Source: Promethearchaeum syntrophicum | GTDB lineage: Archaea; Asgardarchaeota; Lokiarchaeia; Sigyniarchaeales; Promethearchaeaceae | NCBI RefSeq assembly: GCF_008000775.2 | Contig: NZ_CP042905.2 | Coordinates: forward strand, 930,001 to 962,000 | Reading direction: 5' to 3' | DNA length: 32,000 bases | In this document: in pieces, positions 1-32,000 of the stretch | How positions within the stretch are numbered: position 1 is the stretch's first letter | How the letters are laid out: every line of letters starts with the position of its first letter | Notes under the pieces: generated by a model | Seen by the model: only the letters and a program-made list of their open reading frames with translations | Told to the model about the DNA's origin: nothing | The model's database searches: none | Translations under genes and position numbers: made by a program

Positions 1-491
1 ATGAAGGACGATTAATTACCCTAGAATTCGATAATTTTTTTTTAATGAACGCATACATTCCAAATTCTGGGCGTGGATTACCTCGTTTACCTTTTAAACT
101 AAAGTACAATAAAAATTTAATCAAATATATGAATACATTAAAAAAGAAAAAACATGTAATCCTATGTGGAGACCTTAATGTAGCTCATAAAGAAATTGAT
201 ATAAAAAATCCAAAAACAAATAAAAAAAATGCTGGATTTACCCAAGAAGAAAGAGATTCTTTCAGTGAACTCCTAAATGAAGGTTATATAGATACATTCC
301 GTGAATTTACAAAGGATGGGGGGCATTATACCTGGTGGAGTTACAGAAATAATGCCAGAGAAAGAAATATTGGATGGAGATTAGACTATTTTGTTATCGA
401 TGAAAAATTCCTACCCAATTTAAAAAGTAGTGAAATTTTGCCAGATTTATTGGGGTCCGATCATTGCCCTATTGAATTAGTCATAAAATAG
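1..491 (+). CDS. xth: Exodeoxyribonuclease III / AP endonuclease (ExoIII-APE1 EEP family), 5' end cut by window edge
   Basis: The frame is open from nt 3 (EGRLITLEFDNFFLMNAYIPNSG...), so the listed ATG at 45 is internal. Family motifs are present: LCGDLNVAH, GFTQEER, YTWWSYR, GWRLDYF, SDHCPI. TAG stop at 489-491. Confidence 0.85.
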   Translation, partial: EGRLITLEFDNFFLMNAYIPNSGRGLPRLPFKLKYNKNLIKYMNTLKKKKHVILCGDLNVAHKEIDIKNPKTNKKNAGFTQEERDSFSELLNEGYIDTFREFTKDGGHYTWWSYRNNARERNIGWRLDYFVIDEKFLPNLKSSEILPDLLGSDHCPIELVIK

Positions 492-541
492 ATCAGTTTT
501 TCTTTATTGAAATTAAAATAGATAATTGAGAATTGAGAACA

Positions 542-2260
542 ATGAGTAATGAAAAAAAAAAAATTATGCCAGATCTCATTAGAATTAAACTAAATTCTAA
601 AAAGATTGAACGAGAAGTAGTAGATTCAGAACACCCCTTAAAATTCTATGCGGGTAGGGCTTTATCATCAAAAATTATTGCTGACGAAGTGCCTCCTTTA
701 TCTGATCCTTTAGGTCCGGATAATAAAATGATTTTTGCTTGTGGATTTTTAAGTGGCACTACAGCCCCTAATTCAGGTAGAATTTCAATTGGGGCTAAAA
801 GCCCTTTGACTAAAGGTATCAAAGAATCTAATGTTGGAGGAAGAACTCCTGCCTTGCTTGTTAGAAATAATATTCGAGCTTTGGTTCTTGAAGAACAATC
901 TCCTGAATGGGTGATCATCAAAGTCTCAGATGGAAACGTTGAAATCCTTGATGGAAAGAAATACGTAGGTTTAAATAACTACAAACTTACCAAGACAATT
1001 TTAGATGAATATGGATCAAAAGTGGGTGCTTTTATGATTGCCACTGGAGGTGAACTTCAATTTGCAAATTCATCTGTAGCTTCAATTGATATGGAAGGTT
1101 ATCCATCTAGACATGCTGGAAGAGGAGGATTAGGTAGTGTTATGGGATCCAAAAAAGTTAAAGCTATTGTTGTTATTTCTCCATCCCAATCTTTAATGCA
1201 ATATGCTAATCAAGAAGCTTTCAAACCTGTTGCTAGCACTTGGTTTAAAGCACTAAATATCGCAAATAAAGAAACAAAACATGTATTTGGAACTCCTGGT
1301 TGTTTACTTGAGATGAATGAAATGCACGGACTACCTACTCAGAATTATCGGAGAGGACAATTTAAAGATGCTGAAAAAATTGGAGGGGAGGCAGTTCACG
1401 AATTAATTGTGAAAAATAAAGGAAAATATGGCCTTGCTTGCAGTCCCGGTTGTGCAATTCAATGTTCAAACATGATCCTTGATTCAGAGGGAACTCATAT
1501 CACATCCAGTTTTGAATATGAAACTATCGGTTTACTCGGATCCAATTTGTTAATCAGTGATCTTGAAAAAATTGCCCAGATGGATAAATTATGTGATGAT
1601 TTTGGAATTGACACCATTGAAACAGGGAGTTGCTTAGGAGTGCTGATGGATGCGGGAAAAATTGAATGGGGAGATGCTGATAGATGTATAGAACTAATCG
1701 AAGGTTTAAGGGAAAAAAAATCCGAAAGTCTGGATTTGGGTTTGGGAGTCTACGAACTTGGTATGAAATTAGGCCATTCGAGAATTCCTCACGTAAAGCA
1801 TCAAGCTTTTCCCTCATATGAACCTAGATCTTTAAAAGCACCTTCAATTACTTTTGTTACAGGTCCGATGGGGGCCGATCACACTGCAGGGGACGTATCC
1901 GGAGAAAATCCTAATAAATCTGAGGGAAAAGTGGCAATATCTAAAGAAAAACAGATTCATACGATGATTGTTGACTCATTTGGAATATGCTACTTTGTGG
2001 GTGCGAACAGTGAAACTACCGCTAAATTGTCTAAATTAGTATCCGCAAGATACGGTGATACTTGGGATAAAAATCTTGATGAGTGGACAGATTGGGCAAA
2101 AAGCTGCATTATAATGGAGCGAGATTTTAATGTGGCTTCTGGTTTAGCTGCAACGGATACTTTACCTAAATTTATGCTTGAAGAAAAGTTAGAAGAAGCC
2201 CCATTTCATTGGGATTTTAATCCAGATGAAATTGCTCATTATTGGGATGATTTTAATTAA
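542..2260 (+). CDS. aor: Aldehyde:ferredoxin oxidoreductase family (tungstopterin AOR-type)
   Basis: AOR N-terminal domain signature FYAGRALSSKII...GPDNKMIFACGFLSGTTAPNSGRISIGAKSPLT. Also GRHAGRGGLGSVMGSKKVKAIVV and the Cys cluster ACSPGCAIQCS (Fe-S ligand region). The ORF track starts at TTG 533; ATG at 542 (MSNEKKK) or 566 is more likely. Confidence 0.85.
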   Translation: MSNEKKKIMPDLIRIKLNSKKIEREVVDSEHPLKFYAGRALSSKIIADEVPPLSDPLGPDNKMIFACGFLSGTTAPNSGRISIGAKSPLTKGIKESNVGGRTPALLVRNNIRALVLEEQSPEWVIIKVSDGNVEILDGKKYVGLNNYKLTKTILDEYGSKVGAFMIATGGELQFANSSVASIDMEGYPSRHAGRGGLGSVMGSKKVKAIVVISPSQSLMQYANQEAFKPVASTWFKALNIANKETKHVFGTPGCLLEMNEMHGLPTQNYRRGQFKDAEKIGGEAVHELIVKNKGKYGLACSPGCAIQCSNMILDSEGTHITSSFEYETIGLLGSNLLISDLEKIAQMDKLCDDFGIDTIETGSCLGVLMDAGKIEWGDADRCIELIEGLREKKSESLDLGLGVYELGMKLGHSRIPHVKHQAFPSYEPRSLKAPSITFVTGPMGADHTAGDVSGENPNKSEGKVAISKEKQIHTMIVDSFGICYFVGANSETTAKLSKLVSARYGDTWDKNLDEWTDWAKSCIIMERDFNVASGLAATDTLPKFMLEEKLEEAPFHWDFNPDEIAHYWDDFN

Positions 2261-2361
2261 ATTTTTCTCGTTCCTTCAGATTTGAAGAGTTACATTTTTA
2301 AGTTTATTTTCGTAAGTTTTTTTGTTACTTCATTTTTTTAATTAAACGAATTTAATGATTT

Positions 2362-4662
2362 ATGATGGATTTAAACCAAGAAAAGACATTATTTTTCCAA
2401 AAAATTTTAAATAATTTACCTGAACCTGCTTTTGCGGTAGATTCTAATTGTAAAATTATTGAATGGAACAAAGCAATGGAAGAATTTTCTGGGATAAAAG
2501 CTGAACTAATCATTGGTAAAACATCTTCTGAATATAATATTCCATTTTATCAAAAATCGCAACCATTACTGATTGAAAATTATATTAAATCAAAGAATTT
2601 TTCAAATTCCATCTATTCGAAAGAAGAAATTCTAACTTTAATAGATGGACAGGAAGTGAACGTTTTATCTAAAGTGAGTTTAATCTTTGATGATTCTAAT
2701 AAATTAATTGGAGGGGTTCAAACATTTCAAAATATCTCAGAACATGTAATTGCTGAGAAAATGTTGGCGGAAGATCTATTGAAATATTCTGTTTTATTCA
2801 ATAACTCATATGATGGAATAATTTTACATGATCTAAATGGAAATATCCTTGAAATTAATAAAAAAGCATTGAATTTGTTTCAATTTAATCAAAAAGATTT
2901 TAAGAATGTAAAATTATCTCAATTATTTCCTGAAAGGGAAAAAAAACACCTAGAAGATTTTTTAAAGGATTTTCACACTGAAAAATTCAATTATGATGAA
3001 TTCTATTTAATGAAATCAAATAAAATCGAATTCATAGGTGAAATATACGCTGATCTTATCATACTTGAAAAACAAGAAATTGGACAATTAATTATTCGGG
3101 ATATCACAGAAAAGAAACATATTGAAGAGAATTTAGCTGCAGAAAAGGAAATGCTAGCTGTAACACTTGCTGGTATAGTAGATGGCGTAATTACTCTTGA
3201 TGCTGATGCAAATATTATATTAATTAACAAAGTTGCAGAGAATATTCTGGAAATGGATTATGATGAAGTTTTTGGGAAAAAAATATTCAATATTACTACT
3301 CTTTATAAAGATAAATCACGCGATCCCTACGAACTTTATGAAGTCAAAAATATGCTTGGAAAAAGGGCTAATCCCCCAATCTCTCTATCTGTTCTCAAAA
3401 TGAAGGATGGTCGGGAAAAAATAATTGAACACGATATTGCTCCAATTCACAATAAAGCAGGAGAATTAAGTGGTAACATAATTGTTTTTCGAGATATTAC
3501 TGACAAACAAAAGAAAGAAGCGGAAGAATTTAAAAATCAAAAAATTGAATCTATTGGATTACTCGCTGGAGGAATTGCGCATGATTTTAATAATATCCTT
3601 ACTGCCGTTTTAGGAAACACTGCGCTCCTAAAAATGGATCTTGATCAGAATTCTGAAAAATTCACTATCTTAAATGAGTTAGAATCAGCAATTCATAGGG
3701 CTAGCAAACTTACACATCAACTGCTAACTTTTTCTAAAGGAGGTTCTCCAATTAAGAAATTTATGTTTATTGGGGATGTAATAAAAGAAAGTGCAAATTT
3801 TGCATTACATGGGACTAAAAATGAAATTGAATTTAACTTTGCCCCTGGATTATGGCCAGTTCATATCGATGAAGGTCAAATCAGCCAGGTAATTAATAAT
3901 TTAGTAATTAATGCAGTGCAAGCAACTAATATCAATTCAAAGATAATCATCCAAGCCAATAACTACTTAATGGAACCAGAAAATAATATGATGCTAACTC
4001 CTGGCAATTATGTTAAAATTTCGTTCCAAGATTTTGGAAATGGTATTTTAGAAGAAAATCAAGAGAAAATTTTTGATCCTTATTTCACTACAAAAGAAAC
4101 AGGATCCGGACTTGGACTTTCTGTATGTTATTCAATTTTGACGAGGCATAGTGGAAAAATCAAAGTTACCTCAAAAATTGGCGAAGGTTCAACTTTTACT
4201 TTTTATCTCCCCGCGCATCCTGAAATTGTCTTAAAAATGGAAGATAAATCAGATTTACCTGATATAATTTCTAATTTAAATTCCCGAATTCTGATTTTGG
4301 AAGACGAAAAGCCTATTAGAGTATTATTGGAAAAATTTTTACGGAAAAAAAATTTTTATGTTGAAAGTGCTGCTGATGGTGAAGAAATATTAATAAAATA
4401 TCAAGATGCTTTAGATAAAGGCCAAGAATTTGATATTCTGATTTTGGATTTAACGATTAAAGGTGGAATGGGTGGAGAGGAAACATTTCAAAAACTATTG
4501 GAAATCAATCCTAACGTTAAAGCAATCGTAGCAAGTGGATACTCGACTAAAAAAATTTTAAGTGATTATAAGCAGTATGGTTTTGCGGGAATGCTTTCTA
4601 AACCCTTTAAAATGTCTGATTTACTAAAGGAAATTGAAAGATTATTGGAAAACAATGATTAA
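2362..4662 (+). CDS. Hybrid sensor histidine kinase: multiple PAS domains, HisKA, HATPase_c and a C-terminal receiver
   Basis: H-box GGIAHDFNNILTAVLGN, N-box NLVINAVQA, G1 DFGNGI, G2 GSGLGLS. C-terminal REC domain (ILILEDE...DILILDLTIKGGMGG...KPF). The N-terminal ~390 aa are PAS-like repeats. Confidence 0.9.
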   Translation: MMDLNQEKTLFFQKILNNLPEPAFAVDSNCKIIEWNKAMEEFSGIKAELIIGKTSSEYNIPFYQKSQPLLIENYIKSKNFSNSIYSKEEILTLIDGQEVNVLSKVSLIFDDSNKLIGGVQTFQNISEHVIAEKMLAEDLLKYSVLFNNSYDGIILHDLNGNILEINKKALNLFQFNQKDFKNVKLSQLFPEREKKHLEDFLKDFHTEKFNYDEFYLMKSNKIEFIGEIYADLIILEKQEIGQLIIRDITEKKHIEENLAAEKEMLAVTLAGIVDGVITLDADANIILINKVAENILEMDYDEVFGKKIFNITTLYKDKSRDPYELYEVKNMLGKRANPPISLSVLKMKDGREKIIEHDIAPIHNKAGELSGNIIVFRDITDKQKKEAEEFKNQKIESIGLLAGGIAHDFNNILTAVLGNTALLKMDLDQNSEKFTILNELESAIHRASKLTHQLLTFSKGGSPIKKFMFIGDVIKESANFALHGTKNEIEFNFAPGLWPVHIDEGQISQVINNLVINAVQATNINSKIIIQANNYLMEPENNMMLTPGNYVKISFQDFGNGILEENQEKIFDPYFTTKETGSGLGLSVCYSILTRHSGKIKVTSKIGEGSTFTFYLPAHPEIVLKMEDKSDLPDIISNLNSRILILEDEKPIRVLLEKFLRKKNFYVESAADGEEILIKYQDALDKGQEFDILILDLTIKGGMGGEETFQKLLEINPNVKAIVASGYSTKKILSDYKQYGFAGMLSKPFKMSDLLKEIERLLENND

Positions 4663-4748
4663 TCAATATAATTTTCAAAATTAAAATCTTCCATTCAGTG
4701 AATTTTACATTGAAAGAATTTTTATAATTTCAAACTAAAACTAAACCT

Positions 4749-6008
4749 ATGCAGAATTTAATTGATAAACTCAAAATCAATAATGAAAATGTAAAAACCA
4801 TTAATAATTTCCTTTTAGATCCAGAGAATCCCTTGATGAAAAGTGTCCTTGAAACTATAAATAAATATGGTACGCCTGAAGAGATCAACAGAAAAGCCAA
4901 AGAAGCTGGAAAACTTGAAAATTTAATGAATAGGTTGAAAGCTAAAAATTCGCCTTATGTAAAAGACTTAGAGTGGCTTATAGAACAAAAAGAAAAAGGT
5001 GCTTTTATCAAGTTAGAAGATTATTATAAGAAAATTCTAGGAGATAAATACGAATCCACAAAAATGAAGGAGGGATACGCGGTTACAATGGAACTTTCTG
5101 CTCTTCAATTCTTCCCATTTTTTATAGAAGAAGCCAAACAAGCCATTGCAAATCAAGAATTAATGCCGGGGCGTTATATCAAAGTAAGAAACATGGTAGA
5201 GCAAGTTGAAGACGATCAATTATTAGCAAGTTCTATAGCCATGAAAATTATTGGTGCATCGTATGTTGAAACTCTCGATACTAAAGGAACTGATGGATCT
5301 AATGTACATTTAGGTGGTCCAGAAACAATAACAGGGTACTTTGGAGGAATCGGACAACCTAATACTCATGCTTTAAAGTGGCTCGATGAATTTTTACATT
5401 ATTATACCGAATATGGAGTCCAACAAGTTCTAAATATTAATCCTGGTACAATTCTAATAGGGTACCTGTTATATCGGCTTGGAGTTGATATTGAATTCAA
5501 AATCTCGGTTTATATGGGAAATGATAACCCGTACTCTGTCTTATGGACGATGATGACCGCCAAACTTTTCGCTCGTGAAGATGGAACAACTCCGTTAATT
5601 GGGTTTAATTTCTCTAACTCTGTAAATAATGAAACGATAGAACTCGCAGATTTTCCAAGAAAAGCCTTTGGTTTCGAAGATATTGTTCGGATCGAGCACC
5701 ATATATTTGAAACATGGAAGAGCATTGTAAGGCAGCCTTATGACAGAAGGGCAGAATTGGTTGAAGTGTCTGCAAAAGTCAAAAATATTAGTGCTAAACA
5801 TGAAGGTGGAGATATTGAAGTAGAAAAAAGCCGAGAACATCCATCAGATATTCTTGAGTATTTCTTACCTAAAGAAGAAATAATGAAACAAGGATTAATG
5901 GGCTTTTTAACCAGAAACTATATGGATAAACACGATTCTATTAAAGGAACAGCCGATGCTTTAATAAAGGCTGGTATTCCCGTTATTGTAGCACGGAATT
6001 TACATTAA
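4749..6008 (+). CDS. Conserved-looking hypothetical protein (419 aa), function unknown
   Basis: Long ORF with non-repetitive, globular-looking composition and no competing ORF. I recognise no family motif. It lies 86 nt downstream of the histidine kinase on the same strand. Confidence 0.6.
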   Translation: MQNLIDKLKINNENVKTINNFLLDPENPLMKSVLETINKYGTPEEINRKAKEAGKLENLMNRLKAKNSPYVKDLEWLIEQKEKGAFIKLEDYYKKILGDKYESTKMKEGYAVTMELSALQFFPFFIEEAKQAIANQELMPGRYIKVRNMVEQVEDDQLLASSIAMKIIGASYVETLDTKGTDGSNVHLGGPETITGYFGGIGQPNTHALKWLDEFLHYYTEYGVQQVLNINPGTILIGYLLYRLGVDIEFKISVYMGNDNPYSVLWTMMTAKLFAREDGTTPLIGFNFSNSVNNETIELADFPRKAFGFEDIVRIEHHIFETWKSIVRQPYDRRAELVEVSAKVKNISAKHEGGDIEVEKSREHPSDILEYFLPKEEIMKQGLMGFLTRNYMDKHDSIKGTADALIKAGIPVIVARNLH

Positions 6009-6270
6009 AACATCTTTTTTTTAATTTTTTTTTTGTTAGGTAAATAAATTTCCTATTAATTTTTTCATAAATGAAAATCAAATTAATGTATATTTATAGT
6101 TTTTATAAGCAATTTTCTCTAAAGGAGGATAACTTCAATCTCTCTACTTTGTATTTTGAATAAGCACTGCAAATTTTTAAGATTTTTTCCTTAACATAAA
6201 CGAATTCTGAATAAAAATATTTATATATGTAGAATAATATGTAGAGTTTAACAATTGATCTGATAAAATT

Positions 6271-7161
6271 ATGAAAAATTCAGAATATATAATTAAACCA
6301 TTAAAAGATAAAATCTGTTTAATAACTGGAGCAACAGATGGCATTGGAAAAGCAACTGCTTTTCTTTTCGCTGAAAAAGGTGCGATTCTTATTTTAGTAG
6401 GGAGAAATCTTGAAAAAGGGAAAAAAACAGTCTCAGATATCATTCAGAAAACAAATAATTCACGAATTGAATATATGCAAGCTGATCTCTCTATTCAAGC
6501 GAATATTATAGATCTCGTTGAGGGATTTAATGCAAAATACGATCATTTAGATATTTTGGTCAATAATGTTGGAGGATATTTTTCAGAAAGAATAGAAACT
6601 AGTGATGGTATAGAGTTAACCTTTGCCCTCAATTATCTCTGCCCTTTTCTTTTAACTAATTTATTACTTAATTCATTAAAATCTTGTCAGCATGCTCGGA
6701 TAATTAATCTTACTTCTTCCGCACACAGGTATGGTAAAATAAATTTTGATGATCTGCATCTAAAACATAAATATTTTGGACTTCATGCTTATCAACAATC
6801 AAAACTAGCTATAGTTTTATTCACGAAATATTTGGCTAAACGTTTACATAAAAATAATATAACTGTTAATGCAATACACCCAGGGATAGTAAAAACTAAT
6901 ATCGCACAGCAACATCATGGAATTCAAGAAAAAGCATTTAGTCTACTAAAAAATACAATTGCAATCTCAAGTGAAAAAGCTGCGAAATATATAGCACATT
7001 TGGCAGTATCTGAGAATTTATCTTCCATTTCTGGAGAATATTTTATAAAGCGGAAGATTCGAAAAGCCTCCAAGAAATCCAATGATGAGAAGATTGCTGA
7101 GAAATTATGGAAATTGAGTTTGAGTCTGATAGATTTAAATTCAAAATATGATTTGAATTAG
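6271..7161 (+). CDS. Short-chain dehydrogenase/reductase (classical SDR, retinol-dehydrogenase-like)
   Basis: Cofactor motif ITGATDGIGKATA (TGxxxGIG), NNVG, catalytic S...YQQSK (YxxxK), and PG motif IHPGIVKTNI. Confidence 0.85.
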   Translation: MKNSEYIIKPLKDKICLITGATDGIGKATAFLFAEKGAILILVGRNLEKGKKTVSDIIQKTNNSRIEYMQADLSIQANIIDLVEGFNAKYDHLDILVNNVGGYFSERIETSDGIELTFALNYLCPFLLTNLLLNSLKSCQHARIINLTSSAHRYGKINFDDLHLKHKYFGLHAYQQSKLAIVLFTKYLAKRLHKNNITVNAIHPGIVKTNIAQQHHGIQEKAFSLLKNTIAISSEKAAKYIAHLAVSENLSSISGEYFIKRKIRKASKKSNDEKIAEKLWKLSLSLIDLNSKYDLN

Positions 7162-7617
7162 GTAATTTATAGAAACTAGGTTTTTATAGTAAAGCAAAAT
7201 TTTTATTTCGAACAAATTCGTCTACAACTCCAAGCTCTCAATAACATTCTCTACGACTAAATTACTTATGAAATTACAATCCTATTCTCTATTATTTGTA
7301 TATTTATCTTCGTAAAAATAATGAAATATATGAGAGTAGAATTACAAACATCTCCTAAATTTACCTTTTTTCAAAAAAACAACAATTTTCTTAGTGCGTG
7401 ACCGTTAGCTTAATGGTTCCTTTAACTATTGTTTCTGATTTAGTAAAAAATAATTAAATAAGAGCTAGAGAAATTCCCGATATTTCCCCGAAATTTAGGT
7501 ATTAATAATATTTTAAATTTTTTCTATTTTTTTTTTAGAAATTTTCCAAAGTTATTATTATTAGAACTATCAAAATATTATTTTATTAGAACAAAAATCT
7601 CTTAGAAGGAACATACA

Positions 7618-7791
7618 ATGCCAAACATAGAAATCGATTTTCAACTTTTCTTACCCAGTCTTTCAGTCTTCTACTCATACTTTGAGATTCTAAAATCCCA
7701 TGATTTTGTAAAAGACGTAGAAATCGTGCAAACTGAAGGATATCCAAAATTGCGGGTTCATAGATTGCCAGAAAAATTTCTATCAATTTAA
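7618..7791 (+). CDS. Possible small ORF (57 aa), below the ORF-track length cutoff
   Basis: ATG at 7618 is preceded by AGAAGGAAC. Translation: MPNIEIDFQLFLPSLSVFYSYFEILKSHDFVKDVEIVQTEGYPKLRVHRLPEKFLSI, then TAA. It overlaps the listed antisense 66-aa ORF 7586..7786, so only one of the two (or neither) is real. Local GC is above that of the surrounding spacer. Confidence 0.2.
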   Translation: MPNIEIDFQLFLPSLSVFYSYFEILKSHDFVKDVEIVQTEGYPKLRVHRLPEKFLSI

Positions 7792-7830
7792 ATAATAATT
7801 TTTATTTTTCATTTGATTCACAAAATCCCC

Positions 7831-7858
7831 GGGAAGGTTTCCTTTCATTTTCCTTCCC
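7831..7858. other. GC-rich perfect hairpin (7-bp stem GGGAAGG/CCTTCCC, 14-nt loop)
   Basis: GGGAAGG at 7831-7837 and its exact reverse complement CCTTCCC at 7852-7858. It stands out in a ~30% GC background and lies 39 nt downstream of the small plus-strand ORF. Confidence 0.4.
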
Positions 7859-8051
7859 ACTATTCTTTATTATCTAGTTAATTTTGACATTTTATTAAAT
7901 TTCGTTGCTAGAACAATTGATACTCAAATGCTCATGGAAAAAGGAGAAAACCCATATATTGTAAATATATTATCGAAATAACATTGAAAATAGAAAATAC
8001 TCATCAAATTTTAAAAAGAAATTAAAATAAAAATGAAAAAATTAAATGTAA

Positions 8052-8543
8052 TTACATATAAAAAGAAGCACCAGGATCTTCATCATCCTCATCTTCTTCT
8101 TTATCCTTTTTTTTACGTTTGCGGAAGAGCTGGTCCATCAAAGACTTTGAAAACTGTTCCATCATTTCTGGATCCATCCCCATTTTTTTTAAATCATCAA
8201 TAGAACCCATCGGTAACACCTGAACACCCATTCGTGATTTTGGGTCTTGACTTTTAGTTCTTTCTTTCAGAGCTTTCTTTTTCTTTATTATCTCTTTACC
8301 TCGGTTCTTGTATAAAATCTTTGTTAATCTTTGAATTAGTAATTTTTCGAGAGTTTTAGCTTCAATGAGATATAATTCGTTTTCAGAATGTTCCTTTTCA
8401 ATAGATTCTAATGCTTCTTCAATAGATTGTTGATCTGGAATTATTCCTATTGAAGATTCAATCAAATCTTGAACTATGCCCCAATTTACCATTGCCCAAG
8501 CTGCGGATCTCTCTCTTTTCATTTTTTTATTCTTATCATCCAT
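8052..8543 (-). CDS. Hypothetical highly charged protein (163 aa) with an acidic tail ending in F-Y-M
   Basis: ORF with a basic K/R-rich centre and an acidic C-terminus, KDKEEDEDDEDPGASFYM. No family motif recognised. Confidence 0.55.
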   Translation of the reverse strand: MDDKNKKMKRERSAAWAMVNWGIVQDLIESSIGIIPDQQSIEEALESIEKEHSENELYLIEAKTLEKLLIQRLTKILYKNRGKEIIKKKKALKERTKSQDPKSRMGVQVLPMGSIDDLKKMGMDPEMMEQFSKSLMDQLFRKRKKKDKEEDEDDEDPGASFYM

Positions 8544-8758
8544 TATTTTTATCTAGTTAGAAAAAATTAATTCAAGGATTAAAAATTATGGCTTAAGAAA
8601 AATCACATATTTTTATTGTTTTAATTCTATTTGAAAGTGAAATCAGAGGAACTTGAGAAAAAAAAAAGGTATCGAGAACTAGAAAAAATTGAAAAAAAAC
8701 TTCCTCAACAGGGAAGCTAATTCCAAATGATCTAATTGATTTTGTTATTAATCAATTT

Positions 8759-9994
8759 TTAAATTCCATTCGGTGAAGTGCCTATTGGTGAAGAGGAAAT
8801 ACTAAATTCAACATAATAACGACAATCTCCCGCATCCCAATAATTCCAGTAATACCATCCTTGATCAACATAGTTAAGCATATTATTTTCCCACCAATTG
8901 AATACTGGGTATTGGTCATCTGAATCGGGCCAGCTATCATCCTCCCAAGCTTCAACTCTAATTTTTAAAGGATGAGTTTTTGGAATTAATACATTAGCCA
9001 TGTTAACTTTCCAATAGATATATCCTGCACCAGAGCGACTAACTGTTCCATAAAAATTATTAACTTTATATCCTGCACCACCCCATCCATCACCTACATA
9101 CCATTTTAAATATTCTTCACCAGAACCTTTTGGCCAAGGATCGTAATCGGTTTCGTAATAGATGCCTACTAAATTAATTTTGACATAATATGCTTCACTG
9201 GGGTCCCAATCATCTGTAATCACAATTTCAGTATTACTATCGTAGTAGATGTCTGCTGGTGAAACTCCATATGCAGTGGACCAACTCCAAGAGCTGCCAT
9301 CGGGATCTAGATCAATTCCGAATAAATCCTTATAGGCTGCCCATGCTATTTCAGAACAATAATACCCATTAATACCTGATAATGGATTTGAACCACTAAT
9401 CTGCTTACATGTCCACCCCCAATCATATGCGGGTCCAATAGGATATCCGTCAATTCCCCCATTTAGTTTAGATTTCATCCAATCTACTGCTTGTTGCCGT
9501 TGTGCATTTGTTAAATATTTAACTCTTACAGCAACAGCATTATCTGCATGTTCATTTACTGCATGACCCCATACTGAATAACCTAACCCATTTCCCGCTT
9601 CATCACTTTTTGTGGAATGAATTACATAAGGGGTTCCAGTTGCCATCCATTGATGGGCATCTCTATCCCAAATATATTCACCTGCTTGAACAAATCCACA
9701 GAAAATTTCAGTATGAGAAAATTCTCCTGGAATTAAATAGTCAAATATTGTCCCAGGAGTACCTAGTAGAATTATATCCCCAGGAACCAGTCCATTGTAA
9801 GATAATTCATTTACTCCATCATCTGCAAAAGATGATCTTACATCGGTACTTATTGTTTCAAGATTGAAACTTTCCTTAGCATTAGGATCATCCTCTAAAG
9901 AAACACCATTCGAATGAGGAATGTAAATAGAGTTAGCCAAGAAAAATACAACCATAAATGTAGCGATTATTTTTGTTTTTGACATTATTTTCAC
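8759..9994 (-). CDS. Secreted or membrane-anchored permuted papain-like (YiiX/NlpC-P60-type) hydrolase with an aromatic-rich C-terminal domain
   Basis: N-terminal signal/anchor MKIMSKTKIIATFMVVFFLANSI. GDIILLG...FSHTEIF (His-first order) followed later by YYCSEIAWAAY (nucleophile Cys), as in the permuted YaeF/YiiX family. The C-terminal ~170 aa are rich in W, Y, D and G. Confidence 0.6.
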   Translation of the reverse strand: MKIMSKTKIIATFMVVFFLANSIYIPHSNGVSLEDDPNAKESFNLETISTDVRSSFADDGVNELSYNGLVPGDIILLGTPGTIFDYLIPGEFSHTEIFCGFVQAGEYIWDRDAHQWMATGTPYVIHSTKSDEAGNGLGYSVWGHAVNEHADNAVAVRVKYLTNAQRQQAVDWMKSKLNGGIDGYPIGPAYDWGWTCKQISGSNPLSGINGYYCSEIAWAAYKDLFGIDLDPDGSSWSWSTAYGVSPADIYYDSNTEIVITDDWDPSEAYYVKINLVGIYYETDYDPWPKGSGEEYLKWYVGDGWGGAGYKVNNFYGTVSRSGAGYIYWKVNMANVLIPKTHPLKIRVEAWEDDSWPDSDDQYPVFNWWENNMLNYVDQGWYYWNYWDAGDCRYYVEFSISSSPIGTSPNGI

Positions 9995-10151
9995 GTCCTT
10001 TAAATATTAATAAAAAAAAATCACGGATTCAAAAATTATGATCTAAGATTGGATGATTTGGTTTATAAAGATTTATGTTTTATCAAAAACAATAAATCAT
10101 TTCTGGTTTTTCTATATATAGAGGATATGGGTAGAAGATGATGGTGAGTAT

Positions 10152-11156
10152 ATGACAATAATTACAGAATCGGGGAAATTCTCAGAAAATTTGTATTTAA
10201 TTGACACCGAACAATTCTTAAATAAGAGAATTACAACAGTTTTTTGTTATTGGGATGGAAAAAACTGTTATCTTATTGATATTGGCACCAGCGATAATGT
10301 TCAAACTATATTACGCTTTCTTAAAAATAATGAAATTCCCCTTCAAAAGGTAAAAGGCTTGTTCCTTAGCCACTATCATTTTGATCATGGTGGAGGTGCC
10401 ACTAAGTTATGGAAAACCATCCATAGGAAAAATAACAACTCAACATTTAAGATAATTACCACAAGGGAAACAAAAGAAAAACTCCAAAACGCAGAAAGCC
10501 ATGTAATGGGCGCAAAAACAACATTTGGTAATTTTGTGGGCGAAATGAAACCAATACCTGTGGATTTAGAAGAAAATGCGTATGAAATTATATCATTCGA
10601 TAAGGATTATGAATTATCCTCTATAGAAAAAATAACGATTCGATTGCTCTCTACTCCAGGGCATTCCAATGATCATTGTAGTCCAACAATATTTAGAAAT
10701 GGTCTTCCAATATTTTGTTTTGTTGGAGAAGCATCAGGATGTTTATATAATGGATCTGAGCTTTTATCCCAACCAACTTCCATGCCTCCCAATTTTCAGT
10801 TTGAAAAATATATGAACAGCCTCGAGAAATTAATCAACTTAAATCCCGAAAAACTTGGATTGTGCCATTTTGGAGTCATTTCAGGAAAAAATGATGTAAA
10901 AACTTATTTAAATGGGCATAAAAAATACATGATTGATTTTAGAGCTGCCGTTATCGAATTATATACTAAAAATCAAAGCACGCGTTATATTATTGAGAAT
11001 TTGAAAGAGGATTTCTTCAATGATGAAAAATTCATAGATAATTATTACAGGAAATTAAACAATCACTCTAATTTCCTCTCAAATTTACGCCTTGCTTTGA
11101 CTTATGGCATGATGATTTCGCTTGGTTTTCGAAAACCAAAGTATGAACTTAAATAA
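10152..11156 (+). CDS. Metallo-beta-lactamase fold hydrolase
   Basis: HxHxDH motif LSHYHFDHGGG, later TPGHSNDH, and a distal LCHFG His. GGTGAG lies 5 nt upstream of the ATG. Confidence 0.8.
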   Translation: MTIITESGKFSENLYLIDTEQFLNKRITTVFCYWDGKNCYLIDIGTSDNVQTILRFLKNNEIPLQKVKGLFLSHYHFDHGGGATKLWKTIHRKNNNSTFKIITTRETKEKLQNAESHVMGAKTTFGNFVGEMKPIPVDLEENAYEIISFDKDYELSSIEKITIRLLSTPGHSNDHCSPTIFRNGLPIFCFVGEASGCLYNGSELLSQPTSMPPNFQFEKYMNSLEKLINLNPEKLGLCHFGVISGKNDVKTYLNGHKKYMIDFRAAVIELYTKNQSTRYIIENLKEDFFNDEKFIDNYYRKLNNHSNFLSNLRLALTYGMMISLGFRKPKYELK

Positions 11157-11178
11157 AATTAGGTGTGCAAATGTTTTT

Positions 11179-11793
11179 TTATATAATTTTAACATTTTTC
11201 TTATCGTAAGGTGGTATTTTTAAGATCTGTTTAACTAGTTCTTTGAAAATTATATCGACATTGAATCCAGTTTTGCTTGATGTGTCATAAGATGCCTTTA
11301 CTCCTAATTCTTTTTGAAAATCTTCAAGAGTTTTTGGATCAAATTTATATTCTGGATCAATAAGGTCTAATTTAGTGCCTACCATAATTCTCGGAACATC
11401 TCCTGCATTTGATATTAACAATGGATTCCAATCTCTTTTTAAATTTTCCAAAGTAACAAATCGAGTCAGATCATGTACAATCAATGCTGCATTAGCACCA
11501 GTAATAAATTGTGGTAAAAGTGGTGTGAACCGTTCTTGTCCACCAAAATCCCAGATAGATAAACCTATTCTTATTTTTATTCCATCTTCTTCAGCGGGGA
11601 TCGAAAATGAGTTAAAAGAAAGTCCAATTGTTAGTTTTGTGTCAACATCGAATTCATTAAAACAAAATCTATTAGTTAAAGCAGTTTTACCACAACCTCC
11701 ATCCCCTAACAAAACGATTTTGAATTGATATTTAATATCCTCTTCAGAATCTTCAATATTATAAGATGAATCTTGGTTAGCGAGCTGCATCAT
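11179..11793 (-). CDS. Small GTPase of the Ras superfamily (Rab/Ras-like)
   Basis: G1 LLGDGGCGKT, switch I Thr (KLTIGLSF), G3 WDFGGQERF (DxxGQ), G4 GTKLD ([NT]KxD), G5 SSKTG. There is no C-terminal Cys prenylation motif (ends KNVKII). Confidence 0.85.
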   Translation of the reverse strand: MMQLANQDSSYNIEDSEEDIKYQFKIVLLGDGGCGKTALTNRFCFNEFDVDTKLTIGLSFNSFSIPAEEDGIKIRIGLSIWDFGGQERFTPLLPQFITGANAALIVHDLTRFVTLENLKRDWNPLLISNAGDVPRIMVGTKLDLIDPEYKFDPKTLEDFQKELGVKASYDTSSKTGFNVDIIFKELVKQILKIPPYDKKNVKII

Positions 11794-12016
11794 AAATCAG
11801 TTCAACAAGTTTTTTGAATAATAAGATTTGTTCTAATGAATTTTAAATCTATTCAAAAGGCTTCTAATTATTTTTACTAAGTAATCAAACGTTTATGATG
11901 AGTTAAGTTTGCAGTATTAGAAATTTTCCAAGAAATATTAGAAAACTTTCAAAAAAATTATTTCTTTTCTTAAAAAGAATAGAAAAAAAATTAGATTTTG
12001 AATTACAACTTAAGAA

Positions 12017-12742
12017 TTACTTACTCTTAGTTGATTTCTTAGTTGATTTCTTAGTTGTTTTCTTTGCAGCTTTCTTAGGTGTAGGTTTTGCAGCAGTTGA
12101 ACTAAGGATATCAATCGAATGTTGGTGAAACTTTAATAAAAGATCCTTATGTTTCTTTAAAACTTCCTTTAAGACTTTCTTTTCTTTTGTCTTATATTTA
12201 GCATCGACTTTTTCAAGTGCTGCTTCTTTATTTTTCACAAGGTCAAAGGATTCTCCAACCAACCTAGCGCCTTCATTCACCACTTCTTCTTGTGCTGCTA
12301 TTTTTTCTTCTACCCTTTCCTCAGCATTTTCAAGTTTCTCTAATTTAGCTTTGCCTCGTTCCAACGATTTCTTATCTTTTTCGTGGTCCTTAATTGTTTT
12401 TTCAACGTCTTTCTTCATATCTTGAAGTTCTAACCAGTCCTCTACTAATTCCTCCAATGGAACTATACAATCAGTATTTAAACTTTCAACTAATTCTTTT
12501 CTACTTGCCTCAATATTTTCCAAAGTATCTGAAAAAGGACCGGTTTCAAAATGCTCTGCATTTTTCAAATATTCAATGTATTTTTGGTTTTCTAATGAAA
12601 ATCTTTCATTATATTTACCAAAATCTTTAATTTCTTTTATCAGCTTAGTTAATTCTAAACTTGAAGTCGCTAATTTGTCTGATACTTTATTCAGACTACC
12701 TTTCATTTTATCTAAAAACGAAGTTTTCTCGCTCATAAACAA
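12017..12742 (-). CDS. Coiled-coil protein (241 aa) with BAR-domain-like helix pattern and a polybasic KK[ST]T C-terminal tail
   Basis: Three long helical segments. The central stretch CIVPLEELVEDWLELQDMKKDVEKTIKDHEKDKKSLERGKAKLEKLEN resembles the helix2-helix3 junction logic of BAR proteins (V.PL....I..i.k.I.KR.hk..DyD....k..kl). Tail is AAKPTPKKAAKKTTKKSTKKSTKSK. The CDS call is solid; the fold assignment is inference. Confidence 0.7.
   Translation of the reverse strand: MFMSEKTSFLDKMKGSLNKVSDKLATSSLELTKLIKEIKDFGKYNERFSLENQKYIEYLKNAEHFETGPFSDTLENIEASRKELVESLNTDCIVPLEELVEDWLELQDMKKDVEKTIKDHEKDKKSLERGKAKLEKLENAEERVEEKIAAQEEVVNEGARLVGESFDLVKNKEAALEKVDAKYKTKEKKVLKEVLKKHKDLLLKFHQHSIDILSSTAAKPTPKKAAKKTTKKSTKKSTKSK
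12026..12061 (-). repeat. 12-nt tandem repeat x3 inside the CDS, encoding (KKST)n
   Basis: On the plus strand, cttagttgattt appears at 12026-12037 and 12038-12049, and cttagttgtttt at 12050-12061 (one mismatch). Confidence 0.8.
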
Positions 12743-12884
12743 AATCTGCTTTTTTTACTTAAAAAAGTTATCGAATAAAATCTAATAATTATGTGAATAG
12801 AGGAAAAATCTTGAAAATAATATATAAGTTTATATACTTCGTTAAAATTAAATAATAGTTATTTTAGATTGAAGGTCATCAAAA

Positions 12885-13739
12885 ATGGAAACGAATTTAA
12901 TTCTTTTATTTATTACAGCGGCAATTAAAACTGCAGTTTTATTCTTAATAGCTTCATACCTCATTAATAAATGGGCAAAACAAAAATTAAAATATTTTAC
13001 AGATTTTCCCTTTCTAAACGCTTTAGGATTTTACATTTTTAGTTTTGGTAAACTTTTGGATATGTTTTTATATTATCACTTTATTAATACTCCCAATTTA
13101 GCGATTTTGAATGATTCTTCTGCCCTTTTGCTAGGAAGGATACGTTTTATTTTAAGTCCAATTTTGGTAGTTCTCCCATATTTTATTTTAATGCTAGTAA
13201 TTTGGTTAGAAAACAGAAAAAAAATTCAGAAAGTGCTAGGATTTGGATGGATAGTTTTAAGTATTGTTGCTGTACTCTTAGCTAAAGGATACACACAGTT
13301 TTTGTTTTTCAATTTGATTATTGCTTTCCCGGTTATTTTGCTATCAATAATTTCATTCGCAGTCATCCATCATCAGCAAAAATTACCCCAAATTAATTCT
13401 TTATTCATAACTATCGGATGGGGGGCTTATTTAATAACTCAAATTATCAGACCGTTTTGGATATCTCTTGGAAATAGTTCATGGGGATTAACTTGGGTAG
13501 GAGAATTTGTGGAATTAATCTCAATGACTATTATTGGTATAGGATTTATCAGACCTGCATCATATTTCGAGAAAAGTATTAATCAATTTTTAATAAAAAA
13601 AACTTTTGAGAATGATGATTCGATTGAAATTGATGATAGAAATGAAGTGAATGAAAAAAATAATGAGACTGAAGAACATGAGGAAATAATTGAAGTTACT
13701 CCAAAATGGAAATATGACGTAGAGTGCTATATTCCCTAA
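12885..13739 (+). CDS. Integral membrane protein (about seven predicted TM segments) with an acidic C-terminal tail
   Basis: Seven hydrophobic stretches of 17-28 aa by eye, followed by a soluble tail ENDDSIEIDDRNEVNEKNNETEEHEEIIE. No family motif recognised. Confidence 0.7.
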   Translation: METNLILLFITAAIKTAVLFLIASYLINKWAKQKLKYFTDFPFLNALGFYIFSFGKLLDMFLYYHFINTPNLAILNDSSALLLGRIRFILSPILVVLPYFILMLVIWLENRKKIQKVLGFGWIVLSIVAVLLAKGYTQFLFFNLIIAFPVILLSIISFAVIHHQQKLPQINSLFITIGWGAYLITQIIRPFWISLGNSSWGLTWVGEFVELISMTIIGIGFIRPASYFEKSINQFLIKKTFENDDSIEIDDRNEVNEKNNETEEHEEIIEVTPKWKYDVECYIP

Positions 13740-13821
13740 TTTTTTCCTTCCCTATACCTTTTGACCGTATTTTTCAATAAAATTTGTAAATTAAATATAA
13801 GATGAAAAATTTATTAAAATT

Positions 13822-14388
13822 ATGATGAAAGAAGAAAATTTATATTGGAAATCTATAATTCCAGGTCCAGAAATTCCGAAACGGATGTACGCAATTATAG
13901 AATGCCCAAAAGGCACTCAAAATAAATATGAAATGTCAAAAAATACAAACCTATTAAAACTTGACCGAGTGTTACATTCCAGTGTTATTTATCCGCAAGA
14001 TTATGGGTTCATCCCTGGTACTTATGCTGATGATGGAGATCCCTTAGATATTTTAGTATTAATTACTCATCCAACTTATCCCTTAACTTGTTTGGAAGTC
14101 AAACCAATTGGGGTTCTACTTATGGAAGATCAAAGCGGTGTGGACGAGAAGATTTTAGCGGTGTCAGAATTTGACCCTGTTTACCAAAACTATGAAGATA
14201 TTGTGCAACTTCCTCAGCATTTCATAGATGAAATCCAAGAATTCTTTCGCACATATAAGAATTTGGAAGAAAAATCTTATTCTGAAGTGAAGGAATGGAA
14301 AGGTCGGGATTATGCACATATGGTGATCAATAATTGCGTTGAAGCTTTCAAAAAGAAATTCGGGGATATTGCCCAAATCCATCCATAA
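13822..14388 (+). CDS. ppa: Inorganic pyrophosphatase, family I
   Basis: IIECPKGTQNKYE, YPQDYGFIPGTYADDGDPLDILVL and DEKILAV match the family I PPase active-site signature (DxDPxD). Confidence 0.9.
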   Translation: MMKEENLYWKSIIPGPEIPKRMYAIIECPKGTQNKYEMSKNTNLLKLDRVLHSSVIYPQDYGFIPGTYADDGDPLDILVLITHPTYPLTCLEVKPIGVLLMEDQSGVDEKILAVSEFDPVYQNYEDIVQLPQHFIDEIQEFFRTYKNLEEKSYSEVKEWKGRDYAHMVINNCVEAFKKKFGDIAQIHP

Positions 14389-14545
14389 CGTTAACCAAAA
14401 ATTCATTAGCTATCAATCTCTTTTATTATAATCTCTGAAATTTTTCCTTTATTATACAAAAAAATCAGAATTAGAAAAAAAAAATAAAATTCTATTAATA
14501 ATAATCGGAAAAAAATTAAAACTAGAGATCTTATTTAAAATTATT

Positions 14546-14842
14546 ATGTTGATTAAAAGAAATAAGACTTGGATAAAGTGGGCAGATTATTTCGATGCTA
14601 AAGTAAATAAAATCTTAGAAGAAAATCCAGGAAAATGGCTAACCCTGCAAGTCGAGGTAAATCAAGACACATGGGATGAAATAAAAGATGTTCCTGAAGA
14701 TCAAATAGAAAAACTAACGTTAATTGAATACTTAAGAGGCTTTACTTTCAAAATGGCAAGGTTTGCAAAAGAAATAAAGATAAATCCAGATGAAAATTTG
14801 AAGGGTGAATATTTAGAAGTGAATATTTTGAAAACTAGTTAA
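14546..14842 (+). CDS. Hypothetical protein (98 aa)
   Basis: Isolated ORF with balanced, charged composition and no motif recognised. Confidence 0.45.
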   Translation: MLIKRNKTWIKWADYFDAKVNKILEENPGKWLTLQVEVNQDTWDEIKDVPEDQIEKLTLIEYLRGFTFKMARFAKEIKINPDENLKGEYLEVNILKTS

Positions 14843-14893
14843 TCTAATTCTTAAAAAAAAAATGGAGAAAAATAAAATTTTCAGTTACGCAGA

Positions 14894-16114
14894 TTATTGA
14901 TTCAAATATGGTTTTAAAGCCAGTTTTATTCGTTCTAAAGCATCTTTTAGAATAGATAAAGGACAAGCAATATTAATTCTTTGAAATCCTAATCCCCCTT
15001 TTCCAAACATCGGGCCACTATCTAATCCAACTTTAGCTTCTTTCTTCAATATATCGTCCAATTCATTCTGAGGTAATTTTATTTCGCGAAAATCCATCCA
15101 TATCAAATAAGTCCCCTCAGGTTCAAAAACACCTACACCTGGTAATTTATCTTGAATGAAATTTTTAAGAAACACATAATTTTTCCGAATATATATCATC
15201 ACAGCATCCACCCAATCCTCACAATCATTATAGGCCGCTTTTAAAGCAATGGCTCCAAATAATCCGGGCATTGTAAGTGATTGATTTTCCATTTGATTTA
15301 TAAAAATCTGTCTTTTAATCGGATCTGGTATCAGAATATTAGATGTTTGTAATCCTGCAATGTTAAATGTTTTGCTTCCTGCTGTACATGTGACAGAATT
15401 TTGTGCAAAATCTTCTGATATTGAAGCAAAAGGAGTATATTTATATCCAGGGAAAATTAGATCGCAATGTATTTCATCAGAAATAACTAAGATATTATTT
15501 TTAACACAAATATTTCCAATTTTTTCCAATTCTTCACGTTTCCAAACTCGACTAATTGGATTATGGGGATTACATAGAATAAGTATTTTTGCGCGAGGAT
15601 CTTTAATTTTTTCTTTTAAATCTTCAAAATCCATTTCATAATGATTATGAACCAATTTCAAGGGATTTATTAAAGCTCTTCGACCATTATTTTTAATCGA
15701 TTCTTTAAAAGGATAGTAAACAGGTTCTTGGATCAAAATCTTATCACCCGGTTTGCTAAAAGCCAGTAGCAAATTACATATTGCCGATACTGTTCCTGGA
15801 CTATAAATAAACCATTCTCTTTGAATTTTCCAATTATGCCTTCTTTCGAACCAATTTATTACTGCCTCGTAGTAATCTTCTTCTGGTAAAGTATATCCAA
15901 AAATTCCATGATTTACCCGGTCTATCATTGCTTTGGTAATAGGTTCAGGAGCACGAAAATCCATATCTGCCACCCATAGAGGTAAAAGATCTTCATATTT
16001 TAGCCACTTTTTTAAAAAATTTGGTTCCCATTTAATAGTTCCGTAGCATTTTCGGTTAATTAATTCATCAAAATTCCATTTTCTTGTTATTTCTTCCATT
16101 GTTTTCTTATCCAT
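14894..16114 (-). CDS. patB: PLP-dependent C-S lyase / aminotransferase class I-II (PatB/MalY cystathionine beta-lyase type)
   Basis: WVADMDFRAPEPI near the N-terminus is typical of MalY/PatB. Also ILCNPHNPISRVW and the PLP-Lys region TAGSKTFNIAGL. Confidence 0.85.
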   Translation of the reverse strand: MDKKTMEEITRKWNFDELINRKCYGTIKWEPNFLKKWLKYEDLLPLWVADMDFRAPEPITKAMIDRVNHGIFGYTLPEEDYYEAVINWFERRHNWKIQREWFIYSPGTVSAICNLLLAFSKPGDKILIQEPVYYPFKESIKNNGRRALINPLKLVHNHYEMDFEDLKEKIKDPRAKILILCNPHNPISRVWKREELEKIGNICVKNNILVISDEIHCDLIFPGYKYTPFASISEDFAQNSVTCTAGSKTFNIAGLQTSNILIPDPIKRQIFINQMENQSLTMPGLFGAIALKAAYNDCEDWVDAVMIYIRKNYVFLKNFIQDKLPGVGVFEPEGTYLIWMDFREIKLPQNELDDILKKEAKVGLDSGPMFGKGGLGFQRINIACPLSILKDALERIKLALKPYLNQ

Positions 16115-16352
16115 TAGTAATATATTTCTATATAAGTTTTTGTATTTTTTTATTTTTTGTCTGCAAAGTCTTCCATTATTGAGTATATTGTTGGAATTAT
16201 CATATCAATTTCAATTTCTGGTAATAATTTGGTAATAAAAAAGACTCAAATACCAGTTTGACAATCGGACTAAGTATTGTTAAAAAAAATTACGTAAAAA
16301 AGAGAAGTAAATAAAAAATATTATTCATAAGTATAAAACTACTTTTCTAAAT

Positions 16353-17180
16353 TCATTTCTTTTTGTATATTTTATAAGCAGAAATAATTTCAGGAGGGCA
16401 TCTTTTACATTTTGAGAGATGTCTCAATACAGATACTTTGGATTTTTGACAAAATGGACAAATTTCTTTGATATTCTCGCCAGTACCAACTTTTTTTATT
16501 TTATCGATGACTTCCGCTTCAAAATCAATAGAAGATACTTCTTCGCTTTCTTCTGATTTGTCTTCTTTTTCATCAAAATCCTCTATTTCTTCTTCAAACT
16601 CTTCATCTTCTTCGTCTTCTTCATCTGATTCTTTCAAAGGTCCATGTTTTTTACCAAGTCCTTCCTCACTTTCGTCTTCATAATCAATAACTTCTTTCTC
16701 TTCTTTTTCGTGCCCGATGATTAATTCTTCTTCATCTTCTTCAGTTACTTTCTCAATTTCGAAATCATCATCATCATCATCGTCATCTTCAACTTTTTTC
16801 TTTGATTTCTTCTTAGATTTTTTCTTTTTGACAATAATTTCCTCTTCATCTTCTAATTCATCTTCTTCTTCTTCTTCTAAATCCATTACGAAATCATCAT
16901 CAGAATATTCTAGATCATTTTCATCAAATTGAAAATCTTTCGCTTCCGTTGCAACATACATTTCTTTATGAGTTAATTGAGAAGAATTTTCAACATAGAG
17001 TGAACATATTTGGCATATTACATTATATGGACTTAAATTAAATTTTCTTGCAGTACAATAACAGAGAGGTTTTCTAGCGTTTGAAATTTCGTCGATATTC
17101 TTTAAATGTTTACAAGCAATCGTTCTTATTGTTTTTTTTGCTTTTGTGGTTTTTTTCTTTTTTGCCATATCTTTAGCCAA
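16353..17180 (-). CDS. Extremely acidic protein with Cys clusters (zinc-ribbon-like) at both ends and a KKKKTTKAKK N-terminus
   Basis: N-terminal CKH...CYC...CQIC. C-terminal CPFCQ...CKRCP (CxxC-x15-CxxC). The central ~130 aa are mostly D/E, including a D8 run. Confidence 0.65.
   Translation of the reverse strand: MAKDMAKKKKTTKAKKTIRTIACKHLKNIDEISNARKPLCYCTARKFNLSPYNVICQICSLYVENSSQLTHKEMYVATEAKDFQFDENDLEYSDDDFVMDLEEEEEDELEDEEEIIVKKKKSKKKSKKKVEDDDDDDDDFEIEKVTEEDEEELIIGHEKEEKEVIDYEDESEEGLGKKHGPLKESDEEDEEDEEFEEEIEDFDEKEDKSEESEEVSSIDFEAEVIDKIKKVGTGENIKEICPFCQKSKVSVLRHLSKCKRCPPEIISAYKIYKKK
16764..16787 (-). repeat. Trinucleotide repeat (ATC)6-GTC-ATC on the plus strand, encoding poly-Asp (D8)
   Basis: Direct reading of 16764-16787; this is the DDDDDDDD run in the acidic protein. 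Confidence 0.85.
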
Positions 17181-17238
17181 TCTCTTTTTTCAGTATTAAT
17201 GTTATTTTTAATATTTCATTAAAAAAAAAATTTTTGGT

Positions 17239-18015
17239 TTAGGAAATATCAAGAAGTTTTAGCATTCTCTTAATAGGAATTCCAAAAGTTGCTAAGTACA
17301 TAGTTTTGCCCTTATCTTGATCTGAAATTACATTTTTTTCTCTAAGATTTATAGTTTTTTCCTTTACATGTTCCAAAAAACCTCTCCATTCTTGACGAAA
17401 AATCATATATTCATCTCGAGTTAGATATTGAAAAGAATTAAGAATTTCAAATTGAGATTGTAGATTTCCTTGATCATCATAAACCAACTCTCCTTTCTTG
17501 TTTCTCAAAAATTGCATCATTTCTCTTAATTCTAAAACCGTATCTTGAGATAATCCTGATTCAGAATCATTTTTCATTTTTTTAGCAAAATCCACTAGTA
17601 TTTGGAGATTATTTTGATTAATTTCGCTCATTATTCTTTCAATATTAATAATTTTTACAAGTTGTTTTTCTGAGAGTTCTTTTGTAAAATCTATGGAATT
17701 TTCAAGCTCTCTTATTCTTTCTTCATAATCTTCAGCTAAATGATAAATAAAATTCCCCTTTTTATCACGTGTTGTTGGTTCTGAAATAATTCCTCTTTCT
17801 TGTAAATCTTGCAAGTGAATATTGACAGTAGATTTACTTTTCCCTAGTAATTTTTCCAATTCTTGACTGCTTAGTTTTCCATACATCTCTAAATAGCTAT
17901 AAATCCGAAATTTTGGTTTTATCAGTAAAATTTCTAAATTCGTTAAGTTCTCTTTTTTCCTCTTATGTTTAGATTTTTCTATTTTCTTTATTTTTTGATC
18001 GTACATTTTTATCAC
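17239..18015 (-). CDS. Winged helix-turn-helix transcriptional regulator (ArsR/MarR-like N-terminal domain) with a helical C-terminal domain
   Basis: RIYSYLEMYGKLSSQELEKLLGKSKSTVNIHLQDLQERGII is a canonical wHTH recognition segment. It sits 58 nt upstream of the acidic Zn-ribbon gene on the same strand. Confidence 0.7.
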   Translation of the reverse strand: MIKMYDQKIKKIEKSKHKRKKENLTNLEILLIKPKFRIYSYLEMYGKLSSQELEKLLGKSKSTVNIHLQDLQERGIISEPTTRDKKGNFIYHLAEDYEERIRELENSIDFTKELSEKQLVKIINIERIMSEINQNNLQILVDFAKKMKNDSESGLSQDTVLELREMMQFLRNKKGELVYDDQGNLQSQFEILNSFQYLTRDEYMIFRQEWRGFLEHVKEKTINLREKNVISDQDKGKTMYLATFGIPIKRMLKLLDIS

Positions 18016-18333
18016 TAATTTAAAATTTTAATCCTATTTTTCTATAAAAAATGCAATCATTTAAATACTTGGGTTTTTTATATTTATTTGGATTCGATTT
18101 TTCTAAATAAATTCGAATTGTTCTTCGAATAAAATTGGAATAATCGAATAAAAACCCTCGGTGAAAAGAAATGAAAAATATATCAAAATCCGCTATTATT
18201 GAAGATAATTTCCAATTTTCTCTGCAGAATGTCCAAATGAATATCATTGAAAAATATTATCATGAATTAGTCAGGAGTAAATCTTTTTTTTAATATTAAT
18301 GAGCAATTATAAACCATCATAAAGTGAAAAATT

Positions 18334-19416
18334 ATGGAAAAATCAATTAAAGAAACAATATCATATGAAAGTTCAACCATAGAAAGAATGATTTCTCTTT
18401 GTAAACAAATCAAAAATGGAGAAAATAAAATAAAAATAAAAGAGGAACTTGATGCGTTATTAGAAAGTCCGGATTACAAAATAGAATTTGCCCGTTATAA
18501 TGGACGAGTGTCAAAAGAAGATTTTAGAGATTATTTATTGAATTTTTTCTCATTAAATCCAGAAGAAATTCAAAATGAAGACTTAAAAGTGCGATATGAA
18601 CATTTCAAATATTTCTTTGATAATATAGAATTATATATCTCAAATATAGATAAAATTCATGAGATCTTTTCAATCACAACTCTTGAAGAACAGAAAAAAA
18701 TAGCTCAAATTGGCCTTCCTGAAGACCTTGAATTAGGTAATATCACTTTCTTATTTACTATCGGTGTTGGAATGTCATTTGGATGGCCATATTGTGATGA
18801 AAAACTAGGAAACTTTATTCATTTCGATTTCATTCAACTTTTTAAACAATTCTCAATTGAAGAAATTCATTCATTCATTGCTCATGAAATTCATCACATA
18901 GGTGTAAACCAATTACACGATAAAATAGATACCGCATCTATCTCGCTTGAACAGTTATTCTATCTATTGTTTTCAGGAGAGGGATTAGCAGTAAAATATT
19001 GTAATAATGCAGAAGGGATTCTTTCCAAACGATTCAATTCAGATATAACTCCTAACCTCGGCTTAGATCCATTTTCATGGGAATATCTTAACAATGATTT
19101 TCAAAATACATTTAAAGCATTTAAGGAACATTTAGAACAAATAAGAAGCGGAGAAATTTCAAATCAAGAAGAGCTTATGGGATTATTTCATAAATATTGG
19201 ATGAATGCACATACAGACGAACAAGATCGCTCAGATTCTCCTCAGCTCAAACAATCGCGTTTCTATAGTTTTGGAAATGAATTATGGGGCACAATCCAAG
19301 ATGTGTTTGGAAAATCAAAGGTGTATTGGTTATTTGATCATCTATCAGATTTTGCACATACTTTCAATGAAGCTCTTGAAATATCTGGAAAATCTGAATA
19401 TAAAATTCCTTTATAA
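18334..19416 (+). CDS. HExxH-motif protein, putative zinc metallopeptidase
   Basis: FIAHEIHHIGV (HExxH) with GEGLAVKY 33 residues downstream. The remainder is not recognised. Confidence 0.55.
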   Translation: MEKSIKETISYESSTIERMISLCKQIKNGENKIKIKEELDALLESPDYKIEFARYNGRVSKEDFRDYLLNFFSLNPEEIQNEDLKVRYEHFKYFFDNIELYISNIDKIHEIFSITTLEEQKKIAQIGLPEDLELGNITFLFTIGVGMSFGWPYCDEKLGNFIHFDFIQLFKQFSIEEIHSFIAHEIHHIGVNQLHDKIDTASISLEQLFYLLFSGEGLAVKYCNNAEGILSKRFNSDITPNLGLDPFSWEYLNNDFQNTFKAFKEHLEQIRSGEISNQEELMGLFHKYWMNAHTDEQDRSDSPQLKQSRFYSFGNELWGTIQDVFGKSKVYWLFDHLSDFAHTFNEALEISGKSEYKIPL

Positions 19417-19474
19417 TATTTTTTTTAAATCGAATAATTTTTTTGTTTTTATATTATTATATCTTTGAGATTTT

Positions 19475-20380
19475 ATGACTTCATTATTCTATAGTGAACC
19501 CGTTTTCAGACCACCATCGGAAGGAAACTCTCTTCTCCTTACTGTTTCTATCGGATGCAGCTTTAATTGCACATTTTGCTACCCTTATAAACATAAGAAA
19601 TTTTCTATCAGAGATATCGAAGATATAAAGCGAGATATTGATATATCAAAAAAAATTTATGGAGATTCGATAAGGAAAATTTTCCTCTTAGATGGAAATG
19701 CATTTGCTTTAGCACCTGAGAAATTAATCGAAATTTCAAATTATTGTTATAAACAACACAAAAACCTCAAAAGAGTAAGTGCATATGCTCATGCAAACGA
19801 TATTATAAGTAAATCAGATGAAGATTTATTGAGAATTGCAAAATCTGGGCTTAAAATGGTTTATTTGGGGATTGAAACGGGAGATAATGCTCTACTTAAA
19901 ACAATTAATAAGAAAACTTCTGCAGAAAATCTAACTAAAGCAGCTTATAAATTACACAATTCAGGAATAATCTTGTCTGGAACTATTATTTTAGGATTAG
20001 CAGGGAATATACCAGATTTAAGTAAAAAACATGCAATTTTAACTGCAAAACTGATAAATCAGATGAATCCGATAAGAAACCAGTTATGGTATATATCGGC
20101 TTTAAGTTTAATGATTCCCCCAGAAACCATTATAAAACAACAGGTTGAAAATGGAATTTTTACTCCTTTAAATCAGAAAGATACTTTGAAGGAATTAAAA
20201 TTCTTATTAGAGAATATTTCTGATGACCTTCATGGTTGTATTTTTCGTTCAAATCATGCTTCAAATTATTTAGCTTTAAAAGGTGTATTGGCCAACGATA
20301 AATATGATCTGATTGAAAAAGTAAAATATGGGTTGGATCATCCCGAATCTTTACGGCCTGAATATTATCGAGGGCTTTAG
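19475..20380 (+). CDS. Radical SAM enzyme
   Basis: CxxxCxxC cluster motif GCSFNCTFCY after RPPSEGNSLLLTVS. GIETGD and SNHASNY motifs. No C-terminal SPASM-like Cys cluster is visible. Confidence 0.85.
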   Translation: MTSLFYSEPVFRPPSEGNSLLLTVSIGCSFNCTFCYPYKHKKFSIRDIEDIKRDIDISKKIYGDSIRKIFLLDGNAFALAPEKLIEISNYCYKQHKNLKRVSAYAHANDIISKSDEDLLRIAKSGLKMVYLGIETGDNALLKTINKKTSAENLTKAAYKLHNSGIILSGTIILGLAGNIPDLSKKHAILTAKLINQMNPIRNQLWYISALSLMIPPETIIKQQVENGIFTPLNQKDTLKELKFLLENISDDLHGCIFRSNHASNYLALKGVLANDKYDLIEKVKYGLDHPESLRPEYYRGL

Positions 20381-20482
20381 AAATCGATGAAATAATTATT
20401 GATTACAGCTACGACCTATAATCTAGAATTCCAAACAAATATTAATTATATACTCACCCATTATATATAAGAAGGTTAAACT

Positions 20483-21565
20483 ATGGAAAAACAATTTTTA
20501 GACTATTTAGATTCTGAAAAAAAGATCATAAATAGTTCCGTTCAAAATTATTTTCAACAGGCAATTCAACTTGAAGAAGAACCGTTTTTACGAGAGTTTC
20601 TTTCATTCGGGCAATATTTTATAGTTCAGGGAGGACGCAGATTACTTCCCATCTCTTTGAAAAATACATTCATGGGTTTAAGCTCAGAAAAAGATATTTT
20701 GGAATATTCTGAGGCAATTTATAACGTTAGTATTTCAATTGAGATGTTACATGTATCTAATTTGATGATTGATGACTTAATTGATAAAGAAGAATATCGC
20801 CGTGGGAATAAGACTTTTCATCGCTTTATAGGAGATAAAATGACCCATCTTAATCAGGTAGATTTGGAAGAATATGCAATTTCTTCGACTATATACGGCG
20901 CTAATATTATATCATTAATGGGATCGCAAATAATTAAAAATTCAAAATTTGATTCTATTAGGAAAGAAAAAGCTCTTGTGTTATATCTAAATGGAATGTT
21001 AGGAATGAGTCGAGCTCATCTTCTTGAAGAATATTATAAACAAGTTCCATTAGAGAAAATTAATCTTGAAAATTATCTTATTTTGGCGGATAAAAGAGCT
21101 AAACAGATGGAAACAGCTGTTGGATTAGGGGCTGTTTTTGGAAATGCGCGAAAATCCCAAATGGGGCCATTAATGCAAGCTATGAATAAAATCGGAATCA
21201 TATCTCAAGTGGTCAATGACATTGATGGAAGTTTTGGAAAAAAAGTGGACAAAAAATCCCTAGATTCTGACATAAAAAGTGGCCAAAGTACTATCCTAAC
21301 AGTGGTTGCATACCAAAGTGCCGATAAAAAGCAAAAAAAAATACTCAATAGTGTATTAGGTAATAGGAATGCAACATCTGAAGAAATTAACTCTGTTAGA
21401 GAAATTTTTCAAGAAACAGAAGCGGTTAATTTCGCAACAATATATTCCAATAATCTCAAAAATGATGTTTACCGAAATTTACAACGAGTTTATCCAGGAT
21501 TTCGAAAAGAAATCATGAATTTTTATTCTCAACTTTTAGGATATATAACTGATTATAAAGATTGA
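20483..21565 (+). CDS. trans-Polyprenyl diphosphate synthase family with a degenerate second Asp-rich motif
   Basis: First Asp-rich motif MIDDLIDKEEYRRG (DDxxD..RRG) is intact. Where QxxDDxxD is expected the sequence is QVVNDIDG. Downstream GKKVDKKSLDSDIKSGQSTI matches the GK...D...GK.T region. Confidence 0.8.
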   Translation: MEKQFLDYLDSEKKIINSSVQNYFQQAIQLEEEPFLREFLSFGQYFIVQGGRRLLPISLKNTFMGLSSEKDILEYSEAIYNVSISIEMLHVSNLMIDDLIDKEEYRRGNKTFHRFIGDKMTHLNQVDLEEYAISSTIYGANIISLMGSQIIKNSKFDSIRKEKALVLYLNGMLGMSRAHLLEEYYKQVPLEKINLENYLILADKRAKQMETAVGLGAVFGNARKSQMGPLMQAMNKIGIISQVVNDIDGSFGKKVDKKSLDSDIKSGQSTILTVVAYQSADKKQKKILNSVLGNRNATSEEINSVREIFQETEAVNFATIYSNNLKNDVYRNLQRVYPGFRKEIMNFYSQLLGYITDYKD

Positions 21566-22332
21566 GGAGAATTGAAAGAACATTTGGTAGGTTGAGAAAG
21601 ATTAGCTCTGATAAAATAAAGAAAAAAAATCATTTGGCATTTGAAAATCAAATAATTAAAAGAAATTATTATTTATTGAAACATCACTTATTATTCCTAT
21701 TGGATTCTGGTCTTGATTTTCTGAAAAGAGAATACGTTAAGCGAAATAGTGAGACATCTTTTATGGAGTTTACTTCCCAGAATTATTACGATTTTATTTT
21801 GAAAGATTATATTCGTAAGAAAATAAAAAACCAAATAAATTCCATTTTAAATTCTGGTTTATTGTGTATTAAGCACATGGTTGATGATACAGTTGATCCT
21901 GATTTTTTAGATCAACTTATTAATAAAAATTACCCAGAATATGAATCAAATGATCTAAGTTTGTTGCATTCTTCAAATAACCATCCTGGATTTTCAGAAT
22001 TAAAAACAATTAGCCAACTTACATTTAGGATTGCAATTATCCAGACTGCTTATATTCTTTCATGTCAAGATCTTGAAATAAAAACTTATCTTCAATTAAT
22101 GAAGAAAGTTTTTCCCACGAAAAAAGATAGTCAAGAAGCACTAAATTCAATATTTTCAATGTTTAATCAAATGGTGGATTGCTTTGAAAGGCACTTACAG
22201 ATGATTACAATACCTTTTTATAAACCAACATTCAATATAAGGGATTTTCAATTCGTTCGGATATGTTATGAATACGCAATTAAGATAGTTGATGAACAAT
22301 TAAATGAATTATATCCGGAGGAAGAATTATGA
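21562..22332 (+). CDS. Hypothetical helical protein (256 aa), translationally coupled to the polyprenyl synthetase; contains DDTVD
   Basis: The TTG start overlaps the upstream TGA (aTTGAgg). The first in-frame ATG is 65 codons in. The only DDxxD-type motif is HMVDDTVDPDF. No family recognised. Confidence 0.5.
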   Translation: MRRIERTFGRLRKISSDKIKKKNHLAFENQIIKRNYYLLKHHLLFLLDSGLDFLKREYVKRNSETSFMEFTSQNYYDFILKDYIRKKIKNQINSILNSGLLCIKHMVDDTVDPDFLDQLINKNYPEYESNDLSLLHSSNNHPGFSELKTISQLTFRIAIIQTAYILSCQDLEIKTYLQLMKKVFPTKKDSQEALNSIFSMFNQMVDCFERHLQMITIPFYKPTFNIRDFQFVRICYEYAIKIVDEQLNELYPEEEL

Positions 22333-23120
22333 AGAAAAATTCAATGCAGAAAATTAAACCCGAAATTAGGACTTCACTAAAAAGTTTAGGTTTTACTGAT
22401 TATAATATAAATATCTACTTAGCACTTCTTAATTCTGGAGAAATGAATGCTCATGAATTATCTAAGAAAACTGGAGTACCTTACTCAAGAATTTACGAAG
22501 TATTAAACGAAATGACAAATAATCAAAAATTATTAACAAAAATCGATGGACGCCCCTCAACCTTTGTTGCAAATAATCCAAAAGAGATTTTTAAATCAAT
22601 TAAACAAAAGAAAGATGATGAATTTGAAGAGAACATGAAAATGTCGCTTCCGTATCTTAATAATCTTTACGGGGATCACAATTTAGCTAAACAGATGTCT
22701 TTTACGGTTTTCGAAGGTGCAAAATCTTGTAGAGATCATGTAAGAAATGTCTTAAACTTCACGGTAAAAAATTTATCATTTTCATTGAAAGAAATTGATG
22801 AGGTTTATAGTGCAATTAAGGTTAATTTCGATTTCTTAAAACGAATCGGCTGCAAAGTACGAATTATTCTTGAGGAACGATTTCGAAATTCAGAAATTTA
22901 TGAAGAAGTAAAAAAAAATTGTGAAATAAGATTTGTTCCAATAATTCATGAAACTCTCTTAATTTCTGATGAAAAAACGGCGATTATGGCAATAAAATCA
23001 AATTTCAATATACTAAAACCTTCAGAAATTTCATTTACAATAATTTCCTCTTCTGATTTAATGTTTGTGACTTTTGTATCTGAAATTTTCAATCGAAATT
23101 GGAAAATTTCAAAAGAATAG
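22329..23120 (+). CDS. TrmB-family transcriptional regulator
   Basis: N-terminal LGFTDYNINIYLALLNSGEMNAHELSKKTGVPYSRIYEVLNEM is the TrmB wHTH signature. The start ATG overlaps the upstream stop (ATGA at 22329-22332). Confidence 0.8.
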   Translation: MKKNSMQKIKPEIRTSLKSLGFTDYNINIYLALLNSGEMNAHELSKKTGVPYSRIYEVLNEMTNNQKLLTKIDGRPSTFVANNPKEIFKSIKQKKDDEFEENMKMSLPYLNNLYGDHNLAKQMSFTVFEGAKSCRDHVRNVLNFTVKNLSFSLKEIDEVYSAIKVNFDFLKRIGCKVRIILEERFRNSEIYEEVKKNCEIRFVPIIHETLLISDEKTAIMAIKSNFNILKPSEISFTIISSSDLMFVTFVSEIFNRNWKISKE

Positions 23121-23145
23121 AGGTATTCGTTTAAAAATTTTGTTT

Positions 23146-23155
23146 AAAAAAAAAA
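23146..23155 (-). terminator. Oligo-U tract (U10 on the minus-strand RNA) downstream of selD and the SECIS candidate
   Basis: A10 on the plus strand at 23146-23155. Archaeal termination typically uses oligo-T tracts. It lies in the convergent spacer between the trmB-like gene and selD. Confidence 0.45.
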
Positions 23156-23173
23156 TGGGTTTCCATTATGCGT

Positions 23174-23227
23174 GGATAATCTCATATAAAAATCCAATGG
23201 TTTATATTTTATATTCATCGATAACCC
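23174..23227 (-). promoter_or_regulatory. Candidate SECIS element in the selD 3'UTR (kink-turn AUGA_AA_GA architecture)
   Basis: Minus-strand RNA: GGGUUAU-CG-AUGA-AUAUAAAA-[UAUAAACCAUUGGAU]-UUUUAUAU-GAG-AUUAUCC. Helix II has 8 perfect bp (23207-23214 with 23184-23191). AUGA (23215-23218) faces GA (23181-23183). The apical loop contains AAA. The lower helix has 5 WC pairs, 1 GU and 1 mismatch. Confidence 0.5.
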
Positions 23228-23240
23228 TTTTTTCATGAAA

Positions 23241-24278
23241 TTACTTGAAATCTGCCACTTCTATGAGAAGATTCTTTTCCTGAAATTTGATTGATTGATG
23301 CTTTTTTGAAATTTTACCCACTTCAAACCACCAAACATTATTATCTTCTAAAGCATGGATAAAATTGTCAAATTCTTTCGGGTCGACCGCTATCAGCATA
23401 GGTCCTGCAATTTCAGGTGAAAATCCCTCACGCAATCGATATCCAAAGTAATCCGCGAGCGAAACTGTTGTAGGTATTACTGGAATCTGTGAAATATCTG
23501 CTCCCAAATTTGAATCTTCAAGCATTTCCTCAAGATGTCCAGCAAAACCAAAGCCAGTAATGTCGGTCATAGCGTGGATTGAGTTGAAGAAATTTCCTTC
23601 ATGGATAACTTTCACAACGTTCCGATTTGAGGTTGTCATGCATTTTACTCCAGTATCGATAGATTTTTTAATTTCATCCAAATTATAATCATCCAATAGT
23701 TTAATTTCACTCTTCATCACCCTATAGGCTGCCATGATCGGCTGAACTCCTAAAGGTTTTGTCAAAATTAGCCGATCTGACATCTTGATTCCTCTCTTAC
23801 CAATGATTTCAGAATTTTTTATAATTGCTGATGCTGATCCTCCGAATAATGGCCATGGATTATATATAGTATGCCCTCCATGCACATCGGTTTCGATATC
23901 TTTGAGAAAATCTCTCATACCATCAATGATCTTTACTGGGAAATCTTTTGGGATATCAGTTGGAACTCCTATGAATGCAGAATAATTTGAAACATTTAAC
24001 GCATTTAACGCAAACAGATCGTTGGTTACATTACATGCTGCAATTTTTCCCATCATATAAGGATCGTCATGAATCGCGGTAAAGATGTCTATATTTGAAA
24101 TTAATTTATCTCCTTTGTCATTAATGGAAATAATGGAGCAATCTTCTGCTTTAGATGGTAACCCAGCGGATGTTAAAATTTCTTTTAATTTTGTGGCAGG
24201 AATTTTACAAGATCATCCATGAAGTGAACACTTTTGTGTCAAAAGATATTCATAAGATTTTTTTCTCTGTTCACTCAT
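23241..24278 (-). CDS. selD: Selenophosphate synthetase SelD, selenocysteine-containing (in-frame UGA at 24213-24215 = Sec, residue 22)
   Basis: The listed ORF (23241..24056) starts at MMGKIAACNV and lacks the catalytic N-terminus. The same frame upstream reads MSEQRKKSYEYLLTQKCSLHG-U-SCKIPATKLKEILTSAGLPSKAEDCSIISINDKGDKLISNIDIFTAIHDDPYMMGK with a single TGA. That TGA sits at the position of catalytic Cys17 of E. coli SelD (GAGCGCK loop). The ATG at 24276-24278 has an SD. The full product is 345 aa, normal for SelD. Confidence 0.9.
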
Positions 24279-24282
24279 AAAT

Positions 24283-24290
24283 TCACCTCC
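24283..24290 (-). promoter_or_regulatory. Shine-Dalgarno sequence for selD
   Basis: The minus strand reads GGAGGTGA-ATTT-ATG. Confidence 0.55.
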
Positions 24291-24347
24291 GATATTGCTA
24301 TTGAAAATTAACATATTAGAATAAATTAAAAGAATTCGGTTTCAAAA

Positions 24348-27095
24348 CTAAAGAATTATTTCTCCTTGCTTGGAGAAACTTTTAATTTCCCCAAATGGGT
24401 TTGTATAAGTTACATTTAACAAGAATTTCTGTAATTCGTAGCGTTTTTGGAGGTCGATATTCTTATCTTTGATTTTAGAAATTCGAAAAACCCATTTAAT
24501 AACGCGAATTGCTTCAGGTTCAAATTCTCGAATAAAAATCTCGGTAGGATCACTATTTTCTTTTTGGTATTGTAAGAATTCAGGATGAATAAAAATCATT
24601 CCGATATCCGATATGAAAAACTTAGTTGGGTTGTATACTCTCAGAGAAAATATTAATTTGGTTCCTATAATTTCAACTTTTCTGAAAAATGATAATAATC
24701 TCTCTTCCATAGGTTTTTGCGGTTGAATTAAAAGATCATCTTCAATTTCTGCTATTATCGTTTGGTTTTGAATTAGTATTATTAATTTTTCTTTAAGTTC
24801 TTTTGTTGTAAGGGATAATATTTTTCCTAAATGTTCAATAGAAATCGGGTTAATATATTTAAGATATTCTTTTATTTCTTCAGTAAAAATAGTCTTATCA
24901 ATTTCGTTTTTAAAACTAAAAATTTTTTCCAAAAGATTGTCTTTAACTTGCGTCCAATTATTTAGATATTTCCTAATTTCATTGGCGGATGTTATTGGTA
25001 TATTAATTTTATCAATGTTCTCATAATTACGATTAATTTCTCTATTATTATCTTCAATAGAGCTATATAAATTATTAATTGTTAATTGAATTAAATTTCG
25101 CGCTTCTTTAAATCTACGAACTTGGATTTCCTTTTTAATAGGTTCAGAAATCTTATCAAATCTCTCCAAAACATCTCGTTGACTTGAAATTGCCTGAATA
25201 ATTATATTCTGCAGATTAGTGCTCAAAAATTCATAAGTAATTTTCTTTTTAAGGGGGGATATTTCATGAGAAACTTCTTTCGTCGTTTCTTGAAAAACAC
25301 TAAACTTATGAAAAACGTTAGCAAGGTATTGTTGTATTTCTATTTTAATATCGATCCAAGTGACTGTAATCTCTTTTAAAAATTCTTTGAATTCCAAATT
25401 ATTTAACCAGGTTTGACCGATATCAAACTCAAGCTTAAATAATTTTTCGCGAATGCTTGAGATATTATTTAAAAATTCCTCTGTTCTTTTAATATCTTCA
25501 TCATCCATTTTTTCTTCAAGAAGAACTTCCATTTTTTTAATAGATTCGTATTCGGTCTTTACTACATCAATTCGATCCTTTAATTCAGAAAGAAGAATAT
25601 CTAATTCTTTAATGTAGTCTGCTCGTCCATCGCAAATTAAGTTATATATTGATGAATTTACATCCGAGATATTTTCAAGTATTTCTTCCTTTATATCTAT
25701 AAAATCTTGAATTACCTCAACATTAAATCTCTTAAATTCTGATTCGTGTAGTATCTTCTCAAATTCATCCAATTTTTCTGCTATTCGATTTCCTTCTTCT
25801 TCTAAAAATATTTCAGATTGGATGAATTTCTTTTGATTAACATAAGATTCTGCTTTTTTTCGTAAATTTTGGGTTTGTTTTTGAAATAAATCTAAATTAG
25901 AATAAAATTTTTTACTTTTTAGAGCAATTTCTTCAATTTCTTTATCAATATCATTAAAAATGTTATTTATTTTTTGTAGAGAAGACTCAATTTCATCTAA
26001 AACATCTAAATCTTCTTCATTTTGCTGCCAATTCTTTAAATTTATCGCTGTCCAGACACAAATTGACTTAATATGTAATACATAGGAAAGATCACCAAGT
26101 AAACTAATAATTTTTTTTCTTTGTCGCCAATCATCAGGATCTAAACTTTGAAATATTATAAAAATTTCTTCTTCGAAACCATCTGGTTTTTCCATATAAA
26201 TTTTCAATAAGCAATTGGTTATCAAATTCCTAATGGGAATCTTTGGAACAACCAGTTGTCCAATCATAATTGGTAACATTTCTTTCATATTTTGAAGCGT
26301 GATATATATTAATGTTTCAGAGATTCCTTGGCCAATATCATCACTAAAATCATTAATAAATGGTTTGAAAAATTCTAGAAGAGCAGGTCCATGATTCATG
26401 CCAATTTTCACAAAAGAATCAATTGTTTTTGTTTGAATTATCATGATTTCATCAGAAAACATCAAAACCAGATTCTGAAAAAGTTTATAAATTTCATCAA
26501 AGAAATAATCTCCAATTTCTCCAATAATCCAAATAATTTTTTCTCTAATCATCCAATCTACATCTTCTAATAGAGGAGATAAAAGTGCATGAATTTTGAA
26601 AGAATCCAAATGAAAACAGAGAGCTTTCAATACTTCAGCTGATAAACCCCGAACTTCTTCATCTGGGTCTCTTAGCAAAATAATCACATTTTCTTTTAAA
26701 ATATCAATCATTTCATTTGGAGGGTCTGATTCTGGTGTTAAAAAGGATAGTACCATTTCCAAAGCCCGTGCTCTCACTGTCCATGAATCATCTTCAAGAG
26801 TTCGACTAAAAGTAAAATAAAGTTCTGGATATTGTATGAAAGAGTTTTTTAAAATAGATCCTACAAGTAAAACCGCGGATTCTCTTACGTTTTTATCAGA
26901 ATCAAAGAGTCTTGCTTCAATTTTTTCTATCAAAACATCAAAATCCTTAGGATGAATTAGATAAAGTTTCTTTAATATTTGAAGCGATTCTTGTCGGATC
27001 CAATATTCAGAATGATCTAATAAGGTATTTATCTTTTCTAAAGTTAAGAGGGCTGTGTGGTCTGATTTATCACTAATATTATTTAAAATTCCCAA
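24348..27095 (-). CDS. Large HEAT-repeat protein: N-terminal HEAT/ARM solenoid, ~350-aa coiled-coil/helical region, winged-helix-like segment, C-terminal beta-rich domain
   Basis: PBS-lyase-type HEAT repeats: DSDKNVRESAVLLVG, DDSWTVRARALEMV, DPDEEVRGLSAEVL, DVDWMIREKIIWIIG, DPDDWRQRKKIISLLG. Then a long E/K/I/L-rich helical region, followed by HLGKILSLTTKELKEKLIILIQNQTIIAEIEDD (wH-like). The last ~130 aa show alternating beta patterns (LIFSLRVYNPTKFFISDIGMIFIHP...). The listed start is TTG at 27095; see the finding on the upstream extension. Confidence 0.8.
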   Translation of the reverse strand: MGILNNISDKSDHTALLTLEKINTLLDHSEYWIRQESLQILKKLYLIHPKDFDVLIEKIEARLFDSDKNVRESAVLLVGSILKNSFIQYPELYFTFSRTLEDDSWTVRARALEMVLSFLTPESDPPNEMIDILKENVIILLRDPDEEVRGLSAEVLKALCFHLDSFKIHALLSPLLEDVDWMIREKIIWIIGEIGDYFFDEIYKLFQNLVLMFSDEIMIIQTKTIDSFVKIGMNHGPALLEFFKPFINDFSDDIGQGISETLIYITLQNMKEMLPIMIGQLVVPKIPIRNLITNCLLKIYMEKPDGFEEEIFIIFQSLDPDDWRQRKKIISLLGDLSYVLHIKSICVWTAINLKNWQQNEEDLDVLDEIESSLQKINNIFNDIDKEIEEIALKSKKFYSNLDLFQKQTQNLRKKAESYVNQKKFIQSEIFLEEEGNRIAEKLDEFEKILHESEFKRFNVEVIQDFIDIKEEILENISDVNSSIYNLICDGRADYIKELDILLSELKDRIDVVKTEYESIKKMEVLLEEKMDDEDIKRTEEFLNNISSIREKLFKLEFDIGQTWLNNLEFKEFLKEITVTWIDIKIEIQQYLANVFHKFSVFQETTKEVSHEISPLKKKITYEFLSTNLQNIIIQAISSQRDVLERFDKISEPIKKEIQVRRFKEARNLIQLTINNLYSSIEDNNREINRNYENIDKINIPITSANEIRKYLNNWTQVKDNLLEKIFSFKNEIDKTIFTEEIKEYLKYINPISIEHLGKILSLTTKELKEKLIILIQNQTIIAEIEDDLLIQPQKPMEERLLSFFRKVEIIGTKLIFSLRVYNPTKFFISDIGMIFIHPEFLQYQKENSDPTEIFIREFEPEAIRVIKWVFRISKIKDKNIDLQKRYELQKFLLNVTYTNPFGEIKSFSKQGEIIL

Positions 27096-27314
27096 TAATA
27101 CTTCTAAAAGGTCTTTTTTATCCTCAGAGAGTGCTTCAGAAATATAACTATTAGTTAATTCTATAGCACTATCATACCTTTTTTTAGCAATTAGTTTATT
27201 AATTTCTTTAATTTGCTTTGGGATTTTTACTTTTTGCTTCGCCGTCTCTGTTTCGACTCCAATTATTAAATTTCGAAATATCGTATGCTTTTACATTGAA
27301 AGTAAATTACTCAA

Positions 27315-27357
27315 TCTTAAATTTTTGTTGTTCATACTTAGAATGCCAAAATTTATC
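27315..27357. promoter_or_regulatory. Divergent promoter region with two TATA-like boxes
   Basis: AAAAATTTAAGA on the minus strand (27315-27326) is centred ~24 nt upstream of the ATG at 27296. AAAATTTATC on the plus strand (27348-27357) is centred ~33 nt upstream of the aIF2-gamma ATG. AT-rich background makes false positives likely. Confidence 0.3.
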
Positions 27358-27385
27358 TCTTTTTGTAATTTTTTCCTTATAGAGT

Positions 27386-28858
27386 ATGGCTAAGAAAAAG
27401 AAGAAAATATCATCTGAAGAAAAACTTTCAGCAGATGATTTAGGAATAGTAAAAAAGAAAACTATCACTAAAAAAAAGACCTCCAAGAAGTCTTCTTCAA
27501 AAAAAACAACTACGAAGAAAAAAACCACAAAGAAAACCACAAAAAAAAAGACTACTAAGAAGACTAAAAAAAAAACCACAAAGAAGGTTATAAAAAAAAC
27601 AGATTTTATTCAATCTTCTTGTAATGTCGGCTTAGTGGGACATGTAGATCACGGAAAAACGACTCTTGTAAAAGCCCTTTCTGGAACTTGGACTGAAAAA
27701 TATTCTGATGAGATAAATAGAGGAATAACCATAAAATTGGGTTACGCTGAAGCTGCAATAGATCAATGCCCTAATTGTAATTTAATAATTGCTGAATCAG
27801 TAGCTAATAATTTACGTAAAAGCAAAAAAGATCAAAAAGGAATGTGTCCAAATTGTGGAACAAAGTTAAATTTTAAAAGAAGAATTTCATTCGTTGATGC
27901 TCCAGGTCACGAAATCTTGATGGCAACCATGCTATCGGGAGCTTCCTTAATGGATGGTGCTTTATTATTAATTGCTGCCAATGAAGAATGCCCACAACCC
28001 CAAACTAGAGAACATTTAGCAGCCTTAGGCATTGCAAAAATTGAAAATATTATCATAATTCAAAATAAAATTGACGCAGTTGGAAAAGAAAGAGCAATTG
28101 AACATTATAACCAAATAAAAGATTTTGTTAAAGGAACAATAGCAGAAAATGCTCCTATCATACCAACTTCAGCAATTTTCAACTCAAATATTGATCTAAT
28201 CTCTGAAAAAATTGAAGAAATTATTCCGTCACCTGATCTAGATCATGATTCCGAATTTTTGTTCAATATTGCCAGATCATTTGATGTCAATAAACCCGGT
28301 TCAGAAATTGAAAAAATCAATGGTGGAGTTATAGGAGGAAGTATTATTACTGGTACTATAAGTGTGGGTGAAGAAATTGAAATTCGCCCAGGTTTCAGAT
28401 CTAAGGAAGGTAAATATTCTACTATAATTACTACAGTCGAATCAATTTATGAAGGGAGAAATTCATTAAATTCAGCTAAACCTGGTGGGTTAATAGCAAT
28501 TGGAACAAAATTGGATCCATCACTCACTCGTTCTGATCAATTAATTGGAAATGTTGCGGGAATTCCTGGTACTTTACCAGATGTTCAATATTCTGTGGAA
28601 ATTGAAGCGCATTTACTTAAAGAAGTATTGGGTGCTGAAGAAGAAATTGCTGTAACTCCGATTATAAAGAATGAATTGATAATGATCGTAGTTGGCACAA
28701 GTTTGTCTGCTGGTGTCGTGGAGAAAATTGGAAAGAAAAATACAATTACATTGAAATTAAAACGCCCAATCTGTGCTCTGGATGGATCAATTGTTGCTAT
28801 TAGCAGAAGAATAAAGAACAGATTCAGATTGATTGGTTATGGATACTTAATTTCTTAA
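27386..28858 (+). CDS. eif2g: Translation initiation factor aIF2 gamma subunit with a ~70-aa Lys/Thr-rich N-terminal extension
   Basis: GHVDHGKTTL, DAPGHEILMATMLSGASLMDGALLLIAANEECPQPQTREHL, QNKID, ARSFDVNKPG, zinc-ribbon insert CPNC...CPNCG, C-terminal RFRLIGYG. No alternative in-frame start lies between 27386 and the G1 motif, apart from a GTG inside the G1 motif. Confidence 0.9.
   Translation: MAKKKKKISSEEKLSADDLGIVKKKTITKKKTSKKSSSKKTTTKKKTTKKTTKKKTTKKTKKKTTKKVIKKTDFIQSSCNVGLVGHVDHGKTTLVKALSGTWTEKYSDEINRGITIKLGYAEAAIDQCPNCNLIIAESVANNLRKSKKDQKGMCPNCGTKLNFKRRISFVDAPGHEILMATMLSGASLMDGALLLIAANEECPQPQTREHLAALGIAKIENIIIIQNKIDAVGKERAIEHYNQIKDFVKGTIAENAPIIPTSAIFNSNIDLISEKIEEIIPSPDLDHDSEFLFNIARSFDVNKPGSEIEKINGGVIGGSIITGTISVGEEIEIRPGFRSKEGKYSTIITTVESIYEGRNSLNSAKPGGLIAIGTKLDPSLTRSDQLIGNVAGIPGTLPDVQYSVEIEAHLLKEVLGAEEEIAVTPIIKNELIMIVVGTSLSAGVVEKIGKKNTITLKLKRPICALDGSIVAISRRIKNRFRLIGYGYLIS
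27449..27600 (+). repeat. Low-complexity A-rich coding repeat encoding (K/T/S)n
   Basis: VKKKTITKKKTSKKSSSKKTTTKKKTTKKTTKKKTTKKTKKKTTKKVIKK. AAACCACAAAGAA recurs at about 27522 and 27572. A9-A10 homopolymers are present, yet the reading frame is preserved. Confidence 0.8.
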
Positions 28859-28948
28859 TATATCCCTTTCAAGCGCTATTTTGGAGTTTTATCTTAATAT
28901 CCAAAGTTTTATTTCTTTTAACGATCAATTTATAAAAAACTATTAGAA

Positions 28949-30262
28949 GTGATTAAATTGGTCGAAGAAAAACACCCAATAATTGGAGCCGATGCTCAAA
29001 AGACTTTATATAAAACTTATTCAACTTTTGTATCAAAATCTAAAGCAGATTTCTTTAAAAACCTTGGATTAGGTGTAATTCAAGGTAAACGTGAACATAT
29101 TTATATAACAATGTTGGAAGGAAATCGAAAAAGTAAACCTCCGATAAAATTGATAGATTGTCGAACAAGCGGAGGTGTTTTTAATTTAGGTCATCGACAT
29201 CCAGCCATTATAAAAGCATTAAAAGATGGAATAGATGCAGGGCTTGATATTGGTGACCATCACTTAATTAGTGAACAAAGAGCATTACTTGCAAAAAAAT
29301 TAGCTAATTTACTTCCCGATGGAATCTCAAAAACTCAATTTTCTGTAGGGGGAGGTGAAGCTATTGATCTTGCAATAAAATTAGCTCGATACTCCACCAA
29401 AAGAAAGAAAATTGTTTCTGCAAAATGTGCTTATCATGGTGTTACAGGACTTGCTCTCGGTGCTACATCAGCAAGATTTAAAGATGCTTTTTCATGGCAT
29501 CCTCAAGACTATACACATATAGAATTTGGTAATATCGAATCACTTAGAAAAGAAATTGATGAAAACACAGCCTGTGTAATATTGGAAATTATACCTGCTA
29601 CAGGAGGTATTTTAATTGCACCTCCCGACTATTTCTCTCAAGTCAGAGAACTCTGTAATGAAAAGGGAGTAATACTCATTGCAGATGAAGTGCAAAGTGG
29701 ATTAGGTAGAACTGGGGAAATGTGGGGGATTTATGGAGGGATTTATAAAAATGAGAAAATTGTTCCAGATATTATGGTTCTCGCCAAAGGCATGAGTGCA
29801 GGGATGTATCCCTTAGCTACAACTTGTTATAAACCATTTTTGGACAAAGTTTTTGAGGAGGATCCCTTCATACATATAAGCACGACAGGTGGTTCCGAAT
29901 TAGGATGCTACGTTACAAGAAAAATGCTTGATATTATTTCTCAACCGCTATTTTTAAATAATATTAAGGCAATAGGAAAGCAATTGGGTAAAGGTTTAAA
30001 TGAATTAAAAGATGAAAATTCAAATCTAGTTGTTGATGTGAGAGGACGTGGATTGATGTGGGGCGTGGAATTTGTTAATGATCGATACGGCATCGGTTAT
30101 ACCCTTCAAATGATTCAGAATGGAATTTGGGCAGATTATTGTGGTAATCGAGAAAATACAATCAAATTGATGCCTCCGTTAATTGTGAACGAAATTGAGA
30201 TGAGAGAAATAATGGTTCGATTAAAAAAAGCTATGAATAAGCTACCACAACCAAAGGAATAA
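28949..30262 (+). CDS. Class-III PLP-dependent aminotransferase family (ornithine/acetylornithine/GABA-AT-like)
   Basis: GGGEAIDLAIKLAR, ADEVQSGLGRTGEMW, PDIMVLAKGMSAG (PLP Lys), TTGGSEL. GTG start at 28949. Confidence 0.85.
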   Translation: MIKLVEEKHPIIGADAQKTLYKTYSTFVSKSKADFFKNLGLGVIQGKREHIYITMLEGNRKSKPPIKLIDCRTSGGVFNLGHRHPAIIKALKDGIDAGLDIGDHHLISEQRALLAKKLANLLPDGISKTQFSVGGGEAIDLAIKLARYSTKRKKIVSAKCAYHGVTGLALGATSARFKDAFSWHPQDYTHIEFGNIESLRKEIDENTACVILEIIPATGGILIAPPDYFSQVRELCNEKGVILIADEVQSGLGRTGEMWGIYGGIYKNEKIVPDIMVLAKGMSAGMYPLATTCYKPFLDKVFEEDPFIHISTTGGSELGCYVTRKMLDIISQPLFLNNIKAIGKQLGKGLNELKDENSNLVVDVRGRGLMWGVEFVNDRYGIGYTLQMIQNGIWADYCGNRENTIKLMPPLIVNEIEMREIMVRLKKAMNKLPQPKE

Positions 30263-30294
30263 TATAATAATTCGTTAAATGAGGAGATAATAAG

Positions 30295-31320
30295 ATGGAA
30301 ATGAAAGGAAAGTTAGGAGTATTTTTAAGTAAAATTAAGAATGAAAGTGGAGAGTACGAAATTCTACAACTACTTGAAAAATCGTTAGATACAACCAATC
30401 CAGAAAAAGGAGAAGTTCCAATAAAATTGCTTGGGTTTGGAGAAATTAGTTTAGTTTTTGAAATTTTGTCAGATAAAACAAAAAATCTTGCCTTCAAACG
30501 CCTTCCTATCTTTGATAGTGAAGAACAAGTTAATAAACATATTAACGGTTATAATGAATACAATCGATTACTTAATGATGATCTTCAAATCGAAGTCCCA
30601 CCTAGTGACGCTGCTTGGGTTTATGCTGACAAGAAAATGAAAAAAATTTCTCTCTACTGTATTCAAGATAAAATCTCTCAACCCGAATCAATTGGAAATA
30701 AGATTATCCATCAAGTCGGGATAGATGATGTTAAAAATTTGATATTAATTATCATGCGCGAAACCAAAAAAGTCTGGAAATTTAATAAAAGTAATGTAGA
30801 TAATGGAAAGCAAATTGGTTTAGATGGACAAATATCTAATTGGGTTGTAAAGAATTTTGATCCCAAGGATCCCCATGTCACGATTGATAGTAAACTTGTT
30901 TATATTGACACGTCAACTCCTATGTTTAGAATCAATGGAGAAGATGCGATGGAAGGAATTTTATTCTTAAAAAGTGCCCCTTTTTTTCTGCGATGGATTT
31001 TGAAATTGTTCTTTTTAGATGAAGTTTTAGATCGCTATTATGATTGGCGCGAAGTAATAATCGATTTAATCGCTAATTTTCACAAAGAACAATTACCTGA
31101 AATGATTCCAGACTTACTCAATGTAGTTAATGAATTTTTTGTATCGGAAGCCAAAGAATTTAATATTGAACCGATAACTTTGAAGGAAATTGATAAATAT
31201 TATAAAAATGATAAGATGATTTGGGTTTTGTTTCAAAATTTCAGACGGTTTGACCGTTTCCTAAAGAAGATATTTAGAAAGAAATATGACTTCTATCTAC
31301 CTGATAAAATTAAAAGATAA
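30295..31320 (+). CDS. Hypothetical protein with protein-kinase-like fold signatures (atypical kinase/phosphotransferase candidate)
   Basis: Gly-loop-like LLGFGEISLVFE followed by LAFKRLP (candidate ATP Lys). GLDGQISNWVV (D-x4-N catalytic-loop pattern). VYIDTSTP (metal-binding Asp position). GAGGAG SD 8 nt upstream of the ATG. It starts 32 nt after the aminotransferase. Confidence 0.55.
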   Translation: MEMKGKLGVFLSKIKNESGEYEILQLLEKSLDTTNPEKGEVPIKLLGFGEISLVFEILSDKTKNLAFKRLPIFDSEEQVNKHINGYNEYNRLLNDDLQIEVPPSDAAWVYADKKMKKISLYCIQDKISQPESIGNKIIHQVGIDDVKNLILIIMRETKKVWKFNKSNVDNGKQIGLDGQISNWVVKNFDPKDPHVTIDSKLVYIDTSTPMFRINGEDAMEGILFLKSAPFFLRWILKLFFLDEVLDRYYDWREVIIDLIANFHKEQLPEMIPDLLNVVNEFFVSEAKEFNIEPITLKEIDKYYKNDKMIWVLFQNFRRFDRFLKKIFRKKYDFYLPDKIKR

Positions 31321-31330
31321 TTAAAGCTTC

Positions 31331-31948
31331 TCAAAGATCTTTTCGCATTGTGTGAATTGCATCAATATCTAAAAATATTTTTGCTAACCAGATTTTTTTA
31401 GTTGAAATTATTTTAAAGCCATATGATTTATACAAGGAAATCGCACCTTGATTTCGGCTTAAAACCGATAATTCTAAATGTTTCATATTTTTTTTTCTTG
31501 CTAAATCCTCAGAAAATTGCAATAGTTTATACCCAATCCCTTTTTTTCTATAAGTTTGATCTACTCCTAAAGCTTTTATTTCTAAGGTATTTGGTTTAAC
31601 TTTTTCATAATCTTCAATAGACGTAATAATACTAGTTCGAAAAGCATACCATACTTTCATTTTTTGCCGGAGAGTTTTAAAAATGAATCTAAATGATTCT
31701 GGTTTCATTTTCATGTAAATTAAATTTAAAGCAGCCACATATTTCCCATCATATTCTAAGATATAAATTCCGTGGAAATCCTCTTTTTTCATGCGATTTA
31801 ATTTCAATAGTTTTACCAATTCAATATAATCTTCTTCAGGAATGCTTTTAAAGAAAAATGGAAATTTATCATTAAAAGCTTGTGAAATTATTCGAGAAAA
31901 CTCACCTATGTTGGTAGGATCGCATTTTCTGATTGAAATATTAACCAT
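31331..31948 (-). CDS. GNAT-family N-acetyltransferase
   Basis: Acetyl-CoA binding motif A: ALGVDQTYRKKGIGYKLLQFSEDLARK. Motif B: AISLYKSYGFK. Confidence 0.85.
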   Translation of the reverse strand: MVNISIRKCDPTNIGEFSRIISQAFNDKFPFFFKSIPEEDYIELVKLLKLNRMKKEDFHGIYILEYDGKYVAALNLIYMKMKPESFRFIFKTLRQKMKVWYAFRTSIITSIEDYEKVKPNTLEIKALGVDQTYRKKGIGYKLLQFSEDLARKKNMKHLELSVLSRNQGAISLYKSYGFKIISTKKIWLAKIFLDIDAIHTMRKDL

Positions 31949-32000
31949 TTTAATTCTCTAATCCAGTAGTTTTTTAAGTAAATGTTCTACTTTTTCTTTA

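Follow-up and report, generated by a model that had tools for sequence, protein, structure and literature searches.

A CIBAR-like BAR-domain protein and a neighbouring, separately organised Rab-family GTPase gene in Promethearchaeum syntrophicum MK-D1

The window analysed here is a 32,000-nucleotide stretch of the genome of Promethearchaeum syntrophicum MK-D1 (Asgard, Lokiarchaeia), in which an initial annotation, made from the sequence alone, had described two adjoining minus-strand genes, one for a BAR-like coiled-coil protein and one for a small GTPase. Both genes were present where they had been placed. The BAR-domain protein gene (DSAG12_01423; 12017..12736 (-)) encodes 239 amino acids and the Rab-family small GTPase gene (11179..11793 (-)) encodes 204. 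The former product had been given as 241 residues. An open reading frame of that length does exist if translation begins at the alternative TTG at 12742 called by the ORF finder (12017-12742 (-), 241 aa), but the ATG at 12736 is the more likely start, since its 239-residue product is identical to the deposited DSAG12_01423 (100% identity over 239 aa). The existing annotation of this protein is hypothetical, with the UniRef name 'Chromosome partition p...'. An Rfam scan of positions 10900-13000 returned no match.

Assignment of the 204-residue protein to the Ras superfamily was borne out by Pfam (Ras, E=2.3e-31). Its best solved relatives were Ypt6/Rab6, a Thorarchaeota Rab and Rab11, which makes it Rab-like, and its NCBI name is 'Rab family GTPase'. 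The GTPase motifs had all been described as intact; this holds for G1 (GDGGCGKT), G2 (TIGLSF), G3 (WDFGGQERF) and G5 (TSSKTG), whereas G4 reads TKLD and not the canonical NKxD, with the TKxD form conserved across the Rab orthogroup. The reported absence of a lipidation Cys was also upheld. The protein ends in the conserved ...PPYDKKNVKII, without a prenylation Cys, and no Cys was found in the last 6 residues of any of the 45 Rab orthologues examined, which share the C-terminal motif PPYxK(K/R)N(I/V)x(I/L)(I/L). The Thorarchaeota Rab (PDB 7ezb) was matched at E=6.9e-24 and, like the window protein, is not expected to be prenylated, although the TKxD form of G4 and the distinctive C terminus set the window Rab orthogroup apart from it. 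Judged from these sequence features, the protein is a Rab-family GTPase lacking a lipid anchor, and its orthogroup spans Lokiarchaeia.

The AF2 model of the 239-residue protein (pLDDT 81.7; about 90 in the core) was a bundle of three long helices, as had been anticipated, comprising residues 22-58, 66-137 and 143-213 (lengths 37, 72 and 71, respectively). These helices, together with a P93-L94 pair in helix 2, make up the BAR core (12098..12673 (-)), as delimited by the AF2 model, Foldseek and the alignment, and have the elongated, antiparallel three-helix coiled-coil arrangement of the BAR superfamily. When the monomer was compared with the PDB using Foldseek, a check that the initial annotation had called for, all 50 of the 50 best matches were BAR-superfamily domains, with the best TM-scores for SNX1-SNX5 (0.64/0.70) and FAM92A (0.62/0.69); the E-values were modest (5e-4 at best), and non-specific matching between long bundles of three helices can occur. 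At the N-terminal side of the core, the model contains a short helix (residues 7-20; 12677..12718 (-)) that may correspond to an N-BAR-like H0. It is moderately amphipathic (hydrophobic moment about 0.45-0.50), with pLDDT <50 for residues 11-24, and an SFxxKMK motif is conserved in the alignment of the Promethearchaeum BAR family. The polybasic C-terminal tail noted at the outset corresponds to a Lys/Thr/Ser-rich segment (residues 214-239; 12020..12097 (-)) with a net charge of +11, predicted to be disordered (pLDDT <50 for residues 225-239), while residues 1-213 carry a net charge of -6. Of the 16 other family members, 11 have a basic tail (+8 to +16) and the remaining five, of ~212 aa, do without one, so it is not family-defining. 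A Lys-rich tail of this kind could equally bind nucleic acid.

Direct sequence comparisons of the protein with known families were negative. A Pfam scan of the 239-residue protein gave no BAR-clan match (FAM92, PF06730, was without a match at E<=0.1), and an NCBIfam scan gave no BAR match, returning weak similarity of the coiled-coil kind to EnvC and Rad50 (E=0.003-0.012, well short of curated cut-offs). Neither the protein by itself nor a profile of the 17 Promethearchaeum-family sequences alone (A1, the Loki-only profile) found anything significant among PDB sequences, the best of the insignificant matches being an Nsp1 coiled coil (E=0.026) and the BAR region of ASAP3 (E=0.036/0.18). BAR membership thus rests on a transitive chain, and this chain was strong. 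Searching 1.84 billion proteins with the Loki-only profile gave 28 representatives, with E-values down to 5e-26 for the distant family. The resulting alignment A2 (n=28) combined 24 distant representatives with the window protein and 3 close members of its family; the distant BAR family consists of archaeal/metagenomic sequences. Pfam models matched among the 28 A2 sequences were FAM92 (16), BAR_3 (13), BAR (11), IMD (4), Arfaptin (3) and Vps5 (2), with none for the window protein; P0021 is an example of an A2 member scoring above the curated cut-offs. The Loki-only and distant-only profiles were joined by hhalign (99.8%, E=2.3e-28, 206 columns), and the distant-only profile in turn matched CIBAR1/FAM92A over its full length in the PDB (E=4.1e-21; 1.3e-21 with the window protein included in the profile), followed by amphiphysin (1.9e-6) and endophilin (2.9e-5).

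The BAR unit of one relative superposed on FAM92A with a TM-score of 0.87 (rmsd 3.3 A). Single-chain tandem BAR-BAR relatives were also found (tandem model pTM 0.71), consistent with a dimeric working unit. Whole-chain Foldseek matches of the tandem model were uninformative long-helix matches (TM about 0.2), and its single-domain matches, to FAM92A and endophilin, were informative. Taken with the fold of the monomer, this two-step profile chain identifies the 239-residue protein as a genuine BAR-domain protein, as had been called, whose closest solved structures are, by profile, the eukaryotic FAM92/CIBAR proteins. It is best called CIBAR-like and not classed as a CIBAR orthologue, since it lacks a match to PF06730, the FAM92 model being matched by 16/28 A2 sequences.

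Residues with assigned interface or lipid-binding roles in CIBAR1 (PMC12269497) were mapped onto the window protein. The 'PL junction' to which the initial annotation had drawn attention is P93-L94; P93 does not vary across 28 family members, and the pair aligns with P167-L168 of CIBAR1. At the helix-1 interface, 8 of 10 positions are occupied by hydrophobic residues or His, as are 7 of 9 in the helix-3 zipper. Basic residues were kept at 7 of the 15 mappable lipid-binding positions, with retention complete at the distal tip (3/3), partial in region 4 (2/3) and the central patch (2/5), and nil in region 3 (0/3). Given these losses and the acidic core, membrane binding through the concave face is not assured. 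Compared with FAM92A/CIBAR1 (PDB 9uhd, 8ceg), the window protein shares the three-helix fold and the helix-2 Pro-Leu, and retains the hydrophobic pattern of the CIBAR1 dimer interface, a His (H264/H204) and the distal-tip basic cluster. It differs from CIBAR1 in its mostly lost central basic patch and net acidic core, and from FAM92A in having the disordered polybasic tail in place of the RSG1-binding C-terminal helix; its host, unlike that of CIBAR1, is an archaeon without cilia.

The two genes are separated by a 223-bp intergenic spacer (11794..12016 (-)) that, according to alignment A4, contains an upstream (promoter) region belonging to the Rab gene itself. This region of roughly 200 bp is homologous between loci in which the genes are co-directional and loci in which they are convergent, and has a T-run at its far end. 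Both the T8 run and the small hairpin first noticed between the genes were located. The T8 run (11983..11990 (-)), a likely archaeal oligo-T terminator, starts 27 nt past the BAR stop codon and belongs to the far end of the region upstream of Rab; relatives have it too, and it travels along with the Rab cassette. The hairpin (11962-11979) is a weak, 7-bp AT-rich structure that is not conserved in relatives, and a scan for bacterial-type terminators found none. The T-run and the Rab gene's conserved upstream region agree with the early suspicion that these may be separate transcription units, and the co-directional, tightly spaced arrangement without an internal terminator or promoter that marks an operon was not observed: the gap is 223 bp and four of nine loci are convergent. 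Within the spacer lies a conserved element, GTTTTCTAATATTTCTTGGAAAATTTCTAATAC (11914..11946 (-)), with two direct TTCTAAT copies and an inverted ATTAGAA about 55 nt downstream; the element lies upstream of Rab and is a candidate regulatory site. At the other end of this gene, sequence inspection revealed an A7 run overlapping the stop codon (11174..11180 (-)), and in all loci examined a script check found that this run and the upstream T-run form a homopolymer inverted repeat around the Rab cassette. An inverted-repeat search around the cassette with homopolymer runs excluded gave weak AT-rich matches at chance level. The Rab gene is an autonomous cassette that changes orientation.

The distribution of the gene pair was narrow. 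BAR-Rab adjacency was present in all nine Promethearchaeum-like loci and limited to Promethearchaeum-like genomes, and a locus search with the close-family alignment matched two Promethearchaeum MAGs only. These close relatives share the gene order of the entire neighbourhood, so the fact that the pair is conserved says little. Within the nine loci the Rab gene has inverted at least twice, being convergent with the BAR gene in four, and loci of differing orientation are intermixed across the tree. The persistence of the adjacency in nine loci despite repeated inversion could reflect selection for staying together. In four other Lokiarchaeial genera, the likely Rab orthologue adjoins TrmB inside a different conserved block. 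Synteny placed the window copy of this block (hyp275 ... radical SAM - polyprenyl synthase - hyp256 - TrmB) at 16353..23120; it ends with the likely Rab orthologue in the four other genera, and the Rab is missing from the window copy. In L. ossiferum, the likely Rab orthologue is about 62 locus tags away from the BAR homologue. No GTPase neighbours were found for the distant BAR homologues L007, L008, L009, L016 and L017, and adjacency beyond close relatives or in independent lineages was not seen.

From the adjacency, the initial annotation had proposed a BAR-GTPase membrane-remodelling module, naming a lack of conservation of the pairing in relatives as grounds for abandoning it. The pairing is kept within the genus and absent beyond it. 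A conserved module is not supported, because the adjacency is genus-limited, the Rab cassette flips, its likely orthologues in four other genera lie by TrmB and distant BAR homologues have no GTPase beside them. Instead, the adjacency is best read as a recent, genus-specific rearrangement, that is, as synteny, with the genes forming neither an operon nor an obligate module of two. We thus consider it highly probable that the window encodes a stand-alone, classical-type BAR protein that is CIBAR-like, next to an unanchored Rab under its own promoter, with the adjacency as derived synteny.

A functional partnership would nonetheless have a eukaryotic precedent. CiBAR1 binds RSG1, a Rab-like GTPase without a lipid anchor, directly and recruits it to PI(4,5)P2 liposomes (PMC12219219; PMC12383261), and this remains the lead worth keeping, as CIBAR1 is the closest solved BAR family, the window Rab lacks a Cys anchor, its conserved PPYxK(K/R)N(I/V)x(I/L)(I/L) could be a docking peptide, and the two genes adjoin in 9/9 Promethearchaeum-like loci although the Rab cassette has flipped several times. 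That the BAR dimer acts by analogy as a membrane adaptor or effector for the neighbouring Rab is, however, unlikely in view of the separate transcription units, the four convergent loci, the derived and genus-restricted adjacency, the GTPase-free surroundings of BAR homologues elsewhere and the general collinearity among close relatives. In Lokiarchaeum, about 2% of all genes (92-109 of 5381; PMC4917890) encode small GTPases, so a GTPase would be expected as an immediate neighbour roughly 4% of the time by chance. In addition, the part of FAM92A that RSG1 contacts is a C-terminal helix lying beyond the BAR domain (PMC12219219), and at that position the window protein has just its disordered basic tail. 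The more specific proposal, that the Promethearchaeum CIBAR-like dimer is a membrane anchor or an effector of the adjacent unprenylated Rab, with contact through PPYxKKNVxII or the BAR convex face, is slightly more doubtful still. If true, it would provide an archaeal counterpart of CiBAR1-RSG1 and make a BAR adaptor with an unprenylated Rab an ancient way onto curved membranes, and the move of the Rab gene beside the BAR gene, and its retention there, would have been selected.

We regard it as very improbable that the 239-residue protein is instead a generic coiled-coil nucleoid protein, with DNA bound by an SMC/Rad50-like segment carrying a Lys-rich tail similar to that of histone H1. The 'Chromosome partition p...' name, the weak EnvC/Rad50 matches far below curated cut-offs and the +11 KKxTKK tail on an acidic core would fit such a role, but the full-length profile homology is to BAR families, the 50 best fold matches are all BAR domains, five family members do without the tail, and there is neither an SMC head or hinge in the protein nor any chromosome-biology gene in the neighbourhood. 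An SMC-like assignment was rejected for want of a supporting match. A PspA/ESCRT-III-type or other helical membrane remodeller, for which the all-helical, charged nature and size of the protein and the presence of ESCRT-III in Asgard archaea would be suitable, is scarcely credible and was likewise rejected, as neither Pfam and NCBIfam for the protein nor Pfam for the 28 A2 sequences gave a Snf7, PspA or Vipp1 match and no ESCRT-III structure was among the best 50 Foldseek matches.

Under the favoured reading of a stand-alone CIBAR-like protein, residue mapping suggests how it may work. The protein would form an antiparallel, curved homodimer via hydrophobic faces on helices 1 and 3 and bind the anionic archaeal membrane through the conserved basic clusters of the distal tip (R127/K129/K131, K109, K120), with assistance from the disordered tail (+11) and perhaps from the short helix at the N terminus. 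MK-D1 makes protrusions, blebs and vesicles (PMC7015854), and we infer that the dimer may sense curved membrane or stabilise it, for instance where the cell forms its 80-100 nm protrusions, blebs or vesicles. The Rab GTPase would be expressed from its own promoter, having probably been placed beside the BAR gene when genes were rearranged in the Promethearchaeum lineage.

Eukaryotes use BAR domains as core tools of membrane shaping, and their occurrence in Asgard archaea bears on the origin of the eukaryotic endomembrane system. In the arfaptin-Arf/Rac, APPL-Rab5 and CiBAR1-RSG1 systems, a BAR dimer carries docked small GTPases. The present family resembles arfaptin and APPL insofar as 3/28 A2 sequences match the Arfaptin model and 13/28 match BAR_3 (APPL), but, unlike in those three systems, docking of the Rab on the BAR protein would be hypothetical here, and the adjacency of the two genes is recent and not operonic. 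A prokaryotic parallel is BdpA of Shewanella, a BAR-like-domain protein implicated in shaping membrane extensions; the window protein is likewise prokaryotic with a BAR-type domain, although BdpA is bacterial and secreted or periplasmic.

Reports of BAR proteins in Lokiarchaea go back to 2015, and the MK-D1 protein adds one more. A 'putative BAR domain protein' of Lokiarchaeum (Spang 2015, as cited in PMC4917890) and an Asgard 'Vps5-BAR' (Eme 2023, PMC10307638) belong to the same superfamily as the window protein, with a similarly sparse distribution. The window protein differs from Vps5-BAR in that Vps5 was matched by 2/28 A2 sequences versus 16/28 for FAM92, and in being without a Vps28 fusion. 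Experimental characterisation of a Lokiarchaeal BAR protein was not found in the literature searched. The analysis locates a BAR protein missed by Pfam in MK-D1, among the few cultured Asgard archaea, and the CIBAR1 mapping provides residue-level hypotheses for how it dimerises and binds lipid. A tempting over-reading is removed as well, in that the BAR-Rab adjacency is best taken as a young rearrangement and not an ancestral module. A relative in L. ossiferum (P0026) already carries the UniRef name 'BAR domain-containing protein', in contrast to the hypothetical or 'chromosome partition' labels of the MK-D1 protein.

The two genes lie on the minus strand of the window (GC ~30%), which comes from Promethearchaeum syntrophicum MK-D1, an Asgard archaeon (Lokiarchaeia) that has been brought into culture. 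The Rab-like GTPase gene occupies 11179-11793 (204 aa in the ORF listing) and the gene for the helical protein was listed as a TTG-started ORF at 12017-12742. The length of 241 aa given in the initial annotation corresponds to this ORF; the deposited protein starts at the ATG at 12736 and has 239 aa, the product being 100% identical to DSAG12_01423. The T8 run (11983-11990) and hairpin (11962-11979) described between these two minus-strand ORFs were both present, the hairpin being weak (7 bp).

The 239-aa protein is a bona fide BAR-domain protein with a CIBAR/FAM92-like affinity. Direct searches gave no match to Pfam, only coiled-coil noise below threshold in NCBIfam and nothing significant among PDB sequences, where the top phmmer match was the ASAP3 BAR region (E = 0.036). 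Close homologues (60-77% identity) were found only in Promethearchaeum-like genomes and metagenomes. An AlphaFold2 model built with an alignment of these homologues was confident (pLDDT 81.7, core ~90). In it a short helix at the N-terminus (residues 7-20, low confidence) precedes three long ones (22-58, 66-137 and 143-213), and the tail is disordered. The best 50 Foldseek matches in the PDB were all BAR-superfamily domains, including amphiphysin, BIN, endophilin, SNX1/5, APPL, FAM92A, F-BAR and I-BAR. Top TM-scores were 0.64/0.70 (SNX1-SNX5) and 0.62/0.69 (FAM92A), though E-values were no better than 5e-4.

We consider the profile evidence, obtained at the level of sequence, decisive for BAR identity. 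An HMMER search of 1.84 billion representative proteins, using a profile made only from the 17 close homologues, found just 28 proteins; most were full-length matches (200-230 aa), the best at E = 5e-26. The window protein, three close family members and 24 of these distant representatives were then aligned (28 sequences). Pfam matches in this set were FAM92 (16/28), BAR_3 (13), BAR (11), IMD (4), Arfaptin (3) and Vps5 (2); the window protein itself matched none of these six models. Among its homologues P0021, for instance, exceeded the curated thresholds of BAR_3, FAM92 and IMD. Profile-profile comparison of the Loki-only and distant-only alignments gave 99.8% probability (E = 2.3e-28) over 206 columns. 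The distant-only profile in turn matched the CIBAR1/FAM92A BAR crystal structures over their full length (E = 4.1e-21), as well as amphiphysin (1.9e-6) and endophilin (2.9e-5). P93 was invariant in all 28 sequences and P93-L94 aligned to CIBAR1 P167-L168, which bears out the PL junction noted in the initial annotation. Its BAR-like call likewise agrees with the predicted three-helix monomer, the BAR-only top structural matches and the profile homology.

Experimentally defined CIBAR1 residues (PMC12269497) were transferred to the window protein through the HMM alignment. Helix-1 interface positions were hydrophobic or aromatic at 8/10 sites, and helix-3 zipper positions hydrophobic or His at 7/9, with CIBAR1 H264 corresponding to H204. 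The distal-tip basic cluster R201/R203/R205 was kept as R127/K129/K131; only two of the five central basic patch residues were kept, and 7/15 mappable basic positions overall. Net charge was -6 in the core and +11 in the tail; of the 16 other family members, 11 carry the tail and the five of ~212 aa lack it. Building on the established BAR fold and homology, we infer that the protein would most likely form an antiparallel curved dimer via helices 1 and 3. Such a dimer would bind anionic archaeal membranes through its distal-tip Lys/Arg residues, aided by the polybasic tail, and there sense or stabilise curvature. MK-D1 forms 80-100 nm protrusions, bleb chains and 50-280 nm vesicles (PMC7015854), which would be plausible sites of action.

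The 204-aa protein, named "Rab family GTPase" by NCBI, belongs to the Ras superfamily (Pfam Ras, E = 2.3e-31), and its closest solved relatives were Ypt6/Rab6, a Thorarchaeota Rab and Rab11 (E ~1e-25 to 1e-23). The initial annotation, which had described G1-G5 as intact and a lipidation Cys as absent, was right about G1, G2, G3, G5 and the Cys; G4 reads TKLD instead of NKxD, and TKxD was kept throughout the orthogroup. A C-terminal Cys was absent from all Rab orthologues examined. The prenylation Cys is replaced by a conserved motif, PPYxK(K/R)N(I/V)x(I/L)(I/L) (11179-11214), present across the entire orthogroup at identities down to ~53%; it may act as a peptide for docking or membrane targeting.

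The BAR and Rab genes were adjacent in every Promethearchaeum-like locus recovered (the window, L001-L006, L010 and L011). Since the entire neighbourhood, including a 284-aa membrane protein, pyrophosphatase, aminotransferase and MBL hydrolase, is collinear among these close relatives, conservation of the pair within the genus says little. The Rab gene was co-directional with BAR in five loci (gaps ~220-670 bp) and convergent in four (gaps 38-44 bp). In both classes the ~200 bp 5' of the Rab ATG were homologous, including a distal T-run, a TTCTAAT...TTCTAAT element and a start-codon-proximal stretch. The T-run belongs to the Rab upstream region, and T8 thus closes off the gene 5' of it, which is BAR in the window and MBL in L001. 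In a neighbour-joining tree built from concatenated proteins the orientation classes were interleaved, implying at least two or three in-place inversions. The Rab gene forms an autonomous cassette (11174-11990), the same unit being found in L001, L002, L004, L006, L010 and L011. In every locus a T6-9 run lies on its upstream side and an A6-10 run overlaps the Rab stop codon at the other; this homopolymer inverted repeat could provide oligo-T terminators for both neighbours and could also offer microhomology for inversion. The conserved TTCTAAT direct repeat (11914-11946), with an inverted ATTAGAA copy ~55 nt downstream (~11846-11875), was also seen in L001 and may be a transcription-factor site; Rfam gave nothing at this region.

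Within the genus, Rab identity was at least 77%. The Rabs of the next tier, among them those of Ca. Lokiarchaeum ossiferum (NEF87_003777), Harpocratesius and two other MAGs, were 57-64% identical, share the C-terminal motif and are probably orthologous. In all four of these named genomes the order was hyp275, radical SAM, polyprenyl synthase, hyp256 and TrmB, then a convergent Rab preceded on its own strand by a DRG-type GTPase (MMR_HSR1_Xtn/TGS), and no BAR gene lay near Rab (L012-L015). In the window the hyp275-to-TrmB block is intact (16353-23120) and lacks Rab, with an AIR-synthase-like gene directly after TrmB; relative to these four other Lokiarchaeial genera, the MK-D1 Rab gene is displaced ~11 kb from its TrmB block. 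About 62 locus tags separate the BAR homologue (NEF87_003839) from Rab in L. ossiferum. The BAR-Rab adjacency is therefore derived.

The initial annotation had read the adjacency as a candidate membrane-remodelling module. Conservation of the pair held in Promethearchaeum-like loci only, and outside the genus the BAR homologues at L007, L008, L009, L016 and L017 had no GTPase neighbour. The autonomous cassette, derived adjacency and GTPase-less distant BAR loci together argue against such a module, and the nine BAR-Rab loci count as a single evolutionary event. In Lokiarchaeum, 92-109 of 5381 genes (~2%) encode small GTPases (PMC4917890), so any given gene would be expected to have one as an immediate neighbour in ~4% of cases. 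A direct BAR-Rab interaction could still be drawn by analogy with CiBAR1/FAM92A, the eukaryotic BAR family closest to the window protein, which binds RSG1, a Rab-like GTPase that is not lipidated, directly and brings it to membranes (PMC12219219; PMC12383261). The window Rab likewise has no lipid anchor, which leaves the interaction as a lead. In FAM92A, however, RSG1 engages a helix at the C-terminus for which the window BAR protein has no equivalent, and we judge the interaction improbable.

A "putative BAR domain protein" was reported for Lokiarchaeum in 2015, as cited in PMC4917890, and Eme et al. 2023 described sparsely distributed "Vps5-BAR" homologues, which in Thorarchaeia often form fusions with Vps28 (PMC10307638). 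The L. ossiferum relative already carries the UniRef name BAR domain-containing protein. The MK-D1 protein is thus a previously unannotated addition to a known group, its specific CIBAR-like affinity being new here. The literature searched contained no experimental study of any Asgard BAR protein and nothing linking FAM92/CIBAR to archaea.

Two homologues, P0026 (L. ossiferum NEF87_003839, L009:5001-6356) and P0020 (Prometheoarchaeum bin, L017:4773-6143), are single ~450-aa chains, each with a tandem of two full-length BAR domains. Those of P0026 matched the family HMM at residues 1-221 (E = 7e-69) and 237-447 (E = 7e-59). The AF2 model of P0026 had pLDDT 83 and pTM 0.71, and one unit superposed on FAM92A with TM 0.87 (rmsd 3.3 A). 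These chains may be covalent pseudo-dimers; we know of no tandem-BAR architecture described as such. Two adjoining BAR-like ORFs (L008:5001-6210; P0025, 221 aa, and the next ORF, 166 aa) lie near a Cdc6/Orc1 gene on a contig of archaeal appearance, suggesting a possible heterodimeric pair.

Other genes were also of note. The divergent neighbour of the BAR gene in every Promethearchaeum-like locus (12885-13739, plus strand) encodes a 284-aa multi-pass membrane protein without a Pfam family; the BAR homologue of L007 has a 2TM membrane protein immediately upstream. A 411-aa protein (8759-9994, minus strand) has a hydrophobic N-terminal segment, an unusual C-terminal region rich in Trp/Tyr/Asp and a marginal permuted-papain match (C92, YaeF/YiiX; 25.5 bits against a cut-off of 27). 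A 915-aa HEAT-repeat protein (24348-27095, minus strand) weakly matched PDS5 (E = 1.9e-9) and Cnd1, which regulate cohesin/condensin in eukaryotes, and may be a eukaryotic-signature-like protein.

Follow-up and report, generated by a model that had tools for sequence, protein, structure and literature searches.

The SECIS elements of Lokiarchaeota were described in 2016 and 2024. According to the accessible text of Mariotti 2016 (PMC4989117), no existing SECIS tool detected the Loki elements; in all lokiSECIS the stem is preceded by AUGA and followed by GA, and the loop begins with adenines. The same text gives a main stem of 9 bp for the other lokiSECIS, while the SPS element combines a shorter main stem with an extra apical stem, "resembling a eukaryotic type II SECIS". 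The type II model in the accessible part of Huang 2024 (PMC11227280) consists of a GA_[G/A]A core, an upper stem of 7–15 bp with at most two mismatches, a bulge of 4–12 nt with leading adenines, a ministem of 2–8 bp, and an apical loop of 2–6 nt. Type II is presented there as the main form for Asgard selD, and the lower-stem pairs "G[A/U]G_C[U/A]C" are named for this gene.

In the mammalian selenosome, SBP2 occupies the kink-turn (K-turn) and eEFSec the apical AAR region, and in the methanogen system the archaeal SelB does not bind its cognate SECIS (PMC11881835). The lokiarchaeal SECIS elements are described in the same source as identified bioinformatically, and a lokiarchaeal SECIS was non-functional in Methanococcus maripaludis (PMC11881835). 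This failure is compatible with a different machinery and gives no positive evidence for function. SBP2 homologues are reported to be absent from Asgard genomes.

We analyzed the 3' region of the selD gene in a window of Promethearchaeum syntrophicum DNA, by which we mean the whole studied stretch of 32,000 nt; the assembly GCA_008000775.1 belongs to strain MK-D1 (CP042905.1). The SelD protein encoded in the window scores 198.9 bits against the NCBIfam model TIGR00476 (cutoff 125) and contains the Pfam domains AIRS and AIRS_C; its translation has a single in-frame UGA, at codon 22. Huang 2024 already catalogued this selD as a selenoprotein gene: the entry Lokiarchaeia_GCA_008000775_U of its supplementary set has exactly the same protein sequence. 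The gene is convergent with the gene of a TrmB-family regulator that ends at 23120, and the two are separated by a spacer of 120 nt. On the other side of selD, the 69-nt upstream spacer contains a conserved TATA-like box and a Shine-Dalgarno sequence.

Read on the minus strand, the RNA of the convergent spacer starts with UUUCAUGAAAAAA-GGGUU-AUC-GAU-GA-AUAUAAAA-UAUAAA-CC-AUU-GG-AU-UUUUAUAU and continues, after UUUUAUAU, with GA-GAU-UA-UCCAC-GCAUA-AUGGA-AACCC-A-U10. The initial annotation of this spacer had proposed a eukaryote-like SECIS in the interval 23227..23174 of the minus strand (GGGUUAUCGAUGAAUAUAAAAUAUAAACCAUUGGAUUUUUAUAUGAGAUUAUCC), beginning 13 nt past the selD stop codon. Our reading of the sequence agrees with this location, and all bases named in the annotation are in place. 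The whole element covers approximately 71 nt (23227..23157, minus strand). The features of the gene and of the element, with the structural parts as predicted, are the following.

23241–24278, minus strand: selD (selenide, water dikinase), 345 codons, ATG at 24278, UAA stop at 23243..23241
24213–24215, minus strand: Sec codon UGA, predicted target of recoding, codon 22 of selD in the motif LHG-U-SCKIP, 995 nt upstream of the AUGA
23223–23227, minus strand: 5' arm GGGUU of P1, the closing helix of a three-way junction; partner AACCC at 23161–23157
23220–23222, minus strand: 5' strand AUC of the kink-turn C-stem; partner GAU at 23181–23179 in the minimum free energy (MFE) structure, with U23221 and C23220 in the conserved pairs
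23215–23219, minus strand: kink-turn bulge G-A-U (23219–23217), then G.A (23216–23215); the AUGA is 23218–23215
23207–23214, minus strand: 5' arm AUAUAAAA of P2 (helix II), perfect 8-bp pairing with 23191–23184
23201–23206, minus strand: A-rich bulge UAUAAA, with AAA at 23203–23201
23194–23200, minus strand: P3 ministem CC-AUU-GG, the type II apical ministem, 100% paired in the closest clade
23184–23191, minus strand: 3' arm UUUUAUAU of P2, pairing with AUAUAAAA
23179–23183, minus strand: GA (23183–23182) of the putative tandem sheared pairs, then GAU (23181–23179), the 3' strand of the C-stem; assigned by conservation and covariation
23162–23176, minus strand: P4 hairpin UCCAC-GCAUA-AUGGA, third arm of the junction, conserved GC(A) in the loop, present in the MFE structure of the window
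23157–23161, minus strand: 3' arm AACCC of P1, pairing with GGGUU at 23227–23223
23146–23155, minus strand: run of ten uridines (U10), judged from sequence a probable archaeal transcription termination signal, one base past P1

Taken together with the comparative data below, this RNA of about 71 nt is very probably the SECIS of the selD gene of P. syntrophicum MK-D1 or of an identical strain, with a K-turn and a type II top placed on a three-way junction. The first arm of the junction would be the closing helix P1. The second arm would consist of the 2–3 bp C-stem AUC/GAU, the GAU bulge, the G.A/A.G pairs, helix II of 7–8 bp, the AAA, the 2-bp ministem and its 3-nt loop. Hairpin P4 with its conserved GC(A) loop would form the third arm; it adjoins the 3' strand of P1 with no nucleotides in between.

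The element is a SPS lokiSECIS, that is, an Asgard type II eSECIS-like structure, and thus belongs to a known class, not to a new one. The membership in the Lokiarchaeota class, suggested in the initial annotation, holds feature by feature when compared with what has been published on the Loki SPS SECIS. As in that system, the window element is found in the 3'UTR just past a selD gene with an in-frame Sec UGA, contains AUGA, a main stem of fewer than 9 bp, adenines, an apical ministem and GA, and escapes the SECIS tools made for eukaryotes, archaea and bacteria. With respect to the type II model, AUGA (23218–23215) and GA (23183–23182) show no or almost no variation in 48 relatives, the upper stem has 8 bp and no mismatches, the bulge (UAUAAA and AU) has 8 nt, the apical loop AUU has 3 nt, and the ministem of 2 bp is at the lower limit of the model. 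Homology to the selD 3'UTR elements of Lokiarchaeia is indicated by a covariance model with a roughly calibrated E-value, described below. The differences from the Loki SPS SECIS are none in kind: in the clade of the window the element starts 13 nt past the stop codon, not 1, helix II of the window consists entirely of A-U pairs and has one pair more, the ministem is limited to 2 bp, and P1 is GGGUU/AACCC, not GAUG/CAUC. The pairs G[A/U]G_C[U/A]C, named in the part of Huang 2024 available to us, may be a glimpse of P1 in its GAUG/CAUC form. We found no mention of P1, P4 or the covarying C-stem in the available text of Mariotti 2016 and Huang 2024 or by full-text search; the figures and tables of these papers may show them.

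One scan of genomes and one of metagenomes yielded 75 selD loci. Among species-representative genomes, the nearest loci are from three Promethearchaeum MAGs (81–86% amino acid identity), followed by Lokiarchaeum ossiferum (57%). A UGA is found at the same selD codon in every related locus with a readable N-terminal region (about 70 loci). Nearly all related selD genes have, directly past the stop codon, an AUGA, a helix of 7–9 bp, an A-rich bulge, a ministem, the return strand and a GA. A paralogue of selD with a cysteine codon (TGT) in locus L032 retains an intact element, hence the element can occur without the UGA; this paralogue most likely reflects a recent Sec-to-Cys change.

The comparative evidence comes mainly from an alignment (A3) of 48 distinct elements from relatives at 41–48% SelD identity, made by column trimming of a MAFFT alignment; the window and its clade were left out of it. 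Unguided RNAalifold folding of A3 produced a three-way junction formed by P1, the SECIS arm (P2 and P3) and P4, with compensatory changes in 16 of the 20 predicted pairs. By explicit counts, 92.4% of the cells are paired, compared to 84.5 ± 0.6% after column shuffling (none of 500 shuffles reached the observed value) and 29–52% when the partners were slid. With the C-stem pairs included in the count, the values are 92.8% paired, 84.2 ± 0.6% shuffled (0 of 500) and 32–50% slid, and compensatory changes are present in 20 of the 23 pairs of the full structure. Compensatory changes in orthologous selD 3'UTRs, which the initial annotation had proposed to look for, are therefore present, and the element is conserved with such changes in relatives down to 41% SelD identity.

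Each arm contributes to this signal. Among the 48 relatives, the P1 homologue is 92.5% paired with double changes in three of five pairs; P2 is 92% paired and all seven pairs have compensatory changes; the P3 homologue (CAC..GUG) is 90.6% paired and three of four pairs covary, so that the ministem of the relatives is a covarying helix of 3–4 bp. The P4 homologue is 94.2% paired (5/5 pairs covary) and has a loop of the UGCR type with an invariant G; P4 accompanies selD elements whose apical part is of type I as well as those of type II. In the C-stem, the pair between the base after GA and the base two before AUGA is C-G in 35 and U-A in 13 relatives and is never unpaired, and the pair next to it is U-A in 40 and A-U in 3 of the 48. 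The position 3b.3n after the tandem G.A/A.G is paired in only 28 of 48 relatives. Invariant in all 48 are the U-G-A of AUGA, the A of GA, the AAA and the G of the P4 loop; the G of GA is kept in 47.

In the closest clade (alignment A4: the window and four relatives), P1 is 100% paired and contains one compensatory change, G-C to U-A in register in L002. The CC/GG ministem P3 is invariant and the AAA does not vary either, while P4 is 88% paired. The second pair of P2 is U-A in four sequences and C-G in L002. The first pair, A23214-U23184, is Watson-Crick in the window only (U.U, U.G, A.G and A.G in the four relatives), and the conserved helix is therefore 7 bp long. The perfect 8-bp helix of the initial annotation is thus real in the window, with no mismatches, and its first pair is particular to the window. 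Helix II has a wholly different sequence and unchanged length in L006 and L005; in Lokiarchaeum ossiferum it is GGAGAAAC/GUUUCUUU, and in L005 it is G-C-rich at the same length. To judge from these sequences, the all-A-U helix II is a peculiarity of the clade.

The base of the element had to be redrawn. The initial annotation had closed it by a lower helix GGGUUAU/AUUAUCC, which contains a U.U mismatch in the window and is 74% paired in the five clade sequences with no compensation: three of its seven pairs vary, and only by loss of pairing. In its geometry the helix is 51% paired in the 48 distant relatives. We replace it with the kink-turn C-stem on a junction closed by GGGUU/AACCC. What survives of it are the two innermost pairs, A23222-U23179 and U23221-A23180, which together with C23220-G23181 make the C-stem. 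The proposal that AUGA faces GAG is accordingly retained for GA facing GA and dropped for the third G (23181), which pairs with C23220. Similarly, the apical loop of 15 nt does carry the unpaired AAA, invariant in the 48 relatives, but it is not open: it reads UAUAAA-CC-AUU-GG-AU, with the CC/GG ministem inside.

Folding of the window sequence by itself is less informative. In the ensemble of the 71-nt RNA, the pair probability of P1 is 0.79–0.88, compared to 0.09 for the G-C pairs of the earlier lower helix, and that of helix II is only about 0.2. When both structures are fixed, the junction and the earlier structure have nearly equal energies (–8.5 and –8.9 kcal/mol, respectively), so the choice between them rests on comparison, not on energy. 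Compared with shuffled sequences, the folding energy is unremarkable (z = –0.6 over 104 nt, z = –0.2 over the 54 nt of the initial annotation), which is no surprise for an A-U helix with non-canonical pairs on its sides.

These near-zero z-scores, along with the GC content of the window (27–35%), are what one would cite for a chance A-U hairpin without function in a genome of about 30% GC, a concern raised already in the initial annotation. We scanned the window with a strict pattern: AUGA, then eight or more uninterrupted pairs (G-U counted as a pair) enclosing a loop of 8–22 nt that has AA close to its 5' end, and finally GA. On both strands of the 32-kb window it has one site, which is the selD 3'UTR site, whereas 100 dinucleotide-preserving shuffles contain on average 0.21 sites (both strands, 64 kb); the site falls into the single interval of about 100 nt where a SECIS of selD is expected. 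A variant with a 7-bp stem gives three matches in the window against 0.57 expected; the occurrence of such looser forms elsewhere in the window may be quoted in favor of chance formation. The two additional matches, 24739–24701 and 16606–16573, were rejected as further SECIS elements: they lie inside open reading frames and are at chance level. Given the compensatory conservation down to 41% SelD identity and the independent match of the covariance model, chance formation is effectively refuted by the comparative data, and its remaining probability is negligible. The selD 3'UTR site was retained as the SECIS candidate.

The covariance model, R1, was built from A3, from which the window and its clade are excluded, and both strands of the window were searched with it, all filters being switched off. 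The top match of R1 is the full-length one at 23226..23158 of the minus strand, with 18.2 bits and a modest, roughly calibrated E-value of about 0.009; the second-best match has 12.7 bits (E = 0.28). At the homologous place in the four clade orthologues R1 scores 23.3, 17.1, 16.3 and 14.4 bits, and 31.4 bits in L005. The placement is right in all six cases, with the alignment of helix II slightly out of register. Neither R1 nor the strict pattern scan revealed a second credible SECIS in the window, and no tRNA genes, including tRNA-Sec, were detected in it. A better structure in the 5'UTR, which the initial annotation had named as an argument against the site, was looked for in the 69-nt upstream spacer; neither an AUGA...GA structure nor an R1 match is present there.

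The searches with Rfam had a different outcome. At the gathering threshold, no SECIS family matches the whole window, and the SECIS_1 model (RF00031) has no match at E ≤ 10 in 23100–23300 and none at E ≤ 1 in 16 related loci. No Rfam family covers the selD elements of Lokiarchaeia, and generic tools miss them. The check by covariance models that had been suggested for this site thus fails with SECIS_1 and succeeds with R1, built from distant relatives. With homology, covariation and the R1 top match in agreement, the principal claim of the initial annotation, a eukaryote-like kink-turn SECIS of the AUGA_GA type serving the selD UGA, is upheld.

Compared to eukaryotic type II SECIS elements (RF00031), the window element has the same 3'UTR site, the AUGA_GA core with tandem G.A, and the unpaired AAR past helix II, with a ministem and a small apical loop above it. 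It differs in the absence of a SECIS_1 score and in the length of helix II, whose 7–8 bp are fewer than in eukaryotes (as stated in the accessible text of PMC4989117). In the eukaryotic element the core stands above an internal loop and helix I, whereas in the window a 2-bp canonical stem and a three-way junction are found in this place, in lieu of a long helix II with helix I below the internal loop. The euryarchaeal SECIS of Methanococcales and Methanopyrus is likewise found in the 3'UTR and has a purine-rich, kink-turn-like internal loop; archaeal Sec decoding with a homologous aSelB is presumably common to both systems. In contrast to it, the spacer contains neither a GAA_A bulge nor G-C clamps. 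A scan for the GAA_A type (lower stem of 3–10 bp, upper stem of 3–6 bp, loop of 3–19 nt) found none in the 120-nt spacer, in agreement with the initial annotation, which had set the element apart from the methanogen form; this loose pattern is non-specific and has 89 matches in the window.

Archaeal L7Ae binds canonical kink-turn motifs. Judged by its sequence, the core of the element, with the 3-nt bulge (N-A-U), the C-stem and GA/GA, has the canonical kink-turn signature. Like the standard kink-turn (Kt-7, box C/D type), it combines a Watson-Crick C-stem, a bulge of three nucleotides, G.A and A.G, and a variable 3b.3n. The same RNA might then be a generic L7Ae-binding kink-turn, either a C/D-box-like sRNA or an L7Ae regulatory site in the selD 3'UTR, and not a SECIS. 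Weak Rfam matches to C/D snoRNAs, which arise from GAUGA...UGAG (15–18.5 bits, E = 0.5–8), agree with this explanation, yet even the best C/D matches, at 15–20 bits, are far under the gathering scores of 43–55. In place of the RUGAUGA C box that goes with a CUGA D box in C/D sRNAs, the window has CGAUGA and the relatives just AUGA; C'/D' boxes and a guide region, as in standard box C/D sRNAs, are absent; and the conserved AAA bulge and ministem are a hallmark of SECIS, not of C/D RNAs. Considering also the fixed place at the 3' end of selD in about 70 loci, we find a kink-turn with no role in selenocysteine insertion very improbable and retain the SECIS assignment.

Another known structure with a kink-turn tied to a three-helix junction is the k-junction, in which a third helix is inserted in the non-bulged strand directly opposite the K-turn loop and is coaxial with the C helix (Wang 2014, PMC4005666). 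In the window, P1 and P4 abut, and they could stack coaxially in a model of the junction. A strict k-junction was ruled out, as a covarying 2-bp C-stem and 2–3 unpaired nucleotides lie between the K-turn (GA) and P4.

Beyond the element, the U10 noted in the initial annotation is present at 23155–23146. Oligo-U serves as a termination signal in archaea, and it is plausible that the U10 past P1 is an archaeal terminator. This opens the alternative that P1 and U10 form a terminator or a structure stabilizing the 3' end of the mRNA, with no role in Sec insertion and with an incidental likeness to AUGA, GA and AAA. The U10 is one base past P1, a U-run follows the element in all five clade orthologues, the A-tract before P1 can extend the pairing with the U-run in the MFE structure, and the folding energy is not exceptional, all of which would suit a terminator. 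A scan for bacterial-type terminators, on the other hand, found nothing at the 3' end of selD, and at least five U within 30 nt of the element are found in 21 of the 48 distant relatives, compared to the U-G-A, the A of GA, the AAA and the P4-loop G in 48 of 48. A terminator needs no covarying C-stem, ministem or second hairpin, and the element is tied to UGA-containing selD genes. We therefore consider it most unlikely that termination or 3'-end stability accounts for the element.

The analysis shows the sequence of the element, its place, its homology, a secondary structure backed by covariation, and its strict link to UGA-containing selD; for the SECIS, we infer sheared pairs and a kinked geometry in the core, protein partners, and recoding activity in cis. 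With the ribosome at UGA-22, an L7Ae-type or other SECIS-binding factor would dock on the kink-turn about 1 kb downstream. By analogy, the region of the AAA and the ministem would touch aSelB/EFSec carrying Sec-tRNASec, and the UGA would be read as selenocysteine and not as a stop; the transcript would end at the U10. The invariant G of the P4 loop suggests, at least in the alignment, a role of this hairpin beyond that of a spacer. We speculate, as a rather doubtful extension, that P4 is an undescribed accessory module specific to selD and that the canonical K-turn points to L7Ae as the archaeal SECIS-binding factor before SBP2. If so, P4 could be, for example, a second contact to a protein or to the ribosome by which SelD synthesis is prioritized, or autoregulated, under selenium shortage.

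The novelty is lower than implied in the initial annotation: both the class and this gene are already in the literature. As a rediscovery of a class published in 2016 and 2024, in a gene already surveyed in 2024, the finding itself adds little. The comparative data correct the architecture: the canonical K-turn has a C-stem that covaries perfectly, it stands on a three-way junction, and a second hairpin is conserved; if the features of the junction are truly undescribed, they belong in the SECIS search models for Asgard genomes. Strain MK-D1 is cultured, and the delimited 71-nt RNA can be used for binding and probing with the cognate L7Ae and aSelB. The element thereby bears on the long-standing question of which factor binds the archaeal SECIS and of the origin of SBP2-dependent decoding.

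The selD gene is adjoined on its upstream side by a HEAT-repeat gene on the same strand, and an aIF2-gamma-like GTPase gene lies in the same neighborhood:

27095-24348, minus strand (window 24348-27095): HEAT-repeat protein of 915 aa, with weak PDS5/condensin-Cnd1-like matches
27386-28858, plus strand: aIF2-gamma-like GTPase, with GTP_EFTU, D2 and eIF2_C domains

The GTPase has approximately 75 additional residues at its N-terminus and is not SelB. A scan of ten ORFs in the 18.3-31.3 kb part of the window found no Sec-machinery genes besides selD and no tRNA. In Lokiarchaeum ossiferum, selD is followed, approximately 1.4 kb further downstream, by the 16S rRNA gene (L006 5370-6864), which is on the other strand.

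The spacer upstream of selD contains potential signals of transcription and translation initiation:

24279-24347, minus strand: spacer upstream of selD, 69 nt
24331-24320, minus strand: TATA-like box UUUUAAUUUAUU, kept in orthologues from the window's clade
immediately 5' of ATG 24278, minus strand: Shine-Dalgarno sequence GGAGGUGA

The published SelD entry starts at a second in-frame ATG at 24314 (MLIFNSNIGGEF-MSEQ...). Since this codon is only about 12 nt past the TATA-like box, transcription probably begins downstream of it, and the shorter start at ATG 24278 looks more likely than ATG 24314.

At the other end of the gene, the distance between the selD stop codon and the SECIS-containing element is 1 nt in most relatives (L012, L013, L016 and most main-group loci). 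The closing helix P1 of some relatives takes in the stop codon itself (UAAUGAUGAC...GUCAUCAUUA), and therefore the terminating ribosome must unwind the SECIS. The clade of the window has an A-rich spacer of 13-14 nt at this place.

Variants of the SECIS core were noted in selD 3'UTRs of the related loci L029, L041, L070, L064 and L009, and also L059. Three related selD elements have UUGA instead of AUGA, the GUGA core is present in L064 and L009, and L059 has AA instead of GA. The GUGA and AA variants have been described for Asgard archaea (Huang et al. 2024, PMC11227280); no mention of the UUGA core was found there.

Some Lokiarchaeial contigs contain two selD paralogues in tandem:

L032: 62-1168 and 1525-2475
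L053: ~170-1279 and 1501-2475

The upstream paralogue (LFG-x-NCKL type) is directly followed by an 83-bit type II/junction element, and the downstream one (IHG-U-SCKL type) has a type I lokiSECIS, whose stem is 9 bp and whose loop is 11 nt long. The upstream paralogue of L032 has TGT (Cys) in place of TGA, the position being TGA in L053, and its element is still intact; this is probably a 'fossil' SECIS that has outlasted a recent change from Sec to Cys.

In 48 distantly related selD elements (columns 62-64 of their alignment A3), one G in the loop of the second hairpin, P4, is invariant and one C nearly so (UGCA/UGCG). The window has GCA at 23171-23169 (minus strand), and the GC is also present in the four selD elements whose apex is of type I. 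Such conservation suggests that the P4 loop could make a sequence-specific contact rather than serve as a mere spacer.

Follow-up and report, generated by a model that had tools for sequence, protein, structure and literature searches.

A selD gene of Candidatus Prometheoarchaeum syntrophicum that probably encodes a selenoprotein, with a eukaryote-like SECIS element in its 3' UTR

According to the text of Mariotti et al. 2016 (PMC4989117), the selenophosphate synthetase (SPS, SelD) of Lokiarchaeota carries one in-frame UGA at the selenocysteine (Sec) position. The same text describes the Loki SPS SECIS as distinct and eukaryote-like; its main stem is shorter than in other lokiSECIS, and it has an additional stem at the apex. 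Euryarchaeal SECIS elements are described with GC-rich stems and a GAA_A bulge. Neither SBP2 nor any other SECIS-binding factor is known for Asgard archaea. In the text of a later study (PMC11227280, 2024), >90% of the Asgard archaea that use Sec are reported to have Sec-SelD, and the elements are mostly of type II (AUGA_GA). Going by these text descriptions, the published SECIS models comprise the core, the upper stem and the apical part.

The Sec-encoding selD of Candidatus Prometheoarchaeum syntrophicum was itself already reported in 2024. In the SelD alignment of PMC11227280 (supplementary file 52), the entry Lokiarchaeia_GCA_008000775_U matches the product described below residue for residue and has an X, marked as Sec, at position 22 counted from ATG 24278. 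The alignments of that study also contain six further Sec-marked proteins from GCA_008000775 (FrhA, FrhD, HdrA and three Prx-like proteins). A preliminary description of this DNA had predicted that other UGA-interrupted genes should exist in the genome, and these entries bear it out; the prior publication of the gene was absent from that description.

We analysed the gene in a window of 32,000 nt (the whole stretch of DNA examined). From the sequence and its comparison with relatives, we assign a probability of about 90% to the reading that this gene is a genuine Sec-encoding selD (SPS) and that its product is a selenoprotein. The locus resembles the 'SPS lokiSECIS' type, as far as the text of the published work describes it, in the UGA at the catalytic position, the AUGA...GA core, the unpaired A's, the short main stem and the apical ministem. 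Like the selD of Methanococcales and Methanopyrus, whose SelD contains Sec, it would be an archaeal selD selenoprotein gene with a SECIS in the 3' UTR. A euryarchaeal GAA_A-type element (GC-rich lower stem, GAA/A asymmetric bulge and upper stem of three G-C pairs) was rejected by inspection, as the SECIS has a GC content of 29%, A/U-rich helices and no GAA/A bulge. With eukaryotic SEPHS2 (SPS2) and its type II SECIS, the locus shares the Sec position in the loop, the AUGA/GA core, the unpaired A's and the ministem, whereas its upper stem is shorter (7–8 bp). The loop Sec/Cys of bacterial Sec-SelD (e.g. Aquifex aeolicus, PDB 2zod/2yye) is likewise aligned with residue U22 of the product. However, a bacterial SECIS is a hairpin that follows the UGA directly within the coding sequence, and the SECIS found here is in the 3' UTR. 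A bacterial-type SECIS after the UGA was rejected in six loci (z from −0.84 to +1.56, inconsistent folds).

The full selD coding sequence occupies positions 23241–24278 of the minus strand in a single frame, with 345 codons, a TAA stop and the presumed Sec at codon 22. Its translation begins with MSEQRKKSYEYLLTQKCSLHG, meets a stop and continues with SCKIPATKL...DDPYMMGK.... Translation confirmed the preliminary description in that the TGA at 24213–24215 is the sole internal stop in the minus-strand frame from ATG 24278. We read this TGA as a Sec codon (residue 22) based on the alignment of homologues and on its conservation in related loci. It is part of the putative catalytic loop H-G-U-S-C-K (CAT GGA TGA TCT TGT AAA; 24204–24221, minus strand). 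The ORF track had been said to be empty over 24057–24347, and this holds: the ORF list starts at ATG 24056 (271 aa), and the only ORFs in that stretch are on the opposite strand, with 41–45 aa. At the composition of the window (30% GC), 5.8 stops are expected in the 74 codons upstream of ATG 24056, where a single stop would occur with a probability of 0.015. Of the 24 long ORFs of the window, three were preceded by 74 codons with at most one stop; the two besides selD were trivial cases.

Profile searches of the 345-aa product were run with U replaced by C. The extended product contains the AIRS (PF00586) and AIRS_C (PF02769) domains and reached 198.9 bits with the SelD equivalog TIGR00476 (cutoff 125). 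The best NCBIfam match was the archaeal SelD model PRK14105, which was covered from profile position 5 to 340 of 345; with U replaced by C, its score of 287.8 bits was slightly below the cutoff of 291. Since SelD equivalog profiles cover residues 10–337 of the product, the 74 upstream codons are SelD sequence and not a spacer. This end-to-end match agrees with the earlier proposal of a 345-codon selD.

The TGA had been placed at the position of Cys17 in E. coli SelD. In the alignment with the E. coli structure (3u0o), which is free of gaps over the loop (LTQYSHGAGCGCKISPKVL / LTQKCSLHG[U]SCKIPATKL), U22 indeed falls on Cys17 and K25 on Lys20. The loop Cys of Leishmania SelD (GCSCK) and of Aquifex SelD (GCAAK) is aligned with U22 as well. 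The best matching solved homologues were human SPS1 and Leishmania SPS2, and Trp was never found at the catalytic site among the solved homologues aligned. The Asp residues in EDCS, NIDIF and TNDLF are aligned with those of the E. coli motifs DDAAV, TTDFF and ISDIF, which we take to be metal ligands of the ATP/metal site in the E. coli structure. With the AIRS domains, a Cys/Sec...Lys loop and the aligned Asp residues, the predicted product has the features by which a SelD / selenophosphate synthetase is recognised.

Ten loci with 46–100% protein identity were gathered, among them two Promethearchaeum MAGs and the cultured Lokiarchaeum ossiferum. A TGA was present at the same codon in all ten Lokiarchaeial loci, in the shared context Y-x-L-T-x-K-x-x-(L/M/I)-H-G-TGA-(S/K)-C-K. 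Over the 11 codons that precede the TGA, one to five synonymous differences and no non-synonymous ones separated close pairs. Residues 9–74 were at least as conserved as residues 75–345 in eight of nine comparisons, and the ninth was within one percentage point. The upstream codons are thus conserved in orthologues, as had been anticipated, and this N-terminal conservation excludes a decayed N-terminus. Judged by residue and codon conservation, these comparisons show purifying selection acting on both sides of the UGA. An in-frame UGA that is aligned to Cys, conserved and flanked by coding constraint on both sides marks this as a likely selenoprotein gene.

The public records of the gene and its relatives do not reflect this. 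The closest protein in nr is 100% identical (selenide, water dikinase SelD, Candidatus Prometheoarchaeum syntrophicum, 312 aa). Its record opens with MLTSAGL, whereas the genome encodes ILTSAGL, with Ile34 at ATT 24179 (24177–24179, minus strand). The nr annotation is truncated, because it has Met at its start where the genome has Ile34. The Logan call of the same gene has 271 aa and starts at the ATG at 24054–24056 of the minus strand. Both starts are truncation artefacts, and the expectation that automated callers would shorten the gene proved right. Among the best 120 database homologues, 86 are truncated and lack the catalytic site because their start is downstream of it. The remaining 34 have G-W-x-C-K there, and Cys occurs at the site in none. 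Locus L007 encodes one of these 'W' proteins. The DNA of this locus has TGA, and translation with table 11 does not give the record; the W at the site is therefore an artefact of the caller. A switch to a Cys codon was seen in none of these 120 homologues, which points to selection for Sec itself.

A candidate SECIS is present in the 3' UTR at 23157–23227 of the minus strand, 14 nt past the stop and ~1 kb downstream of the UGA. It is of the eukaryote-like type II, Loki SPS type, and is supported by covariation, RNAalifold and a covariance model. The preliminary description did not cover the region downstream of the gene and so missed this element. The 3' flank is strongly conserved in close relatives, and one architecture was found in all ten loci. 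All of the following parts are on the minus strand. The element is closed by an outer helix GGGUU/AACCC (23223–23227 with 23157–23161). Between this helix and the AUGA, there are a 3-bp stem AUC/GAU and a bulged G. The 5' part of the core is AUGA at 23215–23218 (AUGA in eight loci, GUGA in L010 and UUGA in L011), and its tandem sheared G.A partner is the 3' GA at 23182–23183 (GA in nine loci, AA in L007). The upper stem of 7 bp (23207–23213 with 23185–23191, spanning 23185–23213) encloses an unpaired UAUAAA, followed by a CC/GG ministem (CC-AUU-GG; 23199–23200 with 23194–23195). All ten loci have the same AAA and the same first pair in the ministem; its second pair, C-G, was changed to U-A or A-U in two. 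A side hairpin UCCA-CGCAUAA-UGGA (23162–23176) is placed between the arm with the core and the outer helix. A run of ten U (23146–23155) directly follows the element, and T-runs were found 0–12 nt after it in nine of the ten loci; this run is probably an archaeal transcription terminator.

A short stem is followed by a 3-nt bulge, by tandem G.A pairs and by a second stem, and this order suggests a K-turn arrangement, as far as the motif indicates. A type II element is defined by an AUGA_GA or [A/G]UGA_[G/A]A core on either side of an upper stem that is 7 bp or longer. With its AUGA_GA core, an upper stem of this length, and unpaired A's with a ministem, the element matches a type II SECIS of the Loki SPS kind. 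Its position in the 3' UTR is the one expected for this domain of life, which also points to a selenoprotein gene.

For counting base pairs, the structured columns of the ten loci were aligned with an anchored register. This alignment was used because a MAFFT alignment of the ten 3' UTR segments mis-registered the indels. In the anchored alignment, 97.5% of 199 cells paired, compared with 28–52% when the 3' strand was slid and 65% in shuffles; none of 500 shuffles reached the observed pairing. Changes on both sides were found in 19 of the 21 pairs. These values are to be read with the bias of the alignment: it was put into register manually and stripped of variable linkers, both of which favour the structure, and RNAalifold and the covariance model offset this bias only partly. 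The upper stem directly adjoins the fixed motifs and so needs no choice of register. Here, all 70 cells paired, all seven pairs had changed on both sides, and nine of the ten sequences folded the helix when taken singly. For the side hairpin, 94.9% of cells were paired and three of the four pairs had changed on both sides. With an automatic alignment of six unedited sequences, RNAalifold recovered the outer helix, the upper stem and the side hairpin.

The covariance model was trained on the same six loci, and four were held out. In three of these, its best match was found directly after the selD stop: L011 with 34.6 bits (E 9e-6), L004 with 23.8 bits (E 0.003) and L010 with 19.7 bits (E 0.03). 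The match in L007 was weak (E 2.3). In the window, the model scored 90.1 bits at the SECIS, and all other matches had E values of at least 0.38. Folding energy did not set the element apart: the z-score of the SECIS was about −0.2 to −2.5, and a plain minimum-free-energy fold of the 3' UTR (z −0.14) did not show the element. The evidence is therefore carried by covariation, as the folding energy alone is unremarkable. At the gathering threshold, no SECIS model of Rfam matched. With relaxed settings (E up to 10), the eukaryotic SECIS model did not detect the element, and there were only chance-level matches to C/D-box snoRNA and sRNA models.

The published alignment entry and our reading differ in the start codon. 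The entry in PMC11227280 begins with MLIFNSNIGGEFMSEQ, at an in-frame ATG (24312–24314, minus strand) that is 12 codons upstream of ATG 24278 (24276–24278) and was absent from the preliminary description. The Shine-Dalgarno sequence which that description had placed before ATG 24278 was found as GGAGGTGA at 24283–24290 of the minus strand, 4 nt upstream. This Shine-Dalgarno-like sequence is invariant in the window, L002 and L003. ATG 24278 is the only start common in frame to all four close loci; the upstream ATG is not shared in L002, because an indel of 1 nt shifts the frame. The 12 codons after ATG 24314 were identical at 5 of 12 positions in L008, compared with 80% for residues 9–74, and the SelD profile matches start at residue 10 (numbered from ATG 24278). 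For these reasons, we favour ATG 24278 as the better start, and the sequence at ATG 24314 is probably 5' UTR or promoter.

If the UGA were a real stop, selD would be decayed or truncated at its N-terminus, and translation would reinitiate at ATT 24179 or ATG 24056. The lengths of the public annotations (312 aa and 271 aa) would fit this, as would the fact that TGA is an ordinary stop elsewhere in the window. However, such a product would be without the loop equivalent to Cys17/Lys20, and the 21 codons upstream of the TGA as well as residues 23–74 are under purifying selection and as well conserved as the remainder of SelD. In ten diverged loci, the position of the TGA has not shifted from this one codon, and a covarying SECIS is present in the 3' UTR, so we regard truncation as very improbable. 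The ordinary use of TGA also decides against a genome-wide reassignment (code 4 or 25, with TGA as Trp or Gly), for which the W at the site in 34 database homologues could be cited. TGA ends 4 of the 26 long frames of the window, and a meaningful internal TGA occurs in selD only, which excludes such a reassignment. Besides, the locus of the 'W' protein has TGA in its DNA, and the solved homologues have no Trp at the catalytic site. An error of sequencing or assembly is rejected because the public run DRR199588, assembled independently, gives the identical sequence across 23101–24400. Reassignment and assembly error are thus already refuted.

The UGA could also be read through but not always, or never, as Sec. 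In this case, Cys-tRNA(Sec) could deliver Cys, or a near-cognate tRNA could supply another residue, and the enzyme would be a Cys-type SelD under selenium shortage. The inserted residue cannot be told from the sequence alone, and a Sec-dependent SelD poses a bootstrapping problem, since SelD is needed to make its own Sec. Against this stand the conservation of a dedicated SECIS, the six other Sec-UGA genes reported for the same genome and the lack of a Cys codon in the 120 closest homologues. Overall, we consider read-through with another residue improbable, and insertion of Sec at codon 22 is the preferred reading.

In the proposed sequence of events, translation would start at ATG 24278 after the ribosome-binding site GGAGGUGA, and at the UGA of codon 22, Sec would be inserted in place of termination, as is established for such codons. 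The signal would be the K-turn-type SECIS in the 3' UTR (23157–23227, minus strand), just before the oligo-U terminator. By analogy with established Sec decoding, the SECIS would recruit a Sec-specific elongation factor with Sec-tRNA(Sec). In the enzyme, Sec22 and Lys25 are predicted to be in a flexible N-terminal loop and to handle selenide and ATP in an AIR-synthase-like fold. Its product, selenophosphate, would then feed Sec-tRNA synthesis.

None of the trans-acting components was located near the gene. No tRNA, and with it no tRNA-Sec, was found in the 32,000 nt of the window, nor were EFSec, PSTK and SepSecS found there. The earlier statement that the organism decodes Sec, and with it the presence of these factors in the genome, is supported indirectly by the six other Sec-marked proteins from GCA_008000775. 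An EF-Tu-like GTPase at 27386–28858 was considered as SelB and rejected; it is aIF2-gamma, with 567 bits for TIGR03680 (cutoff 514.5) and 130 bits for selB (cutoff 242). A second UGA-joined gene at 19466–19468 was dismissed as chance, with the TGA three codons before a normal ATG. The frame upstream of this TGA overlaps another ORF and is of low complexity.

The biological addition is small, as Sec-SelD with a eukaryote-like SECIS is a published hallmark of Lokiarchaeial selenium metabolism. The practical value is a correction of annotation. The reference record of the first cultured Asgard archaeon has a SelD without the catalytic loop, and each of the 120 closest homologues in the database is either truncated or given a spurious Trp, meaning that the reference annotations are systematically wrong. 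No Rfam model lets pipelines recognise the Asgard selD SECIS. The refined start, together with the additional helices that covary, is a minor contribution that could help toward a better SECIS model; figures aside, the side hairpin (23162–23176) and the outer helix are absent from the text of PMC4989117 and PMC11227280. A speculative and rather unlikely extension is that the selD SECIS forms a three-helix domain, in which the K-turn arm is joined by the covarying side hairpin and by the outer helix abutting the oligo-U terminator. If this were true, the extra helices could be a selD-specific module, e.g. a platform for an Asgard SECIS-binding factor. Alternatively, they could provide a selenium-responsive control on the selenoprotein that is needed to start the Sec pathway itself.

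Across 10 selD loci from Lokiarchaeial relatives (46–100% SelD protein identity), covariation was found in two parts of the selD SECIS element: the side hairpin (23162–23176, minus strand) and the outer closing helix (23223–23227 with 23157–23161, minus strand). Neither part is mentioned in the available portions of the text of PMC4989117 or PMC11227280. Several C/D-box snoRNA models matched the SECIS region (23162–23221, minus strand, and nearby) at chance level (E 0.6–9). The matches ran through the CGAUGA...UGAGA motif and, while not significant, they fit a K-turn-like SECIS core.

The selD SECIS covariance model, trained on six loci, gave a second, weak match in the related locus L009 (1258–1329, minus strand; 16.3 bits, E 0.19). 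This match is on the strand opposite to selD, in the region upstream of the gene, and CUCAAUGAUUAU is common to it and to the locus's own selD SECIS. It could be a chance match or a remnant.

The SECIS and the adjacent U run are housed in the 120 nt convergent spacer between selD and a cluster of three plus-strand genes (20483–23120). These encode a polyprenyl synthase (20483–21565), an unknown protein (21562–22332) and a TrmB-family regulator (22329–23120). Each neighbouring pair overlaps by 4 nt, and the genes look like a translationally coupled operon converging on selD.

Immediately 5' of selD, on the same strand and separated by a gap of 69 nt, is a 915-aa ORF for a HEAT/PDS5/Cnd1-like large repeat protein (24348–27095, minus strand). 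This gene order was kept in L006, L009 and L010 (SelD identity 52–63%) and not in L004 and L011. The reading frame of the HEAT-repeat ORF stays open for 65 codons further upstream (27096–27290, minus strand); this extension is protein-like (KQKVKIPKQIKEINKLIAKKRYDSAIELTNSYISEALSEDKK...) and contains no ATG, GTG or TTG. The homologues adjoining selD in L006, L009 and L010 are longer, at 952–967 aa. Hence, the true start of the gene may be located upstream of 27095 and be non-canonical.

The aIF2-gamma gene (27386–28858, plus strand) scored above the equivalog cutoff. Its product carries an N-terminal extension of ~70 residues (around 27386–27600) that is of low complexity and rich in Lys and Thr (MAKKKKK...TTKKKTTKKTKKK), and no internal ATG was found upstream of the G domain. 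A family of 12–15 nt repeats is present in the DNA of this gene at 27497–27599.

Another in-frame TGA (19466–19468, plus strand) is located three codons 5' of the ATG of a radical-SAM gene (19475–20380), with 70 open codons upstream. As a recoded codon, it was judged to be a chance occurrence: the upstream frame is of low complexity and overlaps the ORF at 18334–19416.

No Pfam match was obtained for five ORFs of 241–419 aa, three on the plus strand (4749–6008, 12885–13739 and the unknown-protein gene at 21562–22332) and two on the minus strand (12017–12742 and 16353–17180). The ORF at 4749–6008 had no NCBIfam match either, and acidic repeats of families D1 and D3 were abundant in the ORF at 16353–17180. 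The 890 nt at 7162–8051 contained no ORF >66 aa, Rfam match or tRNA. A Ras/Roc/Arf-family small GTPase (11179–11793, minus strand; Ras, 109 bits) is of a eukaryote-signature type common in Asgard genomes.

In the database records, the Sec codon was mis-called in all 120 of the closest SelD homologues. The majority (86 of 120) were N-terminally truncated, and 34 of 120 had Trp at the Sec codon, as if code 4 had been applied to short low-GC contigs.
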